In this document: positions 1-40,495 of the stretch, one piece after another
Layout of the letters: every line of letters starts with the position of its first letter
Position numbering within the stretch: the stretch's first letter is position 1
Origin: an uncultured Methanosarcinaceae archaeon
GTDB lineage: Archaea > Halobacteriota > Methanosarcinia > Methanosarcinales > Methanosarcinaceae
Assembly: GCA_963721455.1 (NCBI GenBank)
Contig: CAVRJG010000071.1
Location: forward strand, 1-40,495
Direction: 5' to 3'
Length of the DNA: 40,495 nucleotides
Notes under the pieces: generated by a model
Seen by the model: only the letters and a program-made list of their open reading frames with translations
The model's database searches: none
What the model was told of the DNA's origin: nothing
Position numbers and translations under genes: made by a program

Positions 1-425
1 TATCTACCCTTGACTGCAGCACTAGGTTTGAAATTTTATAGAGTGCAGAGCTTCAAGTTCTTGGATGCAGGCAGAGTAAAACTAAGGTACGTTTCATACG
101 GTTCCCAAAAAACCCCAGTAGAGATTAATTCTCAAATATATAATAGCTGTTAAAAGAACAGTATAAATTAGCACATTTCTTATATATGCTGGTGATATAC
201 ATAGGAAAAACGAAGCATATGTACAAAGTGTCATAAGCTTGGAAAGAGAATTATATTGCCCTGAATTCTTTGAATGATTTTAAAATACTTAAGTCTCCTG
301 GAATTGCTGAATATTATATTTTATACCTTTGTAGACTCTGTCTCATACCCCATTCAAACCCGGTTGCATCCTATTGAAAATGCACTTACTGTAACTTACT
401 ATAAATACACGGAGGGGGAAAGATT

Positions 426-1752
426 TTGAGAAAAAATATTGACAAAAACCCCGGACTTTTTTCAAGCGTCCAGCAGAGCTCCCAGATCTCTGCCGTATAT
501 GAGATATCGAAGAATTGACAGAAATACTTGTTACCTATTTTAAGCAAGGGATTGAAAGGGGAGAATATTGTTTATGGATTTCCCCGGATGAACTGGCAAC
601 AGAAAGAGCAAAGAATGAACTTGAAAAGGAAGGAGTGGATGTCGAGCACTGCCTCGTTTCCTCTCAATTGGAAATTCTGCCAGCTAATCCATTCCCGGAA
701 AATAGGACACGTCTCGCATCAGCAGTAAAAGAACTTGCAGAGAAGGGATATAAAAAAGCCCATTCAGGAGGCTTTTAGGATTTAGAACGAATTTTGATCT
801 TAAAGATGCTGGAAGTTCTCTTAAACCCTATCTTGAAACTTGCGGGAAGACCGTTGAAACGGTAATTTTCGAAAAAAACAAAAGTCCCACGTTTCTCTGT
901 ACTCTCCCTCTTGAAGAACTTTCAGGTAGCGTGCTGCTTGAACTGATGGAGGAAAACGGCGTTATTATCGAAAGAAGAGGAAAATGGAAGCGCCTGGGAC
1001 AGCTTGAAGGACGGAAGGAACTGGAAAACGCTATTCTCATAGCGAAAAAAGATGCCGAGGCCACTGACAGGGCCAAGAAAGGGCTCATTATGAATATGAG
1101 TCACGAACTTCGGACTCCCCTTAACTCGGTGATAGGTTTTTCCGATCTGCTGCTTGAAGGGGCTTTCGGATCCCTGAACACAAGACAATCAAAATATGTC
1201 AGCAATATTCTCATAAGCGGGAAAAATCTTCTGGAAATTATCAATAATCTGCTTGATATCTCAAGGCTTGAAGCCGGTGAAAGAAATCTTAATTATGAGG
1301 AAATAGATATTGCCAGCCTTATAGGAGAGGTGAGAATGAGTCTTATCTCGCCTGCTTCAAATAAGAAAATCAGTGTAGAGGTGAAAGTAGATACTTCCCT
1401 TGAGAATATCCGGGCTGACAGGACGAAATTGAGACAGATCCTGTACAATCTCATGAGCAACGCTATGAAATTCACTCCTGATAAGGGAAGGGTCATCGTG
1501 AGCGCGTGCAAGAAAGAAGGTGCTCTTAAGATTAAAGTTTCGGACAACGGAATCGGGTTGTCAAAAGAGGATAATGAAAAAATATTTATGCCCTTTACCC
1601 AGGCCGATTCTTCAACAGCCAGGGGATACGGCGGAGCTGGACTTGGGCTGTACATCGTTAAAAACTTCATAGACCTTCATGGAGGAAAAATCTGGGTGGA
1701 CTCCGAAGTCGGGAAGGGCAGTACATTTATCTTTACTCTTCCGATAGATTAG
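426..1752 (+). pseudogene. MEDS-domain sensor histidine kinase, split by two apparent 1-bp deletions (~505, ~776); HisKA/HATPase part (931-1752) is intact
   Basis: GGAGG at 411-415 precedes a TTG at 426. The MEDS-like peptide (AVYE/IEELTEILVTYFKQG..CLWIS..GGF/GFRTNF..FLCTLPL) runs across three frames. Kinase motifs: H-box MSHELRTPLNSVIG, N-box NLMSNAMKFT, G-boxes DNGIG and GAGLGL. Confidence 0.8.
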
Positions 1753-1813
1753 AAAGAAAGCTCTCTCTCCAAAAAGGGAAATTTCCTTTCTTAAAATAAA
1801 AGTTAAAATATTC

Positions 1814-1991
1814 GGCTCTTCGCTGTTTTGTATGGGCTGAAAATAATTTTTCAGTTGAAAAGTAACTACACAAAATAGATAATCATCGGTTTTGAATGTG
1901 ATTCCCCACGATAAATCTTTTCAAATATTATATGTGTTGTATCAAATTTCGAACGTAACTATAAATTACCCACTCGAAATAGCGAAGAGCC
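1814..1991. mobile_element. MITE A (178 bp, non-coding)
   Basis: 17-bp TIRs GGCTCTTCGCTGTTTTG (1814-1830) and CGAAATAGCGAAGAGCC (1975-1991), 15/17 match. Flanks AAATATTC / AAATATAT are a partial TSD. Confidence 0.7.
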
Positions 1992-2001
1992 AAATATATA
2001 T

Positions 2002-2278
2002 CCTACTTTCGGCAGGTCGACATTAAAAATTAGAATATTTTTCTTGATGCCGTTTTTGAACATTCACTAACTATAGATTAGGTTTAAAGCTGGTTAACAG
2101 GTGGCTCAACTCCCACAGCATATATAAATACTAAATCATTTTTTCATTAAAGTTTAGTATGAGAAATTAATAATTGGTCATATGTAAACCTATCAATTAC
2201 ACACAAGTAAGGAGCATTATTTCAAAATCGCCATCAGTAAAATTATCAAAAATTAAACGTCGACCTGCCGAAAGTAGG
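2002..2278. mobile_element. MITE B (277 bp) with IS1634-like ends
   Basis: Perfect 20-bp TIRs CCTACTTTCGGCAGGTCGAC (2002-2021) and GTCGACCTGCCGAAAGTAGG (2259-2278) around an AT-rich, ORF-less interior. Family assignment is inferred from the TIR pattern. Confidence 0.8.
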
Positions 2279-2435
2279 TTCTATCTTAGGGGTCAATTAA
2301 TGAAAAACAGGGTAATTTTGAGACAATATTGCTGCTCCTGAAAAAGTGCGTATCGAAAGATGCTTTTAAGGGGGCATATTCTTAATATCTTAAAGGAGCC
2401 AGCCTTTAAGACAGGGAAATCTCACATATTATTGT

Positions 2436-2873
2436 ATGAATCTGGAGAAACCTTACATCATTTCCGTATATGCCATTCTCCGGAACGAGAAAGGCAAATT
2501 CCTGCTTCTCAGGCGCTCGGAAAACTCTCACAATAACCCGGGCAAATGGGACCTGCCAGGGGGAAAACTGGGTCCGGAAGAAACCCTTGAAGATGCTGTT
2601 GTGAGGGAGGTATGGGAGGAAACCGGGATTTCAATTGTGCCTGGGAAGATTGCAGGGTTTGTAACATTTGAGCTTCCTGAAAAAAAAGTGATTGCCATAG
2701 TCTATAATGGAGGGTACGTCATTGCTGATGTAAAATTAAGCTATGAGCATCTGGAATATTCATGGATCTCTCTTGACAGCATCCTGGAAATGAACACTCT
2801 TCCTGCTTATTTCAGAGATTTCTTTAAAAGGTTTGTCACAGAAAGTAAAAAACCTTCAGAGCCACCTATTTGA
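2436..2873 (+). CDS. NUDIX (MutT-like) hydrolase
   Basis: Nudix box GGKLGPEETLEDAVVREVWEETGI. Confidence 0.92.
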   Translation: MNLEKPYIISVYAILRNEKGKFLLLRRSENSHNNPGKWDLPGGKLGPEETLEDAVVREVWEETGISIVPGKIAGFVTFELPEKKVIAIVYNGGYVIADVKLSYEHLEYSWISLDSILEMNTLPAYFRDFFKRFVTESKKPSEPPI

Positions 2874-2975
2874 CTCAAATAGAGATTTGATAAACCTTTT
2901 TAATCCAAATAAAATCTTTTTTATCTTCTTTATTTGATCTCTTTTTTGAAAATTTTTTCTTTTCGGGAGAGATTC

Positions 2976-3665
2976 TTACTTAAGGTACTCATGCTCAAGT
3001 TTTTTCCTTTTTTTCCTGCTAAGTAGCCAGCTTACAGAGAGGAAGACAAGAACCGCAAAAGCTGCGTAAATTGCTGTACGCAGCAGAGGACCGTACTTAG
3101 TCAACAGTATCGGATCTATGTTGTCCCTCAGTTCGTATTCGGGATACATAATGTCCCGCCTGTCGCTGCTGTGCCCCAATCCCAGGGCGTGCCCCAATTC
3201 GTGTTTTGCAATGGAAAGCATTGTAGCATCGCCGTACTGGCGCCAGGCTTTCCCCTGGTAGTTCCCGGCCTCAAGCACTATATCCACCCTTACAAATCGC
3301 CCATCTGCTACCCTGGGGCTTGCATAGCCTGCAACGCCTGAGGGAGCACCTTCAACGTTCTCCAGGTTTTCGACCCATCTGATCCTGATATCAGCTTCTT
3401 TCGAATCCACAAGTTCAAAAACAGGAGTGTATTCGAGCTTTTCGTTTCCCCCTTCTTCCCAGTATTCCAGAGCTTTTTCTATCTGCGCGTAATAGGTGGG
3501 ACTGTAGTGTTCAGGCACATTTCTGTCATCTATGCATACCGTGATAGGAGAATGGTCCCACGGATGGTCTAAAAGCCTTTCTGGATTCGCTTCAGATGCG
3601 GTCGAAACGGTGGGTAAAATAAGTACCATCAGTAACAGCACAAAGGACAACCTTATCCCATACAT
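2976..3665 (-). CDS. Matrixin (peptidase M10)-family metalloprotease, secreted and membrane anchored
   Basis: Signal peptide, HELGHALGLGH zinc motif, Met-turn DIMYP, C-terminal TM helix followed by a basic tail. Confidence 0.9.
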   Translation of the reverse strand: MYGIRLSFVLLLMVLILPTVSTASEANPERLLDHPWDHSPITVCIDDRNVPEHYSPTYYAQIEKALEYWEEGGNEKLEYTPVFELVDSKEADIRIRWVENLENVEGAPSGVAGYASPRVADGRFVRVDIVLEAGNYQGKAWRQYGDATMLSIAKHELGHALGLGHSSDRRDIMYPEYELRDNIDPILLTKYGPLLRTAIYAAFAVLVFLSVSWLLSRKKRKKLEHEYLK

Positions 3666-3904
3666 GCTGTTTCGATTAATATGAACCGACCTCCATAATA
3701 AATGGTCGTTTGGCCCTGAAAACCTGATGTAACAGTACTTTATATCTCATATAAACTCTGTTGAAAAAGTCCCGTACATATTGATATATGATATTAACTT
3801 CCGGTCAGAGAAAATTGTTTTTCGAAAAATTAATTTAAATCCTGATAAACTGAATTTACAACATTCACAAAAATCGCACTGATATATTTACCGACCGTTT
3901 CTAT

Positions 3905-4399
3905 TTATTTAAAAGTGGCTCTGGAGATATCGCATATCTCACAGTTCGGATCACGGCAGTTTTCTTCTTTTCCCATTTTTTCCTCTTCCTCTTCACCATT
4001 CCCGTCACCCGGAAATTCGGATGCAAGAGCTCTTGTACTTTCAGCAAGCACTGCGGCACTGGAAATGGATGCTCCTATCATAATGGCATAAAATATTTTT
4101 TCTTTCTTGATCCCTCTTCTTTTTGCGACTCTGATATGCATTTTCAGGCAATGCTCGCAACGAAGAGCAGAAGCCACGCCTATTGAAATAAGTTCCACTG
4201 TTTCCGGGTCGAGTTTCTTGAATTCCCTCATTATGGAGTTATCATAAAGTGTTTTCGGGATGAAGATCTCCGGGAGGTCTTTCATGAAGTTCATGATGTA
4301 AGGGACTTCACCATACTGCTTCCGGACATCCTCAAGGAGTTCAGGAACCGCTCTCTCAGGGTCCTTTTTCAAAATTTCCACAATATCCTCAAGTTCCAT
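3905..4399 (-). CDS. Carboxymuconolactone decarboxylase/AhpD-family protein
   Basis: ELISIGVASALRCEHCLKMH (CxxC) motif and C-terminal CRDPNCEIC. Start taken at MELEDIVE. Confidence 0.85.
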   Translation of the reverse strand: MELEDIVEILKKDPERAVPELLEDVRKQYGEVPYIMNFMKDLPEIFIPKTLYDNSIMREFKKLDPETVELISIGVASALRCEHCLKMHIRVAKRRGIKKEKIFYAIMIGASISSAAVLAESTRALASEFPGDGNGEEEEEKMGKEENCRDPNCEICDISRATFK

Positions 4400-4542
4400 A
4401 CGAAACCACCAGCACACATTAACGTGGAAAAAGGTTCCAACGCCGTTTTCCGGGTCAGGCTTTACAATTTAAAGGATAAGTGAAAAGACACGAACCCAGT
4501 AAAAATGTAAAGTTGATAACTCTTAACGCAACAGAATCCGGG

Positions 4543-5475
4543 TCAAATTGCAAAACCAACGTCAGACTTAGATTTGATTTTTATCAATATATAATTTTTC
4601 ATTTTTGATCTGGTAATATTTGCAAGCTCGGAAAGTACGACTCCCTCATCAAATTCCAGCTTTTCAAGCCTCTCATGGAATTCATCATAAGGCAGCTTGA
4701 CCCTGAGCCCGTTAAGCTGGAGGGTAAGTGGGGCAGGCGAAAGCACAGTTCGGATTTCAGGGACCTGGTTTTCAATCTCCTTCATGGCTCTGGCAGGAAG
4801 CACTGCGAGAGGGTCTTTTGCCTGCTGTTTACGAATATTATCAGCAACCTTTCCAACCCCTTCATTAAGTTTGTCAAGGGCGCTAACCTCCTCTGTTTTC
4901 CTTAACCTGTGAGAAGTCCTTCCGATATTTCCAACATAAAGGTCTGCTCCGGGGACTTCCTCGGTTTTCAGGTCAGGCCCGCCTGTAACCACTATAGGTA
5001 TTTCGATGCCCTCGAAGAGTTTTGGCTTCTTATTGATTATACAGTCACTGAATGACCCGAATGTGAAAACTGCAATATCATGTTCGTTGATAAGTTTCCT
5101 TTCGTAGTCCATGGATAGGGATACTCTGCGCCCCATTCCTCTGGCAAGCCCTATCATGTTTGTGTTGGCTCCGGGGTGGCGGAGATACTCGGCTACGTCA
5201 CAGGCTGAATGCGGAAGGTGGTGAGAGGCAAGGGTCGGCGAAACAACTGCAATCTCAACTCCAGTCAGGGGAGCTTCTATAATAATCCCAAGCAGTTCGT
5301 CAGATTGTTTTTTTACTATCGGGACATCTTTTTCAGGGACAAGCATTATGAGGTTGACTTCAGTCCCTGTAATCACTTTCTGGATTATGTAGCCCCCCAG
5401 GTCTTCCAGCAGTTCGATTAAAAGCCCATGCTTGTGGACGCCGCCTGTGTAAAGATAGGGTCGGAGTACGGCCAT
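4543..5475 (-). CDS. mmp7: Methanogenesis marker protein 7
   Basis: GGVHKH, PTLASHHLPHSACDVAEYLR and GLARGMG motifs; operon context. Confidence 0.9.
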   Translation of the reverse strand: MAVLRPYLYTGGVHKHGLLIELLEDLGGYIIQKVITGTEVNLIMLVPEKDVPIVKKQSDELLGIIIEAPLTGVEIAVVSPTLASHHLPHSACDVAEYLRHPGANTNMIGLARGMGRRVSLSMDYERKLINEHDIAVFTFGSFSDCIINKKPKLFEGIEIPIVVTGGPDLKTEEVPGADLYVGNIGRTSHRLRKTEEVSALDKLNEGVGKVADNIRKQQAKDPLAVLPARAMKEIENQVPEIRTVLSPAPLTLQLNGLRVKLPYDEFHERLEKLEFDEGVVLSELANITRSKMKNYILIKIKSKSDVGFAI

Positions 5476-5476
5476 C

Positions 5477-6076
5477 TTACTTTTTCCCTCCTTCCATCAG
5501 TTCTTCGAGCATTGTCCCTGCCTCTTCGATCCATTCATGTTTTAATGCTTCCTCGGATGCTACAAAAATAAAGTGGTTCTCTTTATATAGGTGATAACGG
5601 ACTCTGAAACCCTCTGGAGTGACACGGATCGAAAAATCAACAAGGTTTTCGTGAAGTCTATGCCTGGGATCTGCAATCATCATCTCTTTAAGAAATGCCG
5701 CTTCTTCCTCTGACCTATCCGTACTTATGGCCACAGTCAAGCGGTCCGGCTGGCTGATGTTCGCTTTCCCGTAACGCTCCCACAGTTTTCCCAGTAACTC
5801 TGGAATATATTGCTCTTTTTTGATCAAAATTATTATCTCACCGGCAACCGGTTTTGCTTCCACGTCGGCAATATCAATTGTCGTAACCTTTGTACCTACG
5901 TCCCTTAGGATGACTGCCATCTGAAAAAGGGAATCTTCAGGCCTTAACACTACTTTGATTCTTCCTATCGCCGGGGCAAGCTTGAGATTTGCAAGGTTGT
6001 CCTCTATAATTTTCCTGTAAAACTCCTGCTCCGAAGCGATTGCAGACTCAACAGCAAAGATCTCAAGCGAATCCAT
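5477..6076 (-). CDS. mmp17: Methanogenesis marker protein 17
   Basis: YIPELLGKLW and PEGFRVR motifs; lies between mmp15 and mmp7. Start at MDSLEIF. Confidence 0.85.
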   Translation of the reverse strand: MDSLEIFAVESAIASEQEFYRKIIEDNLANLKLAPAIGRIKVVLRPEDSLFQMAVILRDVGTKVTTIDIADVEAKPVAGEIIILIKKEQYIPELLGKLWERYGKANISQPDRLTVAISTDRSEEEAAFLKEMMIADPRHRLHENLVDFSIRVTPEGFRVRYHLYKENHFIFVASEEALKHEWIEEAGTMLEELMEGGKK

Positions 6077-6083
6077 CTTTTCC

Positions 6084-7331
6084 TCACTCCTCAACAAAGC
6101 CTGAAGCAAGCAGAGCTGCTCCTACTGCGCCTATAAGATGGGAATTCTCGGGCACAAGGACATCGATCTTGAGAAGCTTTCCCAGGGCTTTTGGTACTCC
6201 TTCGATCAGGGAAGATCCGCCTACAAGGATCAGCGGTTCTTTTACATCTACTTCCTGCAACTGCTGTTCGTAGATCTGTTCTACCACACTATAGCAAGCA
6301 GCAGCCGCCACATCTTCAGGAGTAGCTCCTTTGGCAAGAGAATTTACAAGAGATTGGATCCCGAAAACTATACAGTAACTATTCATGGATACATTTTCAT
6401 GCATGCCCTTGACTGCCAGGGCTCCGAGTTCGGTAATGTCTACACCAAGGCGCTTTGAGATCATCTCAAAGAAACGTCCTGAGGCTCCAGCACAGATCCC
6501 ACCCATTGTAAACATTCCAGGAATTCCGTCTTCAACCGAGATTGCCTTGTTGTCCATACCGCCTATGTCAATAACAGTTGCAGGGCCTTTCTGCTTGTTT
6601 GCAAGATAGACAGCTCCCTTTGAGTTGACAGTGATTTCTTCCTGGATAAGCTGGGCTTTTAAATGGTTCCCTACAAGGAAGCGTCCGTATCCGGTAGTGC
6701 CCAGAGCCTGGACTTCTTCCCTGGAAATCCCGGCTTCTTTCAGGGCAAGAGAGTATGCTTCTTCTGCGCTTTCAAGGACTTTTGTTGTGGGCACCCAGCC
6801 TTTACCTATTATTTTGTTGTCCTTCATTACCACTGCTTTTGTAGTTGTTGACCCTGAATCTATTCCTGCAGTCAGTCCTGTCTGGACTTCCCTTGTAAGA
6901 AGGTGCCTGCGTCTGACAATTGTGGTCAGGGCTTCCAGGCGAGTGAGCAGGGTACCTGCACTGGTGCTTTCGGTAAATGAATAGCTGATTACCGGGAGGC
7001 TTGAGTGATTATGTATGTATCTTCTGACCTCATTTCGGACAATAGCCCCTTCTGCACAGCGAAAGCAGGTGGTAATAAAAACTCCGTCCACACTGGTTGT
7101 GCCTTCAACGACAGCCTTTGCCCGTGCCATCATAAGCCTCAGGTCTCCGCTTGCAACCTCAAGCCCGAAATCCCTGCCTATTGTATCTATGGATGCGATG
7201 TCAATCTCAGGGTAAACAAATTTTGCTTTTACCTTGGCTGCAGCAGCTTCAAATTCGGGCTGAACCCCGGCATACTCAGAGCCGCAGGATACCAGGGCAA
7301 TCTTGACAAGTCCAGATTCTTCAGCACTCAT
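6084..7331 (-). CDS. mmp15: Methanogenesis marker protein 15 (ASKHA/CoA-dehydratase activase-like ATPase)
   Basis: [32 protein letters not shown] and CFRCAEG motifs. Confidence 0.92.
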
Positions 7332-7831
7332 TTCTTGTCCTCCTTTTCTGCCGGTTCTTTCTCTTTCGCCTTTTCATCTTCTTCAGGCTTTTCTTTAGGC
7401 AATGACTCCAGAAATGCTGCGATTTTGCTTACGAAATCGTGGGCTTCCTCGTCAGACTCCGGGTACTTTACCTCCAGTACAGGGACACCTTTTGAGCGGA
7501 TCAGATATTTCATTAGCTCATTTGTGCGGTTACAGCCCACGCAGCCAAAGTTTGTAGGTGGGTTTTCAACTATAATTGCAGCTTCTGTCTCTTCTATAAG
7601 GGGACCTATCAGGGCCATCCTTCCCCTTACTCCAGCCGGCACTTCAATTGCAGCGTATTTAAGACCCAATTTAGGATCTTCAGGAGTGATATTGATAGGA
7701 GGAGAATCCAGGCTGATATTTGTAACTTTTTCTCGTATTTGGTTCATCATGGTAAGGGGTTTGTGCCCGAAACGCTCAACCAGGTCAGCCAGAATAAGAC
7801 TGTTTACTGGGTAAATGAAAACCTTTGTCAA
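7328..7831 (-). CDS. mmp5: Methanogenesis marker protein 5
   Basis: [26 protein letters not shown] and [11 protein letters not shown] motifs. TTG start at 7831 follows a GGTGA RBS. Confidence 0.9.
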
Positions 7832-7835
7832 AAAC

Positions 7836-8279
7836 TCACCTCGCAAGCTCCTCTTCAATAACTTTTTCCAGGTCAGAAATTTTAAGCCTGCTTTTCTCCT
7901 TGCGTTTTTCTTTTACACATTCCTTTGCTTCCAGTTCATCAAGTGCAGCCCCTATGGCAGGAAGCATCTTCACTTCTTCCCTCAAAAAGTGGAATCCCGG
8001 TCGCGGGCCTCCGCCCCTGCTTGCGCGGCAGCGTCTCTCATCTCCTGCAGGGAATCCCCTATCCTTTACAAAAATATGGTTTTTATCCAGCTGCCGGATT
8101 CTTTCGACTACTGCCTGGACATCCTCTTTAGCTCCTGTTACGATAAGTCCGAAACATGTCTCCTTTACCGTAACCGGAAACTCGGATTCATAAATCTTCA
8201 TAGCTGCATCTGAAGGCAGTACTTTATCCGAACTGATTACAATGTATTTTGTAATCTCTTCTTTTTTTGTTTCAGCCAT
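7836..8279 (-). CDS. mmp6: Methanogenesis marker protein 6
   Basis: VKETCFG and KDRGFPAGDERRCRASRGGGPRPGFH motifs. Start at MAETKK. Confidence 0.9.
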   Translation of the reverse strand: MAETKKEEITKYIVISSDKVLPSDAAMKIYESEFPVTVKETCFGLIVTGAKEDVQAVVERIRQLDKNHIFVKDRGFPAGDERRCRASRGGGPRPGFHFLREEVKMLPAIGAALDELEAKECVKEKRKEKSRLKISDLEKVIEEELAR

Positions 8280-8449
8280 CTTTCGTCTCTCCTTAGCCTC
8301 GGGAGACTTCACCTGCGATAAATCCACACATGCGAATCCGCTCAAGTATCTGGATTATGTTAAAGCGACAACAGTTACAAATGAGTTTACTTACTTGTTA
8401 GCCGGCTTTTAGCCTGGTATCAACCAGCTGATTTGCTAGCTTTAACTTT

Positions 8450-8495
8450 CCTGTTAGCTAGCTTACTTTTTACTTGCCTGTTAGTTAGCTTACTT
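8450..8495. repeat. Imperfect 19-bp direct repeat in the mmp3-mmp6 spacer
   Basis: CCTGTTAGCTAGCTTACTT (8450-8468) and CCTGTTAGTTAGCTTACTT (8477-8495). Confidence 0.6.
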
Positions 8496-8593
8496 ATTAC
8501 TGCGGTCGTATACATCACTTCGTTTATGTATTATTTTTATTATGTGCGATCTCAGCCGTTTTATTTTATTGTTTTACTGTTTTGCTTTTCAGT

Positions 8594-10150
8594 TTACCTG
8601 CGTACAACTTCACTTACGTATATCGCATCTCCTTCGTTGACACCACTGAGTTTCGCAGGCTCGATTATCCGGCCGATAATATTAGTTGAGGAAAATTTTT
8701 CTCCGGTGGGGCCGAAGAGATCATCATCTCCAAGTTTGACTCCTATAATGCCCATCCTTTTTGCTGCCTGGTTTGTGATCCCTATTTCCCCGGCAAATAC
8801 CTTTTCCGTGGGTGTATTTTCGGGAAGGATCTCCTTATATTTCACGACTTCCTTTTCTGTTTTGAAGAGGTAAGTATCGTCATATATCATATAGACAGGC
8901 AGTTTTCCAACCGTTTTTGTCTTAAGTTCAAGAGCGTGACGGAAAAAGTCCACAGATTTAGGGGCTTTATCAGGGTAAAGTTCAATTTCAATGAGTTTTG
9001 TTCTGGATACTGCATAGGCAGTCACCTTTGCTTCTCCAAGAATTTCCAGGGTCGTTGGCGGGTCCTGCCTGACAATTACCGCGTCCTCTCCGGTGTATCC
9101 GTCCTTTACCAGTTCCACTCCTATGGAAGAAAGTACGTGCTCGACCTCCTCAAAGCTATGTCCCAGAAGGACCATCTGTGGAGGAAGGCTTTCGACCGAT
9201 AGTTTCTGTCCTTTTTCTGCAAGCTTGATGAGCTCAATGCCTTTCGTTACCTGCCCTACTACCGAATGCACGAGGCTTGAAGGCCGTTCCTCTCTCGAAA
9301 TATATGTTCTGCCTGTCCCGTATCCGACTGTTCGGACTGAAATGGCACCTTCTCTTCTCGGCTCAAAGTTTTCGTAAGGGGCAGGTTCTCCTTTCAGGCC
9401 ATCATCCGAAACAAATGAACTGGTAGTAACATCTACATTGAGAGTTCCTTCACGGGTTAGGGCATAGAAATGTTCTGCTCCTCGGGGGGCATTTCTAGAA
9501 AGCTCTACCTCAAAATAAGTGAATATGCCGTTTCCATTTTCTAGAGGAGTGGAAAGGTCAGCCGTACAGATTTTTTCTAAGAGTTGTTCCCATTCTATAA
9601 TCGGCTCGATATTCAGAATGCTATCCTCTCTAGAAAGCCTGGACAAAATATTTCTTCCGGTCACAACTGTCGCAAAAACGCCGTCCACAGGAGCCCCATA
9701 TTCTGCAGTATGTCTTTTTCGTGAAAAGATGAGATGAGTATTAAGGGAATCAAAACCTCCTGCTCCAAAAAGGACATCAAACGTTTCAAAGCTCTTTATC
9801 CCGCGCGAAGGCTTAATCTCGGCTTCAAAAGGCCCGAAAGCCAGGGCATCAGAGCTTGCCCAGTGGACAGGTTTCCCTTCGTATTCTTTAAAATTCTCAG
9901 CCCATAATTTTCCTGAAGGTGACTCAGGATTTTTTATTTCTATCCTGAATTCCCCCTTGGGGGTATTGATAGCGTATTCGGTGATTGTTCCTGTCTTTTT
10001 CTCAGCGGTCTCTTTCAGAATTCCGATCGCTGTACCGGCTATATAGGGGGCTCTGGAAACTTTAAGGGCGTCTCCAAGGGTAAAGCCTGCAGGCAAAGTG
10101 TATTTTTGCCCATTCACCTCTACGCTGATCTCATTACTCGTAATCGGCAC
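8594..10150 (-). CDS. mmp3: Methanogenesis marker protein 3 (UPF0288, cyclophilin-like domains)
   Basis: 518 aa directly downstream of atwA; AP.S..FFR, ENTP, GITNQA and GPTGEKF motifs. Confidence 0.9.
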   Translation of the reverse strand: MPITSNEISVEVNGQKYTLPAGFTLGDALKVSRAPYIAGTAIGILKETAEKKTGTITEYAINTPKGEFRIEIKNPESPSGKLWAENFKEYEGKPVHWASSDALAFGPFEAEIKPSRGIKSFETFDVLFGAGGFDSLNTHLIFSRKRHTAEYGAPVDGVFATVVTGRNILSRLSREDSILNIEPIIEWEQLLEKICTADLSTPLENGNGIFTYFEVELSRNAPRGAEHFYALTREGTLNVDVTTSSFVSDDGLKGEPAPYENFEPRREGAISVRTVGYGTGRTYISREERPSSLVHSVVGQVTKGIELIKLAEKGQKLSVESLPPQMVLLGHSFEEVEHVLSSIGVELVKDGYTGEDAVIVRQDPPTTLEILGEAKVTAYAVSRTKLIEIELYPDKAPKSVDFFRHALELKTKTVGKLPVYMIYDDTYLFKTEKEVVKYKEILPENTPTEKVFAGEIGITNQAAKRMGIIGVKLGDDDLFGPTGEKFSSTNIIGRIIEPAKLSGVNEGDAIYVSEVVRR

Positions 10151-10191
10151 CTCATTTTAGTATTTTTCCATGCTAAGAGGTGGCAGCATAT

Positions 10192-11805
10192 TTATATTTC
10201 TTCTGTTACTTTGAGCCTTTCTTCTTCTGTGAGCTGGGAGAGTACTTTCTCGGGTTTCCCCAGATCTACGATTTTTCCGTTACGCATAAGTGCTACACGG
10301 TCACAGATCTCGTGTACAAAATCCATGTCATGAGAGACTATAACAAATGTTTCTCCTATTTCTTCTCTGGCTTTCAGTATGGAATTCGTCACCGATACCT
10401 TGGTAATCGGGTCCATGGTTCCTGTTGGTTCATCCATAATGACGATTCTGGGTTCCTTGATAAGCACCTGCGCAAGTGCAATCCTATGCCGCTCTCCCTC
10501 ACTCATTTCATCGGTCATTTTGGGTAAAATAGATTTTGCCTTATTTTCTTCAAAGCCTGCAGCTTTGAGAGTTATTATGGCTTTTCTGACGCCAAGCTCA
10601 AAAGGCAGATCAAGGCTGATAGATTCAGTGAGGTTATCTATTACAGAGCTGTGAGTGTAGAGACCGTATTCCTGGTGCAGGAACCCCATGTATTTAGTTG
10701 CCCTTCCTTTATTTTCCACTCCCAGCTGTGTCATGTCAACCCATTCGTCTCCTACTCGAACTTCAACTTCTCCGGATGTGGGTGGTAGAATTCCCATAAG
10801 AATCTTCGAGGTGGTGGTCTTGCCTGCCCCGCTAACCCCGACTAGCCCGAAGATTTCTCCTTCCCTTACATCAAAAGAGATCTTATCTACAGCTCTTACT
10901 ACGCCGCGGTCTACTGAGATATAACGTTTTGAAAGGTCCCTTACGCGGATTATAGGCTCTCCGACCATGGCGTTCTTTTCCTGCCTCACCATAGATGCGC
11001 TCTGCATAAAGATTGTAGAAACTTCAAGGGGGTTCCCTTCCTGGATCACTTCTCCGTTTTCAAGCAGGATCGCCTTATCTGCCAGCTTCTCAATAACTTC
11101 GGGCCAGTGAGAGGTGAGAACCATGCTCATATTATAATTCCTCACTGCCTTAATCATAGCATCGTGGACCAGCTTTGCAGTCATGGGATCAAGTGTGCCC
11201 GTGGGTTCGTCAGCTAACAGGAGCAGGGGATTTCTCACAAGCTGCCTTGCAAGCACAACTCTCTGTTTTTCTCCACCTGAAAGTTCCCTTGCAATGTGCA
11301 TCATGCGGTGACTCAGGTTTACTTCTTCCAGCAGTTCAACCGCCTTTCTCATGGAATCTTTTCCCGTATACCCGATCTCAGTCAGGGAGTTTATAACGTT
11401 TACAAGAACCCTCTCATCTCCATAAAGGGCAAAGGTGCGCTGAAGCATGATCGCAATGCGTTTGGTGATATCTTTCCTTATCGGGTCGTAAAGGGAAAGT
11501 TTCACGAAATCCACTTCGAAAGCTTCCAGCGTTTCTCCACAAACCGGGCATTTCTGGCCTGTTTTACTGGGGCGTTCTATGTATCCGCACTTCTCGCAGC
11601 GGGACAGATGATAAATTACTTCACCTGATATATTTTCAAAAGATTCGGTCCCGCGCAGTACATGCATCAGGATTGTTTTTCCGGACCCGCTTTTTCCCAG
11701 AACTCCTACGATTTCTCCTTCCTTGATGCTTACGCTTAAGTTTTTCAGGGCTTTATGACCGTCAAAATCTACGGTTAGATTTTTAACTTCAATAAATACT
11801 GGCAT
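10192..11805 (-). CDS. atwA: Methyl-coenzyme M reductase system component A2 (dual ABC ATPase)
   Basis: Two ABC cassettes ([30 protein letters not shown]) with a CxxC...CxxC insert and no TM partner. Confidence 0.95.
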
Positions 11806-12089
11806 GAATTTTCCTCCGCAATTATGAGCTGCAAAACTTTCTGGTGGCTCTTGCCTGCCTGGGCATATCGCTCAAGCGTAAAAAGCAATTTCTTCAAGTG
11901 AATGTGCACTAACATAAACAATAAATTTCATACATTTGGGCAACAACTAGATAAGAGTAAACATTAGATAAACATAACGTATTATTTTGTCACTGTTAAC
12001 ATCTAAAACCAAGATCATCCGGCGAATTTGCTGACTGGTATTGGTTATTTTTATTCTTTTTATTATTTTGGTTATATTTTATATATTGA

Positions 12090-12890
12090 TTACAGCCCTT
12101 TTACTACATCCACAACTTTTATTATATCATCGAGAACTACATCTGCTGCTTTTCTGAGTTCTTCTGGTCTTTTATCTCCCTGTTGCGTTGTCATTATTCC
12201 TACATCTGCTGCCCTGAAAGCCAGGATGTCATTAATTCCGTCCCCTACCATAACTACTTTCTCATACCTGCTTTTAAGTTCAAGCACCACTTTCTCCTTC
12301 ATAAAGGGATCTGCAAAGGCGAAGACTCTGTCCGTGGGGATATTTATGAACTCTGCAAGCTGCACGAGGGCTGACATTCTGTCCCCGGATGCTATGTACA
12401 TATCCACCTCTATGGCATGGAGCATCTGGATGGTTCGCAGCGTCTTATCAAATACCTGTCCTCCAGTGCTGAGCACGTAGGGTATTCTTCTTGCCGCCGA
12501 GTCCACTATCAGGCCGGCCGCAAGATAAATGCTGTCAGGGCAGCGGGATGTGACCGCCTCGATCACATCATGTACATCTCCCATCGGGATGGAAGTCCCT
12601 CTTATGACCTCACATGCAACATCCGGGGTAAACTTTCCTTTTGAACAGCTTATACCTATTGGAACTCGGTACTCCCTTATAAACTCAAATAAGGACATGT
12701 CCCTTCTTGAGCGCAGGATTATCTCTTTCTCGGTATTAAGAGCTACAAGGCCGCAACCTTTCTTTTTTGAGACAATGGCAGTGCTCTCTATGTTTTCAAG
12801 AATATTCCCGGTGCTGGCTTCTTTTGCAACCCTGTACATATGTAGAAGGGTTCCGGCACTGTCAAAGACCACTGCAATTCTTTTGGACAT
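12090..12890 (-). CDS. HAD-family hydrolase (soluble P-type ATPase-like)
   Basis: FDSAGTL, ASGD and MVGDGINDILA motifs. Confidence 0.85.
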   Translation of the reverse strand: MSKRIAVVFDSAGTLLHMYRVAKEASTGNILENIESTAIVSKKKGCGLVALNTEKEIILRSRRDMSLFEFIREYRVPIGISCSKGKFTPDVACEVIRGTSIPMGDVHDVIEAVTSRCPDSIYLAAGLIVDSAARRIPYVLSTGGQVFDKTLRTIQMLHAIEVDMYIASGDRMSALVQLAEFINIPTDRVFAFADPFMKEKVVLELKSRYEKVVMVGDGINDILAFRAADVGIMTTQQGDKRPEELRKAADVVLDDIIKVVDVVKGL

Positions 12891-12999
12891 ATCAAGTGAT
12901 TAAGCTATAAAATAAAAAAATCTTTGCGAAAACCTGAAAATATAACAGAAAAATGGAGGTTTATAAATATAAATAAATTGTGTGAAGTCAACTTTCTCT

Positions 13000-13896
13000 T
13001 CACATTATTGATGCCCCTGAAATCAGGACACCAGTAAAAAATCCCAGGATCACCCCGGAATTCAGGAAGGGAAGGCCTGCCTGCGGTTTTCCTCTCATTA
13101 CCAGGATCGAAAGTACTGCATGCCCTGCAAGGGTGCCCAATATGGCCCCGATTACGGGATATGAGATTCCTCCATTGCTTCGCATGAAAACGTTTGCCGA
13201 AACTACCAGCAGGGTAGGCATGACGGCATCTCCGAGGCCCATGAAAAAAGCTTCGCGCTTTTCTCCCTGTTTGAAGCTTTCCTGCAAGAAAGAATAGTTC
13301 AAGTGTTTTGGAATTACGAACAGAATGGGGAGCTTCAGATCCATTATTCCTTCGGCCATCACTATCATATGCTTTGTTTTGTATACCGAAATAGCATCAT
13401 AGACTGCAAGAAGTAACAGAAGCACTATTACAGGGACAACTGAAAGGGAAATCCCTAACAGGGCACTGACCCCGCCTGCAATGCAAACTCCCGCAATGTC
13501 AACTACGTACCATTCGGGATATTTATAAAGCAACACTGTTATTCCTGTAGAGAGCAGGACTGAGGCAATTGCTTCAAACCCTGAAAGAGATGGGAAGAGG
13601 GTAAACAGGGCGAAGAACACGTAATATAGAGTGCTTATTATGGCGAAGTATATAAAGAGGCTGATTATCCATTTCATATTTCTCTTTAATGCTATCAGGA
13701 CAAACAGGGTAAAAACCAGGATCATTATAATATAATATATGGAATTGGATACCTGGGTTGGGTCCTCAAAAGCCTGCATGTCATTAACTTCCATGGGCGC
13801 GGACAAAAATAGCGCAAGAACCTGCACTATCAGGATTAATCCTGCCATGGAAAGAATAGGTAAATAATCTTTAATTGATTGTTCACTGGAACTCAA
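13000..13896 (-). CDS. Presenilin-family intramembrane aspartyl protease (PSH)
   Basis: Multi-TM protein with YD, GLGD and PAL-like PQAGLP motifs. Confidence 0.9.
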   Translation of the reverse strand: MSSSEQSIKDYLPILSMAGLILIVQVLALFLSAPMEVNDMQAFEDPTQVSNSIYYIIMILVFTLFVLIALKRNMKWIISLFIYFAIISTLYYVFFALFTLFPSLSGFEAIASVLLSTGITVLLYKYPEWYVVDIAGVCIAGGVSALLGISLSVVPVIVLLLLLAVYDAISVYKTKHMIVMAEGIMDLKLPILFVIPKHLNYSFLQESFKQGEKREAFFMGLGDAVMPTLLVVSANVFMRSNGGISYPVIGAILGTLAGHAVLSILVMRGKPQAGLPFLNSGVILGFFTGVLISGASIM

Positions 13897-14280
13897 GTGC
13901 TAAACTCCTTAATTCTTGACAGTATGCCTTTTTTATTCCTTTATATATTTACTGTATTCTTTATCTCCGACTCCTTCTGAACTATTTATATAATTACCTT
14001 CACAGGAAAATATTTTTTTCTTTTTCCGCGTTTTTTTCTAAATAAAGAGTTTTCCTGCCAAATGCTTCAGGTATATACTCCCTGAGACACTACCCAACTT
14101 TTCTCAGGAGTGATATTAAGAAAGTAACGGAGCAAAAACATGCATAAATAATCTGTGCAAAAAATTATATATTATCTCTATATAAAAAAGACTCAGTTCC
14201 AAAATCTAGTGCATCGATTTCAAATTAGGGGGATAAAAATGGACTTTGAAATCAACACTTGTCAAAGAGTTTCCCATAAA

Positions 14281-14350
14281 AAACTGCAGATGGACACGGG
14301 TAAACACGAATTGAAACCATCTGTGTTCATCTGTGTTTATCCTGGGTTTA
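14281..14350. repeat. REP-like imperfect palindrome built from ~10-bp ACACAGAT/ATCTGTGT units
   Basis: AACTGCAGATGGACACGGGTAAACACG ... ATCTGTGTTCATCTGTGTTTATCCTGGGTTT. Confidence 0.5.
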
Positions 14351-14395
14351 TTGAGGATATATGGAATCGATGCACTAGTAAAAAAGGATGGATCG

Positions 14396-14623
14396 ATGGG
14401 ATATAGAGAGGGGGATGAACTTGTAATTAATAATGTGAAAATATCTCGCGATCTTACAAAGCAAAAAGATCAATATACAATTGCAATTACTTTTATCGCA
14501 GTTTCACTCATATCCCTTTTTAATTCTTTTGCAAGGCATCCTATTCTAAACAAAATGCTAACGGTTGGATTTATTTTAATGGTACTGTTGTCAATACGCA
14601 AATCTCGTCAAACGCAGACCTAA
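14396..14623 (+). CDS. Small hypothetical membrane protein (75 aa, 2 TM), probable island cargo
   Basis: ATG at 14396 after AGGA, two hydrophobic segments; ends 11 nt before repeat R1. Confidence 0.5.
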   Translation: MGYREGDELVINNVKISRDLTKQKDQYTIAITFIAVSLISLFNSFARHPILNKMLTVGFILMVLLSIRKSRQTQT

Positions 14624-14634
14624 GACAGATCGTT

Positions 14635-14688
14635 CATGTTCAAACATTACTGAATCAGAAGGCCATCGAAGCGCCCGGAGAAAATAAA
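14635..14688 (+). repeat. Gene-3'-end repeat R1 (HVQTLLNQKAIEAPGENK, truncated)
   Basis: Aligns with R2 and R3 at DNA and peptide level. Confidence 0.85.
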
Positions 14689-14871
14689 AGCTTACTTTTT
14701 TCTATAAAAAATCTAATAGTCCCTATCCTAAAAATAAGCTTTATAACGTTTTTAATTTTGTAATGAGCGTCTATAATTCTTCATATGTAGATAAACGGGT
14801 TTAATTAAAATAAACCCTTAAAAAGTATATTTCACAAAATAATAAAGTACAAAACCCAGGACATAAAGTAA

Positions 14872-15069
14872 TTCTCCAGCCGGAAGGCCAGAGCTGAAGA
14901 GCTGGATAAACACAATTCTACTTTGAATGGAGAGCGGGAGAAAGCGGAGAGGGATAAAGAGGACCTCAAAAATACCTATAACAATTACTTTTTACAGGTT
15001 CAAACGTTGATTAATCAGAAGGCTATAGAGGCACCTGGAGCAAAAAAGAAATGGTATAAATTTTGGTAA
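14872..15069 (+). pseudogene. 5'-truncated coiled-coil protein ending ...YNNYFLQVQTLINQKAIEAPGAKKKWYKFW* (DUF536-like tail); contains repeat R2 (14995-15069)
   Basis: Open frame after the stop at 14869-14871 with no ATG, charged heptad-like sequence and a basic/Trp C-terminal tail. Confidence 0.7.
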
Positions 15070-15305
15070 TGTATGGAAGGCCTGTTATCAGGAGCGGATT
15101 TTTTATTCTGAAAGCGTTGATATAGATGGCGAAGCAATATTAAATATTGTAAAGCACCTTGAATTTTAGTCACATTGGGCACTTAATAGTTTGTCGTCGA
15201 TGCCGATTGGTCTTAGATTGGACACCTAGAGCCAATCGGCATACCATTTTTCTCAAGATTGTTTTTGCTTTACTGTCTGATGCTAATTTCCACTTTATGA
15301 ATCCA

Positions 15306-15380
15306 CAGGTTCAAAAACTAATTAATCAGAAGGCTATAGAAGCGCCAGGGAATAAGAAGAAACGGTGGAAATTTTGGTAA
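15306..15380 (+). repeat. Gene-3'-end repeat R3 (QVQKLINQKAIEAPGNKKKRWKFW*)
   Basis: 75 nt, colinear with R2 without gaps; many differences are synonymous. Confidence 0.88.
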
Positions 15381-15502
15381 TTTGTCCTTTCTGTGCCATT
15401 TATCAGATGAGATATTCACAATGCCTGCGTGAATTTTAATACAATTGGGATATCCCAGGATCCCGGCCATTATCAGGAATGAATATACTAATTATATAGT
15501 CT

Positions 15503-15966
15503 TTAAATTGGTATCCCTTTTATAGTATCATAAATTATTATTTGACAATACCCGTATACATTAATGACTTCCTGCAGGTCCTCTTTAGTAGGGATACTCA
15601 TGTTATTTTTTAGCGGGCGCGCTTTGGTCCCTGATTGCGGCAATGTAGGAATCTCAATATCAAACGTTTGATAAAAGCTTTTGACTCCTGTTAAGTGACT
15701 CTTAACGGTCAGATGGGCGTTATCTCTTTCCTCTTGTAAATTCTTTCTAAATCCAATTAGATACTTTTTTATATTGCGCTGTCGCATCAGTTTACCGGAC
15801 TTTACCTCCTGCTCGGCTTCACTTAAAAGTTCATCTGGAGTTTTCCGGTCCATTCAGTAAAGTGTTTCATAGATAACAAATAATTCCTTTTCGTGTTCGG
15901 TCGCGGGTTCAGAGTGTCAAGCCACTCCGTAATTACCGGATCGTTCCTCAGGTCATCGATAATCAT
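15503..15966 (-). pseudogene. Tyrosine recombinase/integrase, frameshifted (~15843) and truncated before the catalytic domain
   Basis: NTKRNYL..MKHFTEWTGK/TPDELL..AE, TVKSHLTGVKSFY and IPTKEDLQEV are typical of the SAM-like core-binding domain and linker. No R-H-R-Y region is present. Confidence 0.8.
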
Positions 15967-16106
15967 AAAAAGCCTCAGTTCCAAGATATATTTACTTTTG
16001 GACTGATCCTTTAATGGAGGTATCTCCACATAATATTTTGAAATATGTTCTATCACGGAAATCGTGTGTACGCGGAGAATTTCTACAGATATTTTAGAGG
16101 TATACG

Positions 16107-16430
16107 ATGGAGACTAGAGATACAATATTTCTTGTTGTTATGGTTCTGTCATCCTTCCTTCTGTCCTTTGAGTGGCTTAAAAGGTTTGCATACAACCCTG
16201 CAAATCCCCTGATCATTCTTTCGGTTATGGTCCTAGTCGGAACATTAGCTGTTATGCTCATCTCTATTAACACTAAGCTTCAGGAGTTCGAAGATAAGAT
16301 GGAAGCAAAGGACCGTACCCTCAAGGCAAACATGGAGAGTACGGGAGTAAAAATCGAAGAACGGATGAATGAATTATCAAGCAAAGTTGATAATGCTATT
16401 TACGAATTCAACCGCAGAAAATACCATTAA
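16107..16430 (+). CDS. Hypothetical protein, 2 TM plus coiled coil
   Basis: GAGGT RBS, two hydrophobic helices, charged C-terminus. Confidence 0.75.
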   Translation: METRDTIFLVVMVLSSFLLSFEWLKRFAYNPANPLIILSVMVLVGTLAVMLISINTKLQEFEDKMEAKDRTLKANMESTGVKIEERMNELSSKVDNAIYEFNRRKYH

Positions 16431-16939
16431 ATTCTATTTCTAATCCTATTTTTTATATAAAAACGAAATTTTCAATATTTTGTCCTTGAGAAAGGTTGTG
16501 GTTCGAATATCCAAATTTTTCTAACAATTAAATATGATTTTTAGTTTAAGAATATATAACAGTTTAGCAGTACGTCCTTTATAATGCAGGAATCTTCTAT
16601 ATAGACAGAATAAATTAATAAAAAAGTGAATCCACATTTTTCCAAACAGATATTCTTATTCTACGTGGTTTTGAATATAAATTTATTCTCATTTCTCCTC
16701 AGTTTAATCGTAATATATGTTAATTTTTTCAATTTAATTCATACCCGATTAGATATTTCGGGTGCAGGCTCCATTATTTAGTAAAGTATTTATATTGGTT
16801 CCTCTGTACTACAGAGGAATATCTGAAATTAAAGCCATTATTAAAATAATAGATCAGATATTATGTATCGCAAGTTATTATTACTCAGAGTTAGTATAAT
16901 TTGATTACTTGTGTAAACAGGTAAAGAAGGAAAGCTAAT

Positions 16940-17242
16940 ATGCACCTTAATCTGGAACCGATTGGCATTATCAAGAAGGTTGCAAATAAGTCGGAAATTT
17001 TGATTTATTCTGATTTTGAACAGGTCATACGAAATATTGTTTCCAAAATAGGAGAAGGGGCTGAGAAGGGACAGAAGCTCCTGGTCGTCCATAAAAACAA
17101 TAGCAAAAAACAGGCAGATGGCCACCAGGTTCAGGTCACGAAAGCGACGTTACTGGAAAGGAAAGGCAATTTGCTGACAATATCCAAAATAGAGGCAAAT
17201 GAAGATTCAGTAATCGATGTTCGACTTGATCTTACCGCCTGA
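16940..17242 (+). CDS. Hypothetical protein, divergent TrmO/TsaA(YaeB)-like beta-barrel
   Basis: LEPIGII, SEILIY and LLERKGNLLTI..IEA...SVIDV echo TsaA-family motifs, but the central conserved block is absent. Confidence 0.6.
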   Translation: MHLNLEPIGIIKKVANKSEILIYSDFEQVIRNIVSKIGEGAEKGQKLLVVHKNNSKKQADGHQVQVTKATLLERKGNLLTISKIEANEDSVIDVRLDLTA

Positions 17243-17612
17243 TTTTGAGGTGTCTGTAGGGGCTCGTTAAGCTTATTAAGTTCTCACATCTTTTCTCTGC
17301 CTTATCGGATAGCTTGAATTGGCTTTCAGGAAGGCTGACGGGTACAAACTTCATAACATTGAATTGCTTTGTTTATCTTTTTCCTGCTGAGCAGTGGCTG
17401 TCTTCAATAAGGTATTTCTGAATAATTGTGAACCTGCAGTAAGCATAAAATTCCAGTACATATAAAACGTATTGCTCAGTAAATAACAGGTATTGCGGTA
17501 AAGTATCTTTGATATTCGTTTTCCACGGAACAATTGAAGGGTTAAAGAATATGAGGGAAAGCAAAGGAAGCAATGATGCTTTAAGGCAAAATCCAGATAC
17601 TCGAGGGAAAAC

Positions 17613-18629
17613 ATGGGCACGGACATAGGTGATCTGCTCCAGAAAAGAAAAGTTGAACTTTCGGATCTTGCAAACCGGGTGGTTGCTATTGATGCATTTA
17701 ACACGCTGCACCAGTTTTTGAGCATTATTCGCCAGCGGGATGGGAGTCCTCTGGTGGATTCAGGAGGGAGAATAACTTCCCATCTCTCAGGCCTGCTCTA
17801 CCGGACAGCGAGCCTTGTTGAAGCCGGTATCAAGCCTCTTTTTGTTTTTGACGGCAAGCCTCCTGACCTCAAGTCCGATACTCTGAACCGAAGAAATGAA
17901 ATAAGGGAATCTGCACGGGAAAAATGGGAGAATGCAAAGGTTGCGGGGGATCTCGAATCTGCTTTTAAGTATGCTCAGGCTTCTTCGAAGGTAAACCGGG
18001 AAATCGTTGAAGATTCCAAATACCTTCTTGGCATTATGGGAATTCCTTTTGTTCAGGCCCCCTGTGAAGGGGAAGCGCAGGCTGCACATATGGTTCTCAA
18101 AAAAGATGCTAACTGTGTTGCTTCTCAGGACTACGATTCATTCCTTTTCGGAGCTCCGACAGTTATCCGGAACCTGGCTGTCACAGGAAAACGCAAGCTT
18201 CCGGGAAAGAATGTTTACGTTGATGTCGAGCCCGAAATAATCGAACTGGACGAAACCCTCAATGCTCTGGGAATTGACAGGGAGCAACTTATAGATATTG
18301 CGATTTGTGTGGGTACGGATTACAATAAAGGCCTGGAAAAGGTCGGCCCTAAAACAGCCCTCAAACTTATTAAAAAGCACGGGGATATCCATGCCGTACT
18401 CCGTGAAAAAGGGGCCGAGATTGAAGCTGTGGACAAAATAAGAGAATTTTTCATCCACCCCGAAGTAACGGACGACTACGAAATCAAATGGGGCAAGCCT
18501 GACTCCGAAAAGCTTATCGAATTCCTCTGCGACAATCACGACTTTTCGGTTGATAGAGTGGAGAAAGCCGCAGAGCGCCTTAAAGCCGCTTCAGGAGCGA
18601 GGCAGAAAACTCTTGACCAGTGGTTTTAA
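17613..18629 (+). CDS. fen: Flap endonuclease 1
   Basis: DAFN.LHQFL.IIRQ.DG, EGEAQAA, SQDYD and GTDYN motifs; PIP box QKTLDQWF. Confidence 0.97.
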
Positions 18630-18712
18630 TGGAATTTTTCTGTTCAACAGCATCTTTACATTAAATTCCTTCTTTCTACAAATCTTTTCATAAAATATTC
18701 AGGCAAGGAGGC

Positions 18713-19720
18713 TTGAGGCTGGCAAAAGCAGGCACGAACTCTTCCCAGGAAGAGCACCCACATGCCCATACCCACGGCGTTGTGGATCCTGAACTTCTTT
18801 CCACATCCAGGGGACTCCATGCAGTCAAGTGGTCCTTTGCCGGACTGATAGCAACAGCTTTTTTTCAGATCCTTGTTGTCTGGGTTTCGGGAAGTGTAGC
18901 CCTTCTCGCTGATACAATCCATAATTTCGGGGATGCCGCAACCGCAATTCCCCTGGGTTTTGCCTTTCTTCTTTCCCGGAAAAAGCCGAATAAACGTTTC
19001 ACTTACGGCTACGGCAGAGCAGAGGACTTTGCAGGGCTGTTAATTGTCTTCTTAATCTTTTTAAGTGCTGCTGTTGCTGCCTATGAGTCGATTTCCAGGC
19101 TTTTTTTCCCGCAGCCTGTGGGGTTTCTTGGAGGTGTGGTTGCAGCTTCGGTTGTCGGATTTCTGGGGAATGAACTGGTTGCGAAATTCAGGATTAAAGT
19201 GGGTACGGAAATCGGGAGTGCCGCTCTTGTGGCCGATGGCTACCATGCGCGGGCAGACGGCTTTACGAGCCTTGCAGTACTTTTCGGGGTGCTTGGGGTC
19301 TGGCTGGGTTATCCGCTTGCAGACCCTCTGGTAGGGATTCTTATTACGATTGCAATCCTCCGAATAGTCTGGGGTGCGGGCAAATCCGTATTTTTCCGTA
19401 TGCTCGACGGAGTTGAACCCGACATAGTTGACGAGATCCGCCAGGCAGTAACCGGGGTAGAAAAGGTAAGGGATGTAGCTGAAGTAAGGGTTCGCTGGCT
19501 AGGGCACAGGCTGTATGCGGAAGTAAATATTGCGGTAGACCCATTGCTTTCTGTCGAAGAAGGGCATGCAATTGCCGTGGAGGTACGGAACAGAATGATG
19601 CAGGGACTGGGTTACCTTTCAAACGTAGTTGTGCATGTGGACCCGCTCGGGTCAGCTGGGGAAGTATTTCACAGGTTCCCTGAGCATGAACACGACAGTC
19701 TGCCTTCCCACTCTCACTGA
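18713..19720 (+). CDS. Cation diffusion facilitator (CDF) metal transporter
   Basis: SGSVALLADTIHN, FTYGYGRAED and ADGYHARAD motifs; His-rich termini. Confidence 0.92.
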   Translation: MRLAKAGTNSSQEEHPHAHTHGVVDPELLSTSRGLHAVKWSFAGLIATAFFQILVVWVSGSVALLADTIHNFGDAATAIPLGFAFLLSRKKPNKRFTYGYGRAEDFAGLLIVFLIFLSAAVAAYESISRLFFPQPVGFLGGVVAASVVGFLGNELVAKFRIKVGTEIGSAALVADGYHARADGFTSLAVLFGVLGVWLGYPLADPLVGILITIAILRIVWGAGKSVFFRMLDGVEPDIVDEIRQAVTGVEKVRDVAEVRVRWLGHRLYAEVNIAVDPLLSVEEGHAIAVEVRNRMMQGLGYLSNVVVHVDPLGSAGEVFHRFPEHEHDSLPSHSH

Positions 19721-19733
19721 ACCTGTAAGACCT

Positions 19734-20696
19734 TCAAGCTCGTAATCTGAAAATCTCTGCGCCGCTGTTTTTTGCCCTGGTAAGCATTACAGTCCCGCCG
19801 ACCGATTCGTCGAGCAACTTCTGGACTTCATCCTGGAGCTGCCTGCCTTCTGATCTATTATCTACAAAGGAATATACTACAGGCCCAAACGAACTTACCC
19901 CTGCTCCGTAACTTCGGCTGCGCATGAAAGATGCGATATCTTTTACAAATTCAGGCCAGATAAGGCTCTCTATTTTATTGAAGCCGACAGTCTGGACATG
20001 GTTTACTGCGGCCCCGAAATTCTCTATATCTCCCTCTATTACTGCAGGCATCATCTGCATGAGTACCACATGGGCAATTTCCCGAACCTCCTCTATCGGG
20101 AGGGGGCAGAACTCTTTGAAGATATCGATTTCTTCCTGGTCATGCATTCCCTTCTCGTTAGGGATTGCCACAACTATGTCCCATTCAGGAAAGTCTTCCC
20201 TGAAGAGCACTGGCCCAGGGGGCACTCTGCTGGCAGCAGACGGCATAAAAACACCTTTGTCTTTGAACCTGTGCCCTCCGTCAACAATAAATCCGCCTTT
20301 TTCAAAAGCAGTTACTCCTATACCCGAAGTTCCTCCTCTCTTTACTGCAAATGCAAGTTCTCTAACGCTTTTCCCGAGCCCGTACAGTTCATTCACAGCT
20401 GCTGCCGCAGCCAGGGAAGACTGGGTTCCTGATCCAAAACCCACATGGGCAGGAATCAGTTCTTCGATATTGATCCTTATCCCCTTCCCTTCGGGAAGCA
20501 GGGCTTCTGCAGCTTTTTTCATTCGATCGGCAAAACCCTGCAGACCTTCTATACTGACTCCTTCTGCCTCTTCTGCCGTAACTCTTATATTAGGAGAGGA
20601 AAGAGTCAGCCCTGCTCCTCCATCAACTCTTCCGATCTCTGCGTTCATATCGATAAGGGTCATATGAATCCGGCAGGGAGTAATTATTTTGATCAT
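19734..20696 (-). CDS. mptG: Beta-ribofuranosylaminobenzene 5'-phosphate synthase (methanopterin biosynthesis)
   Basis: GHMP motif PAHVGFGSGTQ, RGGTSGIG, GGFIVDGGH and SSFGP. Confidence 0.9.
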   Translation of the reverse strand: MIKIITPCRIHMTLIDMNAEIGRVDGGAGLTLSSPNIRVTAEEAEGVSIEGLQGFADRMKKAAEALLPEGKGIRINIEELIPAHVGFGSGTQSSLAAAAAVNELYGLGKSVRELAFAVKRGGTSGIGVTAFEKGGFIVDGGHRFKDKGVFMPSAASRVPPGPVLFREDFPEWDIVVAIPNEKGMHDQEEIDIFKEFCPLPIEEVREIAHVVLMQMMPAVIEGDIENFGAAVNHVQTVGFNKIESLIWPEFVKDIASFMRSRSYGAGVSSFGPVVYSFVDNRSEGRQLQDEVQKLLDESVGGTVMLTRAKNSGAEIFRLRA

Positions 20697-20802
20697 TCCT
20701 TTTAAACTCCGAAAGTAGATTTAACGCTTTATTACTTTCTAGGTATCTGTGCTCTTTTATTGTAGCTGCTGATATTTAATCTTTTTAAAATATTCATTTA
20801 TC

Positions 20803-20999
20803 GTAACTATTCAGCCTACCCAAAATCAGTTGATTGATATTGATTTTGACCTCACAGATAAGTGTGATTACTAACCAATGAAAAAATAAAAAATGCAATC
20901 AATAGCCAACAATTAACGAAAACTAATTCAGAGAAATTCGCCCACTGAACTTTATGAAAGATGGTTATTGATGTTGTTTTTCCCATGCTGAATAGTTTC
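20803..20999. mobile_element. MITE C (197 bp) with 8-bp TSD
   Basis: TIRs GTAACTATTCAGC (20803-20815) and GCTGAATAGTTTC (20987-20999), 12/13 match. Perfect CATTTATC direct repeats at 20795-20802 and 21000-21007. Confidence 0.85.
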
Positions 21000-21154
21000 C
21001 ATTTATCAAGCCTTAAATTTGTGAAAACAACACGAAAATAAAACAACACGAAAATGAAAGAAAACTAGGATAAAAAAATTAAATAAAAGGGAAGTAAGAA
21101 TCAAAGGGAAATTAAGATGTCTGAAGTTTCAGATAGCTTTTTCCTCTCCTTTAA

Positions 21155-22702
21155 TTACTCTTTTACAATAAGTGACTCTCCTTTCATCTCTTCAGGCTTT
21201 CGGATGCTGAGGAGTTCCAGAAGAGTAGGTGCAAGATCGCATAACTTTCCATTCTTGAGAGCTTTTACCTCCCCATTTCCTGCGTAAATGCATTTTACAG
21301 GATTTGAAGTATGTGCAGTATGCGGCTCGCCTGTCATCGGATTTTCCATCTGTTCGGCATTTCCGTGGTCTGAAGTTACAAGTGCTACACCCTCTGCTTC
21401 TTTCAGAGCCGTTACAATTCTACCCACGCAGTCGTCTACGGTTTCGACTGCCTTTACTGCGGCCTCTAAAATTCCTGTGTGCCCCACCATATCCATATTT
21501 GCGAAGTTGAGGAAAATCACATCATACTTTCCTGACCGGATTCTCTTTATCACTTCATCAGTAACCTCATATGCGCTCATTTCAGGTTTGAGGTCATAGG
21601 TAGCAATCTTTGGCGAGGGGATCAGGCACCGGTCCTCTCCTTCATAGCATTTTTCCTGTCCGCCGTTTAAGAAAAAGGTCACATGGGCGTACTTTTCGGT
21701 TTCAGCAATGCGGAGCTGGATAAGCCCCTGTTTGCTCAGTACTTCTCCAAGCACATTTTCCAGTTTTTCTTGAGGGAAAGCAATGGGCGAATCCAGGGTT
21801 TCATCGTACTGGGCCATACATACATAGTGAACCTTCGGGCGTTTTTCCCTGGTGAAGCCTTCAAAGTCTTTATTTACAAAAGCCCACGTAAGCTGCCGTG
21901 CCCTATCAGGCCTGAAATTGAAGAAGATTACAGAATCATTGTCCCGTATAATTGCCTCGGGCTTTCCTTCCGAATCGGTTATTACAGTCGGTTTTACAAA
22001 CTCGTCAGTTTCTCCCCTGCCGTAGGCTTCAGAAACCGCAGTCTCTGCATCAGGGGCTGTATAAGGGGCAACTCCTCTAGTCAGGGCATCATAGGCAAGT
22101 TTTGTCCTCTCCCAGCGCTGATCTCTATCCATTGCGTAGTAGCGCCCTGATAAGGTTGCGATCTTAACACTTCCGTTCTCCTTACAAAAAGCATCAAGCT
22201 CCTTTATGTCTTTAAGGGCGGCTTTAGGGGGTACATCCCTCCCGTCCAGAAAAGCGTGTATATACACTTTTTTAAGCCCTTTCTCCTGTGCAAGTTTGAT
22301 CAGGGAATATAGGTGAGTCATATAGCTGTGAACGCCTCCGTAGGAGACAAGCCCCATGAGGTGCAGGCTTGAATCATTGGCTTTGGTATTTGAAATCGCA
22401 TTCAAAAAAGCCGGATTTTTAAAGAAATCTCCGTTTTTGATAGAGAGGTTTATTCGGGTAAGGTCCTGGTACACAATTCGCCCTGCTCCTATATTCAGGT
22501 GCCCGACTTCGGAGTTTCCCATCTGACCTTCCGGAAGGCCTACGGCCTCCCCGGAGGCTTCTAAAAAACACCACGGATATTCTTCCGTCAGGCGGTCAAG
22601 GTTTGGAGTTCTGGCTGTCAGGATAGCATTTCCTTCTCTGGCTTCCCTATAGCCCCAGCCATCGAGAATCATGAACATAAGAGGTCTTCTTGCCTGAGTC
22701 AT
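21155..22702 (-). CDS. gpmI: 2,3-bisphosphoglycerate-independent phosphoglycerate mutase (bacterial-type)
   Basis: [39 protein letters not shown] and SDHGN motifs. Confidence 0.96.
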
Positions 22703-22948
22703 ATGAAGGGAATTCCGCACCTGTTCATAAATAGCTTGTTATGAATCTCTAGCAGCCGTTATAATATATTATATTATATATTTATATTGTATTGAAAATA
22801 TATATACTGTCCTTAATTATAAGTATTAACAATTACATACTTCTCCGAAAGGTAGAAAAGAGACCTCAAAAACGGTGCAGTGTCTCTACATAATTTTTAT
22901 AGGAAGTTCAGGCTAAATCTCCGGTTAACGGAAGGAGGATGGGATTTT

Positions 22949-23554
22949 ATGAGTCAAAACATCCAAGATATTATGAACATTAGTCACGTAAAGATAGCGG
23001 ATCTAACCGCGAACCCTGCTCCTCTGGGTTTGATGGGTTTCGGAATGACGACGGTACTTTTGAATATACACAATGCAGGCTTCTATCCAATGAACGCGAT
23101 GATTCTTTCGATGGGCTTCTTTTATGGTGGGCTAGCTCAGGTCATTGCCGGGATCATGGAATGGAAGAAGGGTAATACTTTTGGGACCACAGCTTTTACT
23201 TCATACGGGCTTTTCTGGCTCACTTTGGTAGGAATCGTCCTGCTCCCGAAGGCTGGCGATAATTTTACAGGGTTCGCTACAGCGTCGTTTCCCTTTGCCG
23301 CATACCTCTTCATGTGGGGGATTTTCACCCTTTATATGTTCATAGGTACACTTAAAGCAACAAGGGCTCTTCAGGTTGTTTTCTTGACCCTTGCAATCCT
23401 ATTCTTCCTGCTTGCAGCTGGAAATTATCTGGGCAGCGCGGAAATACTTAAAATCGCTGGCTATGAAGGGATCTTTACAGGACTTTCAGCAATTTATGCT
23501 GCCATGGGTCAGGTACTGAACGAGATGTACGGAAAGAAAATTATTCCTTTGTAA
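22949..23554 (+). CDS. Acetate uptake channel, GPR1/FUN34/YaaH (SatP/AceP) family
   Basis: [11 protein letters not shown] signature and GNTFG.TAFTSYG.FW; GGAGG RBS. Confidence 0.93.
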
Positions 23555-23709
23555 TATTTATATTCGCATCTTTTAGGGCTCTTTTGCCCTTTATTTTTAC
23601 TTTTTGATCTTTTCTACTTATCAGGGGTTTCAGGGAAATCTGTTATTTTCCCTATTTCATGAACTGTTTGTGAGTTTGCCCCTTCTCTCTATAACTGTGG
23701 GACTTTTTT

Positions 23710-24085
23710 AGAGACATTTCCTTTAGCAGGAAAATCAGGGATAGAAAAACCATGGTTACACTTATATTTTTGAATTTTCAGCTTCCTACCTTGATCGCGG
23801 TGCAGTAGATTATTCCCCAGACAATTCTTTCGGCAATCGAATAAGTCATCATCAGGATAATAACTGCTTCAGTAACAACCTCTGCCCAGGGTTCAAAGTC
23901 GAGATCTTTTAAGCCCTGAACATAAAAATTCCATTATAAGGGCCGGAGATGTCGCAATCATCACAGCTCCGAAATCCATCCATGTGCTGCTGAGGATGGT
24001 GGGGTTTACAAAATGATGAAGCCATTGTTACAAATGTGGTCAACCCGGAAGGATCTCTGTTTAGGGATCGGTTTTGTTCTCACAC
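23710..24085 (-). pseudogene. NCS2/AzgA-type purine permease relic with a large internal deletion (ends approximate)
   Basis: Frame-hopping translation gives TEILPG/LTTFVTMA/FVNPTILSS/MDFGAVMIAT joined directly to SPALI/QGLKDLDFEPWAE/LMMTYSIAERIVWGIIY.TAIKV. Confidence 0.72.
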
Positions 24086-24091
24086 AGTTTA

Positions 24092-24131
24092 CATAACTTT
24101 TTCAGGATCCTCATAACTTTTTCAGGATCCT
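24092..24131. repeat. Perfect 20-bp tandem duplication
   Basis: CATAACTTTTTCAGGATCCT x2. Confidence 0.85.
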
Positions 24132-24453
24132 CTTATGTGCCACTTTATAAATTTATTTCATATTCCTGGTTTCCACGCATATAAGTGTTCAGATTTGTTA
24201 CAGGACGTATACCAATATCTTTTTTATGGAACAACGAGAACCTAATTTCCTTCTAAACGCACATGAAATTCTTCAAATAACAGGCGCAAATAATGAAAGT
24301 ACTTGGGGGAACTTTCATGCCAAAAATAATTGTTAGTTTATTCGGTTAATATTAGTTCATCTCTCTACTATTAGTTTACCCGCTATCTCTTATACAAATT
24401 ATACAATCTTATACTTGGTTAATAATATTTGCAAGTCGTCCAATATTATATTT

Positions 24454-25377
24454 ATGGGCTCCGAGGTATTTTTTGGAAGTTTTGATCGCGTTCTCTGGCA
24501 CAGAAGACAGAATGTTCCGGAATATAGGGAAAAGAATGCTACCCTTGAACTACTAAAAAGTTCTATTTTGGTTGCGTTTTCAGGCGCATTACGAATTCAT
24601 CTCGCTTTCCTCCTGCTTCAAATTCAGTCCAATGTATTCACCTGCATTGCAGGAGGACTTGTAATCTACACCGTATATACACTCGACAGGGCACTTGGCT
24701 CAGAAGAGGATATTGTAAACCGGAAGGAATTAAATGGCTCAAAAAAGGAAATCGGTCTTGCTGTCTCCATGCTGACCTTTGTCATAGGAAGCTATATACT
24801 GGCAAAAGAGGGAATGCTTGTACTTGCATTCATACCTTTTGTGACCGGCTTTCTTTATAGTAAAGGTATTAAAATTGGAAAATTTTCTTTGAAACTCAAA
24901 GGCGGGCTTGGAGTCAAAAATTTTGTTGTGGGTCTTACCTGGGGTGCTTTCATTTCAGGACTTGCAGGCAGCACTTGTGGAAACATGATTCCTATAGTTC
25001 TAGTTTTCACTTTCTTTGGAGTCAAACTCTTTGTCAATTCTACCATATATGATTTTAAAGACGTCAAAGGAGACACTCTCGCAGGTATCAAAACCCTTCC
25101 TGTAAGCTTCGGTGCACGAAATACCCGTAACTTCCTTCTAGGACTGCACCTGCTCTCCCACCTGATACTCGGTATTGCTCTAATCAATGGGGTTCTTGCT
25201 TTCGAACCTATGATCGTTCTCTACAGTTTCATATGCGGGCTGATATGCATCCAAACCTATACAATACCTGATGATGAGGAGCCCCCTTTCCGGAAATTCG
25301 AAAGAATCATTCTTGTGGACGGAGAATCAACCTCAATCCTTGGACTGAGGACAATTGCAGGTGCTCTGCTGGTATAA
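24454..25377 (+). CDS. UbiA-family prenyltransferase
   Basis: YTLDR...ED..N and DFKDVKGD...GIKTLP Asp-rich motifs; multi-TM. Confidence 0.88.
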   Translation: MGSEVFFGSFDRVLWHRRQNVPEYREKNATLELLKSSILVAFSGALRIHLAFLLLQIQSNVFTCIAGGLVIYTVYTLDRALGSEEDIVNRKELNGSKKEIGLAVSMLTFVIGSYILAKEGMLVLAFIPFVTGFLYSKGIKIGKFSLKLKGGLGVKNFVVGLTWGAFISGLAGSTCGNMIPIVLVFTFFGVKLFVNSTIYDFKDVKGDTLAGIKTLPVSFGARNTRNFLLGLHLLSHLILGIALINGVLAFEPMIVLYSFICGLICIQTYTIPDDEEPPFRKFERIILVDGESTSILGLRTIAGALLV

Positions 25378-25555
25378 GGTATATGCTTCGCAGAAGCTCT
25401 ATGCTGAAGTGTAAAGAACAATACAGCAGGCAGAATGTCTCAGAGAAAGCGATTCAACCCACAGTGAATTTACCGGACTTAAAACTGCAAATCCCCAAAC
25501 CCTTATTTCCCCATCTCGTTTTTCAGGGTTCTTCTCCGGAGATTTCCAGCAGGAT

Positions 25556-26350
25556 TTACAGATTCTTTATTTCAATTGAAATCTCTTTATAATGCTTAAA
25601 AAGGTCTTCTCCCCATTTAATTGAAGACGAGTCAAAACCTATCAGGTCATTTCGAGGATCGAAGGTTCCGTTTTTGAAAAAGAGCGAAAGGGATAAGAAA
25701 CGATCTGTTACCACAAAAGCTATCTTTGCATTGTCATATACATGGAAACTTGTATGCTTGTATTTAAGGAATTCTTCAATTTCCGCACTATGCTCGCTTT
25801 TTATTTTGAAGAAAACATTGGGTGTAACAATTATGGAAATCGGAACATTCTTGCGGGCCAATTCCAGGAACATTGGGGGATGGCTTGGAAGAAAAATGGA
25901 TGAAAATCCCACGAACTGGGTAGAAGATAATACATTCTCTATAAATGCCTTATGAGTATCGTAAATATGTTCATGTTCATCTCTTACAACCATGCATTCT
26001 TTAAGTTCCTGAATCCTGCTTAACAACATATCAGGAATTGCAACAAGATCATGGTCTCTCCAGAAATTTTCATTTGCTTCTATAGCTGCGAGGGTGTCCA
26101 AGAAGGGCTTGTAATATATGGCTGAAACTTTCCCGAGGGGGGTCAAATGATACATTCCCTCCTGCCTGATAATCAAATTTGCGGTTTCCATCTCTTTCAG
26201 GCGAGGCAGAATTTCAGGTGACTTTACATCAAAATAATCTTTGATTTCGGAAAGAGTTCTCGGATTTTCCCGAAGTAGAAATAGAATATCCTTTCTTTTT
26301 TCAGAAAAGGTGAGAATACTTAAAAGTCCGTTGGATTTCACTTTTATCAA
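25556..26350 (-). CDS. Winged-helix (ArsR-like) regulator with DUF1724-type C-terminal domain
   Basis: SEKRKDILFLL..PRTLSEI HTH, FW..HDL..IP, VVTDRFLSLSLF..G.FD and WGEDLF..Y. Confidence 0.88.
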   Translation of the reverse strand: MIKVKSNGLLSILTFSEKRKDILFLLRENPRTLSEIKDYFDVKSPEILPRLKEMETANLIIRQEGMYHLTPLGKVSAIYYKPFLDTLAAIEANENFWRDHDLVAIPDMLLSRIQELKECMVVRDEHEHIYDTHKAFIENVLSSTQFVGFSSIFLPSHPPMFLELARKNVPISIIVTPNVFFKIKSEHSAEIEEFLKYKHTSFHVYDNAKIAFVVTDRFLSLSLFFKNGTFDPRNDLIGFDSSSIKWGEDLFKHYKEISIEIKNL

Positions 26351-26843
26351 CCCATTATTTTTAATTGTTCCTGGATATAATCGGGGCTTTATGTCCTTAA
26401 GTGGGCTCTCCGCTTTTGATTTACAATATATAAAATTTAAGTTTTATGTTCCTCTCTTTTTTTATATTGAATTGAGGTGACAGTTCTATCTGGATGATAT
26501 AACATTGCTATAATGATATACGAATTCAATATATATTATCTTTTTTGAGAGTGTACTTAATTATTAGTAATTTTTCTATCATTTCCTGCTTGTATGTATC
26601 TCCCTTCCGAAAAAGTAAATTGAGTCTTTGAATAATTTTTCATTGCAATAAAAAAAATTTTATATGTCAATAGTATTAGATTATTTTACTAATATACAGC
26701 TCAGAGTTAAGTATTCAGGCAATAGAACAAAAATAATAATTAAAAAATTAATATTCAAAATGAATTATTTATTAAATAATTGATAAAAGTAAGCTAGTTT
26801 TAAAGCAGGATATGTTAAATAAAATGTTAAATAAATTTAATAT

Positions 26844-27844
26844 CTGACTTTCCGCAGATGTCCGTTCAACTTTCACAATTTTTTCTACTATCGTTTTTCT
26901 GAAAATTTCCCTGCTTATTCAAACATGTTTTTTTGAAATGTCTTACACTTTTCAATCTTGTACTTTCATTGAAAGCTTCTAACTTACATTTCAGGAAGCT
27001 TCAGTTGAGATAATAATTGCAAATTTTAGAGCAAATATCCAAAAATGATAGCAAGAAAAATGTTATTTTCTTGAGACATGTCGGGTAAGTAGGGAGGATT
27101 ACTCCTCCTTTCTCCCCTAGGAACCGTACTTGAAAGTTTCCCTTCATACGGCTCGAGTGTTTTCAAACCCTTTCTGTATCAGGCACCAGTTATTTGCATA
27201 ACTGATTTTGTGATTCCGGATAACAGCCCACTAACATAATTGTCTGTAAGCCTCTCACCTATTGGTGTCGTTGAGTATCTTACATTTGTAGGTTTGTTTC
27301 CATTCACACAAGAAAACACCATCAGTAAGTCTGCATCCTTTCGGATTGAGGCAAAGTTTGAACCTCTGTCCAATCCATTACAGATTGGCATTCGCTTTTT
27401 ACTGAATCCTCTACCCTCAATGCCATCGTTATCCCTCGCGGGAGTCCTACCCATTATGGGAGCATTTAGGGCTTACCAAGTTCTATACTACAAATAATGT
27501 GAATACCTTAGAAGCCATCTATAAACCGAGAATCATTTGTCCATTTGCCATAATGTCCGCAGACCCATTATAGCCCGATTCTGTACCTTTTGGTTAAGCG
27601 CATCAACCTGCTTTCGCTTATTCCACTTCACGATTCTTACGATGGTTCACTTTACGTTCTTCATAGTATTCTTATCCTAACCAATTATCAAAGTCAGGCT
27701 CCTTGATTTCTTGATATTGTCATGTGAGCTCCACACACAAACGTTACCATTTATGCATGTCACAGTAGGATTACCTCAAATGGAAGAGGTAGCGTAATGG
27801 CGCGATTCATAGTATAGCTTCTTGTCGCACCTGCGGAAGGTCGG
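26844..27844. mobile_element. MITE D (IS1634-like, 250 bp once the intron is removed); right TIR interrupted by the group II intron
   Basis: Left TIR is CTGACTTTCCGCAGATGTC (26844-26862). The right TIR reconstructs as CCGACCTTCCGCAG|ATGTC (27844-27831 joined to 27079-27075), 17/19 match. 6-bp TSD TAATAT at 26838-26843 and 27845-27850. Confidence 0.85.
27080..27830 (-). ncRNA. ORF-less group II intron (751 nt)
   Basis: 5' GTGCG at 27830. Domain V is GAGCCGTATGAAGGGAAACTTTCAAGTACGGTTC (27154-27121) with an AGC triad. Domain VI ends ...CTTACCCGAC at 27080. The EBS1 loop (27562-27556) is complementary to the 5' exon. No RT ORF. Confidence 0.92.
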
Positions 27845-28200
27845 TAATATGTAAACATGTTTAAAAAAAGCTGGCTATATAACGTGATATATAACGTGAT
27901 ACATCTAATAAAATTGAGTGAGTTCTCGAAAACTGAACGAAGTATTACATCCAAATTTATTGATAAAAACGTTAAATTTAATATGTGGTCCAGATAGATC
28001 TGATCTCTTTATATCCTGAATTTCCTTGAAAAATATTAAAATATCGGTTTCCTCTGATACTCAAAGCTATTGTCAATTGAGCGTTAAAAGTTCTTGAAAT
28101 CAAGTTTGTAAATTTAATTTTTCCCTGCCCTTGGACGGCAGGGATTAGGATTCCGGTTTCGGATTCCGGTTTCGGTTCATTCGTTATTTTATCGGTTTTC

Positions 28201-29817
28201 TCAATGCAGGAAGTGGCGCATGCCTGTGAAGACCATGGCAACTCCGAGCCGGTTTGCAGTGGCAATAACCTCGCCGTCCCTGATTGACCCTCCTGGGGAG
28301 ACTATGTAGCGGATATTATTTTCGGCGGCATAAATTATGCTGTCATCGAAGGGGAAGAAAGCATCCGATGCCATTACGCATTCTGACATAACTTTCTGGC
28401 AATAATCTTCAAAGGAAACACCAGGATGTTCTCTTTCGTAAATTGTCCTCAGATTTTCGACAGCCTTTGTGGCTGCTAGTTTGCGGATCGAGTCAACCCT
28501 ATTCGGCTGCCCTGCACCCATAGCCAGTATCATGAAAAAGCCTGGCTCGTACTCATGAGCAAGGATCACTGCATTGGATTTGGTTGCTTTACAGGCTTTC
28601 AGGCAGAATTCCGAGATAGAGCGTTTGTCTTCAGGATAGGGGGCGTCTGTGACCGACTCCCATTTCTCGTAGATTCCGATGTCGCGGCTTTGCTTGAGCA
28701 TGCCTCCGATTATATACTTATATGTATATTCTGTTCCGAAAATTTCTCTGAGCTCAGGCAGTTTCAGGAGTCGCAGGTTCTCACTTTTATTTTTCAGGTA
28801 TTCAAGGGCATCGGGCTTGAAGTCAGGAGCAAGAATAATCTCCACAAATTTTCCATTCAGAAAAGTAGCAGCCTCAAGGTCAAAGATCTCATTCGTGCAG
28901 ATTATGCTTCCGTAAGCCGAAATCGGGTCTCCGTCCCAGGCAGCCCGAAGAGCCTGCAGGAGTGTGCTTCCGGTAGCAAGCCCGCATGGATTGTTATGTT
29001 TTACGATTGCTACTGCAGGGGAGGCATTTCCGAGTTCTTTTACCGTCTGAAGGGCATTGTCGGCATCCACATAGTTATTATAGGAAAGTTCCTTCCCATG
29101 CAGCTGGGCGGCTTTTGCCAGGCTAGGGCCTTCTATTTTAGGGTCTTTATAAAAATAGGCTTTCTGATGCCAGTTTTCTCCATAGCGGAGTTTCACGCCG
29201 TCAGTAAACTTCAGGCGAAGTGCTTCTTCTCCGAGCAGAGTCTTGCTAAGGTAAATATCGATGGCTGCATCGTAATCAGCAGTATGCCTGAAAGCCTTGA
29301 CTGCAAGGGCAGCTCGGGTTGAATTAGAAATTATTCCGCTTGAGCGCAGTTCTTTCAGGACGTGCCCGTAATCCGATGGGTCGGAGAGCACTGTTACCGA
29401 ACGGTAGTTCTTGGCTGCCGAGCGAAGGAGAGTTGGGCCTCCTATATCTATATTTTCAATGGCTTCCTCAAGTTCCACGCCCTCTTTTGAAACAGTTACT
29501 TCAAACGGATAGAGATTTACAGCCACCATATCAATGAGGGAGATCTCTTCTTTTGCAGCCTCCTCCATCTGTTCATTGCTTTCCCGCAGGCATAAGAGCC
29601 CTCCATGAATTCTCGGATGGAGAGTCTTGACCCTTCCTCCCATCATCTCCGGACAGCCCGTAACTTCCGAGACATCGGTAACTTCTATGCCGGCGTCGCG
29701 AAGAATTTTCGCTGTTCCGCCTGTTGAGACTATCTTCACGCCAAGTGATTCAAGCCCGCGTGCGAATTCTGCAATTCCTGTCTTATCTGAGACGCTGAGC
29801 AGTGCCCTTTTTACCAA
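28201..29817 (-). CDS. purH: Bifunctional AICAR transformylase/IMP cyclohydrolase
   Basis: RALLSVSDKTG, GRVKTLHP, IDIGGP, LRYGEN.HQ, ASDAFFPF and GMRHF.H motifs. Confidence 0.97.
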   Translation of the reverse strand: MVKRALLSVSDKTGIAEFARGLESLGVKIVSTGGTAKILRDAGIEVTDVSEVTGCPEMMGGRVKTLHPRIHGGLLCLRESNEQMEEAAKEEISLIDMVAVNLYPFEVTVSKEGVELEEAIENIDIGGPTLLRSAAKNYRSVTVLSDPSDYGHVLKELRSSGIISNSTRAALAVKAFRHTADYDAAIDIYLSKTLLGEEALRLKFTDGVKLRYGENWHQKAYFYKDPKIEGPSLAKAAQLHGKELSYNNYVDADNALQTVKELGNASPAVAIVKHNNPCGLATGSTLLQALRAAWDGDPISAYGSIICTNEIFDLEAATFLNGKFVEIILAPDFKPDALEYLKNKSENLRLLKLPELREIFGTEYTYKYIIGGMLKQSRDIGIYEKWESVTDAPYPEDKRSISEFCLKACKATKSNAVILAHEYEPGFFMILAMGAGQPNRVDSIRKLAATKAVENLRTIYEREHPGVSFEDYCQKVMSECVMASDAFFPFDDSIIYAAENNIRYIVSPGGSIRDGEVIATANRLGVAMVFTGMRHFLH

Positions 29818-30180
29818 AAAATCACCAATATACTTGGTTTCAAAATTATTAGCTATAAAACTTATGGTTTACACATTATTATATTAAAAAGAAACTTCTC
29901 TTTCCGGGAAAACCGAACTTCAATTCTGAAAATCCAGTATTCTCTTAAGCATGCTTTAACAACTCTTCTGGATATGTGGTTCTTTAAGTTTTTGGTACTT
30001 TGTATGCATAACTTTCTGGAAGTATACTATTATTGACTTCTTTCAGGAAAAGTGTTCACGTGAAATACTTATTCTTTGGAAACAGAATGAATAGGGGATG
30101 CATAGAGAAACTGCTTTTTCAGGATTACTTCTTTGATTTATTTTTTCCGAAGATAACATATCAAAGGGTTGGGGAATTTG

Positions 30181-31533
30181 ATGGAAAAGAAATACGATAT
30201 TATAATTATCGGGACAGGTACAGCAGGCAGGACTCTTGCAGGCAGGGCACGGTCATCAAGATTGAAATTCGCCATTATCGACTCAAGGGAGTATGGGGGT
30301 ACCTGCCCTCTTAGAGGCTGCGACCCAAAAAAGGTACTTGCAAGTGCGTCTGAAGCTACAGACCTGAATAATCGGCTGATAGGTAGAGGCACAGGGACGG
30401 AGAACCCTCTAGAGGTCGACTGGCCCTCACTTATCGAGTTCAAGAGAACGTTTACTGAGGACTATCCCCGTGAAACTGAAAAAATGCTCGCAGATTTGGG
30501 GATTGATATGTATCACGGAATAGCCCACTTTGCGGGTGAGAAAACCGTAATTGCCGGAGAGGATATACTCAAAGGGGAATATATCTTCATTGCGACGGGA
30601 TCAAAGCCCCGGAAACTGGGCATACCCGGCGAGGAATACCTTACAACGAATGAGGGTTTCATGGAAACTAAAAAGCTCCCTCAAAAGATCATTTTCATCG
30701 GGGGTGGCTACATCTCTTTCGAGTTTGCACACATTGCGAGAAGAGCAGGATCCGAGGTCTTAATCCTGCACAGGAGCGAAAAACCTCTCGGACCTTTCGA
30801 TCCCGATATGGTAGATCTGCTTGTAAAAGCTTCAGAAACAGCAGGCATTAAAATCCTTACAAACAACCAAGTGGAAGCTGTCGAAAAAGAAAATGACGGC
30901 TTTCTGGTCAGGACCGAATTCAGAATCGGGGCTCAGTCCGAAACCCGGACTTTTCATGCGGGCATGGTTTTTAACGGGGCCGGGAGAGTCCCTGATATCG
31001 AATACCTGAAACTTGAGAATGCAGACGTTAAGGCTGATAAGAAAGGTATTATAGTTGATAAACACATGCGGACTTCAAATCCACATATTTACGCTGGAGG
31101 AGACTGTGTCGCCGAAGGCATGAAACTAACTCCGGTAGCAACACTCCAGGGCCAGATTGCCGCAGCTAATATTCTGGATGGAGATGACGCAGAAGCCGAT
31201 TATGCCGGCATCCCGAGTGCAGTCTTTACCATTCCTGTCCTGGCTTCTGTGGGAATCAGTGCAGCAAAAGACAGCGATAAATATAAGGTGATTTTCCGGG
31301 ACAGAAGCAAATGGAAGACAACACGGAGAGTCGGCATCGAATTTGCAGCTTCAAAGGTAATTATAGACGAGGCAAGTGGCCGCATAATGGGAGCTCATAT
31401 CCTGGGCCCGAATGCTGAAGAAGCTATCAATATTTTTGCTATGGCAATAAGGCTTAACCTCAGTGTATCGGACATAAAAAAAGTAATCTTTACCTATCCT
31501 ACTATATGTTCGGATATTCCTTATATGCTGTAA
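30181..31533 (+). CDS. Class I pyridine nucleotide-disulfide oxidoreductase (glutathione reductase/LPD-like)
   Basis: GTGTAG, GGTCPLRGCDPKK redox CxxxxC, GGGYI and C-terminal YPT motifs. Confidence 0.9.
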   Translation: MEKKYDIIIIGTGTAGRTLAGRARSSRLKFAIIDSREYGGTCPLRGCDPKKVLASASEATDLNNRLIGRGTGTENPLEVDWPSLIEFKRTFTEDYPRETEKMLADLGIDMYHGIAHFAGEKTVIAGEDILKGEYIFIATGSKPRKLGIPGEEYLTTNEGFMETKKLPQKIIFIGGGYISFEFAHIARRAGSEVLILHRSEKPLGPFDPDMVDLLVKASETAGIKILTNNQVEAVEKENDGFLVRTEFRIGAQSETRTFHAGMVFNGAGRVPDIEYLKLENADVKADKKGIIVDKHMRTSNPHIYAGGDCVAEGMKLTPVATLQGQIAAANILDGDDAEADYAGIPSAVFTIPVLASVGISAAKDSDKYKVIFRDRSKWKTTRRVGIEFAASKVIIDEASGRIMGAHILGPNAEEAINIFAMAIRLNLSVSDIKKVIFTYPTICSDIPYML

Positions 31534-31669
31534 AACTTCCTGCAAGACCCGGACGCAGGCACTCAAACTTACCTTCTGATGCCTTACTCCGGGAAACGTA
31601 ATACAGATTCCGCAAAGAAAGTACGCTTCCGCTGAAACCGGAAACAAACCCGAAAATCTGGAGTTACTC

Positions 31670-32374
31670 ATGCCTGAAAAAAAGCCCAAAAAATCGGATA
31701 CTCAAGATTCTCTTTATGAATATGATCTCCCTGACAACAGGCACAATTTTGACCGGATCTGGGCTCTTCTAAAAAAAGAGTATCCGAACGCAAAACCTTC
31801 TCTTAACTACAGTAGTCCCCTTGAACTTCTTGTGGCAACCGTTCTTTCAGCCCAGTCAACCGATGTCCAGATTAACAGAGTGACTGAAAAGCTGTTCAAA
31901 AAGTACAGAACTGCGGAAGACTATGCAAACGCAGACCTCAGGGAACTTGAGATCGATGTCTATTCCACAGGCTTTTACAAAAACAAAGCAAAGAATATCA
32001 AAGCTGCTGCGCAACTGATTGTTGAGAAATACAATGGTGAAGTCCCGGACGCTATGGAAGAACTGGTTAGTTTGCCAGGCGTCGGGAGAAAAACAGCTAA
32101 TATAGTGCTTGCCAGGGCATTTGGGATAATTGAGGGTATCGCTGTGGACACGCATGTAAAAAGGGTTTCAAGAAGGCTGGGATTTACGAAAAACTCCGAC
32201 CCTGACAAAATTGAACAGGACATTCTATCTCTTGCTCGAAAGGAAGACCTTGATTCAATCTCCATGACCCTGATTTATCATGGGAGGGAAGTCTGCCAGG
32301 CAAGAAAACCAAAATGTCCATCCTGCGTTGTGAACCAGCTCTGCCCTTCGAGTATAATATTTATAAATCCTTAA
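31670..32374 (+). CDS. nth: Endonuclease III
   Basis: LSAQSTD, HhH LPGVGRKTA, AVDTHV and the C-x6-C-x2-C-x5-C [4Fe-4S] motif. Confidence 0.95.
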   Translation: MPEKKPKKSDTQDSLYEYDLPDNRHNFDRIWALLKKEYPNAKPSLNYSSPLELLVATVLSAQSTDVQINRVTEKLFKKYRTAEDYANADLRELEIDVYSTGFYKNKAKNIKAAAQLIVEKYNGEVPDAMEELVSLPGVGRKTANIVLARAFGIIEGIAVDTHVKRVSRRLGFTKNSDPDKIEQDILSLARKEDLDSISMTLIYHGREVCQARKPKCPSCVVNQLCPSSIIFINP

Positions 32375-32418
32375 CCTCAATTTTCCTGGGAGACGATGGA
32401 AATTTTTAATCCAGAACT

Positions 32419-32724
32419 TCAGGCTTTTTTATTGAACACTTTCCCAAGACCTAAACTGATTGTCAGTACTGTAAGTGTTCCCACTGCAATCGCCAGGACT
32501 TCTCCGCTCTTCCCCAAGCCTTCAATTGAATAGTCAGGCATTGGGGACCCAACTACTGGTTCAGATTCTTCAATTTGGGCCATTTTCGATTCTTCAACTA
32601 TCCCTCCAGCAGCACTTTCAAGCCCGTCGGGGTCTGGAGATGCAAGGAAGGGGGCTAGAACCGCGAGCAAAAGCGCAATCACAATTCCAGCGTAAAAGAA
32701 TTTCATGTTTGATTTTCCACTCAT
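32419..32724 (-). CDS. PDGLE-domain Co/Ni ECF transporter subunit (CbiN/NikN-like)
   Basis: ASPDPDGLE and PMPDY motifs; start overlaps the cbiM stop. Confidence 0.9.
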
Positions 32725-33386
32725 GCATGTGTCTCCTTTTTAATCCGGTCTGATCTGGTAGTAAAACTATCTTCAAGAAGGTCAGGGCGGGATTTTGCAA
32801 TTGCTGTGATTACAACTGCAGTGATCAGCCCTTCTCCGATAAAACCAATTATCAGGTGATAGGTTCCCATTGTAATAAGTCCCGGAACCAGGGGGAAGGT
32901 GCCAGCAAGCCACATCTGGACAGCACAGGCAATTGCCGAGGTAAAGAGCCCGAGCCAGGCGCCTCCGAAGGCTGCAGTGCTTGTGCCTGCGCTCTTGCGA
33001 AGGGCAACATAGGTATAATATCCGACAAACCCGGAAATGATCCCCATATTCAGAATATTTGCTCCCATGGTAGTGACCCCACCGTCACCAAAGGCGAACC
33101 CCTGCACAATCAGGACTAAAGTAAGCACAAGGACTCCAGCCCAGGGGCTTCCGAAGACGATAGCAACAAGGGTTGCTCCTACCATGTGCCCGCTTGTCCC
33201 CATCCCTATGGGAATGTTCATGGCCTGGATTGCAAAGATTCCTGCTGCGAGGGCGGCAAGAATCGGTACTTTCATTTCATCAAGCTCGTTCTTTGCCCAT
33301 TTCATTGACATTATAATAAACGGAAGGGCGATTACCCAATAGACGATTGCCTGGGTTAACGGTATAAAAGAATCAGGTATATGCAT
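32721..33386 (-). CDS. cbiM: Co/Ni ECF transporter substrate-binding component CbiM/NikM
   Basis: N-terminal MHIPD, GTSGH and GDGG.T..GAN..NM motifs. Confidence 0.92.
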
Positions 33387-33851
33387 TTTTGTTTTCCTCT
33401 TTTTACACCTTATTTTTTATTTTTCCCGTTTTTACTGTGAACATTCCAGTCAATAGATTTTTCAGAACATTCATCATAAAGGATAAAACACTAAATGAAA
33501 TCCAAATTTACGGAGTGTTTTCATGTGAATGAAAGACCGTTTATTAATCTATTATAACTGTTATCGCTATTCATTTCGGTATGAATTGTTGAAAGATTTC
33601 TGATCTACTCTTAGATAATTCAGTATTACATATATACATTTTGGTATTACTTTTTTCTACAATTTTTTTTATTGAAACCTTCTTCAGTATCTGTATTTTT
33701 ATTTTTTAGTCGAATTAAGGAACGACGGAAATATAATTTCAAGTATTTCTGTTACCGATATTGTTTTTGATGGTTATTTGGGGAAATGGAATTATACGGC
33801 CATTTCCAAAGTGAAAACTTGAAGTTATTACATAGGGAGCGCGGAGGGTCA

Positions 33852-34006
33852 CGAATACCCCGTCCTTTACAGGCTGTCTGACAATTACCATCAGTGATAT
33901 CAAAAATCATTCTTTTTCGATTTAAAGGCTTTATATGTCTCTTTTTATATATTTTTGCCCTGAAATTGAATTGTCGGACAGCCTCTTTAGGGTGGGGTGG
34001 CCGCAC
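33852..34006. mobile_element. IS200/IS605-type end hairpin remnant, split by MITE E
   Basis: The empty site reads GAATACCCCGTCC-TTTA-GGGTGGGGTGGCCGCAC, a GC stem with a TTTA loop typical of IS605 subterminal hairpins. Confidence 0.6.
33870..33985. mobile_element. MITE E (116 bp) with 4-bp TSD
   Basis: TIRs CAGGCTGTCTGACAATT (33870-33886) and AATTGTCGGACAGCCTC (33969-33985), 15/17 match. TTTA duplicated at 33866-33869 and 33986-33989. Confidence 0.85.
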
Positions 34007-34061
34007 GCAATTTGATTTTTTAACCATTCCTAAAATAAATGAATAAAATAAGTTACGCTTT

Positions 34062-34295
34062 TTAGGAGGGGACCCCAATGTAAATTCTATGAAGTTCCTT
34101 GGCGACATCCTCAGCGCTATTGTATTTCTTGTCTGGAAGCATGCCAAGTTCCCGCAGTATGTCCGGGATTGCTCCACTATTTCTTGCTTGCTCAATAATG
34201 TCGTTCCTTTTTACAGGAAAATCTATATTTTTGAATATCTCCTGAGTTTCCATAGGAAGTTCTGTAATAAATCCGCCTTTAATCTCAGTTTCCAT
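34062..34295 (-). CDS. DUF2795-family small protein
   Basis: IDFPVKRNDIIEQAR..GA...IL..L..LPDKKYNSAEDV pattern. Confidence 0.85.
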   Translation of the reverse strand: METEIKGGFITELPMETQEIFKNIDFPVKRNDIIEQARNSGAIPDILRELGMLPDKKYNSAEDVAKELHRIYIGVPS

Positions 34296-34307
34296 GATAT
34301 TTCCCCT

Positions 34308-34490
34308 TTACTTTTGTCTATTTTCTTTAAATTCCTTGGCGACATCTGCATCGTTTGTATACTCCTTTTCCAGAGATTATTTATATTCCGCAGAATGTCG
34401 TCCCTAGCGTTATTATCCTTAGCGCTTAACAATATCTTCTTCTTTGCAGGAAAATCGATACTTTTTAAAGCTTTCTGAAGGAAGCCTAAC
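34308..34490 (-). pseudogene. Frameshifted DUF2795 paralog (5' end approximate)
   Basis: QKALKSIDFPAK/EDIVK/AKDNNARDDILRNINNL/EKEYTNDADVAKEFKENRQK* is spread over several frames. Confidence 0.72.
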
Positions 34491-35021
34491 TTTTTTGTTA
34501 GTATGAATATCAATGATGATTTACTATTTAAATGTTAACACGTTCCTATAAAAATATGTTAAATATTGACATGTTTTAGTAATTTAGTATTAATATATAA
34601 TATATACTGATAATATTCTACGATAAAATTAACAAAAAAGAAGTATCCTTTTCAAATTCAAGGCAGATTTTTCCAACCAGAAAAATATGCAACAATTTTA
34701 TCCTACAGTTGTGAAGTTGAATACGTCTCTTAAGCATGTTTTTCAGATTTGGTACAATTTTTAAATTTTCCGCAAATATGTGAAATTTACTTTTTCCCAT
34801 ACAATTTGAAGACGATACGAACAATTATTATAATAACATATGCAAGATGACCAATGAATTAAATTTTAATTAATGGCCCTTGCAATGGAATATTCTGATT
34901 TTACGCATATTAGTGAGAGAATCAAGTATAATCAATACGTCATAAATATTGAAATAAGTTTGATGCTTTAGGCGCTGGTTTGTTATTTCAATCACATAAG
35001 TCCTATTTGGGTTAAATTAAG

Positions 35022-35387
35022 CTAATTTGGCTCAGCAATTTTTCTTATTACGTCCAGCATCCCATCAGGTTCAAAAGGTTTTACTATAAAACCCATAGCG
35101 CCTATTTTCATTGATTCTGTTATCAGGGCCTGCTGCCCAAGAGAAGAGCACATTACCACTTTTGCCTCCGGGTCCATAAAAAGAAGTCTTTGCAATGCCT
35201 CTTTTCCATCCATATCTGGCATAATTATATCCATTAACACAATATCCGGTTTTACTTCCAGATACGTTTGAATTGCCTCTTCCCCATCACCCACTTCAGC
35301 AACTACTTCATGTCCGTGCTTTAAGAGAGTGTTTTTGATCACCATTCGCATAAATTCGGCATCATCCACGATCATAACTCTTGCCAT
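35022..35387 (-). CDS. cheY: CheY-type single-domain response regulator
   Basis: IVDDAEFMR, PDIVLMDIIMPDMDG, MCSSLGQ and FIVKPF motifs. Confidence 0.9.
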   Translation of the reverse strand: MARVMIVDDAEFMRMVIKNTLLKHGHEVVAEVGDGEEAIQTYLEVKPDIVLMDIIMPDMDGKEALQRLLFMDPEAKVVMCSSLGQQALITESMKIGAMGFIVKPFEPDGMLDVIRKIAEPN

Positions 35388-35656
35388 TTATTTTCCTCCA
35401 TTTTATTTTTATTGAGTGAATTATAATATTGAGCCTATCCTGAAACTCAATATTAGCCTTTTCATATCTGGTATTTTGAATAATCAATCGAGTTTCTGAT
35501 AATGAAAACAATCCTGAAAATTTTAATAATTGAGACTTAAATGGCTTTTGGGATGGTCTCATTATATGAGTTTCACTCATACTTTCTCATGTTTCTTTGG
35601 TTCTCGTTCTGACATTTTTTCCAGTTTCTGATGTTCAAGCCTTTCAAGGAAATTTT

Positions 35657-36697
35657 TCAATTTATCTCACTCTCAGAGCGCTGGTTACCATCAATCCTGT
35701 CATACAGTTCTTCCAAATCCTTATGCAACCTGTTAACTTCCTTCTTCCAGAGTTTTTTATCAGATTCTGGACAGGGGCCCATTTTCAAAGCTGCGATCTT
35801 CGCATAGTTCCTGGAAACTTTTCTGTTACTCCAGGAAAGGCCGAAAGCCAGATCGGTTTTTTTGATGCTGTATTTTTCGTGGATCAGGAATTCATAAAGT
35901 TCAGGAACCTGCTCCAGCTTTTTTTCGGAACTTTCGGGAAAGTTTGGGACAAGGTCAACCAGATTCCGGAGACGGGACTGGACACCACAACTTTCGGGGC
36001 ACAGTTTCTCCGAGTTTGCAAAATTAAGCATCTCTCTAAATTCAAGGAAAATATCCGTCTGCTCGAAACCTGAGGGTAGAGTTTTTCCGAGGAAGATAAG
36101 GACATGGATGCACTCGTGAAAGAGGATTTTTGCTATCAGGAACTCAATTCTATCCTGAAGGTTCCATAACCTTTCGACCAGTTCCCTTTCCCATAACTCA
36201 TAGGGATTTACCAGGACAAGGGACCTGTAGATTATTTTCTTGTCTTTTCTGGAAATGATCCTCTTTGGCTCGAAGGCTAACCCCTGCATCATTCCAAAAA
36301 ATTGCACTCGGACCGCCAGATCCCAGCATTGTTCCCATTCTCCGGAACGCACACATTTTACCCGATAATATTTTCCGTCAAAGTGAACCCTTTTTATTAG
36401 TCGGTACAGATCCTCGCTTTGTTCTTTGATGAGAGCTTTTATCACGGATTCCCGGTAAATGTTCAGATCAAGATAGAGAAGCCCTTGAGGAAAAAACGAG
36501 CAGTCAGGGGCAGGATAAGAAACTGGATAAGTAAAAGGAGAGGAGTATTGGACAATAGGAGGGACTGGTGAAGATGCAGGCAATAACTTGCCCCACGCCC
36601 CATCTACCAGCAAACTGTTTTTTTCCTTTGGCGAAACTTTTTTTGTTCTTATTCCCTGCATCATAAATCTGTCCCTCATGATCTCCGTTTTCCCCAC
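35657..36697 (-). CDS. Hypothetical protein with an HExxH motif
   Basis: 346-aa ORF containing ILFHECIHVL; start uncertain. Confidence 0.7.
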   Translation of the reverse strand: MGKTEIMRDRFMMQGIRTKKVSPKEKNSLLVDGAWGKLLPASSPVPPIVQYSSPFTYPVSYPAPDCSFFPQGLLYLDLNIYRESVIKALIKEQSEDLYRLIKRVHFDGKYYRVKCVRSGEWEQCWDLAVRVQFFGMMQGLAFEPKRIISRKDKKIIYRSLVLVNPYELWERELVERLWNLQDRIEFLIAKILFHECIHVLIFLGKTLPSGFEQTDIFLEFREMLNFANSEKLCPESCGVQSRLRNLVDLVPNFPESSEKKLEQVPELYEFLIHEKYSIKKTDLAFGLSWSNRKVSRNYAKIAALKMGPCPESDKKLWKKEVNRLHKDLEELYDRIDGNQRSESEIN

Positions 36698-37078
36698 ATT
36701 ATGGAGTATATTTGTAATACGAAATTATATTTTAGTATTAATTTATAGTAAAATGTCACAAATAATAAATACTTTATCCTACAAAAATAAAAATTCGTAT
36801 TAATAATCCAGAGGGTACAAAGAAACTGAGATCCTTTGAAAAAATAAATAAATGCAAATAATTTATGTGAGAACTATGATCTAACTTATCTCTCAACCCG
36901 AACCGCAGGAAAGTCCCTGTGGTTCTCTTCCTTACGTCTTTCTTCAGATAAAAATTTCTCAATACTTTTTTGCAGATTTTACAATACTTTATGTTCTCTT
37001 TTATCACTCAAACTGCTATAACGCTCTAAAATCCTCTGAGCTCGGAAAAAAGGAAAAATTGGAGTTTAATTCTCAAAA

Positions 37079-37095
37079 TGACTTTCCGCAGGTTT
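37079..37095. repeat. Solo IS1634-like TIR remnant
   Basis: TGACTTTCCGCAG matches 13 nt of the MITE D left TIR; no partner seen. Confidence 0.45.
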
Positions 37096-37680
37096 CATTG
37101 GAATATTCAGATCTTACTGGAACCAGTTATTCATCCAATTTAACGATGTTAAATTATATTTTGTTGCTATTTCTATGAAATAATTTATTAGTTTTGTATG
37201 CAATTAATGACTAATAGGAAATAATTTATCTTAAGAAAACTAACATAAATATGAACCAAAAGCTAAGAAAACACTTTCTGGCTTTGAAAACAAGGAAAGG
37301 AATAAAATATGCCTGAGGAAATTGCGAGAACAAAAATCATTGGGTTAAAAAATACGCGCATACAAAGCTTGAAAATAAAGGGTATGAAGCCAAAATCTTT
37401 CGTCATAAAGAATCTGATCTTAAAGAATATTACCTTCCATCGAGTCAAATCCTAACAATGCATGAAAATTGATTTTAAATTTACATCAAATTTGCAACAC
37501 TGCCTGAAAAAAGCTCTAAAACTCCAACCTTTTGAAAATGGGAGGTGTTTACCAACCCAATTGAAAAAAGGATACAAAACGAAAGCCTTCTACAAATAGA
37601 ACTAAGAAAAACTGAAAAAACTTATGCAAAATAAGGGCAGGTAAGGGGCTCTCTTTATAAGATTTCTTGGAGGAATTTTT

Positions 37681-38433
37681 ATAGACTGCAAGAAAGTTAT
37701 TGCCAATTACTGGAATATAAGGTCTTCCACGTACACAAACGGGGTAAATGGCTTTGATGAAGAAGAACGCGCTGTCTGGAAACAAATTTTTGAAAATTCT
37801 CTATCTTCCTGTGAGCGTTTAAATGTACTGGATGTGGGCACAGGTGCTGGTTTTCTCGCCCTACTCTTTGCTGAGATGGGGCATAAGGTAACAGGCATCG
37901 ATCTTTCCGAAGGCATGCTCGAGAGAGCAAAGCATAACGCACAGAATATGGGCCTTGAGATTGATTTTTTCCATGGGGACGCGGAAAATCTGCCTTTTGA
38001 AGATGGTTCTTTCGATCTGGTCACGAACAAATTCCTGCTCTGGACTCTCCAGCAGCCTGCCTGTGCTGTCCGGGAATGGAAGAGGGTCCTTAAACCGGGA
38101 GGCAGGATTTTTGCCATAGATGGAGATTGGTTTGATCCCCGACCAAGCAGACGCTTCAAAAGAATGCTTATCGAGTGGACAGAAAGGTTTGTGAAAAAGA
38201 ACCAGAACACTTCGATCTTCAAGGACTATTATGGGCCAATCCGGAGTTCTCTGCCTCTCTATGAGGAAATAAGTCCGGAAAATGCTTCTCTCCTCTTTTC
38301 TGAAACCGGATTTGTGAACACTGCAGTCAATCCTCTTCTGGAGGTTCAGAAATTTAAACAAAATAGGCAATCATTCCCGCAGAGGCTTCTGGGGAATAAC
38401 TCTATTTTTCTGATTTCGGGACAGAAAAAGTAA
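37681..38433 (+). CDS. Class I SAM-dependent methyltransferase with ATA at the expected start (possible pseudogene)
   Basis: GGAGG (37669-37673), then ATA-GAC-TGC open frame (.DCKKVIANYW..RS..Y), VLDVGTGAG, GDAENLPFEDGSFD and RVLKPGG. Confidence 0.8.
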   Translation: MDCKKVIANYWNIRSSTYTNGVNGFDEEERAVWKQIFENSLSSCERLNVLDVGTGAGFLALLFAEMGHKVTGIDLSEGMLERAKHNAQNMGLEIDFFHGDAENLPFEDGSFDLVTNKFLLWTLQQPACAVREWKRVLKPGGRIFAIDGDWFDPRPSRRFKRMLIEWTERFVKKNQNTSIFKDYYGPIRSSLPLYEEISPENASLLFSETGFVNTAVNPLLEVQKFKQNRQSFPQRLLGNNSIFLISGQKK

Positions 38434-38733
38434 GGATAAGTCCCTTTGGTCCCGGCCTTTGTTGAGTCGGATTCTCTCCGAAAATGCCGCAACATTTTTA
38501 TTTCCTCACCGTTAACAATTATCTTTTTTTCTTTTTCACATGATATTGACGGTTTTTACTAAGTTTTCTTACGTTTTTCACTTAATTTTTTATGCCTTAG
38601 CTACGATACTTTTCAGTAGTCTTACATTTTTAAAAAAATACAAAACTTTAAATATGAGCCCCAAACTAAAATTAAACTCATGTTATTATAAATATAACTT
38701 TATTATAACTGTGCAGAAAGGGGACATAACGGC

Positions 38734-39621
38734 ATGAATAATATACAGATTGCTGAAAGCAATAATTTTCCAACTCTGTTTCAGAGATATGAACTACAGC
38801 TATACAGCATACGATCGCGTATGTTGCATTTTTACGATAATGTTAAAGATCGTGATTTAAGTACAACATCAGAAGCGAATCTGACCGAGCTCTATGGAGT
38901 CTTTTCCGAACTTGATGAGCTCGGGCATTTGGACGTTGACAACGAAATGTGTGAGTTAATTCTTCAAGACCCGGTAATTCAGTCCTTACTACCTGCAATC
39001 CATACCAGTTACAACAATTTTTTCAGCCTGCATGAGATGCAGCTTGCCCGAAATATTCTGGGCAATGAGAACCCCTAGGGAATGCTGAAATCTTTTCCCC
39101 TGTATCCGAGATATGAAAATCTGATCAATGTTCATATCCAGAACTCCCCCAAAAACAAAGTGCTGGCTTTCATAGGCTGCGGCCCCCTTCCTGTAACTTT
39201 ATTGCTTTTCAGTAAAATATACGGCATCTGCTGCATCGGCATAGATCAGGATCCCGAAGCAGTGGCTCTGGCAAAAAGCTGTGTAAAGCATTTTGGCCTT
39301 GAAAAAGAAATCAGTATTATCGAGGGGGATGAAAACGTACTTTCAAAAATGGAATGGGACTCTGTGCTTATAGCAGGTCTTGCTGAACCGAAAACACGAA
39401 TCTTCCAGAACCTCCATTCGATTATAAAAAATAGGAAGTCAGAGCCTGAAAAACCCACATCAGTGTGCTACCGTAACTATAGCGGTATGAGGCAGTTGCT
39501 CTACTGGCCAGTCCAGCCGGAACAGACCACGGGTTTTCGAAAAATAACCGAAATATATCCCTCTGGAAAGGTAAACAACACTTTGGTCTTCCTGGAGTGT
39601 GAATTACATTCTAAAAATTGA
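38734..39621 (+). CDS. Nicotianamine synthase-like protein 1 with an in-frame TAG at 39076-39078
   Basis: ORFs 38734-39078 and 39082-39621 share one frame. NP*GMLKSFPLYPRY, FIGCGPLP.T, LAEPK and VNNT are colinear with the downstream paralog. Confidence 0.82.
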
Positions 39622-40420
39622 GGTTACATCCGTAATTATCGAGCTTCAACAGATTCATTCTCTTATAAGGAACGTTGGAGAGGAGGATATTCTGGGGAGT
39701 CCCTCAATAGAACTGCATGCCGTATTTAAAAGGCTGGATGAACTCGCAGCCCTGGATGTAGGTGAAGTGTCCACAGAGATGATCCTTAAAAGTCCGGAAT
39801 TTGACTCCTTGCTGATTTCAATTTCTAACTTTCGGTTTTTATACAATCTGAAGCTTGAAATCGATAACGCAAAAAGCCTTCTTGAAAGCTCGAATCCATG
39901 GGAAACCCTTCAAAATTTTACTTTTTATCCTAACTATCTCCAACTTGCCAGGACAGAATATACAGGCTCCGGCCTGAAACCCAAAGACTGTGTTCTTTTT
40001 CTTGGCAGCGGCCCTCTCCCCCTGAGTCTGATAGTGCTCTGCCGCGAATGCGGCCTTTTAGGAATCGGAATTGAGCAGGATGAAAAAAGGGCAAGCCTCT
40101 CTCGGGAGGTAATTGCCCGCCTCGGTCTTTCCGAAAGCATCAAGATAATAGAAGGAAACCACTTCACCCTGCCCCTTAAAATCAGCTGTGACCTTTACAT
40201 GGTCGCTGCCCAGGCCGAACCCAAAAAAGAGATCTTTGAGCACTTAGTAAAAGTCCTTCCCGAGGGAAGTAAAGTCTCCTACCGCCTCTATGAAATGGGC
40301 CTTCGGAGAGTTTTGGATGGTAGTTCCCTCTTCGAACTACCTGCCGGATTTGAAGAATATCTCAGGGTTCAGCCGGAACCCCCAGTTAATAATACGGTTG
40401 TATTTCTGAATAAAAAATAA
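39599..40420 (+). CDS. Nicotianamine synthase-like protein 2
   Basis: F.FYPNYLQLARTE, FLGSGPLPLS, AAQAEPK and PPVNNTV motifs. Confidence 0.88.
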   Translation: MNYILKIEVTSVIIELQQIHSLIRNVGEEDILGSPSIELHAVFKRLDELAALDVGEVSTEMILKSPEFDSLLISISNFRFLYNLKLEIDNAKSLLESSNPWETLQNFTFYPNYLQLARTEYTGSGLKPKDCVLFLGSGPLPLSLIVLCRECGLLGIGIEQDEKRASLSREVIARLGLSESIKIIEGNHFTLPLKISCDLYMVAAQAEPKKEIFEHLVKVLPEGSKVSYRLYEMGLRRVLDGSSLFELPAGFEEYLRVQPEPPVNNTVVFLNKK

Positions 40421-40495
40421 AAACCTCTGGAGATCTGCAAAACGTGGGTTTCAAAAACTATATCGCTCAGGCCTCTTTTCAGGCAGCAGATCTAT

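Follow-up and report, generated by a model that had tools for sequence, protein, structure and literature searches.

Integrative elements that target the 3' ends of genes bring with them a replacement for the end they displace, as in integration into tRNA genes or that of phage 21 and e14 in icd, and shufflons invert variable C-terminal gene segments. For archaea, three accounts come closest to the locus described below: att sites occur within protein-coding genes, with tandem integration of elements at one locus (PMC8371274); integrase-less clusters of attC sites (CALINs) are reported as well as integrons (bioRxiv 10.1101/2022.02.06.479319 / PMC9668308); and SSV-type "suicidal" integrases leave an N-terminal integrase fragment behind in the chromosome (PMC7253208).

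The window, by which we mean the whole 40,495-nt stretch of DNA analysed, from an uncultured Methanosarcinaceae archaeon, carries three same-strand copies of a gene 3' end, R1, R2 and R3, which start at 14635, 14995 and 15306 (spacing 360 and 311 nt). A repeat finder recovers them as one family of three 77-nt direct copies (14634-14710, 14994-15070 and 15305-15381), R1 being 62% and R3 81% identical to R2. As an earlier note on this DNA had described, their similarity begins abruptly at CA(G/T)GTTCAAA, and the alignment ends at TGGTAA in R2 and R3. R2 (14872..15069, plus strand) covers the parent gene's final 65 codons, comprising coiled coil, tail and stop; its translation ends in NNYFLQVQTLINQKAIEAPGAKKKWYKFW and the stop. 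It alone keeps coding sequence for the coiled coil, in a 65-codon stop-to-stop frame from 14872, the N-terminal two thirds of the parent gene being absent, and in searches it finds itself with an E value of 3e-40 and 150-250 aa frames in relatives at 60-72% identity. R1 (14635..14687, plus strand) and R3 (15306..15380, plus strand) consist of the tail only, cut at CATGTTCAAAC and CAGGTTCAAAA, respectively, with homology starting at -24 by nhmmer in the first and at -19 in the second (numbering as given below). R1 translates as HVQTLLNQKAIEAPGENKS and then degenerates, having neither KKxWWKFW nor a stop, while R3 has frame and stop intact (QVQKLINQKAIEAPGNKKKRWKFW, then the stop). The codon differences are mostly synonymous, five against one between R2 and R3 and seven against two between R1 and R2 (the note had remarked on many such changes), and the palindrome TGATTAATCA that it saw in R2 is present. 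The conserved 236-nt spacer between R2 and R3 (15070..15305, plus strand) corresponds to the DNA that naturally follows the parent gene and contains an 11-bp hairpin (15200-15210 / 15232-15242) with a T run after it; no known RNA family was found in 13800-16600 (Rfam, E<=1). R2, spacer and R3 together form a two-tail module of which there are at least 10 copies in four genomes (seven copies aligned; a BLAST cluster of 10).

The parent gene belongs to a multi-copy family restricted to the genus, encoding proteins of about 200-250 aa with a putatively RHH-like N-terminus, a coiled coil and a conserved tail, ..QVQTLINQKAIEAPGxKKxWWKFW, of some 24-25 codons (75 nt). The RHH-like character is suggested by the secondary-structure pattern of an AlphaFold2 model (pLDDT 84.5; extended 1-13, helices 14-20 and 28-41) and by the source label "Arc/MetJ-type RHH" of two homologues. 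Assignment through sequence profiles failed: the N-terminus matches none of the RHH families of Pfam and NCBIfam, and a PDB profile search of the parent protein gives only coiled-coil matches. Among gene-linked copies synonymous differences outnumber non-synonymous ones by 105 to 33, and the tail is conserved at the level of codons rather than as a DNA site. In the genome of the window, G000, all of the approximately 16 tail copies are fragments, none lying in a reading frame of more than 90 aa; an intact gene (159 aa) is found in G060 (L066), at the head of an array of three tail-only copies.

A degenerate tail pattern matches 15 times in G000 and is present in 37 of the 59 genomes of the genus, and the reversed control pattern has no match in the 59, so that the recurrence of the tail is beyond chance. 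Relatives' loci were picked through this pattern, which biases counts outside G000 towards tails. We mapped 18 tandem arrays, with the variable spacers the note had expected to recur. Within an array all tails share one orientation; a gene-linked copy stands first in 9 of the 18 arrays and in 7 of 33 later places, so that such copies do not always head their array, which counts against the insertion model put forward below. The units between tails measure 0.3-2.6 kb, and blocks of tail, spacer and tail can be aligned whole between genomes at 72-91% identity. A narrow literature search turned up no description of these arrays. IS elements and MITEs are abundant near the tails.

The cargo of the spacers is often an opposite-strand gene for a secreted or surface protein (LTD, DUF4352, PKD, NHL+PKD and YNCE+PKD families) whose start lies 100-380 nt from the junction of the next tail. 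This proximity, like the apparently RHH-like N-terminus of the parent protein, would fit a tail DNA retained near surface-protein genes as a cis element (operator, terminator or similar), with deletions tolerated up to its edge. We regard this as quite unlikely, given that tail-only copies drift in sequence and that, judged by eye, stops or frameshifts interrupt 22 of 29, that distances to the neighbouring genes vary, and that random deletion ends would be expected over a range rather than within the 3 nt described below.

Tails of the same array are not one another's closest kin, which rules out local slippage or tandem duplication as their origin: the nearest relative lies in the same array for only 5 of 51 array tails, and identity averages 70.4% within arrays and 68.0% between them. 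Differences among tail-only copies fall 29, 19 and 61 at codon positions 1, 2 and 3, counted over the 18 nt outside the ascertainment pattern; a tally over the 45-nt core was set aside as biased by the search pattern. The predominance of third positions bears out the suggestion that the copies derive from diverged functional alleles.

The next feature to consider is the 5' edge of the tails. Start positions were measured in 136 non-redundant tails against a profile of the gene-linked copies, on which the C of CAGG is -18. In 26 of the 136, homology begins at -20 to -18, that is, within 3 nt of CAGGTTCAAAC, compared with about 30 copies spread over -102 to -26 at roughly one per position and never more than two. 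In G000, where the whole genome gives an unbiased sample, at least four tail-only copies break exactly at CAGGTTCAAAC. The constant 5' breakpoint that had been proposed for this locus is therefore found both across the genome and across the genus. The opposite end behaves differently, 133 of the 136 profile matches reaching the end of the model (position >=134 of 147). No gene head ends at the junction; the three matches that stop early all do so elsewhere, and the sole separate head fragment in G000 (on C50) comes from a copy that a MITE has interrupted. Beyond CCTG|CAGG in one subfamily, no conserved dyad was seen, a point against a DNA recombination site.

Because stacks throughout the genus are cut at the same base, they suggest that DNA has been inserted repeatedly at one spot in the coding end of the gene. 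The most likely cause of the stacking, which we put forward tentatively, is repeated site-specific (Campbell-type) recombination between ..CTG and CAGGTTCAAAC within the coding sequence. A small, presumably circular unit with its own copy of the tail would recombine with a tail already in place, whether that of a resident gene or one brought by an earlier unit; the recombinase would probably act in trans. If events ran in this direction, the incoming tail would take the proximal place and the older tail would be displaced downstream, behind the DNA of the unit. The earlier note had proposed recurrent recombination at this codon with replacement of the gene tail, and the junction, the arrays and the independent origin of the tails speak for it, while the linkage to an integrase that it also supposed is not supported (see below). 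Its alternative, a mechanism for swapping C-termini, does not fit, the tails being the conserved part and each array having one orientation.

A serious rival, possible though in our view rather unlikely, is that one or a few ancient truncations created a unit of junction plus tail, which then spread by duplication together with its neighbours and was shuffled by ectopic homologous recombination or gene conversion in the 75-nt tail, the junction simply being inherited. The copies starting at -25 to -15 (n=36) consist of 7 divergent full-length paralogues, in which conservation begins at the very point of the junction, and 29 copies with non-coding flanks, which form 13 BLAST clusters and some 8-11 lineages. 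Near the junction only three of the 13 clusters are mutually related: the FHF cluster (10 copies), cluster 2 (5 copies) and the copy a10, together 16 of the 29. Over the 45 nt at the junction their flanks score 15-17 against a null of 6.6 +/- 1.5, and about 20 nt beside it are common to them, from which it follows that many copies share the junction by descent. The conservation seen in the paralogues, the inheritance of the R2-spacer-R3 module as a block in four genomes and the alignable tail-spacer-tail blocks point the same way. Against inheritance as the whole explanation, about eight further flank lineages have only background similarity and are nevertheless joined within a few nucleotides of the same point. 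Nor would 61 of 109 differences be expected at third codon positions if the tail-only copies had descended from one ancestor and changed as non-coding DNA; there is no sign of local conversion, and the absence of gene heads ending at the junction is left unexplained.

Two further accounts were weighed. Polar copying from the 3' end, by reverse transcription or by one-ended rolling-circle transfer, would yield 5'-truncated copies, and the 136 tails do combine a common 3' end with a variable 5' extent (classes F 43, P 28, A 36 and B 29), the tail being missing in just three matches. Such copying seems very unlikely even so: the copies read have no poly-A, target duplication or conserved element end, no reverse transcriptase or Rep is linked to them, and tandem stacking on one strand together with a sharp hot spot would be atypical. 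Ordinary pseudogene debris, left by random deletions in a junk-rich region, accords with every G000 copy being a fragment and with the IS elements and MITEs nearby; it is disfavoured as highly improbable by the fixed junction, the single orientation in each array and the lack of any head ending at the junction.

Recurrent site-specific insertion is the reading we tentatively retain. It counts against it that the loci read yielded no intact unit complete with its two ends and an enzyme. Comparison of the G000 C3 array with five relatives shows synteny stopping at C3:20012 and no match beyond, and a 24.5-kb interval between two tails in G046 (C77), with an integrase near one end, reveals no clear element. 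A tail in G047 that appeared to be fused to another frame was rejected, there being no ORF of at least 80 aa.

In the window itself the tails lie inside a decayed 1.8-kb segment (14190-16005) that is absent from the closest relatives, with which synteny is broken at 14189 and resumed at 16006; metagenome contigs show the joint 14189 to 16009, and presence or absence of the entire segment differs between genomes. An imperfect 24-nt direct repeat (21/24; family D2) bounds it, the left copy at 14185..14208 and the right at 15967..15990, and is a candidate att remnant of a decayed element. The left part is occupied by a 173-nt MITE with 20-nt terminal inverted repeats (14206..14378), for which BLAST gives 15 rows in G000; among the 12 matches listed, 10 are of near-whole length, at 83-100% identity. 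Contig depth is about tenfold higher in the bin over the MITE region (14249-14409). The 96-codon plus-strand ORF at 14333..14623, taken in the note for a small membrane protein, does stop 11 nt before R1, but it is doubtful as a gene because its start lies within the MITE and it lacks a Pfam match; the unrelated DNA that abuts R1 is the 3' part of this ORF. Metagenome contigs (>=88% likeness) give a hint of variation between strains, one X1 contig joining 14637 to 14998 across 8 shared letters, at a depth of 6.8 and with 57 letters on its shorter side. This is weak evidence, coming from a single contig that possibly belongs to a relative or a paralogous locus. The share of sampled words reached at most 0.24 in any sequencing run, and where some runs had little or no contig cover inside 14410-16019, this was given no weight as evidence.

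The decayed tyrosine integrase that had been seen to converge on the array is there, about 175 nt beyond R3 (15557..15966, minus strand). It is reduced to aa 10-141 of about 427, is interrupted by one frameshift near 15841 and lacks the catalytic domain, and its start codon abuts the right direct repeat. The minus-strand ORFs 15823-16056 and 15503-15853 match those residues of a relative's 427-aa tyrosine recombinase at 60-76% identity. The relative's homologue (L016:1363-2643) matches PF00589 with an E value of 1.1e-11 and 45.3 bits (cut-off 27.1); the fragments in the window, holding only the N-terminal part, have no Pfam match at E<=1. In keeping an N-terminal fragment the window resembles an SSV-type insertion, but it differs in that the gene is broken inside the segment rather than at its border. 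The split-integrase arrangement was rejected, since in the window tblastn with the 427-aa homologue recovers aa 10-141 alone and no C-terminal partner, the sole other match in G000 being a separate near-full paralogue on C38.

That this integrase clade is the enzyme, with the tail as its att site, is an unlikely explanation. Tail and remnant do converge at the orthologous locus of G000 and G066, with about 175-270 nt between them. In G066 the tail adjoining this remnant is preceded by a different flank, which meets it at the identical point, an observation in favour of recurrent insertion at one site. A contig edge in G003 holds just the 7-residue end of a tail (RKKWWEF, E 0.11). Since the remnant is kept at 5 of 20 orthologous loci, however, the association can go back to a single ancestral locus. 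Two genomes, G032 and G056, have intact homologues lying immediately behind N-terminal gene stumps, one (118 aa) from a UPF0758/RadC-like gene and the other (74 aa) from a TctA gene, which suggests that the clade may insert inside coding sequences. For these two homologues no direct repeat of at least 14 nt was found between the left flank and the 40-52 kb rightward, nor was the remainder of the TctA gene found within 40 kb. The linkage of tails to the clade expected in the note is not supported: within 10 kb on either side of 20 homologue loci a tail occurs at one, as a divergent variant, and by the family HMM at none. Arrays lack integrases, none being found in the units between tails and a single intact one, 4 kb from a tail, among 75 ORFs picked near arrays at 20 loci; and the segment in the window ends in its own direct repeat with the tails internal, so that they are not at its borders.

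Set beside the known systems, the tails behave like the duplicated 3' segments left by elements that target gene ends, having a fixed 5' edge, mostly synonymous differences and presumably older ends downstream. They differ in that the units are only 0.3-2.6 kb and without an integrase, that no intact element turned up with a tail on each side, and that what is targeted is a gene family of many copies, not one housekeeping gene. With shufflons they would have in common recombination in the 3' part of a gene, but the tail is the constant C-terminal segment and the copies in an array are direct repeats. The likeness to integrons and CALINs lies in several features: arrays on one strand, short units with one conserved site and often one gene, shuffling between arrays, and mostly no recombinase gene. 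Membership among integrons nonetheless fails on the kind of site, apparently a codon-conserved coding stretch rather than a folded attC, and on the integrase, whose homologue scores 23.3 bits against the integron-integrase model TIGR02249 (cut-off 265) and 57.8 bits against the archaeal XerA model (cut-off 220); the cargo, too, lies on the opposite strand with 100-380 nt of its own upstream DNA. It is conceivable, though we think it improbable, that an integron-like cassette system is native to the genus and uses the final 75 nt of a protein-coding gene as its recombination site. Small units, many with a secreted- or surface-protein gene, would be inserted, excised and reshuffled between ..CTG and CAGGTTCAAAC by a trans-acting recombinase, the tail being exchanged for a synonymous one and the old tail left in place.

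If the junction is a true recombination site, methanogenic archaea would have a means of gathering surface-protein genes and rearranging them at a site concealed in coding sequence, one that would be missed by tools seeking tRNA-linked att sites or attC hairpins. This would also explain the near-constant C-terminal 24 residues of an otherwise fast-evolving family. Even if the junction has been inherited from one or a few ancient truncations, the tails remain a scattered 75-nt homology flagging the variable regions of most genomes in the genus, which helps annotation and the interpretation of genome plasticity.

Three same-strand direct copies of one 77-nt repeat family lie at 14634, 14994 and 15305 (R1, R2 and R3, spaced 360 and 311 nt apart), and in alignment the likeness among them sets in abruptly at CA(G/T)GTTCAAA and ends, in R2 and R3, at the stop codon. 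R2 and R3 encode ..QVQ(T/K)LINQKAIEAPGxKKKxWKFW*, R1 lacks the tail's end, and only R2 retains an upstream coiled-coil coding sequence, from 14872. The codons, read directly, differ by five synonymous changes and one non-synonymous between R2 and R3, and by seven and two between R1 and R2. On the minus strand, the overlapping ORFs 15823-16056 and 15503-15853 match amino acids 10-141 of a 427-aa integrase homologue, which itself matches PF00589 (E 1.1e-11); the catalytic domain is missing from the window. Repeat finder, alignment and translations thus bear out the earlier note's observation of three same-strand tail copies beside a decayed integrase.

The window's genome contains about 16 such tails (three each on contigs C3, C52, C67 and C71, the window itself, and one each on C19, C34, C46 and C50), none of them within a reading frame of more than 90 aa; in relatives, frames of 150-250 aa end in the tail. 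In the three parent proteins read (201, 205 and 244 aa) the N-terminus (MPEEKRKINxWIP..) is conserved, the coiled coil after it is variable and rich in repeats, and the tail comes last. Of 18 further genomes of the genus, 13 gave a family match with the same query, against none of 12 genomes from other genera of the order. At E<=0.001, 235 members turned up in a large protein collection, all of them without an informative name, and comparison of the parent protein with Pfam, NCBIfam and PDB gave coiled-coil matches only. The AlphaFold2 model (pLDDT 84.5) has an extended N-terminus, short helices at 14-20 and 28-41 and long ones at 54-130 and 134-189; the predicted start agrees with a ribbon-helix-helix fold without proving it. 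In several species (L085, L092, L094) one paralogue (230-307 aa, tail ..NQKQI(L/V)APGxKKxWWK(L/F)W) holds a conserved chromosomal place adjoining CHAD/CYTH and PPK2 genes, which suggests that this member has a housekeeping role; other paralogues sit amid IS elements and surface-protein genes.

Elsewhere in this genome, the stretch 1074-2759 of C34 combines, next to a ParA-like gene, a related coiled-coil gene (..HIQTLIQENSRLNFRLLPE..) with a frameshifted copy of the tail. This variant tail, ..KPWWKFW, recurs in the relative G056, 4 kb from its intact integrase. A MITE of about 290 nt, whose 17-nt terminal inverted repeats are perfect and which has a short target duplication, interrupts a tail-bearing gene fragment on C50 (43560-43845). 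On C19 a high-G+C stretch (about 132.9-143.5 kb) has its ORFs mirrored around about 138.5 kb, and the same host genes and one tail (132032 on the plus strand, 144558 on the minus) recur in mirror image on either side; it has the look of a palindromic assembly chimera or of foreign DNA.

Four tail-only copies of the window's genome (C52a, C67b, R1 and R3) break exactly at CAGGTTCAAAC, with CATG.. in R1, and unrelated DNA lies upstream of this junction. A DNA profile of 24 gene-linked copies was applied to 136 non-redundant copies, taken from this genome and from relatives' loci chosen by the tail pattern and hence biased towards tails; breakpoints were taken as local alignment starts, with 36 copies checked by eye. 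Homology starts at least 107 nt upstream in 42 of the 136, further in than the junction region in about 30, and at -20 to -18 in 26, against some 30 copies scattered at about one per position between -102 and -26, so that the constant 5' breakpoint foreseen in the earlier note does exist. Among the 36 copies starting at -25 to -15, seven are full-length but divergent paralogues, in which it is simply the coiled coil that differs; in the remaining 29 the flanks are non-coding and form 13 BLAST clusters. Profile hits ended before the tail in 3 of the 136 copies, one of them split by a 290-nt MITE, and never at the junction. A serious rival, unlikely but well above a token chance, is that most copies inherited the junction by descent and were shuffled by homologous recombination within the tail: a score test over the 45 nt adjoining the junction ties the three largest flank groups to one another (16 copies together), but leaves about eight flank lineages at background similarity.

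Eighteen same-strand arrays were mapped, with spacers of about 230 nt to 2.6 kb, the variable spacing that had been expected of tandem arrays. The nearest relative lies in the same array for only 5 of 51 array tails (mean identity 70.4% within arrays vs 68.0% between them), which excludes local duplication and local conversion as their origin. In a codon tally limited to 18 nt outside the ascertainment pattern, differences at codon positions 1/2/3 number 29/19/61 for tail-only copies (synonymous to non-synonymous 46:32) and 34/15/131 for gene-linked ones (105:33), and the frame is intact in 7 of 29 tail-only copies by eye (a script flags nine, two with an internal stop). Judged from these codon positions and broken frames, the tail-only copies derive from different coding alleles and have decayed afterwards, in keeping with the proposal of diverged alleles rather than slippage.

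Several spacers carry opposite-strand genes for secreted or surface proteins (LTD, DUF4352, PKD, NHL+PKD, YNCE+PKD), whose starts lie 100-380 nt from the next junction. R2, its spacer and R3 form a conserved module, of which four genomes (G000, the window's own, and G060, G032 and G056) together have at least 10 copies, with four different kinds of upstream neighbour; its inheritance as a unit speaks for descent of the junction. The spacer after R2 contains an 11-bp hairpin and, after it, a T run (15200-15251); both are kept in all seven aligned copies and are probably the terminator of the parent gene. In a second class of tails, 'class B' (29 copies), the opening 5-18 nt are missing; many of these have a conserved upstream flank of their own in common (AAAAATTGAACAAACTTAT..), and they often come after a spacer beginning TGTATGGAAGGCC (L067, L068, L069, L070, L078 and L079 in relatives; C52:183111 and C67:1136 in the window's genome). 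Integron membership of the arrays was rejected, every tested criterion having failed.

The earlier note had this integrase clade act at an att site in the tail, and here its expectation of linkage fails. Of 59 genomes of the genus, 48 contain the stump's family, and a tail, of a divergent variant, lies within 10 kb of only one of 20 homologues (mostly open frames of 410-473 aa); a profile from 120 parent-family proteins had no match in the same 20 loci. Conversely, 75 ORFs chosen for their closeness to the arrays of 20 loci include one intact integrase, at a distance of 4 kb from a tail. We consider that version improbable. Intact homologues do lie directly 3' of N-terminal gene stumps, a UPF0758/RadC-like one of 118 aa in G032 (L028:316-2016) and a TctA one of 74 aa in G056 (L025:9585-11110), so that the clade may integrate inside coding sequences; a search for att repeats of these two found none. 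The TctA gene of G057, situated 140 nt beyond a tail array (L070), is intact.

Twenty orthologous loci, one genome per species, were compared from the membrane-protein gene (13000-13896) to the flap-endonuclease gene (17613). In the two closest relatives, G032 and G060, and in G017 and G056 the alignment breaks at 14189 and restarts at 16006, AT-rich repeats of 41-103 nt standing in for the 1.8 kb; a joint from 14189 to 16009 also occurs in metagenome contigs of runs X1 and X2 (single short contigs, at least 88% likeness). The empty-site forms L045, L046, L049 and L058 have about two to six tandem units of the AAAAATAGAA type, their number differing between species. The repeat finder bounds the segment by an imperfect 24-nt direct repeat (14185-14208 and 15967-15990), whose right copy the integrase start codon directly adjoins. 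The segment carries, in left-to-right order, a 173-nt MITE, a doubtful ORF, R1, R2, the conserved spacer, R3 and the integrase stump. The stump is at the orthologous locus in 5 of the 20 genomes, adjoining a tail in G066; G003 has a 7-residue tail end only, at a contig edge. Since the segment has its own repeat at its ends and the tails are internal, they are cargo or debris within a decayed integrated element, and their role as its borders is ruled out. The MITE (14206-14378, with 20-nt terminal inverted repeats) has 15 BLAST matches in the window's genome, and 10 of the 12 listed cover almost its full length, at 83-100% identity. In three metagenome runs contig depth rises about tenfold across the element, and a contig of run X4 skips from 14227 to 14358 within it.

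The fixed junction with unrelated flanks, the lack of heads at it and the independent origin of the stacked tails together match the trace of elements integrating in a gene's 3' end and bringing a replacement end. Such integration is an already known kind of pattern; a review describes att sites within archaeal coding genes and the tandem integration of elements (PMC8371274). Our leading reading, though we hold it tentatively and at somewhat less than even confidence, is recurrent site-specific insertion at the junction by an enzyme that probably acts in trans; minor alternatives together take up what probability the three readings leave. Unlike 3'-end-integrating elements, the units here are small and without an integrase, carry surface-protein cargo and have a multi-copy target, and in these respects they resemble integron cassette arrays.

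Follow-up and report, generated by a model that had tools for sequence, protein, structure and literature searches.

The window analysed here, a stretch of 40,495 nucleotides from an uncultured Methanosarcinaceae archaeon (GCA_963721455.1, CAVRJG010000071.1:1-40495), contains an ORF-less group II intron that is inserted into the terminal inverted repeat (TIR) of a MITE. The genome encodes McrA, and the host is therefore a methanogen. The 1001-bp unit sits between a purH-type gene (29817..28201, minus strand) and a gene for a FilR1-type regulator (26350..25556, minus strand). The intron lies on the purH strand, 370 nt downstream of the purH-type gene, and its RNA could come from purH read-through. 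A scan for sigma-70 promoters and terminators, which relies on a bacterial consensus that is not applicable to an archaeal host, yielded fewer promoter-like sites than shuffled sequences. The parts of the unit are as follows, in coordinates of the window:

26838..26843, no strand: left copy of the target-site duplication, TAATAT, identical to 27845-27850
26844..27079, plus strand: MITE body, the left 236 bp of a 250-bp IS1634-type MITE with four intron-free copies
26844-26862, plus strand: left TIR, CTGACTTTCCGCAGATGTC, within the MITE body
27075-27079, plus strand: inner 5 nt of the right TIR, GACAT, within the MITE body
27080..27830, minus strand: ORF-less group II intron, GUGCGAC...CCCGAC, 751 nt (Rfam matches, 13 ORF-less copies in the same genome, consensus fold)
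27080..27156, minus strand: domains 5 and 6, matching Rfam Intron_gpII (RF00029) with 63.5 bits (gathering score 40)
27193..27219, minus strand: remnant of an RT reading frame (5' part) in domain 4, identical at 23 of 27 positions to nt 670-696 of the RT-encoding sibling
27681..27791, minus strand: 5' part of domain 1, matching Rfam group-II-D1D4-7 (RF02012) with 68.9 bits (gathering score 34)
27831..27844, minus strand: outer 14 nt of the right TIR and end of the 5' exon, composed of C, IBS2 (CGACCU; 4/6 paired) and IBS1 (UCCGCAG; 7/7 paired)
27845..27850, no strand: right copy of the target-site duplication, TAATAT, identical to 26838-26843

The intron and its host element

On the minus strand, the window sequence around the intron reads ...ACCGACCTTCCGCAG^GTGCGACAAG...CTTACCCGAC^ATGTCTCAAG, where the caret marks an intron-exon boundary; the two junctions are thus ...CCGACCTTCCGCAG^GTGCGAC...CCCGAC^ATGTCTC. 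Together with the Rfam matches, these junctions place the intron at 27830..27080. The match to RF00029 takes in model positions 1-77 of 77, and the termini (GUGCG at 27830-27826 and ...GAC at 27082-27080) agree with the GUGYG and AY expected of group II introns. A candidate for the branch point is the A at 27086. ORFs within 27080-27830 had no match in Pfam at E 0.1. A consensus structure inferred with RNAalifold from an alignment of five variants from the same genome and eight relatives from other genomes contained 157 pairs, 78 of which were associated with compensatory changes. Domains 5 and 6, the termini and the pairing of domain 1 with the exons are all as in group II introns, and the ORF-less group II intron proposed in the preliminary description was borne out by two Rfam models matching on the minus strand and by the ORFs without Pfam matches.

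Excision of the intron joins CCGACCTTCCGCAG to ATGTC and regenerates a right end, CCGACCTTCCGCAGATGTC, that is identical to the left end, CTGACTTTCCGCAGATGTC, at 17 of 19 positions, so that the insertion point lies 14 nt inside the right TIR. Four intron-free copies of the ~250-bp MITE are present in the genome, two on contig C39 and one each on C53 and C54, with 94-97% identity. The three intron-free copies caught by the end motif have 6-bp duplications of their own (ATGTTT, AGCGAG and TTAGAA). Given the four further copies, a MITE with TIRs and a duplication is confirmed as more than a chance arrangement. A 1.7-kb element on C52 has a similar end, CTGACCTTCCGCAG^ATGTCTGA; its two overlapping ORFs each correspond to one half of NF033559, the model for IS1634-family transposases (199.6 and 183.5 bits), and also match Pfam DUF4277 and DDE_Tnp_1. 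About 20 matches to NF033559 above the cut-off were found in the genome, several of them intact. Being short, multicopy and without a transposase, and having TIRs, duplications and IS-like ends, the host element is a MITE of the IS1634 family (IS4 superfamily). The restoration of the TIR at 17 of 19 positions upon removal of 27080-27830, the TAATAT on both sides of the unit and the positions given in the preliminary description for the unit, the TIR, the duplication and EBS1 were all correct. The same holds for its view of two nested, non-autonomous parasites, an intron without an RT gene in a MITE without a transposase.

Target recognition by the intron RNA

The following elements were assigned from the consensus fold, the covariation between introns and exons, and the junction sequence:

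27079..27079, minus strand: IBS3 (A), the first base of the 3' exon, from the junction sequence
27521..27521, minus strand: candidate EBS3 (U); alignment column 317 is T with a 3'-exon A and C with G
27556..27562, minus strand: EBS1, CUGCGGA, in a 10-nt hairpin loop; 7/7 pairs with UCCGCAG, switches with the exon, hairpin covariation
27604..27609, minus strand: AGGUUG, the terminal loop of the AAGCG...CGCUU hairpin, earlier taken for EBS2; little change with the target
27623..27628, minus strand: EBS2, AAGUGG, in an internal loop 5' of the AAGCG...CGCUU hairpin; covaries with exon positions -13..-8 and fits site occupancy

Folding and covariation placed EBS1 at 27562-27556, where the preliminary description had put it. 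Compensatory changes were observed in six of the eight pairs of its hairpin, and within the genome the loop changes along with the end of the 5' exon: CUGCGGA is associated with UCCGCAG in 10 copies, CUGCCGA with UCGGCAG in 5 copies (C25, C12 and the three RT-bearing copies) and UACAGAA with UUCUGUA in a single copy (C49). The EBS2 proposed earlier, AGGUUG at 27609-27604, did not hold. This terminal loop (alignment columns 222-236) keeps a GAAA..GG.UGA pattern across lineages with unrelated targets, and is therefore not EBS2; the stretch that covaries with the exon is instead AAGUGG at 27628-27623. It is located between the stem at columns 200-205/310-315 and the hairpin at columns 216-242 of the alignment fold, and its counterparts are AAGCAG with CUGCUU in the RT lineage, ACUUUU with GAAAGU in G018, AAAACC with GGUUUU in G001 and ACUUAU with AUGAGU in G026, the last three being relatives from other genomes. 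With the CGACCU of this particular MITE, AAGUGG forms only four of the six pairs, the mismatches being at -12 and -9.

The candidate EBS3 column is unpaired and is C in the RT-bearing copies, C25, C12 and G038, whose 3' exons start with G; the exception is C54:92263, a T copy with T at +1. We also scored 12 introns against 12 exons in all combinations, and the intron's own exon, or an exon of the same target type, was the best in 11 of the 12 rows (the exception being G011). Class IIB introns are marked by an EBS2 in an internal rather than a terminal loop and by a single-base EBS3-IBS3 pair. The window intron has EBS2 in an internal loop and its EBS3 column, T or C, follows the A or G of the 3' exon, so that domain 1 is of the IIB type as judged by these two features.

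The covariation predicts that RNA of this lineage reads CCACUU with EBS2 (AAGUGG), UCCGCAG with EBS1 (CUGCGGA) and A with the candidate EBS3 (U). The corresponding site, CCACUU-UCCGCAG^A, spans positions -13..+1 and equals the outer 13-14 nt of IS1634-family IS and MITE ends, the preferred end of the intron family being (C)CCACTTTCCGCAG^A. At the window site, IBS1 and IBS3 are perfect and IBS2 is matched at four of six positions.

Copies, RT genes and occupied sites

The genome contained 18 matches to domains 5 and 6. Searches with blastn against the same genome identified 13 ORF-less copies of the window lineage, ten with 97-100% identity to the window copy, two with 91% identity and a mutated 5' end (ATTCG), and one with 81% identity. 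Seven of the ten close copies were 100% identical to each other and an eighth differed by 1 nt, a near-uniformity that suggests a recent burst. These burst copies differ from the window copy at 22 positions, and the copy at C52:170705 differs from it at 9. Some intron match was present in 27 of the 41 genomes searched (own genome included). The nearest full-length copy in another genome was only 77% identical, while two closer fragments (88-91%, with their 5' ends kept) were situated at CTGACTTTCCGCAG^ and CCTACATTCCGCAG^ in two other genomes.

RT-encoding siblings, as anticipated in the preliminary description, exist on other contigs. There are three such introns, 2.14 kb in size, on C15 (two) and C19, with 99.7-99.9% identity among themselves and 84% identity to the ORF-less lineage over domains 1-3. 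Their RT frame is intact, about 500 codons (497 aa from the first TTG), and contains the domains RVT_N, RVT_1 and GIIM with an intact YADD motif; a domain search found no HNH domain. Matches to TIGR04416 were obtained genome-wide only on C15 (two), C19 and C35, and the genome has four intact RT genes. The best match among solved structures was chain C of 6ME0 (E 1.4e-151), which we take to be the T.el4h RT. From its sequence, the sibling RT/maturase appears to be endonuclease-less and closest to the T.el4h type. The 27-nt remnant in domain 4 scored 34, whereas none of 200 shuffles exceeded 29, which is compatible with an origin of the ORF-less intron by deletion of the ORF. Since this remnant is all that domain 4 shares with the RT-bearing sibling, recognition in trans by that RT is not assured.

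To quantify site occupancy, we collected all 639 exact TCCGCAG sites on both strands of the genome and sorted them by their pairing with EBS2:

EBS2 pairing 6/6: 9 occupied (8 loci; C59 counted twice), total 12
EBS2 pairing 5/6: 0 occupied, total 37
EBS2 pairing 4/6: 2 occupied (window and C44), total 123

The three empty perfect sites likewise have TIR-type flanks, and the perfect sites are thus nearly filled by the intron family. Because the window and its C44 paralog are the only occupied sites with 4/6 pairing, the window copy is in a near-cognate site. No intron is present at any of the five other CGACCT ends (on four complete MITE copies and a fragment on C38), nor at the TGACTT left ends of the five complete MITE copies, the one in the window included. 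The left TIR pairs better (5/6) than the occupied right TIR and is yet empty, indicating that base-pairing alone does not suffice for the choice of end.

The flanks of the other copies were tabulated genome-wide. The rebuilt empty sites showed homology to other genomic elements from -14 inward for six of the ten close copies (C71, C44, C52:170705, C59, C54:92263 and C54:148564). A seventh, C52:222944, is the end of the transposase-encoding C52 element (NF033559, two ORFs), which another repeat abuts at the same point. Seven of the ten close copies are therefore in identifiable IS or MITE ends; the other three (C30, C13 and C8) have a TIR-like 5' exon without a recognisable IS interior or partner repeat, which brings the number with a TIR-like 5' exon to ten of ten. 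The remainder of the interrupted upstream repeat at C30 is absent from the contig. Partner TIRs were identified for five of the ten, and target-site duplications for only two of these five elements, namely the window MITE and a 251-bp MITE at C54:148564 (TTTAAT). An ungapped scan over 4 kb found no partner TIRs for C54:92263, C30, C13, C8, C25/C12, C49 or two C15 copies. The proposal that IS and MITE ends serve as the homing site is hence upheld by the other copies. Two findings that had been named beforehand as speaking against it, copies in sites unrelated to IS ends and an EBS1 folding elsewhere, were not made.

The segment C44:148053-154614 is 98.9% identical to window positions 26851-33409; its intron occupies the corresponding site and is of the burst variant. 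The flanks of the two loci differ by 0.81% and the introns by 2.9% (22 differences), as would result from gene conversion or from a second insertion into this poor site. On the left side of the MITE, C44 has about 3.3 kb of sequence with a GC content near 69%. The join to it, no more than 3 nt from the position in the left TIR that corresponds to the intron target, is probably chimeric.

We considered the possibility that the copies were spread passively by transposition of the IS elements and MITEs, so that the shared flank is a transposon end and not a homing site. About 14 nt of 5' flank are common to all copies, as expected for a passenger fixed in one end, and the window and C44 copies have both the host element and the right flank in common. 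These two loci are, however, one duplicated 6.5-kb segment and not the products of two transposition events. The seven identical introns have unrelated 3' exons and are located in different hosts, among them the 1.7-kb IS1634 element and a ~250-bp MITE. Across lineages, changes in EBS1, EBS2 and EBS3 go along with changes in the flank, and occupancy of sites tracks the EBS2 pairing. Nor did we find an intron-bearing MITE elsewhere that had another duplication, the sole other copy, at C44, having the same right flank. The co-mobility of intron and MITE raised in the preliminary description thus received no support and a co-mobile unit was rejected. We regard passive spread as extremely improbable.

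Another route into the MITE would be homologous exchange with another intron-bearing IS end, without reverse splicing at this site. The TIRs of different elements share TTCCGCAG, the intron copies represent long identical repeats, and the different intron variant of the C44 paralog could be explained by gene conversion. Against this, the 5' junction in the window retains the CCGACC end of the MITE and not the cognate CCCACT, and the 3' junction runs exactly into the MITE. With junctions proper to the MITE on both sides, any exchange would have to lie inside the intron, and entry by recombination is highly unlikely.

The window copy could also be an old, inactive relic, that is an older variant in a poor site with little bearing on current mobility. 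This would accord with its 22 differences from the burst copies and 9 from its nearest relative, and with the 4/6 pairing to EBS2. We placed the contigs (Logan) of four public runs on positions 26600-28100; none contained a joint that skips 27080-27830, the spliced junction, the contigs being such that they cannot show absence. The stretch 27875-28100 was uncovered in all four, and the runs therefore probably hold relatives and not the window locus itself. Domains 5 and 6 of the window copy, in contrast, score 63.5 bits, the same as those of the burst copies, and its EBS1, EBS2 and EBS3 are unchanged. Contig pieces identical to the window intron over 151 to 202 nt were present in a run recorded as RNA (X19) and in a probable DNA run (X1). 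Each of these also holds a contig that joins 27830 directly to 27080, the 3' end of the intron to its 5' end (87+151 nt and 66+ nt on the two sides), consistent with either a head-to-tail tandem or an intron circle. Since these contigs are metagenomic, they are a weak hint of activity only, and no such junction was present in the genome's own assembly. On balance, an inactive relic is the less probable reading, with perhaps one chance in a few.

Insertion model, retargeting and comparison with known systems

We conclude that the window copy very probably belongs to a family of ORF-less introns homing to IS1634 ends, and represents a spill-over into a near-cognate MITE end. The intron RNA would be spliced, enter the DNA by reverse splicing and be copied by an RT acting in trans, supplied by one of the four intact RT genes. 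As the sibling RT protein is without an endonuclease, priming would probably be from DNA at the replication fork. The split transposase-binding end probably cripples the MITE. Insertions would be expected far more often at the cognate CCACTTTCCGCAG^A than at the near-cognate CGACCTTCCGCAG^A and TGACTTTCCGCAG^A, with a lagging-strand bias.

Ends of the form CCTGCTTTCGGCAG^G harbour a sister lineage with EBS1 CUGCCGA, EBS2 AAGCAG and C as EBS3. The RT-encoding introns and the C25/C12 copies occupy CC(T)GC(T/A)TTCGGCAG^G ends, and ends of this type flank an intact 552-aa IS1634 transposase on C30 (7272-8998) as well as many ~285-bp MITEs, one of them in the window at about 1999-2285. There are 20 sites with 6/6 pairing to AAGCAG, of which 3 are occupied. 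The agreement between the EBS letters and the ends in both cases indicates two sister lineages matched to two subfamilies of IS1634 TIRs. The lineages differ by a single base each in EBS1 and EBS3 and by two bases in EBS2, and exchanging the three elements for the sister letters would be predicted to redirect insertion to CTGCTTTCGGCAG^G.

Should an intron at position 14 of the end prevent transposase from binding, the introns would act as a natural brake on the expansion of IS1634 elements and MITEs, and intact IS copies would persist because their ends escape pairing. An example of such an end is CAGACTTTCCGCAT, with a mismatch at -1; CCTAC ends form five of six pairs with the EBS2 of the RT lineage. 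The combined picture, in which two sister lineages track two TIR subfamilies, spill over into near-cognate ends and restrain the expansion of their hosts, is put forward tentatively, as more likely wrong than right.

The closest parallel is RmInt2 of Sinorhizobium meliloti GR4, all copies of which are in inverted repeats (IRs) of ISRm17, with the IBS region (-14..+1) inside the IR and an IEP without endonuclease (PMC4615759). According to the sections of that report used here, four EBS2/IBS2 pairs suffice for insertion, EBS3 is U and head-to-tail double insertions occur, and its authors state that homing to the IR provides twice as many targets, one of which is always on the lagging strand (PMC4615759). 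The location of the family in IS ends, the 4/6 EBS2 pairing in the window, the candidate EBS3 U and the head-to-tail junction in public runs are all similar. RmInt2 is, however, a bacterial intron with its own RT, assigned to class D in that report (PMC4615759). The introns described here are archaeal and ORF-less, the best structural match of their sibling RT is of the T.el4h type, their hosts are IS1634-family elements and MITEs, and two sister lineages are matched to two TIR subfamilies.

Families of TeI3/TeI4 introns defined by their EBS have proliferated in Thermosynechococcus elongatus, ORF-less members included; driver IEPs are proposed to act in trans and some of the introns are at a conserved site in an IS (PMC2882425). 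We observed the same combination of EBS-distinguished families and ORF-less members, and an RT matching 6ME0 chain C. The IEP of TeI4h has an En domain (PMC2882425), whereas the sibling RT stops about 80 residues before the end of that protein and has no HNH. T. elongatus is also a thermophilic cyanobacterium, in contrast to the mesophilic-type methanogen examined here, in which the targets are IS termini. In Methanosarcina acetivorans, introns home into other group II introns and form nested twintrons (PMC4424553). The host is likewise an archaeon of broadly similar type, with ORF-less beside RT-encoding introns and site-specific homing into mobile DNA (PMC4424553, PMC2882425), but according to citing descriptions their targets are other introns and not IS ends. 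IStrons, which combine a group I intron with IS200/605 (PMC4227781), also join a self-splicing intron physically to a transposon end. They form one chimeric unit that moves by DNA transposition and is spliced out of the RNA as a whole, whereas the intron here is a separate retroelement and its splicing would leave the MITE in the transcript. An IStron was ruled out for the window, the ribozyme being group II and the host element of the IS1634 type.

With RmInt2 as precedent for homing to IS inverted repeats, and the T. elongatus families for ORF-less introns mobilised in trans, the strategy is already known, and the introns described here are not a new kind of system. No account of archaeal introns at the ends of IS1634 elements was encountered in the open literature searched or in the parts consulted of a 2024 preprint on archaeal introns; subscription articles (such as Simon et al. 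2008) were outside the scope of this search. The introns provide a well-resolved natural data set on the choice of DNA targets by group II introns through RNA pairing alone, the part of the target normally read by protein falling outside the transposon and varying from copy to copy, and they offer a testable case of one selfish element limiting another. Compared with the known systems, they carry the rhizobial strategy of homing to IS inverted repeats over to archaea and to a family that is ORF-less and trans-dependent. New features are that the host is archaeal, that the targets belong to IS1634 elements and MITEs, that cognate ends are nearly saturated and that two sister lineages have been retargeted as a pair.

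Ends without an intron

Two IS1634 copies in the genome from which the window comes (G000) terminate in CAGACTTTCCGCAT, an end that differs from the IBS1 of the ORF-less intron by a single base, at position -1.

G000:C52:173862-175549, IS1634 copy with an intact transposase of 532 aa
G000:C53:19836-21523, IS1634 copy with an intact transposase of 532 aa

Neither of these ends contains an intron, and they may represent ends that escape the ORF-less lineage.

The window also contains a MITE of about 285 bp (1999-2285) with CCTACTTTCGGCAG|GTCGAC at both ends, which is the end type targeted by the RT-encoding sister lineage, with 5/6 pairing to its EBS2. The MITE is free of introns here, and it is carried by at least 12 other contigs at an identity of 99-100%. 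Other repeats in the window include its first 1.8 kb (1-1800), which C40 and the beginning of C39 also carry (98-99.6%), and two segments of ~175-200 bp (14205-14380 and 20800-21000), each of which recurs on 4-7 contigs.

Two further group II introns in the genome belong to lineages other than these.

G000:C45:33112-33186, group II intron detected by a D5/D6 match, with no RT match in its vicinity
G000:C35:15037-17100, group II intron with an intact RT frame of 499 codons

Junctions and partial copies

In contigs of two public runs, one recorded as RNA (X19) and the other a probable DNA run (X1), the 3' end of the window intron is fused to its 5' end (27830/27080). This junction, which is absent from the genome's own assembly, is either a head-to-tail tandem or a circle. 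On C59 (L012, 1368-2600), a full intron copy is preceded, 384 bp upstream, by a partial repeat that consists of the same 5' flank and the 5'-most 167 nt of the intron; this repeat is either an artefact of the assembly or a partial tandem duplication.

On C44, the MITE paralogous to the intron-bearing one of the window is truncated at its left TIR, at most 3 nt from the intron-target position, and there adjoins 3.3 kb of DNA with a GC content of about 69%, as compared to ~40% for the genome.

L008 (G000:C44) 7616-10965 = C44:154615-157964, high-GC stretch beside the paralog MITE

This stretch contains ABC-transporter and Rrf2 fragments; probably the assembly is chimeric at this junction, or the DNA is foreign.

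Sequences outside the IS1634-type ends

A repeat containing GGCAGAGATTGAATTGAATGTACTTACAGGTCAATG is present at G000:C30:14282-14381, at C52:225393-225450 and on ~9 further contigs. IS1634-type ends break into or adjoin this repeat at ATTGAA(T), and GAAT or TAAT is located immediately outside the TIR of several intron-bearing ends. The pattern could reflect a target preference of the IS, or it could mean that the intron protein recognises the distal exon.
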